Source: an uncultured Eubacteriales bacterium
GTDB taxonomy: Bacteria > Bacillota > Clostridia > TANB77 > CAG-508
Reading direction: 5' to 3'
NCBI GenBank assembly: GCA_902766085.1
Contig: CACXCH010000051.1
Coordinates: 1-36,553, forward strand
DNA length: 36,553 bases
The notes below the pieces were generated by a model. The model was not told the origin of the DNA and ran no database searches. It worked only from the letters and a program-made list of their open reading frames with translations. Below are positions 1 through 36,553 of the stretch, in pieces; position 1 is the first letter of the stretch, and each line of letters opens with the position of its first letter. A program made the translations under genes and the position numbers.

Positions 1-37
1 AAAACTTTCGCCACTTTTTCGCCACTTTTTTAGGCAA

Positions 38-70
38 ATAAAAAAATCAAGGAACTTTGAATCCCTTGAT
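38..70 (-). terminator. Putative rho-independent terminator downstream of the tRNA
   Basis: A 7-bp stem atcaagg (46-52) / ccttgat (64-70) encloses an 11-nt loop. On the minus strand a T-run follows it (plus-strand A-run 38-46). The loop is rather long. Confidence 0.45.
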
Positions 71-75
71 AAATC

Positions 76-151
76 TGGTTGCGGGGGATAGACTCGAACT
101 ACCGACCTTTGGGTTATGAGCCCAACGAGCTGCCAACTGCTCCACCCCGCG
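76..151 (-). tRNA. Initiator tRNA-fMet (anticodon CAT)
   Basis: The minus strand folds as a 76-nt cloverleaf: CGCGGGG TG GAGC AGTTGGCA GCTC G TTGGG CTCATAA CCCAA AGGTC GGTAG TTCGAGT CTATC CCCCGCA A CCA. The anticodon is CAT. A C1:A72 mismatch and three consecutive G:C pairs closing the anticodon stem are bacterial initiator hallmarks. The 3' CCA is encoded. Confidence 0.95.
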
Positions 152-167
152 ATGTTCAACAAAATTA

Positions 168-197
168 ATTATACTCTTTATTTGCCACTTCTGTCAA
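168..197 (-). promoter_or_regulatory. Sigma-A type promoter for the tRNA
   Basis: The minus strand reads TTGACA (192-197), an 18-nt spacer, then TATAAT (168-173). This lies about 17 nt upstream of the mature tRNA 5' end. Confidence 0.6.
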
Positions 198-324
198 TAC
201 TTTTTTTAAAATTTTTGCGATTGGGTTATAGTAAATTTCCTGTAGTATTAAATGAATATTATGAACTTTGGATTATATCTTAATGGTTTGAATTTTTTCT
301 CAATGAAATATACTTGTTTTTTTA

Positions 325-367
325 AAATTAAAAGGCCGCTCAATTGTTATTGTTGCGACCTTTTTTG
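325..367 (-). terminator. Putative terminator after the 392..913 CDS
   Basis: The stem aggccgc / gcgacct (334-340 / 355-361) has one mismatch. A-runs and T-runs flank it on both sides. It sits 25 nt downstream of the stop codon. Confidence 0.45.
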
Positions 368-391
368 ACATTTGCTGGTAATGCAGTCTGT

Positions 392-913
392 TTAAAGCTT
401 GTCAAGCGCGTCTAAAAATTTTCTCCAATATTCCTCATGCTCTCTATAATACTTTCCAAATTTTTCGCCTTCGGAATTAGGGTTTATATCAGGTACAACC
501 TGGTATTCGTCCATTGCTTCAGTTGGAATAATGTATGCACTATCGCTGGCTATCGCCCAAACTGCTTGCCTAAACCTTCCAATGTATGTTGTGTTCCCTG
601 TCACAAGTTCGTACTTGTCTTTCTTCTTGCTTATCTTATACCCTCGCCAGTCGGATATAATTTGAACCAGTGGCGGAATGATTTCTGTGACATTGTAGGC
701 CAGAAATACTTTTCCATTCTTTCTGATTAGAAAGTTATACTGCTTATCCTCAATGCAGAATCTCTCAATCTCTTTGATTTTTTCAAAAAAATCTTGTCTC
801 TGTCTATCGTTTAAATAGTCTTTGGCAAGTTGCAACTTTAGCTCCTGTAGCTGCTTTTCAAACGATTCCTGTTCATTGTAGTTTTGCCGTCTTTGTATTT
901 TGTTAAATGCCAT
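392..913 (-). CDS. Hypothetical protein (about 173 aa), no recognisable family
   Basis: This is the ORF-track frame 392..991. I prefer the ATG at 913 (MAFNKIQ...), which has GGAG 6 nt upstream. The 991 start would sit at the predicted transcription start of the promoter at 997-1025. Confidence 0.6.
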   Translation of the reverse strand: MAFNKIQRRQNYNEQESFEKQLQELKLQLAKDYLNDRQRQDFFEKIKEIERFCIEDKQYNFLIRKNGKVFLAYNVTEIIPPLVQIISDWRGYKISKKKDKYELVTGNTTYIGRFRQAVWAIASDSAYIIPTEAMDEYQVVPDINPNSEGEKFGKYYREHEEYWRKFLDALDKL

Positions 914-996
914 TTTTTTCTCCTTTCTCCAGTTGGAGTTTGATGCGCAATCACCAGGTGTAAAAAAGGATTGCATGTTTATTGTTAACATAACAA

Positions 997-1045
997 ATTA
1001 TAGCATTTCATTATCAATAAGTCAACCCCAGTTTATTATTGATAA
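997..1045 (-). promoter_or_regulatory. Promoter with a flanking 10-bp inverted repeat (operator-like)
   Basis: The minus strand reads TTGACT (1020-1025), a 17-nt spacer, then TATAAT (997-1002). A perfect inverted repeat, ttatcaataa (1011-1020) / ttattgataa (1036-1045), brackets the -35 element. Confidence 0.5.
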
Positions 1046-1399
1046 TGCCAAGAAATTTTGGAAAATACTTCTTAATTATTTTCCGAAATTTCTTGACACT
1101 AACTTATTATTTGCTAATCTTATTGTTCCTTTGGATAGTTTTTAAAATAAAAAAGTCGAGTTTCCTTTTGTTCTCTAATGCTTATATTCATTGTCTAATG
1201 GATATTATAATTAAGCTTGTTAGCTATAATTTACTAGTTATTGGTTTTAAATCAAATATTCAATAGAACTTAGTAATTTCAAAGCTTTTTAAAGAAAATT
1301 TATAAAAAACTTTTACACTTTATGTATACAATTATTATTCAAAAGCATTGACATTTCGTTGCAAAAATTCAAAGCATCAACCTGTAACAGCTATAATGA

Positions 1400-1945
1400 T
1401 TATTTTTTAAATATCCTGTTTAATTTATTAAATATTTTTGTTATTAATGATTGTTTATATGGTTTTAGTGCTAGGCTTTGAATATCATTTTTTTCTTTTC
1501 TTGTTTTATTAGTCTCTAATTGATGTTTGCCTATGCCTTTTTTTCCTTGAATGCTATATTTTTGAATGTGGCTACGTCTTTTTTCTGTTTCTTGGTCATA
1601 ATATGATGTCTCATTTTTAGCAATTTTTCCTTGTATAGAATATGTTTTTTCTATCTGCCTTTTAGCATTTTCATCCCATTTTTCTAGTAAAGCTTTCTTT
1701 TGTTCTTTATTATCACACCAATAATTAAGTGCAATTAGACCTATTATTCCTTTTGCATCATCCGAAATTTCTATTTCTGATAATTTCTTTTTATAATCGA
1801 ATTTGCATTGGTATTGTTTCGTTGCATTTTCTGCTAAGAATTTCATAAATGAGATCGGAATTTTGTTTACATATTCTTTTTTTATTCCTTGTAGATAATA
1901 TAAAACTTCTGCTAAACTGTTGGCATATTTTATATCATTCGTCAT
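1400..1945 (-). CDS. Hypothetical protein (181 aa), Lys-rich C-terminal half
   Basis: A long ORF with GGAGG 5 nt upstream of the ATG. I recognise no family motifs. Confidence 0.6.
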   Translation of the reverse strand: MTNDIKYANSLAEVLYYLQGIKKEYVNKIPISFMKFLAENATKQYQCKFDYKKKLSEIEISDDAKGIIGLIALNYWCDNKEQKKALLEKWDENAKRQIEKTYSIQGKIAKNETSYYDQETEKRRSHIQKYSIQGKKGIGKHQLETNKTRKEKNDIQSLALKPYKQSLITKIFNKLNRIFKK

Positions 1946-2055
1946 TTCTTTCCTCCGTTTGTTTCTACATTAACATTTGTTGGTATAGTTTTTGTTTTCC
2001 TGTTTTGTATTTTGTCAATTACTTGCATAACACTCTTTTCCTGTCAACGTTCAAA

Positions 2056-2736
2056 TTATTTGTTCAGTGTTTTTTCTATTTTATCAAGTGCTGAAATCAT
2101 TTCTTCTTCACTTATTGCTATGCTTTTTACATCTTCTAGCCCGTCTTTCTTGCTCCTTTCATTGTCTAGTTCTTTTATAAGATCAGGATATAGATCTTCA
2201 AATGCATTTTTAAATTCTTTTTCACATATACCTTTTTGGAAATTGCTTTTATCTAATTGTTGCTTTTTTTCTTCAAGCTTTTTCTTTAGATATTCGTCTC
2301 CTATTTGGCTATCTATAAAGTTGATTGTTTTTTCTATTTTGTCAAAATATTTTATTCTACTTTCTACGTCAGTTTCATCTATATCAGTTGGTGAAGTTTC
2401 TATGATTTTTTGTATTATGTTTTCGTTGTTTAAAATATTTTTATATATATGATCTTTGCTCTCTTGTTTTGAAGTGTTTGTATATATAGAATTTTCACCT
2501 TCTAGTTTTGAAGTGTTTGTATATGTAGAATTTTCACCTTCTAGTTTTGAAGTGTTTGTATATGTAGAATTTTCACCTTCTAGTTTTGAAGTATTTGTAT
2601 ATATAGAATTTTCACCTTCAAGTTTTGAATTGTTTTGATGTGCTTGATCTTCCTCGTTATTTGGTTGTATATTCTCTTTTTCTTCATCATTTAGTATATT
2701 TGATTGTTCTGTATTTCTGCTTTCGTTTTCGAACAT
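2056..2736 (-). CDS. Acidic hypothetical protein with four 13-aa tandem repeats (SKLEGENS[IT]YTNT)
   Basis: A 226-aa ORF. The repeats are in frame. I recognise no family. Confidence 0.55.
   Translation of the reverse strand: MFENESRNTEQSNILNDEEKENIQPNNEEDQAHQNNSKLEGENSIYTNTSKLEGENSTYTNTSKLEGENSTYTNTSKLEGENSIYTNTSKQESKDHIYKNILNNENIIQKIIETSPTDIDETDVESRIKYFDKIEKTINFIDSQIGDEYLKKKLEEKKQQLDKSNFQKGICEKEFKNAFEDLYPDLIKELDNERSKKDGLEDVKSIAISEEEMISALDKIEKTLNK
2473..2628 (-). repeat. 39-bp coding tandem repeat, 4 copies
   Basis: The unit ttttgaagtgtttgtatat(a/g)tagaattttcaccttctag repeats head to tail. It encodes residues 37-88 of the 226-aa protein. Confidence 0.9.
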
Positions 2737-2803
2737 TTTTAATCACGTTCCTTTCTTGGTTGCTTTAAATATTATGCATTACTTTCCATAAAAATAATAT
2801 CAT

Positions 2804-2845
2804 AAAGGGAAGTAATTTGCAATAAATTACCTCCCTTTTATTTTA
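2804..2845 (-). terminator. Strong hairpin, probable terminator between the TSCPD gene and the 2056..2736 gene
   Basis: A 15-bp stem aaagggaagtaattt / aaattacctcccttt has one mismatch and a loop gcaat. T-rich sequence flanks it. Strand assignment is uncertain and the element may be bidirectional. Confidence 0.4.
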
Positions 2846-3118
2846 ATAATCCGATTGAGTTACACTTGAATTTTCACTTAGCATTTAATATTGATTAATT
2901 TCGCCATTTACAGTTCTAAATTATAAAGCATAATTAAATTAAAATGTCCTCGAAGAATTTAAGTCAAAGCATTTATGTGGCAAATTTATGTGGCAAAATA
3001 TCTTAGAAAAATTTAATAGATAAAACATCCATCATTACCTAAGAGTAATCTACGTTTAGCAATATCACTCCAGTTCATATATATGTACAAATGTAAAAGT
3101 GCTTTATTAATAGTGTTT

Positions 3119-3376
3119 TTATTGCTGTTGCAAAGATTCTAATGCCTCTAATGCTTTTGATATTTGGTCAGGACATGATGTTTCTTTATAACCACATTTT
3201 ATGCCTTTTAATTTGTTGATTACATCTTCTACTTTCATTCCTTTTACTAGGCTTGCTATTCCTTTTAGATTGCCGTCGCATCCGCCTATTACTTCTATTT
3301 CATTTACAATTCCATTTTCAACGTCTAAAATTATTTGTTGAGAACAAACTCCTTTTGGTGTATATGTGTATCTCAT
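3119..3376 (-). CDS. TSCPD-domain small protein (TIGR03905-like 4-Cys family)
   Basis: An 85-aa protein with motifs C-x-Q, GGCDGN and KETSCPDQ. These are typical of the uncharacterised TSCPD/4-Cys family. Confidence 0.75.
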   Translation of the reverse strand: MRYTYTPKGVCSQQIILDVENGIVNEIEVIGGCDGNLKGIASLVKGMKVEDVINKLKGIKCGYKETSCPDQISKALEALESLQQQ

Positions 3377-3413
3377 TTTTCTGTTTCCTTTCTTATTTGT
3401 GATATAGATTTAG

Positions 3414-3467
3414 GTTACTGGTTAATGGTTTATAAATTTAGAGTGCTGGAAAGCATTAACCAGTAAC
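3414..3467. repeat. Perfect 14-bp inverted repeat with a 26-nt spacer
   Basis: The arms are gttactggttaatg (3414-3427) and cattaaccagtaac (3454-3467). The repeat is intergenic, between the RluD-like stop and the TSCPD start. No adjacent T-tract is present. Confidence 0.8.
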
Positions 3468-3614
3468 AGATTTAGTGTTACTTTTTTTCTTTCATTTTTC
3501 CAATTTGCAGTTAACATTATATGTTGCTATTCTTCTTTTGTTTTTGTTGATCTATGGTTTGGTTTTTACATTATACATTATTTTTTCATTCTATGTTTTA
3601 ATTTTTAAATTTTG

Positions 3615-4739
3615 TTATGTTATAAGTAATCCTTTCATATCATCTGGTAAATCTGCAGTAATTTCTATTCTTTCATTTGTTACTGGATGGACAAAACTTA
3701 TTTTATATGCATGGAGGGCTTGCCTATCTATTAAGTTTGATTCTTTTCCGTATAGGCTGTCACCTAAAATTGGATGATTTATTGATGCTAGGTGTACTCT
3801 TATTTGGTGGGTTCTACCTGTTTCTAAAATACATTTTACCAATGTATATTCTACCTTTTTGCAGTCTTTTTCTTCTTGTGAAGTTATGTTTTTTTCTTCT
3901 TGTAAATTTATATTTCTTTTTTCTTGTGAATTTATGTTTCTTTCTTCTTGTAAATTTATTTTTCTTTTTTCTTGTAAATTTATTTTTCTTTCTTCTTGTG
4001 AATTTACTATTTCATTGATGTTTTCTATAATGTCATTATTGTTTGCATTTTTTTGATTTGTCTCTGCTTCGTTGTAAAACGTTTTTTTGTAATTTATTAT
4101 CTCTTTGTTACGAATTATTTTTTCATAATTTTTTATTGCTTCATAATAAGTTATTGCCTCTTTCCCATTATTATCAATACATCTTTCTATTATGCTACCT
4201 TTTTTTCTAGAAATGCCTTTGTTGATAATTCCGCTTCCTTCAAGCTTTCCTTCAACTATTGCAAGATATTCTTTGTTATATTTTGTTAGATTATTTTGGA
4301 TATATTCTGATTTTGCAAATATAACTATACCAGTCGTATTTCTATCAAGCCTATTTACAGGTCTAATTTTTTTATTCAAACCTATTTTGTCATAATAGTA
4401 TTTTATCCCATTAGATAAGCTATCTTCATAATGCCCCATTGTTGGATGAACCGGTATAAACTTTGGCTTGTTAACTATCAGCATCCAGTCATCCTCATAT
4501 AAGATTTCAAATTTTATATCAGGATTTGGAACAATATTAGAATTGTCCTCATAATAATTTAGGTTTATTGTTATTAAGTCTCCTTTATGAACTTTCTGAT
4601 ATGTTCTTTGATTCTTATTATTAACTAAAATGTCTTTCTCGTCTATTCTTTTAATTTGGTACTTTGAAATTTTTAGTTCTTCTATTAGAATTCTTTTAAT
4701 ATCGTCTTCGTCTTTTTTTACTATATATTCCAGTTCCAT
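3615..4739 (-). CDS. rluD: RluA-family 23S rRNA pseudouridine synthase (RluD-like) with an S4 N-domain and a ~90-aa insertion
   Basis: The protein has an S4-like N-terminus. Its motifs are KPKFIPVHP, NRLDRNTTG, YLAIVEG and ETGRTHQIRVH. Confidence 0.85.
   Translation of the reverse strand: MELEYIVKKDEDDIKRILIEELKISKYQIKRIDEKDILVNNKNQRTYQKVHKGDLITINLNYYEDNSNIVPNPDIKFEILYEDDWMLIVNKPKFIPVHPTMGHYEDSLSNGIKYYYDKIGLNKKIRPVNRLDRNTTGIVIFAKSEYIQNNLTKYNKEYLAIVEGKLEGSGIINKGISRKKGSIIERCIDNNGKEAITYYEAIKNYEKIIRNKEIINYKKTFYNEAETNQKNANNNDIIENINEIVNSQEERKINLQEKRKINLQEERNINSQEKRNINLQEEKNITSQEEKDCKKVEYTLVKCILETGRTHQIRVHLASINHPILGDSLYGKESNLIDRQALHAYKISFVHPVTNERIEITADLPDDMKGLLIT
3858..4001 (-). repeat. 24-bp coding tandem repeat, about 6 copies, inside the pseudouridine synthase
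   Basis: The repeats encode SQEERKIN LQEKRKIN LQEERNIN SQEKRNIN LQEEKNIT SQEEKDCK (residues 247-294). Confidence 0.85.
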
Positions 4740-4957
4740 TTAAATCACTTTTTAAATTTATTTTATAAAAATTTTATTAAGAAAAAATAAACAATACCTT
4801 TATAAAAAACATATCATTTTTTACCATAGGACACGAATATCTTTCATAAAAAGTTTTCGTTTATTTTTTCTAACATATTATTTTTTATTTAAAATCTCTA
4901 CATTTTCTTTTTGTTTTTAACTATCTACACTACTTCTTTATCCTTACTTTAAATCCT

Positions 4958-6112
4958 CTACATTGCTTCTTTGTATAATCTTATGAAGTCATCCTTAGTT
5001 ACTTCTCTTGGGTTCCCTGGTTTGCATGGATCAACCATTGCTTTATCTGCAAGCATTGGAATATCTTCTTCCTTGCACCCAACATCTTTTAATCTTTGGG
5101 TTATACCAACTGATTTAGATAATTCTGAAATCATCCATACAAATGTATTTATTACGTCTTGGTCATTTAGGTTCCTTGCATCAGGTCTACCAATATGGCA
5201 TAATATTTCTCTAAAATCATTTGCACATACTTCGCCATTAAATCTCATTACCGTTGGTAGTAAAATTGCATTTGCAAGTCCATGAGGTGTATTGTAAACA
5301 GCTCCTAATTGGTGTGCCATTGAGTGTACAATTCCAAGTCCACAATTTGAAAATGCCATTCCTGCCATATATTGTGCTAAAGCCATATTTTCAATGGCTT
5401 TTTCATCTTTTTCATTTACAGCCTTTGTTAAGTTTTCGAATATCAATTCAATTGCTCTCATTGACATCATTCTTGACATTGTTGAATGTCCTTTTGCTAT
5501 ATAGCCTTCGATTGCATGTGTTAGTGCATCCATCCCAGTTGAAGAAGCCATTGATTTTGGCATTGTTTCCATTAGTTCTGAATCGACAATTGCAACAATT
5601 GGTAAATCGTGTGGATCTACGCATACCATTTTTATCTTTTTCTTTGGATCTGTTATTACATAATTAATTGTAACCTCAGATGCTGTTCCATGAGTTGTTG
5701 GTAAACAAATTAATGGTAGGCCTTTATTTTTTGTATTTGATAAACCATTTAATGAAGCAACATCTGCTCTATCAGGATTTGCCACAACAATAGAAATCCC
5801 TTTTGCAGTATCCATAGCAGAACCTCCACCTACAGCTACTATTACATCTGCTTTGTAAGATTTGCAAACCTTTACCCCAGCAAGAACATTTTCTATTGGT
5901 GGGTTTGGTTGGATATTATCAAATAATTTGTAGGCAATTTTGGCTTTGTCAAGTAATGAACTAACCTTTTCTGTAACTCCTGCATCTACTAATGACTTAT
6001 CAGATACAAGCAGTACCTTTTTAAATCCTCTTTCTTTAAGAACTCCTACAAGTTCTGTTCTACATCCTCTGCCAAAATAAGATGTTTCATTTAATATAAA
6101 CCTTTCGCTCAT
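4958..6112 (-). CDS. fucO: Iron-containing alcohol dehydrogenase, lactaldehyde reductase (FucO)-like
   Basis: The 384-aa protein is collinear with E. coli FucO as I remember it. Matching segments include ILNET-FGRG, GGGS, PTT-GT-SEVT-NYVITD, VDPHD-P, DALTHAIEGY and YNTPHG-ANAILLP. Substrate specificity is inferred only. Confidence 0.8.
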   Translation of the reverse strand: MSERFILNETSYFGRGCRTELVGVLKERGFKKVLLVSDKSLVDAGVTEKVSSLLDKAKIAYKLFDNIQPNPPIENVLAGVKVCKSYKADVIVAVGGGSAMDTAKGISIVVANPDRADVASLNGLSNTKNKGLPLICLPTTHGTASEVTINYVITDPKKKIKMVCVDPHDLPIVAIVDSELMETMPKSMASSTGMDALTHAIEGYIAKGHSTMSRMMSMRAIELIFENLTKAVNEKDEKAIENMALAQYMAGMAFSNCGLGIVHSMAHQLGAVYNTPHGLANAILLPTVMRFNGEVCANDFREILCHIGRPDARNLNDQDVINTFVWMISELSKSVGITQRLKDVGCKEEDIPMLADKAMVDPCKPGNPREVTKDDFIRLYKEAM

Positions 6113-6159
6113 TTGTGTTCCTCCTTAATTTTATCTTTATAGTATTTCGTCATTATGTT

Positions 6160-6201
6160 ATCATAAAAGCAGAAAACTTGCAATAAGTTTTCTGCTCTTT
6201 T
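6160..6201 (-). terminator. Rho-independent terminator after the GT8 gene
   Basis: A perfect 12-bp stem agcagaaaactt / aagttttctgct (6168-6179 / 6185-6196) with loop gcaat. T-runs are present on both strands. Confidence 0.6.
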
Positions 6202-6311
6202 GTTACATGTTAATATTTTTTTAGCCCCAAAGCAAGTCTTTAGCAATTAAATATTATACTTTATTGATTTCTTAACTTGCTTTTGTTGTTAATCTATTAC
6301 TACGTTTTTTA

Positions 6312-7289
6312 TCAGATAAATCTCTTTTCTCCTTTTTCAAATGTTTTTTTGAATGTGTTATCATCATCTTTTGCCTGTTTATATGCATCTTCAATAATCT
6401 TACCTAAGCATTCTCTATCAGATTGTTTTTGTTCGTCTGAATAGTTTTCTTTGAACTTTACTATTTCTTCATAATATGGTGATAGCTTAGCATATTTCCA
6501 GAAATAGTCTTCATATTGAATGTTGTCATAGCACCAAGGTTTTTGAAATAAGTTATAGTGTATCAATTTTGGCTCTTTTAGTGGCTCTTTTGCGTCATTT
6601 GGCATTGCATCCCAGCATTCGTCTAAATATACTATTTTTCCATTGCACATTGCGTTAATGTAGTCCTGATCTGGTGCAACACAGAAGAAATGATATTTGT
6701 TTAATAACCTTAAGAAATTTTTGCTAAACTCTATTTCTCTCATTTTCTTTAGGTTCATAAGCAAAACTCCAGAATTTATGTATTCGCTTGGTTTTACACC
6801 AATTGATTCTTGCAAATAGTATCTAAGCTTTTCCACATTTTCGATTGAGTGATCAGGGCATGCTCCGATTATATTGTCTCCCAATTCTATTTTATACATT
6901 TGAGCAATATCACCTGGAACTACTACGTCGCTATCTATGTAGATTCCTTTATCATATTCTTTAAATATATCTGGAATAAATATTCTAAAGTAAATTGATA
7001 ATGTAAAATAATCTCTCCTTAACTTGTTTTCTTCTCTATCGGTTATTTGCTCAAGTCCTTTTTCAAGGGATTCTTTCATATCAAATAATTTTACTTCAAC
7101 ATTTTCCTTTAAATTATTTAAATTTCTTATACTTTCAATCTGCTTATCTGTTAGCTTTTCGTGTAAAACATTGATTACATATTTGTCGCTATCATTTGAA
7201 TTACTAGCTAATGACCTAATAGCCACATCAAGATATGGCACATATTTATCATCAATTGTTAAAAAAATTGGAATTACATCGTTTTTCAT
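6312..7289 (-). CDS. Family 8 glycosyltransferase (GT8, LPS 1,2/1,3-glycosyltransferase/GspA-like)
   Basis: The N-terminus reads IPIFLTIDDKYVPYLDVAIRSL. The protein also has a DSDVVV (DxD) motif and a C-terminal HYN...KPW motif. Confidence 0.8.
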   Translation of the reverse strand: MKNDVIPIFLTIDDKYVPYLDVAIRSLASNSNDSDKYVINVLHEKLTDKQIESIRNLNNLKENVEVKLFDMKESLEKGLEQITDREENKLRRDYFTLSIYFRIFIPDIFKEYDKGIYIDSDVVVPGDIAQMYKIELGDNIIGACPDHSIENVEKLRYYLQESIGVKPSEYINSGVLLMNLKKMREIEFSKNFLRLLNKYHFFCVAPDQDYINAMCNGKIVYLDECWDAMPNDAKEPLKEPKLIHYNLFQKPWCYDNIQYEDYFWKYAKLSPYYEEIVKFKENYSDEQKQSDRECLGKIIEDAYKQAKDDDNTFKKTFEKGEKRFI

Positions 7290-7491
7290 TTTTCAATTAA
7301 TCCTTTCTTTTTCTCAGTTTGTTTGAGGAACAAATTTGCTTTAAAAATTATTTTGTTCTTCAACATTTTCTGCTATACTATACCACATTTTTTATAGAAA
7401 AATCAAGACTAACGCAATTAAGTAATATTTAGATTTACATTGTTACAAGTTAGCGTTTTTTAAAATAAAAAAGCTGAAAACCATAAATAAT

Positions 7492-7536
7492 AAACCATTA
7501 GCCTGTAACTTTATGTTTGTTGCAGGTTAATGGTTT
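7492..7536 (-). terminator. Hairpin terminator at the distal end of the T4SS-like cluster
   Basis: About 18 bp pair between 7492-7509 and 7519-7536, including G:U pairs, around a 9-nt loop. U-rich sequence follows on the minus strand. The hairpin lies 39 nt after the stop at 7575. Confidence 0.5.
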
Positions 7537-7574
7537 CATCTTAATTTAGATTTTTGCAAATATTAACTACTGAA

Positions 7575-8543
7575 TTATAAATTTATGTTAAAACTATAAA
7601 CACTAATTGCGTCACTATATGAATCTGTTGTTATCATGGATTTTAGTATTCTTACATCATTAAGTTGCAATACACTTTCATCAGTTGTTTCGTCAAAATA
7701 TTTTGTAAATATGAAACTCATTTCTTCAGTTTCTCCTGGAGAAACGAAAAATTTTGCATTATCTAAGTTTTCCGCTCCTCTTTCTTGGTTTCCTACTATT
7801 AATGAAACTTCCTTTGCATAAGTTGCGTCTGAAATTAATACATATCCATCTGCAGTTTTGTTTGTTATTTTTAAATTATATCCAACTTTGTCATAGCCTA
7901 TATCTTTTGACGTTATTTCTACTTTTATGTAGTCATCTTCTTTTGAGATGTTCAAGTCTTTTGATATTATAAAATTATTATTTGATAATTTTATATCGTC
8001 TCCTTCGTTAAAAACAGCAATTCTTTCTGAATAACTATAATATCCTCCTGTTGTTCCGGTTGATTCTATATCATCTGTAAGTGTTAAAATGTAAACATAA
8101 ATTCCATCTACATTTGAATAATTTTGAGTATAGTATTTTCTCTCCTCAGGAAACAAGCTATCAACATAGCTTTTGAAGTTTTCTTCGTTGTCATTATAAA
8201 CATATTTCTTACATGAAGTTGAAATTAAATTGTATGCGTTGTCATAATCTTTGTTGTTACAATATGTAATATATGTTTTTATTAATTCATTTATCTTCTT
8301 TGCATCTGATTTTGATATACTATCGGTTTCGTCCATTATTGGAGAATCAGGTGTATATGTATTTGACATTTGTATTTCTTTTGGAATTGATTTTAAATAT
8401 TGATTTATTAGAAAAACAATTAGCCATATTATAAAAATAACAAAAATAATTCTGCCTTGACTTTTAAAAAAATTTCTTATTGCAATTCTGATTTTTGCTC
8501 TATTATTCATAATATTTTTAGCTTTCTCCTTTCTATAGTTCAT
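7575..8543 (-). CDS. Bitopic membrane protein with a possible NTF2-like module plus a beta-rich C-domain (VirB8/TcpC-like candidate)
   Basis: The 322-aa protein has one N-terminal TM segment (IIFVIFIIWLIVFLI). Its ectodomain opens with the helix IKTYITYCNNKDYDNAYNLIS, a motif shared with the neighbouring genes. Confidence 0.45.
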   Translation of the reverse strand: MNYRKEKAKNIMNNRAKIRIAIRNFFKSQGRIIFVIFIIWLIVFLINQYLKSIPKEIQMSNTYTPDSPIMDETDSISKSDAKKINELIKTYITYCNNKDYDNAYNLISTSCKKYVYNDNEENFKSYVDSLFPEERKYYTQNYSNVDGIYVYILTLTDDIESTGTTGGYYSYSERIAVFNEGDDIKLSNNNFIISKDLNISKEDDYIKVEITSKDIGYDKVGYNLKITNKTADGYVLISDATYAKEVSLIVGNQERGAENLDNAKFFVSPGETEEMSFIFTKYFDETTDESVLQLNDVRILKSMITTDSYSDAISVYSFNINL

Positions 8544-8558
8544 TTGCTCCTTTTTTAT

Positions 8559-9095
8559 TTATTCTGCCTGAAATGAAATTACGTAGTCATTGGCTCCATT
8601 TTCCCTTACTACAAATCTTTGAGTAAATTCTGTAAAATCAGAGTTTATTACATCATTTATTTTAGCTTGTACTAAATAAACTTCTCCCATTCGTTTTACT
8701 GATTCATAAGTCAAGCTTGGGTTTGATGGATATTTATTTTCTGCATAATTTTTAAAATCATCTAGTGTTTTGAAATAATTGTTTTTAAAGTTTTCGTTTA
8801 ATGTATTATAAGCCGATTCATAATCTTGGCTTTCTATCTGAGAGATAAATTGTCCTACGTAAGACTCTACTCTGTCTTCTTCACTCATATTTGTTATTTT
8901 GGTTGTAATTGCATTTTCATTTTGCTTTTCTATTTCTTCATTAGTTGTAGATGCTTCCTGCACCTTGGTTGTATTTTTGCTTTTGTTTATTCTTATGAGA
9001 ACAATTAAAACAATTATTATTAATATTGCTATGACTAAAAGTATTATTCTTAGTATTTTTTTTAGTTTCTCAGAATCGCTTTTTGTTTTTTCCAT
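8559..9095 (-). CDS. Bitopic membrane protein with a single putative NTF2-like ectodomain (VirB8-like candidate)
   Basis: The 178-aa protein has an N-terminal TM segment (ILLVIAILIIIVLIVLI). This is followed by FISQIESQDYESAYNTLNENF and then a beta-rich segment. Confidence 0.45.
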   Translation of the reverse strand: MEKTKSDSEKLKKILRIILLVIAILIIIVLIVLIRINKSKNTTKVQEASTTNEEIEKQNENAITTKITNMSEEDRVESYVGQFISQIESQDYESAYNTLNENFKNNYFKTLDDFKNYAENKYPSNPSLTYESVKRMGEVYLVQAKINDVINSDFTEFTQRFVVRENGANDYVISFQAE

Positions 9096-9139
9096 TTTAC
9101 TATTGTCCTTTCCAATTGTAAAATTCGTTATAAAAATGT

Positions 9140-10498
9140 TTATTCTTCATCCTGTACACCTGTTGTTTCAATTTTTATGCTTGGAGTTGTTGTTGAATCC
9201 TTTGCAATGCATAAATAAAGGTTAATTTCTTCATCTAATGTATATTCCATAGTTAAATCATATTTTATATAACCATTTTCTTCTGTTTTATTGTTTATGT
9301 TAGCCTGTATAAATTGTATTCCTTTGCTCCATCTCATTCCAACTATTTGGTTAGACAAATTTAAGTAATCATCAGCTGAGTATATTCCCATATTGTTAAT
9401 TGTCGTTTTGTTGTTGTCATAATATTGTCTAATTTTATTATATGATTTACCTGATGTTGAATCATTTATTTGCTTTACTGTTGTATTTACAAAATAGTCC
9501 AAGAAATTGCTTATTTCTTCTGATGTTACACTTCCTGTGTAATCATTATATATATTAGAATAGTCTCCCTTTGTTGTATCATTTCCAATTTTTGTTGAGA
9601 AATCAATGTAATTTGGATAAACATTAAATTTAAAATAATTGTTGTTCCCATCTGTTACTTCAAAAGTTACATATCTTGTTGATGATGTAGCCTTTACATT
9701 TATGTTTTGATAGTTAATAGTTATGTTGTTCATAAAAGATTTTAGTTCATCTTCGCTTTTAATTTGATTTGTTTCATCATTACTAATTATTTCATATGCA
9801 TGTTCAATATCATTGTCACATATATTTTTAAATAATTTTACAAAATAAACTCCGACTTCTTCATCATTTACATTATTAATAGTATACCCATTGTCATTGT
9901 TTTTTTCTATTGTTTTATCTTCTAAGTAAATTTCATTATCTGTGCTTGTATCATCAAATTGGGGGCAAATTGAATATGATTTGTTTTTTTGATCAAGTTT
10001 AATGCAAATAATATGTGTATCATAATCATCGCTATTTATACTTGAACCATCAATAAATCTAACAATATAGTTTTGATTTTCTACATATGATATTTTTTTT
10101 ATCAAATAATATGGCAATTCATATGAATTAAATAGTGACATAACATTTTGATTTGTAATATTATTATTATTTATAAAGTCTTTGTCTATTATATTCATTA
10201 ATCCATTATCATCTGATTGCTCTATTTTAGTAATATAGTTATCTACAATGTCAAAAATGCAGAAAATTTCATTTCTTGATTGTAGCTCTGTTGCATTTTT
10301 GCCAGAATTTAAAGTGTAATATGAAGTAAGATAATTAGTAGCAGTGGTAACTTGATTTGAATTTTTATCACCATCTATTTCGCTATTTGACTTATTTTTT
10401 CTAATGTTTATGATTTGATAACTTAAAGTAGATAAAATTAAAATAATAATTACTATAGTTATTATTATAAAAATTATTAGTTTATTTTTTCTTTTCAT
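9140..10498 (-). CDS. Bitopic membrane protein with about three repeated ectodomain modules (TcpC/VirB8-like candidate)
   Basis: The 452-aa protein has an N-terminal TM segment. Helix-then-beta modules recur, for example LFKNICDNDIEHAYEIIS. AAGGAG lies 5 nt upstream of the ATG. Confidence 0.45.
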   Translation of the reverse strand: MKRKNKLIIFIIITIVIIILILSTLSYQIINIRKNKSNSEIDGDKNSNQVTTATNYLTSYYTLNSGKNATELQSRNEIFCIFDIVDNYITKIEQSDDNGLMNIIDKDFINNNNITNQNVMSLFNSYELPYYLIKKISYVENQNYIVRFIDGSSINSDDYDTHIICIKLDQKNKSYSICPQFDDTSTDNEIYLEDKTIEKNNDNGYTINNVNDEEVGVYFVKLFKNICDNDIEHAYEIISNDETNQIKSEDELKSFMNNITINYQNINVKATSSTRYVTFEVTDGNNNYFKFNVYPNYIDFSTKIGNDTTKGDYSNIYNDYTGSVTSEEISNFLDYFVNTTVKQINDSTSGKSYNKIRQYYDNNKTTINNMGIYSADDYLNLSNQIVGMRWSKGIQFIQANINNKTEENGYIKYDLTMEYTLDEEINLYLCIAKDSTTTPSIKIETTGVQDEE

Positions 10499-10510
10499 TT
10501 TTCTCCTTTT

Positions 10511-11512
10511 TTATCCAATATCGACTGTATAATTACCTGGGTTTGCCATTTCAATATTAAAAGTCAATTTGTTTCCATTTTCATCTTGGCAAATTAGATT
10601 TATTGTTTCTCCATTGTAATTCTTAGAATAATTTGAAATTATATAATTTGCATATTTTTCATTATAGCTATTTCTTGCATTGCTTCCTGCAAACTCAATT
10701 TTAGGAGTTACTGCATTTACATTGTACATAATATTCAAGTTTTGTGAATTATTCACTACAAAACTATTAAATTTTTCGTATGTTGTAAATTTTTCCTCTT
10801 TTGTTGTTTCGCCTAGAAGCTCATAAGCTCCTTTGGTATAATTAAGCATCATGTTTATGTAATTACAACAATATTTTTTAGCAATATCCTGATCTGAATA
10901 AGTTTGATTAGCATAAAAATTACCTGATTTTTTGCTAATTGTTCTTGTTTTAAATGGAATAGAATATCTCCCCATAGTAATAATATTTTGATACTCTGTT
11001 TTATCTATAGGGTACAAATCAAGAGTGCTATTATTTAAATCGTTGCCTAAGATTGTATAAAAATCGTTGCCATCCACACTGCTTTTTATGTAATATTCTG
11101 CATAGTTATCATTTGAATTGTAAAAAACTTCCTTGGTTAAATATGAATTTACGTTAGTGCAAGAAATTAGAAAGGTAAAAACATTATTTTGTGTAATATC
11201 ATTTTTTTCAATATATTCATCTCTTAAATATTTTAATAATGTTTCTGTGTCCTTTTCGTTTATGGCTGTAATGTAATTTTCCATATATGTATCTATTGTA
11301 AAAAATTGGTCCATTTTTTCTACAATTGTTGGAAGGCTCTGCTCATCAACAGAGCCTTGTTCTGTATTATTATTTACCTGATTTGGGTTGTCTAAACTAT
11401 TCGAGTTATAATTGCTTCTACTCTTATTTATAGTTATGCTAAGAATCATTGCTAATGCTATTAAAATTATTAAAATTGCTATTATTAATTTAAGAATTTT
11501 TTTATTATCCAT
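10511..11512 (-). CDS. Bitopic membrane protein with two ectodomain modules (TcpC/VirB8-like candidate)
   Basis: The 333-aa protein has an N-terminal TM segment. Module starts include YMENYITAINEKDTETLLKYL and KKYCCNYINMMLNYTKGAYELL. Confidence 0.45.
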   Translation of the reverse strand: MDNKKILKLIIAILIILIALAMILSITINKSRSNYNSNSLDNPNQVNNNTEQGSVDEQSLPTIVEKMDQFFTIDTYMENYITAINEKDTETLLKYLRDEYIEKNDITQNNVFTFLISCTNVNSYLTKEVFYNSNDNYAEYYIKSSVDGNDFYTILGNDLNNSTLDLYPIDKTEYQNIITMGRYSIPFKTRTISKKSGNFYANQTYSDQDIAKKYCCNYINMMLNYTKGAYELLGETTKEEKFTTYEKFNSFVVNNSQNLNIMYNVNAVTPKIEFAGSNARNSYNEKYANYIISNYSKNYNGETINLICQDENGNKLTFNIEMANPGNYTVDIG

Positions 11513-11565
11513 ATATAGCCCTTCCTTTCATTTGATTAATAAGTGTATAAATAATACATTATTTT

Positions 11566-14500
11566 TTATTTTAAAAGCTTTTCTGGGTCTTGTGGAGTCG
11601 CTACGCCAAAGAATGTAGAAGTATCATTCACACTTATGCCTTGTTTATTATATCTTATTTCAAAATGTAAATGGGCTCCTTGTGCATTTCCATCAAGATT
11701 TTTATTTCCTGTGCTTCCTCCTGAAATTCCTATTTGTTCACCTTTTTTTACTTTAGTTCCATTGCTAACTGCAACTGAAGATAAATGTGCATATAGTGAA
11801 GCATATTGATTATTTTTATGATATATAATTACATATTGCCCATAGCCTGAAGGATCTGAATATTTATATAGCGTGCCATCTGCAATAGCATATACTGGAG
11901 CATTTACAACTGCAATGTCTATTCCTTTATGTGGTCTAGTTGTTCCATTTAATGTTCTAGCCAAAGTAAACTTTGAAGTTACAATTTTCGTCTTAGTTGG
12001 CCAACTGAATTGAGCAGATCCTGTATTTGTATCTGGATCCGGGTTAGACTCTGGGGTAGGACTTTGGTTACCATTTTTCTTTGTATAATCAATCTTAAAT
12101 ATAGTCTTAGCCCAGAAAAATAATCCAGTTTCTCCACCTACATAATTTGTTACCGTTTGTCTGTCATACCCAGGATAACCTATCATAAGATCATATACAT
12201 TATTTACTCCACCTGTGAAATGAATGCCATCTGCTAAGCTATACTTCTTTGAATATTTAATAATACCAAAGGGGTCATTTGAAGGTGTTGCCAATAAACG
12301 TTGGTTCTTAATATTATATACTGCATCTTTTATAGCCTTTTCCATTGATGAATATGCAGCAAATCCGTACTCTTTTCCTAAGTCTCCCTCTTTAGCAAGA
12401 TTCCAGTATCGGAAGTGAGCAGCACTCCATGATTGCTCTTTCATTGCTATACATGCCATAAATACTGGATTAATTCCTTCATTTATACAATAATCATATA
12501 GTACTTTATCGTTTTCTTTGAAATCATTTGCATGATTACCAAGATAGCCTTTTGGACAATTTTGTACAGCATTGTCAAAGTCTTCCCAAGAAATACTTGT
12601 ATCAGTTACAAATGTTAAATCTCCATTTGCATATACTCCATTGCTGTAATCAGTTGTATCTTTATTTGTACCACTTTCGTCTTTTAGTCCATATCCACTT
12701 TCATCTATTATTGGGGCATTTTCATCTGCTATTCCATGTTCTTTTAAAGCTTTTTCATCTGTAAGTGTGTAGGTGTTATCCATATAGTCTTCAATGTTGT
12801 CCTCTACTGTGTCGCTTTCTCCTCCTACTATTGTTTTGTTTATTCTTTGTAGCACTATTGTTACTTTATCTGTGGCTGTTCCTATTTTCTCGCCCCTGCT
12901 ATATTGCTTTGCTTGAGCTCCTGAAACCCCTTCTATTACCATTGTCCATCCATTTAATAAATCTTTCTTTATATTGTAAAAGTCATCTTTATATTTCATT
13001 GTGAGTGCATTAACAGCTTCATCTGAAAGTGATCCTAGTTTTAGTGTTACTGTTGTTCCTTCTACCTTTCTTACTTCACAGTCAATTGGAGCTAAGAAAT
13101 CCTTGCCGTTGACGTCACTTATTACAAGTCCATATTCATTTTTGTCCTTTGAGGTTGTTCCCGGTGCAGTTGGGGACTCATCTAAATCTTTATCAAATGG
13201 CCAAATTAAGATATGCTTTAAATCCTCTGTTATATCGTCTGCATTTAATGTATTTTCTTCTCCAATTGCCTCTGCAAGTTTTTCACTCGTTGCTAATTGT
13301 TTTAGCATTCTATATATTGTCTCAGAATCCTCTGTATCCATATTTTTTAATATTTCAAATCCAGAAAGAGTATCCCTCGTTGTTCCAAATGATGGTGTTT
13401 CTTTTGTTGCTAGCTGACCATTATCGTAGTCTGTTTTATCATCATCAGTAACACTTGTTTTTTCTCCGTGAAAGTAGTACGAGTCTTTGTTTTCGTCAAT
13501 TGCCTTTGCAGCTGCTATCTTTCTTGCTGTTTCTTCTGTTCCATCATATTTATAATATTTTTCCTTGAATAAAGCTATTAATTCTTTATTTGGTCCTACT
13601 ATATATGGTTCATTTACTTGATACCAAAAACCATTATCATCAGATATTAGTCCATCTATTTGAATTTGGAATCCTTGCAAATATGAGCTTCCATTTGGAG
13701 TAAATGTTACCCATTTTTTTGCTGATGTTGTTTTTTGATAAACTCCAGTATATTGATTATCACTTCCAGTAAAGTAAACATTATTGTTAGAGTCTTGTGC
13801 TGTGCCATCTTCACTAGATTTATTACCATCCCAAAACCAGTGTTTAGATACTCTAGTAATAAATGGTAAATAGAATGCTTTTCCTTTTGCCAAATCTGCA
13901 TATAACTCAGTTAATTCATTTAGCTGAGTTTTTGTAAGCCCCGAAATTCTTGATGCTTCATTTCCAGATAAATCTGTATTTTTTGGCTCTGATGGTATTC
14001 CTTCGAAAGTCTGTGAAGTTAAATAGTTTTTGCATATATAACTTGCTAATGAATCATTTGAACCAATATCGTTTTTGACACCGACTACTACTTTTTCAAT
14101 TGCTTCAGTGTCGTTGTTATCAATTATACCCTTTAAATATGTTTTACAAGCTTCGTCTGTTTGAGCATAGTCGCTGTAAGTTGAATCTGCAGTCGTTTGG
14201 CTTGAAGCTGATGAATAATTATTTTTTGCATCATCAAATAGACTAACTAAGTAATTAGCATAAGCTCTCATTACGTCAGATTTATTAATTTGAGTACCAT
14301 CACTAGTTTGTACAATCATGTTACTTGCATATAATGCTGTTTCTTGAAAGCTAATATGAACCTTTGTGTTAAAAGCATCACTTGTTGCTATTTGGTCTGT
14401 TAAGTCCGGCATCATTGTTGATAAGTGCAATGCTAGGAATAGTTCAAGAGGTCTTCCATATTTTGATGTCCAGCCATCCATTGAAAATGAATAATTATAA

Positions 14501-15753
14501 TTGTTTTGTCCTTTTATAGTTAACGCATGTGTGTTTTTATCTATACTTGTACTTCCTTTTCCTCTTAAGGCAATTAGTTCGATTAGAAAGTTACTAGCTT
14601 GGTTCTGTACATCATTAACTTCTATCATTCCTGTTGAATAATCTTTAGAATTAGCAGCAATTGTTGCAGAATCACTACTATTAATCAAGTTATCCAAATC
14701 ATCAAAAGCAGCGGAAAAATAACCTAAAAAGTTATCGGTTGCTTTAAAGTATGTACTCTGGTCTGCAGCCATGTAATCACGTAAATAATTTTTACTTTTA
14801 CTATTTTTAGTTATTGATTTTATTTTTTTTGCTTTTCCAGATGTAGTATTTGCTCCATAGGTGTTGCCTAAATCTTCATCACTTTCGCTATATTGTACAT
14901 CTGCAAATCCATATCCCTCAACATTATATCCCATATTTTCTAAATACTGTGCTAAGTCTATTACTTCATCTTCTGTTATATCTGTTTGGTTTCCATTAAC
15001 TTTTGAAATTAAAAAAGCACCTATTGAATTAGCTGTTTTTTTAATTTGTCCTATTACTTGTGACGGCATATTTTGGAAAAATAATATTATTCCAATAGCT
15101 AAAATAATTATTAAAATAACAATTACAATTGTTATTACTAAAGGTAAATTAGTCGCAACTGTTACAGCTTTTTTTGCATTTCCTGCGCTTACTCCTGCTT
15201 CATTTGAAGCTGTTTTTACTGCCTTCGAAGCTCTTTTTTCATTATTTGCATTTTTTCTTTCTTGCTTTTTCCTTGCTTTGCTTTGAGATGGGTCAGAGTG
15301 ATTATGCCTATTATAATAGTCTCTCTTTTGCTCAGGGGTTCTCTCATAAGGGTTGGTATAAGGCGTTCCTTTTGGAGTAGTTCCTGGAGAGTTTGGTTTG
15401 CTTTTTCCTTCTTGTACTCTTTTAGCAAGTCTTTCGGCTTTAGCCTGATCTTCTTTTTCTTTTTCTGCATTATTCTCTAGATGTCTTCTATAGCCTGGAC
15501 TTAGTTTTTCAAGCTCCTCTGGTGAATAATCTGAAAGTTTCTTTTCTTGTTTATTAGAATCATCACCCTGTAAGGGCTCCCTTCCGAAATTAGCAGGCTG
15601 AGTTGATTGTTGATCTTCTTGGCTCTGTTGTTGCTCTTCTTGTTGTTCTTGCTTTCTTTGTTCTTCTTCTTGTTGTTTTCTTGCTTTATTTTCAGCCTTT
15701 TTTTGTGCTTCTTTTTCAGCATTTTTTCTTCTTGCTCTGTAACTTTTAGCCAA
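11566..15753 (-). CDS. Giant membrane-anchored cell-wall hydrolase (PrgK/VirB1-like) with a C-terminal M23 peptidase and a possible lysozyme/glucosaminidase-like domain
   Basis: The protein is 1395 aa. A TTG start at 15753 has GAGGTG 7 nt upstream. The first ~200 aa form a K/E/Q-rich tail, followed by a TM segment (LPLVITIVIVILIIILAIGIILFF). M23 motifs HKGIDIA ... GYGQYVIIYH ... HLHFEIR map to 11569-12006. A tentative muramidase-like segment, GINPVFMACIAMKEQSW, maps to about 12100-12520. Confidence 0.75.
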   Translation of the reverse strand: MAKSYRARRKNAEKEAQKKAENKARKQQEEEQRKQEQQEEQQQSQEDQQSTQPANFGREPLQGDDSNKQEKKLSDYSPEELEKLSPGYRRHLENNAEKEKEDQAKAERLAKRVQEGKSKPNSPGTTPKGTPYTNPYERTPEQKRDYYNRHNHSDPSQSKARKKQERKNANNEKRASKAVKTASNEAGVSAGNAKKAVTVATNLPLVITIVIVILIIILAIGIILFFQNMPSQVIGQIKKTANSIGAFLISKVNGNQTDITEDEVIDLAQYLENMGYNVEGYGFADVQYSESDEDLGNTYGANTTSGKAKKIKSITKNSKSKNYLRDYMAADQSTYFKATDNFLGYFSAAFDDLDNLINSSDSATIAANSKDYSTGMIEVNDVQNQASNFLIELIALRGKGSTSIDKNTHALTIKGQNNYNYSFSMDGWTSKYGRPLELFLALHLSTMMPDLTDQIATSDAFNTKVHISFQETALYASNMIVQTSDGTQINKSDVMRAYANYLVSLFDDAKNNYSSASSQTTADSTYSDYAQTDEACKTYLKGIIDNNDTEAIEKVVVGVKNDIGSNDSLASYICKNYLTSQTFEGIPSEPKNTDLSGNEASRISGLTKTQLNELTELYADLAKGKAFYLPFITRVSKHWFWDGNKSSEDGTAQDSNNNVYFTGSDNQYTGVYQKTTSAKKWVTFTPNGSSYLQGFQIQIDGLISDDNGFWYQVNEPYIVGPNKELIALFKEKYYKYDGTEETARKIAAAKAIDENKDSYYFHGEKTSVTDDDKTDYDNGQLATKETPSFGTTRDTLSGFEILKNMDTEDSETIYRMLKQLATSEKLAEAIGEENTLNADDITEDLKHILIWPFDKDLDESPTAPGTTSKDKNEYGLVISDVNGKDFLAPIDCEVRKVEGTTVTLKLGSLSDEAVNALTMKYKDDFYNIKKDLLNGWTMVIEGVSGAQAKQYSRGEKIGTATDKVTIVLQRINKTIVGGESDTVEDNIEDYMDNTYTLTDEKALKEHGIADENAPIIDESGYGLKDESGTNKDTTDYSNGVYANGDLTFVTDTSISWEDFDNAVQNCPKGYLGNHANDFKENDKVLYDYCINEGINPVFMACIAMKEQSWSAAHFRYWNLAKEGDLGKEYGFAAYSSMEKAIKDAVYNIKNQRLLATPSNDPFGIIKYSKKYSLADGIHFTGGVNNVYDLMIGYPGYDRQTVTNYVGGETGLFFWAKTIFKIDYTKKNGNQSPTPESNPDPDTNTGSAQFSWPTKTKIVTSKFTLARTLNGTTRPHKGIDIAVVNAPVYAIADGTLYKYSDPSGYGQYVIIYHKNNQYASLYAHLSSVAVSNGTKVKKGEQIGISGGSTGNKNLDGNAQGAHLHFEIRYNKQGISVNDTSTFFGVATPQDPEKLLK

Positions 15754-15897
15754 ATTATTTCACCTCTTTTCTAGTATTGTTATATTTAAACTGCTAATTT
15801 TTCATCAAATTTTCTATCTTATTATTAGATTCTACATTTTATTTTTTACACTCTAATAAGAGTTTTTATTTCTATAATACCATTTTTGTTGTATCTT

Positions 15898-17907
15898 TTA
15901 ACTATTTTTCTTTCTATAGTATTTTTTTACATCTTTTACAGGCGATGCGATAACATCTGCAACATCTTTAGCCTTGCTCATTGCATTTTTTGCACCTATT
16001 TCAAGGTCTGTTGCCTCACTATATCCACCTGCTCTAATACTTGCAAAATCATTTGATATTTGGGTGTTTATGTTTTTATCACTCATTCCATTATTCTTAT
16101 AAGATCTTGAAAGCTTACCTATAGAGTCTTGTAGTTGTTCTTCTGCTTCTGTTTCTGGTTCTGCACCATTTGCAATTGCATCTGCTCTTTGTCTTACCAG
16201 CTCCTTTGCTTCTAAATCAATATCATCGCCTTCATCTCTTTCAATTTGGTCTCTATAAGAATTAGCCTGTGTTCTTTGTTCATCTGTTAATTCGTCAAAA
16301 CTGTCAATACCCATTTTCTGTCTAACTCTTTCATTAAGTATATCTTCTCTTGCTTCATTTTCTGCAGCTTTATAGGATTGCTGTAGGGCATGTCTGTTTC
16401 TATTTTCGCTATATTTTCGTCCACTAGCAAAACCATTTTTAATTGCACTTGCCCCTGCTGAAAGCATTGTTGTTGGTTCTCCTGTTGCCCCTGAAAGTCC
16501 AACGCCTAAAATCATCTTGCTTGCAATTTTGTTAGCCGTGACTCCAGCCTGAAATACTCCATTGCTTGTTACCTTAGAAAGAGCATTGTTAATTCTAGCA
16601 GTTCCTTTTTGTCCACTACCCACTTTACCTCCTTTTGCTAAAGCGTTTGCTCTTTGATTGTTATTTTCTCCTAATGTACCCGCATTAGGAGAAACATTCT
16701 TTCCAAAAGATTTTTCATTTTTAGTCTCATTTTGTGGAGTAATTGCTGTTTTGGATGTATATTTGTTTTTTGCCCCTGTTGCAATAGAATTAGCATTATT
16801 CATTATTGTCGCATAATATGCTGCATGTCCAACTGTGTCTGACATAGACTGAGGATTGAAACCAAAAATTAATTTAATAATTTTTTCTGCTTCATATAAG
16901 AATACAATCATTATAAATGCAACAACAACAGCTGATAGGCTTCTCTCTGTTGTCAAAATCTTCATTGCTGATTCTACTAAAGCTAAATATGCTGCACATT
17001 GAAATGGCTGTATTAATACATTGTATGCAAACTCCTTGAACCAATTATCTAATGCTTGAGATTTATTATCACCCATTTTGTCAAGTGAATATGTTACTGT
17101 TACAAGTGGTGAAATTACTATTAAAAATGCAATTGTAATCATACGTTTTAAGTACGCAAGCAAAAATACAAATGTCATTCCAACAAGTGCTAGATAAGCA
17201 AGAGCACTTCCAAGGCCTTCCGTAAACGATAGTGACCAAGAATTTACAAAGAACTGGTCAATCATATCTATAGTATCACCCTTGTTATTAGTTAACGCAG
17301 TTGCAAAAATGCTTACAAGCCTATTATTCATAACTATAACAAATTCCATTATATAATGCAATACAAATAGTAAAGCAATACTTATAAGCCAATTTACTAT
17401 CATTTCGCTATATCTTGCTTTTTCCTCTGCTGCAGTTGATATTGCCATTCTTAGCCCTGTATATAGTAGAATAACAAATAATATCGTAGCTGATAGGTTT
17501 CTTATGCCATAATACCATATTGCAACATTTTCTCTAATTGTTTTTACCATGCCATTTTGAGGATTTAAGTTGAAGAAATCAATTGATAAAATTTCAACTT
17601 TATTAAATAAAATCTCATCCAGTGTTAAGCTTAATCCATCTTCTGCAAATAGTCCCATTACCGTTTCTAGCGTTCTTCCTATTAATAGTGGAACTATTTT
17701 AGCAGGGTAAAGCAAAATTCCTGCTACACCATCTAGAAGAACATCTATAATATCCTGCTCTGTATCAGTTGTAGATTTCCATGTTTCTATTTGTTTTTGT
17801 AACTCATCATAGGAAATTTCTGTATAATTTGGAATTTCTCTTTTAGTTGTATCAATAGAATGTCCCTGTCCTCCGTCCTGCTGGTAAAAAAACATCATAT
17901 CCGTCAT
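15898..17907 (-). CDS. VirB6/TrbL-like polytopic membrane protein, C-terminal fragment of a frameshifted gene (paralog 1)
   Basis: The 6-7 TM core is shared with the other paralogs: LYPAKIVPLLIG, IRENVAIWYYGIRNLSA, LLYTGLRMAIS, ISPLVTVTYSLDKMGDNKSQAL and LIQPFQC. The listed start is nominal. The reading frame continues from ORF 17852..18637 after a 1-nt shift at the A7 run 17886-17892. Confidence 0.7.
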   Translation of the reverse strand: MTDMMFFYQQDGGQGHSIDTTKREIPNYTEISYDELQKQIETWKSTTDTEQDIIDVLLDGVAGILLYPAKIVPLLIGRTLETVMGLFAEDGLSLTLDEILFNKVEILSIDFFNLNPQNGMVKTIRENVAIWYYGIRNLSATILFVILLYTGLRMAISTAAEEKARYSEMIVNWLISIALLFVLHYIMEFVIVMNNRLVSIFATALTNNKGDTIDMIDQFFVNSWSLSFTEGLGSALAYLALVGMTFVFLLAYLKRMITIAFLIVISPLVTVTYSLDKMGDNKSQALDNWFKEFAYNVLIQPFQCAAYLALVESAMKILTTERSLSAVVVAFIMIVFLYEAEKIIKLIFGFNPQSMSDTVGHAAYYATIMNNANSIATGAKNKYTSKTAITPQNETKNEKSFGKNVSPNAGTLGENNNQRANALAKGGKVGSGQKGTARINNALSKVTSNGVFQAGVTANKIASKMILGVGLSGATGEPTTMLSAGASAIKNGFASGRKYSENRNRHALQQSYKAAENEAREDILNERVRQKMGIDSFDELTDEQRTQANSYRDQIERDEGDDIDLEAKELVRQRADAIANGAEPETEAEEQLQDSIGKLSRSYKNNGMSDKNINTQISNDFASIRAGGYSEATDLEIGAKNAMSKAKDVADVIASPVKDVKKYYRKKNS

Positions 17908-18637
17908 CACTTGTTGTACTATAAGTATAATTATTTGTTCTATTCTTACTTTCATCGTGGTCTAATATATTTTCTACTAATGTTTTAGCACTTTGGTCAT
18001 ATACTATATAGGTAAAATTATCAATTTTACTTGGATCTTGCCCTGTTGGTATGTAATAATATATTGAACTACTTGTATTTCCCGATGCATTTGTTCCACT
18101 ATTGCTACCACTGTTTGGTGTTCCTGTTCCTCCATTTTGTGTAGTTGTTCCTTGGTTTGTAGTACCACTATTAGATGTATTACTTTTTCCAGTTAAATCA
18201 TCCGATTGCCCACTTCTATCACTTGAAGCTCTGTATGTTAATCCTATATCATCTATTTCTTCTTGTGTGCTACTGTCTTCATAATGTGCCACCCATTTTC
18301 CAGTTGAGTCTTGATATATATACATTGGATAGGAGCATTTAGCATCTCTTGCATCTTCGTTAGAAATTTCATAGTATGTACCATCATCATCTGATGTTTC
18401 ATTATATATTATTTTTTTCTTTCCTGCACCTGCGCTTGAGTCTAATGTGGTATAAACTACAATTTGTTTATTACTACTATCATAATAATAATAGTCAACT
18501 TGGCAATTTTTCTTAACAGTGTCTTCAATTGCAGCAAAGGAAACATCACTTAGTATAAAACTAATTATTATGCTAGCAATAAGTATAAAAACTATTAACT
18601 TTTTATGTCTTATATTCCACTTGTGACTCATTGACAC
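17852..18637 (-). CDS. N-terminal (signal/TM plus variable ectodomain) fragment of frameshifted VirB6-like paralog 1
   Basis: The 261-aa ORF has an N-terminal TM segment (LIVFILIASIIISFIL). Its Y/S/T/N-rich ectodomain resembles the N-termini of paralogs 2 and 3. It ends 11 codons after the A7 tract and overlaps the next ORF. The start is either GTG at 18637 or ATG at 18631. Confidence 0.65.
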   Translation of the reverse strand: MSMSHKWNIRHKKLIVFILIASIIISFILSDVSFAAIEDTVKKNCQVDYYYYDSSNKQIVVYTTLDSSAGAGKKKIIYNETSDDDGTYYEISNEDARDAKCSYPMYIYQDSTGKWVAHYEDSSTQEEIDDIGLTYRASSDRSGQSDDLTGKSNTSNSGTTNQGTTTQNGGTGTPNSGSNSGTNASGNTSSSIYYYIPTGQDPSKIDNFTYIVYDQSAKTLVENILDHDESKNRTNNYTYSTTSDDGYDVFLPAGRRTGTFY

Positions 18638-18708
18638 CTTTCTCCCTTATTTTTTACCCATTTTATAATAAATAATTATTTATTTTCTAAAAAATATTAT
18701 TTGTTATT

Positions 18709-21432
18709 TTACTTTTTTCTGAAAAATTTCTTTGCTTTTTTAACTGGTGCTGTTACTGGTGTTGCTATAATTTTCCCCGTTTCTTTTGCAATTTTTCCAG
18801 CTTCTTTTGCATTTTTTGCAATATCTTTCGCTTTAGCTTCAATATGAGATGACTCTCCATATTTTCCTTTTCTAATATTTGCTAAATCTTCGCTTATTTG
18901 TAAATTACTATATCTTGAGTCCATTCCATCATTTTGGTAAGTAGTTCTTAATTTGTCCATAGCATCTTTCATTTCGTTTTCTGCTTCTGTTGTGGGCTCT
19001 CTACCATTTGCAATTTCATCAGCTCTTAAAGCTACAAACTTCTTTGCTTGCTCCGTTATATTCTCTCCATCAGTCTTTTCTAGATTTTCTCTAATTCTAT
19101 TAGCTTCTTTTTGCTGGTTTTCATCTAGATTATTTAGGTCGCTAACTTTCATTTGATTCATCACAAGATTATTCATAAGATTTTCTCTTGCAACATTTTC
19201 AGCATTGCTATATGCCTGTTGTAATTCGTGTTTGTTTCTTTCTTCTATATAATTTCTTCCTGCTCTTGAACCATTGTCTATTATATTTTTACTATTTTTT
19301 AAAAAAGCTGCATTGCTTCCAGTAGCAAGAGATAAACTTCCTCCTAATAGCATTTTAGATCCTGTTTTGGCCATATTGGCATAAGCTTGAAAAGCTCTGT
19401 TGTTTGTAACTGCAGAAATAGCTCTACCAACATTTGAATTTCTTTTGTGAGGATTATTGCTTGCAATTTTTCCTTTGCTTGTTGTGTAGTTTTCTTCATT
19501 GTTGTATTCGCTATTATCTACACTTGATTTGCTTGCTTTAAATTTAGAAAACTCCTCTTGATTAGCTTTCTCCTTTTCATCTATTGTATCTGATGTTATT
19601 GTAGTAGTTTTGTTTTTGCCTCCTCTTGTAATTACTCCAACTGTAGTTCCAACCAATGCTGCATTTGATACTGTTTCTGCCATCGTCCTTGCTTCAAAAT
19701 GGAATATATGTCTAATAATTTTTTCTGATTCATATATAAATAAAATCATCATAATTGCAATTAACATTGCACTTAATGAAGCCTCGTCATCGAGAATTTT
19801 CATTGCAGAACTAGCTAGTATTATGTATGATACACATTGAAATGGTTGTATTAAAATATTATATACAAATTCTTTAAACCAAGTATTTAATGCTTGAGAT
19901 TTGTTATCTCCCATTTTATCAATCGAATATGTTACTGTTACAAGTGGTGAAATTACTATTAAGAAGCCAATTGTAATCATACGTTTTAAATATGAAAGCA
20001 AAAATACAAATGTCATTCCTACTAAAATTAAGTAACACACTGCATCGCCAAAGCCTTCTACAAATCCTACATTCCATGCATTGTTATAAATTTTATCAAT
20101 TGGGTCTGGTGTTCCAATTCCTTTTTCTAAAACAGCTACAAGTTGATTATTTAGTGTCATTACTAATGCAATTATCAAATGCATTATAAACAACAAAGCG
20201 ATACTTACAAACCAGTTTACTGCCATTTGGCTGTATTTAGCTTTTTCATCAGATATTGTTGATATTGCCATTCTTAATCCAACATACATTAATACAGCAA
20301 GTAATGCAACAGCTGAAATATTACGTAACCCATAATACCAAGCAGCAACGTTTTCCCTTATTGAATTTACTGCTTCATTTGTTGATGAAAAATTGAAAAA
20401 ATCAATTTTTGTTATCTCTATTCTGTTAAATAAAATATCTTCTACAGACAAAGTTCCATTATTTGCTGTAAATATTCCCATTATGGCTTGCAATAATTTT
20501 CCTAGTAATAATGGCACAATTTTTATTGGATACAAAAAAAATCCTGCTAAGCCATTTATAACTTTTTCAAAAACAGAATCATCATTGTAATCAATTTCTC
20601 CTGTCATATATGAGTCTAAATCATCTTTAGATATTCCAGTTACACTTTCTATGTCATCCACTGCGATTTCTATCATTACTGGATGCAAAGCATTATGTTC
20701 GTCACTATTTATATAATCAGAATAATATGCTTGCCCATTTGATCCCTCTGGATTGTTCATAGTAAACGTTTTTGTACTTTCATTGTAAGAATAGTTTTTC
20801 GTAACAACTTTTTGTGTGTTTGGATTGTAATATTGTACTGTTAAAATATCCTTTGAACTATCATAAGAATATTTTGCATAGTCTTTTGATACTTTGTCTA
20901 TATCATCAACAACAGTTTCTGTATCTTTACTGTTTGAATCATCTTCTTTAATATTTTTATTATTAGTATCTTTATTGCTAGTGTCTATTCCAGTTGCTTC
21001 AGATACCTGTTTTTCAGTTATACCTGCTCCTAAAAATGAGCTTAAATATCCTCCATCAAATCCCATATATGTTAAAGCACGGCTTTGATCTAATTGTGTA
21101 GAATTTGAGAAATTTCCATTTTTATCTTTGGTATATATAGTTAATAAATATGTTGTTTGAAAATTTTCAGGATAGTAAACTTGCTGGCCAGCGTAAGTTT
21201 GCAATGTACATCTTATTCTCTCTGTTTTATCACTATTATATATATACAAACAGTTTTCTTCAGAGTCCGGATCATAGTAAAACTCAACTCCGTCAATTGT
21301 AAAGCTTGTTTCAGCGGCAAATATAGCATTTAATGATAGTGTATTTTCTATTTGTGAAAAAACTACCATTAAAATAATGATTGAGACTATTAACTTAATG
21401 AATCTTAGTTTATATTTTCTAAATAATTTCAC
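18709..21432 (-). CDS. VirB6/TrbL-like polytopic membrane protein with a large variable N-terminal ectodomain (paralog 2)
   Basis: The protein is 907 aa with a GTG start at 21432. It has an N-terminal TM/signal segment, a conserved core (LYPIKIVPLLLG, IRENVAAWYYGLRNISA, LMYVGLRMAIS, ISPLVTVTYSIDKMGDNKSQAL, LIQPFQC) and a conserved C-terminal cytoplasmic module. Confidence 0.75.
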   Translation of the reverse strand: MKLFRKYKLRFIKLIVSIIILMVVFSQIENTLSLNAIFAAETSFTIDGVEFYYDPDSEENCLYIYNSDKTERIRCTLQTYAGQQVYYPENFQTTYLLTIYTKDKNGNFSNSTQLDQSRALTYMGFDGGYLSSFLGAGITEKQVSEATGIDTSNKDTNNKNIKEDDSNSKDTETVVDDIDKVSKDYAKYSYDSSKDILTVQYYNPNTQKVVTKNYSYNESTKTFTMNNPEGSNGQAYYSDYINSDEHNALHPVMIEIAVDDIESVTGISKDDLDSYMTGEIDYNDDSVFEKVINGLAGFFLYPIKIVPLLLGKLLQAIMGIFTANNGTLSVEDILFNRIEITKIDFFNFSSTNEAVNSIRENVAAWYYGLRNISAVALLAVLMYVGLRMAISTISDEKAKYSQMAVNWFVSIALLFIMHLIIALVMTLNNQLVAVLEKGIGTPDPIDKIYNNAWNVGFVEGFGDAVCYLILVGMTFVFLLSYLKRMITIGFLIVISPLVTVTYSIDKMGDNKSQALNTWFKEFVYNILIQPFQCVSYIILASSAMKILDDEASLSAMLIAIMMILFIYESEKIIRHIFHFEARTMAETVSNAALVGTTVGVITRGGKNKTTTITSDTIDEKEKANQEEFSKFKASKSSVDNSEYNNEENYTTSKGKIASNNPHKRNSNVGRAISAVTNNRAFQAYANMAKTGSKMLLGGSLSLATGSNAAFLKNSKNIIDNGSRAGRNYIEERNKHELQQAYSNAENVARENLMNNLVMNQMKVSDLNNLDENQQKEANRIRENLEKTDGENITEQAKKFVALRADEIANGREPTTEAENEMKDAMDKLRTTYQNDGMDSRYSNLQISEDLANIRKGKYGESSHIEAKAKDIAKNAKEAGKIAKETGKIIATPVTAPVKKAKKFFRKK

Positions 21433-21484
21433 TGTTATTATTTCTCCAATTTAGATTTGTTTCAACGAAATAAGCCTTTACCTT

Positions 21485-21513
21485 ATTATAATAAAAACAT
21501 TGCAAAAATTCAA
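21485..21513 (-). promoter_or_regulatory. Possible internal promoter upstream of paralog 2
   Basis: The minus strand reads TTGAAT (21508-21513), a 17-nt spacer, then TATAAT (21485-21490). It lies within the 210-bp gap between paralogs 3 and 2. Confidence 0.4.
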
Positions 21514-21642
21514 TATTTCTATGCTTTTTATGTATAATTTAACATATACGCTACAGTTAAGTAACATTAAATATTAGTGAAAAAAATATACATTTATTTT
21601 TAAATATTAATTCTCATTAATATTTCTTACTTAACTATAACA

Positions 21643-24066
21643 CTAATAATTATTCTCTTTTCGTCTTTTTCTTCTGTAATAATGGTGTACAATTGGTCTT
21701 ACAGCTGTTTTAACTGCATCAATTGTATCATCTTTAATGCCTGTAGCATTCTTTTGAACTATATTTCCATATTTATATTTTTCTGCCTCAATGTTTTTTA
21801 AATCTTTTGATATTTGTTTGTCTACTTTATCTTCATCCATGCCTTGATTTGCATAAGCCATTCTTAGCCTATTAATATCCTTAGCCAATTTCTTTTCATC
21901 TGCATTTTTAGGCATTGCACCATTTGATAAAGCCATTGTTCTCTCTTGCATATAATCGTGTGATTTCTTTTGTATTCCCTTTCCTTCGTCCCTCATTATT
22001 TGTTGCCTAATTTTTTCTTTCTCACGTTTTATTTCTTCTTTAGTTAGCTTTTCTGTATTTTGCTTAGCCATTTCTTCAGATACTCTTGTTTCTATTAGTT
22101 CTTGTTCCTTTTCATCCCTTAGTTTATTGTAACTTTCCTGCAAAGTATTCTGTTTTCCTATTGCCGCATTTTCTTTTCCCTCATTTACTCCTTTTGCAAT
22201 CTCGTTTGTTACACTAGCCATTGCTGTTGTTAAGTTTCCAGTTGCAAGTGATATACCTCCTCTTAGTATTGAGTTACCAATTGTTTTATTTATAAGATAA
22301 TATTTGGCTAGCACTTGATTTCCTGTTACTCTCGAAATTGTCTTTCCTATTCTAGAGTTTCCTTTTTGTCCATTTGAATTAGTACCACTTATTGAGTTTG
22401 ACGTACCAGTAGCACTCGCTCTATTGCGATTTCTTGAAGCAGTCCTATTATTGTTCGTTGTAGCATTTCCTTGATAGCTTTGATTTTGGTTTCCACTGTT
22501 TTCAGTGTTTCCTTCGTATATGTATTGTGATCTATAACTTGTATTTGGTATTGGTCTTGCTTGTGCATTATTAGCATTACTTGCTTGATTGTCATCTTTT
22601 GGTTCTTCTATTGGACTATATTTATTCCCTCTTGTAATCCCTAAATTATCAAATGTTCCCATAGCCGATGCAACTAGTGTAGCGTGTTTTACTGTATCAC
22701 TCATGGTGTTGCTCTTGAAATGGAATATGTGCTTTATTATTTTTTCAGACTCGTACATAAAGTAAACCATCATTGTTGAAATAATAATTGCAGAGATTGA
22801 TTTTTCATTTTGTAAAATTGTGAGACCTGTTTGAGTTAAAAATAAATAAGTTATGCATTGAAATGGTTGTATCAAAATATTATATGAGAACTCTTTAAAC
22901 CATATATTTAAAGCTTGTGATTTTCCGTCATTCATCTTATCTACAGAATATGTTATTGTTACTAAAGGCGATATTACAATCAAAAATGCAATAGTTACCA
23001 TACGTTTTATATAAGATAGTAAAAATACAAAAGTCATTCCCAGTAATAATGCATAACATATCGATGCTCCCATTTCCTCAGTAAAGCCTATACTCTTTAA
23101 TGCAGTGTTAAACATCAAATTCATTGGATCTGACAAGTCTACTGAAGAATAAGATTTTGCGAAAATATCAACTAGTTGGTTATTTATAAATATTATAGCT
23201 TGGATTAAATATTGTAAAACATATAAAAGTGCAATACTTACTACCCAGTTTACAAGCATCTCACTATATTTGGCCTTATCCTTTGAGACTGTTGATATTG
23301 CCATTCTAATTCCAGTATATAATAGAATTACAAGTAAAATAACCGAAGCAATATTTCTAAATGCATAATACCAAGTAGCAACACTTGTTCTTATTGAATT
23401 TGCCGCTTGACTATTTGAGTTAAAATTAAAGAAATCTATTTTAATTATTTCAACTTTATTAAATATGATGTCTCCTAGTGTAATTGCATTACCATTTCCA
23501 GCGAATAATCCTAGAATTCCATCAATTATTCTTCCAAAAATAAGAGGGATTAGCTTTGCAGGAAAAAGAATTATTCCTGCTATACCATCAAGCTGGTCTG
23601 AGTTATCATTTGAATTTTCCCCAGGCTTCTCAGTTCCGTCCGTTTGCGTTCCAGCTTTTTGCGCAACAGTATTTTGACTAGGTGTATAAGTATATTCATA
23701 GTGTCCAGTGTAATTTAATGTTAGAGGCAGTCCCTTTTCTTCTAATTCTTTTTTTGCTTCTTCATAGTAAGCACTAGATTCATCCAATTTGAACCCGTAG
23801 AAAACTCCTCCTCCTGCTGCTGAACTGTCATCATAATATTGTCTACTTTGATCTTCCACAAAGTCAACCTCATGTCCACTAGAAGTAGTATAATAATACG
23901 TTACTCCTAAGCCAAAAAGCCCGCTTCTTTTGCTTTCTGGCTGGTTCTCATCTGCATAGGCCTTGTTTGCCAATGGAGTAGCCAAAGAAACATTAACTAT
24001 AGCAATAATTAACATTAATATTATAGATATTCTTTTTGTTATTTTAGATTTTAGTATATGTTTCAT
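21643..24066 (-). CDS. VirB6/TrbL-like polytopic membrane protein (paralog 3)
   Basis: The protein is 807 aa with a signal/TM segment. Its core reads LFPAKLIPLIFG, IRTSVATWYYAFRNIAS, LLYTGIRMAIS, ISPLVTITYSVDKMNDGKSQAL and LIQPFQC. An N/S/Q-rich linker precedes the conserved C-terminal module. Confidence 0.75.
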   Translation of the reverse strand: MKHILKSKITKRISIILMLIIAIVNVSLATPLANKAYADENQPESKRSGLFGLGVTYYYTTSSGHEVDFVEDQSRQYYDDSSAAGGGVFYGFKLDESSAYYEEAKKELEEKGLPLTLNYTGHYEYTYTPSQNTVAQKAGTQTDGTEKPGENSNDNSDQLDGIAGIILFPAKLIPLIFGRIIDGILGLFAGNGNAITLGDIIFNKVEIIKIDFFNFNSNSQAANSIRTSVATWYYAFRNIASVILLVILLYTGIRMAISTVSKDKAKYSEMLVNWVVSIALLYVLQYLIQAIIFINNQLVDIFAKSYSSVDLSDPMNLMFNTALKSIGFTEEMGASICYALLLGMTFVFLLSYIKRMVTIAFLIVISPLVTITYSVDKMNDGKSQALNIWFKEFSYNILIQPFQCITYLFLTQTGLTILQNEKSISAIIISTMMVYFMYESEKIIKHIFHFKSNTMSDTVKHATLVASAMGTFDNLGITRGNKYSPIEEPKDDNQASNANNAQARPIPNTSYRSQYIYEGNTENSGNQNQSYQGNATTNNNRTASRNRNRASATGTSNSISGTNSNGQKGNSRIGKTISRVTGNQVLAKYYLINKTIGNSILRGGISLATGNLTTAMASVTNEIAKGVNEGKENAAIGKQNTLQESYNKLRDEKEQELIETRVSEEMAKQNTEKLTKEEIKREKEKIRQQIMRDEGKGIQKKSHDYMQERTMALSNGAMPKNADEKKLAKDINRLRMAYANQGMDEDKVDKQISKDLKNIEAEKYKYGNIVQKNATGIKDDTIDAVKTAVRPIVHHYYRRKRRKENNY

Positions 24067-24160
24067 TTTAGTCCTTTCTTTTATTTGTATTTATTTTCCA
24101 CTTTGGCAACTCTCTCTATTCTGACAGCATTACATAACCAGCCGTTTATTTATATTTATT

Positions 24161-27100
24161 TCAAGCTTTCGTACCAAGATGTTCAATGAACCTATTTAAG
24201 TTTATTTGAGCTTTTTTGTCTCCTCCATTTGTTTCTTTTATTTTTTCATTTACATCCTTGATTTTGTTGAGTTTATTTGCCAGCTCAACATTATCTTCCG
24301 ATACAACGTTTCTAACAATTGTCTCGCTGAAGTGATAAGATATCTTCTTTATGTTTTCATCGCTTCCTATGTCATTTATTGTTGCATCAGCTTTTAGTTT
24401 ATTATCTTTTATAATTTTTTTAGCTTCTTTTTTAGATATTTCTTCTTTCTGTGTATCTGATAATACATCATTTTTATCCATTTCGTTTAATATATTTTTA
24501 ATTGAATCTTGTAAAAATACATTTTTTGTTTGAGTTGAATCTTCAGGAGTTTTTGAGTTAGCTTTTGCATAGGCATATCTCTGCTTTTCTTTTTTTAGTA
24601 GTTTTTCAATATTTGTTGCATTTGAGTCAAGTTTATTTACCATTCTAAGTTCTTCTTTAATATCCTCTATGTAGTCTTCTTCGTCTTTTTCCTCAGTTTG
24701 TGTGCTTGATCCATTTGTTGTATTGCTACTTGATCTCTTTGTTCTCTTATTTACATCGTTTTCAAGATCATCCATTTGATCATTACCTTGATTTACTAAA
24801 TAAATTGTTTCTTCAATTTTGTTTTCTTTTTTATCCCTTTCTCCTTGTGCCTTGTTGATTTTATTATATTTATCTATTTGTTCAGAAGGTGTTTTTATCA
24901 ACTGTAAAGCTGCAATTCCTGCCTCAGGTGATTCTGCTACAGCCAATGGTATTGCCATTGTTGCTCCTGCAACTGTGCTTAAGACATCCTTTAGAGTACC
25001 TGCACTAGCCTTGAAAACCTGTCCTCTACCTTGGCTTCTTAATTTTAACATTCTCCTAGAAGATTTATCACCATTTCTAGCATTAATCTTCGCTTTTCTT
25101 AATTCTATCTTTCTCTTGTCTTTCTCTATTTTCTTTTCTCTTTCTGCAGCCAAATCAGGATTTCTTTGCTTTTCCATTTCAGTCATTTCATTTGATTTGA
25201 TATCATCTAATGTTCTTCTAATTAACCATTCATCTTTTTTATTATTAATTCTACCAACTAATCCAACTTTTTTAGGTTCATTATAGTTTCTATATTTTAT
25301 ATAGTTACCAACTGGGGTTACTGTTGCTTTTGCAATAGTTCCAACATTTTTTGCCATTGCTCCATAGATTTTCATTTGTCCATATAATTCTACAGGTAGC
25401 TCCTCTCTCATTGGCTTTTTCATTCTATGTAAGTGTCCACTTGCATCATTTCCATTGAATCTAACAATTCCTAATACATATTCATCCATTTTTAATATTT
25501 GAGACATAAATACAAGGGCGATTATAAATCCACCTATTGATTGTAAAGCTAAGTCTACTGCAATTCCCATAAATAATGAATATGCTAATGCATGTGCAGG
25601 TTGTATTAAAACATTTGCTACAAATTGATTAAGCCATTTTTGAAATCCTGCTTTTCCTTTTGTGTTTGCATTGTCAAGAGCATATCTAGTTATCATAAAT
25701 GGGGCTATAACAATGTAAATAATATTATAAGCGTATCTACGTGCATAAAGTAATAAAAACTTGACCCAGTATACCATCAAAGTAATATACATTATAGCTC
25801 CAGTAACTCCAACTGTAAACCTAACATCATAAGCTCTTGCTTCAATTGTGTCGTGCAAAGATTCAACCTTTGAGCTTGCACTCGAAAATAATCCTACTAT
25901 TATACCATTTAAGTTCAAAATTGCTATTATTATGTAGTGTATTGTAAATAGTAAAACCATACATTTTAGCCAAGTAACAATTTGCTTGCTACAATCAGCC
26001 TTTTCTGATGCTGATACTGTTATTGCCATTCTTAAACCTGTGTAGAGCAATATTATTAGCATTACTACTGCGGCAATATTTCTTACTGAATAATACCATC
26101 CTGCTACTAAAGTTCTTATTGTATTTAATACACTATTTTCATTTAGCGCTTTCCCCCCTGGGGTATTTGAAAAAATGTTTATATCTAATGCTGGAATTCT
26201 ATTATATAATAAGTCCTCTATTGTATATTCTGCTTGATCATCTGTTTTTGTAGTTCCTTCAATGTCAAGTAGCAAGTTATTAATGAAGCTTTCAATTGCT
26301 TCTGCATATCCAACAATAGCCATCCTTATTCCTGAAACCAAAACTCCAAAAATATAATTTACTATATTCTTTATTGAAGAAATTACTTCTAAAGCTGATT
26401 TCTTTTCTACAATAGAAATATCCTTTGGCTCGCCATTATAGTTAAAGTTTTGATCATCTAGCCTAATTGTGCTATCATCAGCTGAAATCTGGTGTATTTC
26501 TGCTAGTGTTAATTGAGAGACTATGGTATAGTGACCTATGCTAATAGTTCCTCCAGATGTAGCACTACCAGAAGTAGATGCAACAGTGTCACCTACATAC
26601 ATTGCAACATGATTGCTTGTATTTATAAGGATATCTCCTTTTTCCATATTTCCACCACTTACAACGTCTACTAAGCTTTTTACTGATTCAAAGCCACAAT
26701 CAGCTAAACCTGAAGCCATATTTTTTGAGCTTTTTACTGGAAAATTTTTCATTGATTCTATATTGCAAATATATCCAGTAGCAAGAACACACGCAGATAT
26801 AAATGCGGAACAATCAGTATCTACAGACGTAGTAATATCTGCTAAATTATGACTTGCAATATTTTTTACTGCATTATAGCAACCATGGTCAGCATAATTA
26901 TATCCTATATTATTATTTTCTGCACCATTGCAAGCCATTTGAGCTAATGTTTCTCTTACTTTTTTAGTTTCTTCACTATCATCGTCTGGTTTATATCGCA
27001 TAACTTCATTATATCCACCATTACTATAGTTCGAGTAGTCCTTAATTCTAACTTCATCACCTGTTGAATCTCCTGGAACCCCTCCATAGTATTCATTATT

Positions 27101-27250
27101 TTCATTGTGTGCTGCTTCAGCGATTTTTTTTCCGCTTTGAGTTGTAGCTGCGTAAACATTTTTATTAAATGCAGGCACAACAAAAGACACAATTATACAA
27201 ATTAAAGTAAATATTATTATTTGCTTTTTTAATAATTGTGCTTTTTTCAT
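24161..27250 (-). CDS. Fusion protein: N-terminal papain-fold cell-wall hydrolase (NlpC/P60, CHAP/Amidase_5-like) plus VirB6-like membrane core plus long charged tail (paralog 4)
   Basis: The protein is 1029 aa with a signal peptide ending NVYA. The hydrolase motifs TDCSAFISACVLATGY (Cys147) and GDILINTSNHVAMYVGD (His214) map to 26576-27133. The membrane core reads IRTLVAGWYYSVRNIAA, LLYTGLRMAI, IAPFMITRYALD and LIQPAHA. The C-terminal ~400 aa are K/E-rich. Confidence 0.7.
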   Translation of the reverse strand: MKKAQLLKKQIIIFTLICIIVSFVVPAFNKNVYAATTQSGKKIAEAAHNENNEYYGGVPGDSTGDEVRIKDYSNYSNGGYNEVMRYKPDDDSEETKKVRETLAQMACNGAENNNIGYNYADHGCYNAVKNIASHNLADITTSVDTDCSAFISACVLATGYICNIESMKNFPVKSSKNMASGLADCGFESVKSLVDVVSGGNMEKGDILINTSNHVAMYVGDTVASTSGSATSGGTISIGHYTIVSQLTLAEIHQISADDSTIRLDDQNFNYNGEPKDISIVEKKSALEVISSIKNIVNYIFGVLVSGIRMAIVGYAEAIESFINNLLLDIEGTTKTDDQAEYTIEDLLYNRIPALDINIFSNTPGGKALNENSVLNTIRTLVAGWYYSVRNIAAVVMLIILLYTGLRMAITVSASEKADCSKQIVTWLKCMVLLFTIHYIIIAILNLNGIIVGLFSSASSKVESLHDTIEARAYDVRFTVGVTGAIMYITLMVYWVKFLLLYARRYAYNIIYIVIAPFMITRYALDNANTKGKAGFQKWLNQFVANVLIQPAHALAYSLFMGIAVDLALQSIGGFIIALVFMSQILKMDEYVLGIVRFNGNDASGHLHRMKKPMREELPVELYGQMKIYGAMAKNVGTIAKATVTPVGNYIKYRNYNEPKKVGLVGRINNKKDEWLIRRTLDDIKSNEMTEMEKQRNPDLAAEREKKIEKDKRKIELRKAKINARNGDKSSRRMLKLRSQGRGQVFKASAGTLKDVLSTVAGATMAIPLAVAESPEAGIAALQLIKTPSEQIDKYNKINKAQGERDKKENKIEETIYLVNQGNDQMDDLENDVNKRTKRSSSNTTNGSSTQTEEKDEEDYIEDIKEELRMVNKLDSNATNIEKLLKKEKQRYAYAKANSKTPEDSTQTKNVFLQDSIKNILNEMDKNDVLSDTQKEEISKKEAKKIIKDNKLKADATINDIGSDENIKKISYHFSETIVRNVVSEDNVELANKLNKIKDVNEKIKETNGGDKKAQINLNRFIEHLGTKA

Positions 27251-36553: not shown

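Follow-up and report, generated by a model that had tools for sequence, protein, structure and literature searches.

A shared frame break at a T-run in a VirB6-like gene of uncultured gut Clostridia, a candidate for +1 frameshift decoding or stable gene split

Few chromosomal bacterial genes keep a frame break under selection; prfB, dnaX, copA, YopN-TyeA and the poly(A) cases of endosymbionts are among the examples. We know of no such case for a T4SS channel component or for the uncultured gut Clostridia described here. The nearest likeness is YopN-TyeA, the T3SS gatekeeper of Yersinia, a secretion-system component made in two forms, one a short frame-0 product and the other a longer trans-frame fusion (PMC5009743, PMC4914553). 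UUU_Ynn is a +1-prone site in bacteria (PMC5009743), and a site of the UUU_Y type has been proposed for the YopN-TyeA fusion, with no elaborate stimulator and a low efficiency of shifting (PMC5009743, PMC4914553). A second kind of precedent is the corrective decoding of retained homopolymer indels, as in the poly(A) transcriptional slippage of Buchnera and Blochmannia and the chloroplast atpB of Oenothera (PMC5009743, PMC8254509).

The stretch of DNA that we analysed (the window; 36,553 nt, positions 1-36,553 of contig CACXCH010000051.1 in MAG GCA_902766085.1) comes from an uncultured Eubacteriales bacterium, one of the gut Clostridia with a small, A+T-rich genome. The split gene is one of five tandem VirB6-like membrane genes in a type IV secretion-like cluster. 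An earlier note on this DNA had described one paralog as split at a T7 run within a 104-nt overlap, and we find the same minus-strand junction and ORFs: ORF 17852-18637 (261 aa) and ORF 15898-17955 (685 aa) overlap by 104 nt, the second in frame +1 relative to the first. The T7 run (17886-17892, minus strand; plus-strand A7) lies inside this overlap, and the frame break either sits in it or arose from it. The minus-strand junction reads GAT GTT TTT TTA CCA GCA GGA CGG AGG ACA GGG ACA TTC TAT TGA, in which frame 0 reads the run as GUU UUU UUA and contains UUU_U, with the P-site UUU at 17890-17888. There are six A/T runs of at least six in the 2.74-kb gene, and T7 is the sole run of six or more T on its coding strand. 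A single +1 step within the overlap gives a read-through sequence of 912 aa, made only for searches and folds. Its architecture is that of the intact 907-aa neighbour (18709-21432, minus strand), as the earlier note had held for a fused product of about this length: an N-terminal signal/TM, an ectodomain of ~250 aa, then 6-7 TM helices, and at the C-terminus a hydrophilic domain of ~330 aa. This paralog served as our internal control for architecture and selection.

Like YopN-TyeA, the split gene encodes a secretion-system component with a short frame-0 product and a longer trans-frame fusion, both of them predicted here. Unlike it, the downstream part is an SD-less polytopic VirB6-like core within a Gram-positive-type T4SS-like cluster, for which the shift is proposed only, whereas tyeA is translated alone from a start of its own, and YopN-TyeA is a T3SS regulator in a proteobacterium. 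The corrective-decoding cases share with the split gene a small A+T-rich genome, a frameshifted gene under selection and a homopolymer at the break (PMC5009743, PMC8254509); they differ in their long runs, of ~9-10 A or more, against T7 here and T6 in a sister lineage.

The part of the downstream ORF that is coding in frame +1 (15898-17874, minus strand) begins GGQGHSIDTTKREIPNYTEISY... and ends with TAA; translation from an internal Met would give the peptide MMFFYQQDGGQGHSIDTTK. The core carries the motifs LYPxK, WYYxxRN and DKMGDNKSQAL, is helical and polytopic, ends in a cytoplasmic C-terminal domain of ~330 aa, and is 46% identical to the 907-aa neighbour over 644 aa. When its AF2 model (pLDDT 81.8, pTM 0.75) was compared with the PDB by Foldseek, the top matches were TrwI/VirB6 chains (7o3v_G, 8rt9_F and 8rtd_L; probability 0.99-1.0). 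These matches are weak, with target TM 0.55-0.56, RMSD 5.7 Å, E 0.07-0.13 and 15% identity. At E <= 0.01, no Pfam family matched any of the three proteins queried, TrbL (PF04610) included, and a profile search of PDB sequences with the core found nothing. The sole NCBIfam match, and the nearest named sequence family, is the Mycoplasma ICE MMCAP2_0566 conjugal transfer family; at E 0.0027 and 17 bits, where the curated cutoff is 90, this match is weak. The assignment as VirB6-like, already made in the earlier note, is tentatively supported by structure (top match TrwI/VirB6, probability 1.0, TM 0.56 on the target, E 0.07) and finds no counterpart in Pfam TrbL. In the same cluster, ORF 30090-32060 is VirB4-like, with matches to CD1110 (1e-64) and to VirB4 of the Mycoplasma ICE (5e-60), both below curated cutoffs, and to TraG P-loop and AAA_10 domains. 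The cluster also encodes cell-wall hydrolase domains of the M23 and ELLD types. The VirB6-like genes lie together with a gene for a VirB4-like ATPase, as expected of a VirB6/TrbL component in a T4SS gene cluster. Like TrwI of plasmid R388 (PDB 7o3v, 8rt9), the core is a helical polytopic membrane protein whose gene adjoins that of a VirB4-like ATPase. The VirB6-like protein differs from TrwI in its added N-terminal signal/TM and beta ectodomain, its C-terminal domain of ~330 aa and its five tandem paralogs, with no Pfam TrbL match and 15% identity.

The upstream ORF (frame 0, 17852-18631, minus strand) encodes 259 aa from the ATG at 18631, which is preceded by a strong SD, AAGGGAGAAAGG, or 261 aa if counted from the GTG at 18637. 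It comprises an N-terminal signal/TM segment, a beta-rich ectodomain and a low-complexity S/T/N/G linker. The exact 259-aa product is present on 41 contigs. The N-domain had no significant match among 43 other species of the genus, and comparison of the split gene between species draws on metagenome contigs only. In an AF2 model of the read-through protein, beta modules occupy residues 45-127 and 191-250, and residues 251-272, with pLDDT < 50, form a predicted disordered region around the junction. The break would accordingly fall within a predicted disordered linker, past the last beta-strand of the ectodomain. From the T-run to the TGA, the last 12 codons of the ORF are not conserved; a peptide of this frame-0 tail in the short product is ...DVFLPAGR.

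The same T7 and the same two ORFs occur in 14 other metagenome assemblies as well as in the window, and no indel was found in the 15 copies. They show 57 SNP sites per 10 kb among them and come from different samples, several studies and several assemblers. Because SNP-distinct, independent assemblies all carry T7, sequencing or assembly error is refuted, and the frame break is real. The earlier note had proposed a comparison of orthologous loci, and a sister lineage (loci L041-L044) provides it: at 59-64% identity in the N-domain and dS ~0.8-1.0, its frame changes by the same offset at the corresponding position, where 4/4 contigs read T6C. The stretch from GAT to ATTCTAT measures 32 nt in both lineages, each of which carries a U UUU UU motif at the break. 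Samples with contigs of these lineages include the STEW19/PRJEB21624 rumen set, SRR31127822/3, SRR16563478 and ERZ1029115, the last with both lineages. The T-run itself is unlike in length, T7 in one lineage and T6 in the other. These alignments indicate, from one comparison between the two lineages known, that the break is old, shared and derived, with one origin in the common ancestor of both; this ancestral break probably arose by replication slippage on the T-run. On a tree, the two split genes group together with 100/100 support, nested among seven intact proteins (837-908 aa); the clade to which the split gene belongs otherwise consists of VirB6-like genes with a single ORF. An N-terminal TM/signal is present in 116 of 119 homologs. 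An intact allele with this N-domain fused to the core was found nowhere among ~15 billion proteins, and the fusion is likewise absent from libraries of 5.8 billion clusters and 1.84 billion representatives.

Comparison with the sister lineage gives omega values of 0.135 for the N-ORF, 0.13 for the core (616 codons) and 0.14 for the intact neighbour, the last from comparison with the 911-aa ortholog of the sister; taken by region, the values are likewise similar. By this measure purifying selection acts on both halves as it does on the intact neighbour, and both are presumably still expressed and needed, with the core protein evolving ~1.4-1.7x faster than the neighbour's core (dN 0.073 vs 0.042). 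Population dN/dS within the window lineage, with 7 SNPs in the core and 0 in the N-ORF, has no power. The substitutions also locate the change of frame. From -120 to 0 nt relative to the junction, 15 of 28 differences lie on frame-0 third positions, and from +27 to +90 nt, 9 of 10 substitutions lie on third positions of frame +1. Before the run, the substitutions keep to frame 0, and the peptide of frame +1 shows no conservation. This indicates that the 5′ extension of the downstream ORF (frame +1, 17893-17955, minus strand), MKVRIEQIIILIVQQVMTDMM, is out-of-frame upstream-ORF sequence and no real N-terminus; the earlier note was right in taking the listed start 'MKVRIEQIIILIV...' as out of frame, as only frame 0 shows coding substitutions there. 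The change from frame 0 to +1 is confined, on these data, to ~27 nt. Because this interval holds the run, and the run is the gene's only one of six or more T, the coincidence of homopolymer and frame break exceeds chance. Between the T-run and the first frame +1-constrained codon lies a variable linker of 11 nt (17875-17885, minus strand) in which neither frame is conserved: over the 12 nt from 17886 (the last T) to 17875, the window has TACCAGCAGGAC and the sister CAAAAGAGGAGC, with 9 of 12 positions differing. The position of the frame-0 stop TGA of the upstream ORF (17852-17854, minus strand) is not conserved either, and the frame-0 tail after the run has 12 codons in the window vs 29 in the sister.

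These results make frameshift decoding and a stable gene split better candidates for the break than an error or a dead gene. Our leading reading, which we hold tentatively and at somewhat short of an even chance, is that +1 slippage on UUU_U yields the full-length protein. The earlier note had ranked +1 translational frameshifting as the least likely of its four explanations; it is now a leading candidate. Frame-0 translation, driven by the SD, would produce an N-domain protein of ~259 aa carrying the signal peptide, and a minority of ribosomes would slip +1 on the U-run and reach the core. In this step, the peptidyl-tRNA-Phe would shift from UUU (17890-17888) to the overlapping UUU, and UAC would be read next. 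The outcome would be a 912-aa full-length protein together with an excess of the short N-domain product. We propose that the core is reached by slippage because it lacks a ribosome-binding site of its own: the only candidate internal starts are the ATGs at 17907, 17898 and 17895 in the 5′ extension, and none of the frame +1 ATGs follows a Shine-Dalgarno, whereas one of the GGAGG/AAGGA type stands before most genes of the window. A shared break, a shift-prone site and purifying selection on both frames, which are among the marks of a programmed +1 frameshift of the prfB or YopN-TyeA kind, are all present across the two lineages. RNA-polymerase slippage on T7 may contribute; natural sites of such slippage in bacteria usually have 9 or more A/T. 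For the E. coli enzyme, slippage is reported from 7 T upward (PMC6260861); the window's T7 is at this threshold, and the sister has T6 only.

The proposed site is a bare one. There is no SD-like element 3 nt upstream and no GGAGG 3-10 nt upstream of it; in the A site stand UUA and UCA, the most frequent codons for Leu and Ser, and no slow or stop codon; and the downstream RNA folds no better than shuffled sequences in either lineage (z = +1.2, +1.5), with no sign of a structure or pseudoknot. All 26 tRNAs of the incomplete MAG are ordinary, with no frameshift suppressor or unusual tRNA among them. Shift efficiency at such a bare UUU_U is probably low. The motif is not specific, UUU_Y occurring in frame 68 times in 8,786 ordinary window codons. 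In its more specific form, which is possible and which we put forward with reserve, the reading describes a two-product recoding gene that would make an abundant secreted N-domain and a set minority of a full-length VirB6-like channel protein with the same domain, by a stimulator-free +1 slip on U UUU UU selected since before the divergence to dS ~0.9. Three other decoding schemes were rejected. Reading TGA as Trp or Gly adds only two codons before a TAA, and with table 11 the remaining long ORFs read through intact. For a -1 shift, U UUU UUA fits the classical heptamer frame, but the -1 frame ends after ~33 codons, short of the core. A prfB-like shift at the frame-0 stop (UAU UGA U) conflicts with the sister, which has no stop there, and with the frame +1 constraint, which starts upstream of it.

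A close rival to slippage, though one we would sooner doubt than accept, is stable gene fission, in which an ancestral frameshift left two genes, one for a secreted N-domain and one for a core that is translated separately from the ATG at 17898 or 17895 (ATG GTT ATG in the sister), the two products perhaps associating. This explanation was absent from the four in the earlier note. It accords with the purifying selection on both halves and with the presence of frame +1 ATGs directly 5′ of the run in both lineages. Because the break falls in a predicted disordered linker, right after the last beta-strand and cutting no predicted domain, two separate polypeptides are structurally plausible. Proteobacterial VirB6 has its N-terminus outside the membrane and no signal peptide, which also favours a core made alone, and the family member L125 likewise has a short TM-ORF followed by a core ORF, in three assemblies. 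However, the ATGs have no SD in a window where SDs are the rule, they lie inside a translated ORF, and they are in any case forced by a conserved frame-0 TAT GAT (Tyr-Asp). The frame-0 stop lies 41 nt (window) or 87 nt (sister) downstream of them, and coupling by termination-reinitiation is unlikely because this stop is distant and its position not conserved; in the window there is also no frame +1 start codon near the stop. A search for an internal promoter or terminator between the halves found nothing convincing. Fission would further separate the core from an N-terminal TM to which it is fused in 116/119 homologs, and its N-tail (~57 residues), which is highly charged, would need to cross the membrane unaided.

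The slippage reading must also be weighed against parallel recent inactivation, which we think unlikely. Here each lineage would have gained one T in the same run, leaving a young pseudogene among five redundant paralogs of a birth-and-death family, with a low omega that predates the breaks. Diversity within the lineages is tiny, and dN/dS alone cannot date the break as ancient; core dN is slightly above that of the neighbour, and sporadic breaks do occur elsewhere in the family, in L125, in G004 and in L128, in whose species the representative genome, G046, keeps an open frame of 866 aa at 98% identity. Against this, two independent +1 insertions would have had to occur in the same run of the same paralog and both become fixed, a coincidence roughly estimated at the per-cent level from the six A/T runs of at least six and the five paralogs. 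The intact allele of L128 was found at once, but none was found for the split gene in 41 window-lineage N-ORF contigs, at least six sister contigs or the libraries. A search for pseudogene signs in 19 copies found no further stop or indel and an omega far from 1. Recent pseudogenisation, one of the earlier suggestions, is thus disfavoured by a break common to a lineage at dS ~0.8-1.0 and an omega of ~0.13 in both halves, and the plain pseudogene that uniform A7 with additional disabling mutations would have indicated is not what the copies show.

Slipped-strand phase variation, in which the T-run toggles a full-length surface paralog ON and OFF and all assemblies happen to show an OFF majority, is in our view improbable. 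Like contingency loci, the split gene has a homopolymer in the 5′ part of a variable, fast-evolving and surface-exposed paralog, and a minority ON subpopulation would be invisible in assemblies, which give the majority allele only. Runs of T6-T7 are short for a contingency tract, however. With T7 in 15/15 copies and T6 in 4/4 sister copies, there is no length polymorphism within either set and no difference between samples, which gives the earlier suggestion no support, and the break is kept in the sister although its run has changed and is interrupted (T6C). Last, a homopolymer sequencing or assembly error in the window's MAG, which is fragmented (128 contigs, 81% complete), has almost no chance of being the explanation that the earlier note allowed for, with T7 in 14 other SNP-distinct assemblies and the same offset in a lineage at dS ~0.9.

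For annotation, these comparisons argue against labelling the locus an assembly error or a pseudogene, and they indicate that gene calls of 669 or 685 aa start with out-of-frame sequence. If stable fission proves true, it shows that in this VirB6-like family the N-terminal signal and the ectodomain can act in trans. If instead +1 decoding is true, the gene would offer a simple, stimulator-free UUU_U site that is testable in reporters, and the shift would be a way to set the ratio of the free surface domain to its channel-anchored form.

The minus-strand junction of the split VirB6-like paralog reads ...GGA TAT GAT GTT TTT TTA CCA GCA GGA CGG AGG ACA GGG ACA TTC TAT TGA, with the T7 run at 17892-17886 and the frame-0 stop TGA at 17854-17852. 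Sequence and ORF reading bear out the earlier note's two overlapping ORFs in different frames: the N-ORF (17852-18637, 261 aa, or 259 aa counted from the Shine-Dalgarno (SD)-preceded ATG at 18631) and the core ORF (15898-17955, 685 aa, frame +1 relative to the N-ORF) overlap by 104 nt around this run, the sole run of at least six T in the 2.74-kb split gene. One +1 step inside the overlap gives a 912-aa reading, which served for searches and structure prediction (AF2) only. As that note had also proposed, this product is built like the intact 907-aa neighbour paralog (a single minus-strand ORF at 18709-21432): both have an N-terminal signal/transmembrane (TM) segment, a ~250-aa ectodomain, 6-7 TM helices and a ~330-aa C-terminal domain, and over core plus C-terminus (644 aa) the two genes share 46% identity. 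In the AF2 read-through model, the ectodomain's final beta-strand is at ...GYDV and the junction lies in a disordered linker (pLDDT < 50, residues 251-272) ahead of the core's first helix.

The 259-aa N-ORF is present on 41 contigs, and the core's 669-aa gene call falls in a cluster whose 12 near-identical variants are seen on ~40 contigs. We fetched 14 loci differing in sample, study and assembler; all 14 carry T7 and a 259-aa ORF overlapping the 669-aa ORF. Aligned with the window over 10 kb, they show 57 SNP sites and no indel, and because they differ by SNPs they are independent strains of a single low-diversity population. The homopolymer sequencing error that had been offered as an explanation is refuted, and assembly error is likewise ruled out, by T7 in all 14 SNP-distinct assemblies.

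In a full HMMER scan the N-ORF matched one other cluster only, a 256-aa protein of 59-64% identity that likewise terminates soon past ...DGYD[VI]F. This protein defines a sister lineage, on contigs from four samples (L041-L044), whose gene order is that of the window: a 911-aa neighbour ortholog is followed by the 256-aa ORF and, in frame +1, by the core. At its junction the sister has GGT TAT GAT ATT TTT TCA AAA GAG GAG CGG GGG ACA AGG ATA TTC TAT CGA, and its run is T6 then C in 4/4 contigs. The stretch running from GAT to ATTCTAT measures 32 nt in each lineage; therefore no indel separates them and the frame offset is common to both. In a maximum-likelihood core tree the two split genes pair at 100/100, nested in a clade (100/99) with seven other members, each a single ORF of 837-908 aa; in two of these seven the homologous site is without a T-run. 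Searches of 5.8 billion clusters and of 1.84 billion representatives yielded no protein in which this N-domain is joined to a core, whereas for a break in another family member (L128) an intact 866-aa frame of 98% identity was found at once in that species' representative genome. We infer that the frame break is old and derived. The two lineages also occur together in one metagenome sample (L013 and L042, ERZ1029115), with dS ~0.9 at the locus.

Substitution patterns locate the frame switch. Of the 28 window-sister differences in the 120 nt ahead of TAT GAT, 15 are at third positions of frame 0, and the peptide read in frame +1 shows no conservation. Between +27 and +90 nt, 9/10 differences are at third positions of frame +1, and the peptide GGQG[HY]SIDTTKREIPNYTEISY is near-invariant there, even though this part is still within the frame-0 ORF of both lineages. 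The linker after the run differs at 9/12 positions, and the frame-0 tails past the run are unlike in sequence and length (12 codons in the window vs 29 in the sister). Because the third-position pattern switches frame across the junction and these tails diverge, the passage of translation from frame 0 to +1 is confined to ~27 nt comprising the run and the variable linker.

How, then, might the core be made? Our tentative preference is for +1 slippage at a low level on the U-run, which would yield the full-length protein beside an excess of free N-domain. Both lineages have UUU_U in frame 0 (window GUU UUU UUA, sister AUU UUU UCA); UUU_Ynn is reportedly especially +1-prone in bacteria without a stop codon (PMC5009743), and the YopN-TyeA fusion is proposed to arise at this tetranucleotide (PMC5009743; PMC4914553). 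Several observations speak against programming of the site: the codons in the A site are those used most often for Leu and Ser, in-frame UUU_Y is found 68 times among 8,786 ordinary codons, no downstream RNA structure is predicted and no odd tRNA was found. RNA polymerase slippage requires at least 7 T in E. coli (PMC6260861); the window is at this threshold, but the sister is below it. The paralog N-termini (18520-18637 and 21310-21432) resemble long signal peptides, with an ...FA|A(E/I) motif past the hydrophobic segment; if this putative signal is cleaved, the 259-aa frame-0 product would leave the membrane instead of staying anchored in it. Following slippage closely, though doubtful in itself, is stable gene fission, with the core made by SD-less internal initiation. 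Most window genes, the N-ORF included, have a GGAGG/AAGGA-type SD, and none precedes any of the four frame +1 ATGs at 17955, 17907, 17898 and 17895; 116/119 homologs start with a TM/signal segment, the other three being one mis-called start and two further split cases.

We compared the window with sister locus L042 by Nei-Gojobori dN/dS (omega). Omega is 0.135 for the N-ORF (230 codons, dN 0.22, dS ~1.6, noisy), 0.13 for the core ORF (616 codons, dN 0.12, dS 0.96) and 0.14 for the intact neighbour (907 codons, dN 0.11, dS 0.78). By domain, the split gene and neighbour give 0.12 and 0.18 in the ectodomain, 0.08 and 0.06 in the TM core, and 0.18 and 0.15 in the C-terminal domain. These values indicate selection on both halves and exclude an ancient pseudogene. 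The split core evolves somewhat faster than that of the neighbour (core dN 0.073 vs 0.042). Parallel recent inactivation in both lineages is unlikely. Phase variation, set beside a run of one length within each lineage, is improbable. We consider it very probable that the +1 frame break is real and shared and that both halves are still functional.

Other breaks occur in the family. In another species (L125:1915-2440), an 852-aa core ORF is separated from a 159-aa TM-ORF by a +1 break that stems from an extra T in AAC-T-GGT, with no homopolymer; the break is identical in three assemblies, and the internal repeat FDI[ST]KY..N G...D.DLA.YI.. marks the frame join. The L128 break (2134-2520, hifiasm-style contig), also +1, parts a 124-aa TM-ORF from a 710-aa core, and the frame is unbroken in the representative genome (G046:C3:11072-11437); the break reflects either polymorphism among strains or faulty assembly. 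In a genus relative (G004:C1:23370-24543) the core itself apparently falls into two open frames, 254 aa and 474 aa long, which correspond to query residues 300-457 and 470-685; this may be a broken paralog. The paralogs are mosaic: proteins P0017 and P0021 have N-terminal domains like the neighbour's and cores that group with the split paralog (72-75% identity), which points to ectodomain shuffling between paralogs or to gene conversion.

The minus-strand T4SS-like cluster also encodes cell-wall hydrolase domains (ELLD and M23), five tandem paralogs that share one polytopic core, and a VirB4-like ATPase (NCBIfam CD1110 family 1e-64, Mycoplasma ICE VirB4 5e-60, both below curated cutoffs), whose relatives are titled uncultured Clostridia or 'Clostridium sp. 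CAG:793' and come from rumen, sheep, deer, rabbit, chicken and human gut. Pfam TrbL does not match the core, but because the best PDB fold match of its AF2 model (pLDDT 81.8) is TrwI/VirB6 of R388 (probability 1.0, TM 0.56 on target, E 0.07, 15% identity), 'VirB6-like' is a fair working label, short of proven family membership. The window spans a whole contig (36.6 kb) of a 1.06-Mb MAG (128 contigs, 81% complete, ~30% G+C). Core homologs occur in 39/41 genomes searched across the genus and order (G000 included), usually as 3-10 tandem paralogs. The cluster (window 9000-35200; genomes G001-G040) is probably not a sporadic mobile element, and this mostly tandem distribution suggests a lineage-wide chromosomal apparatus of these small-genome Clostridia.
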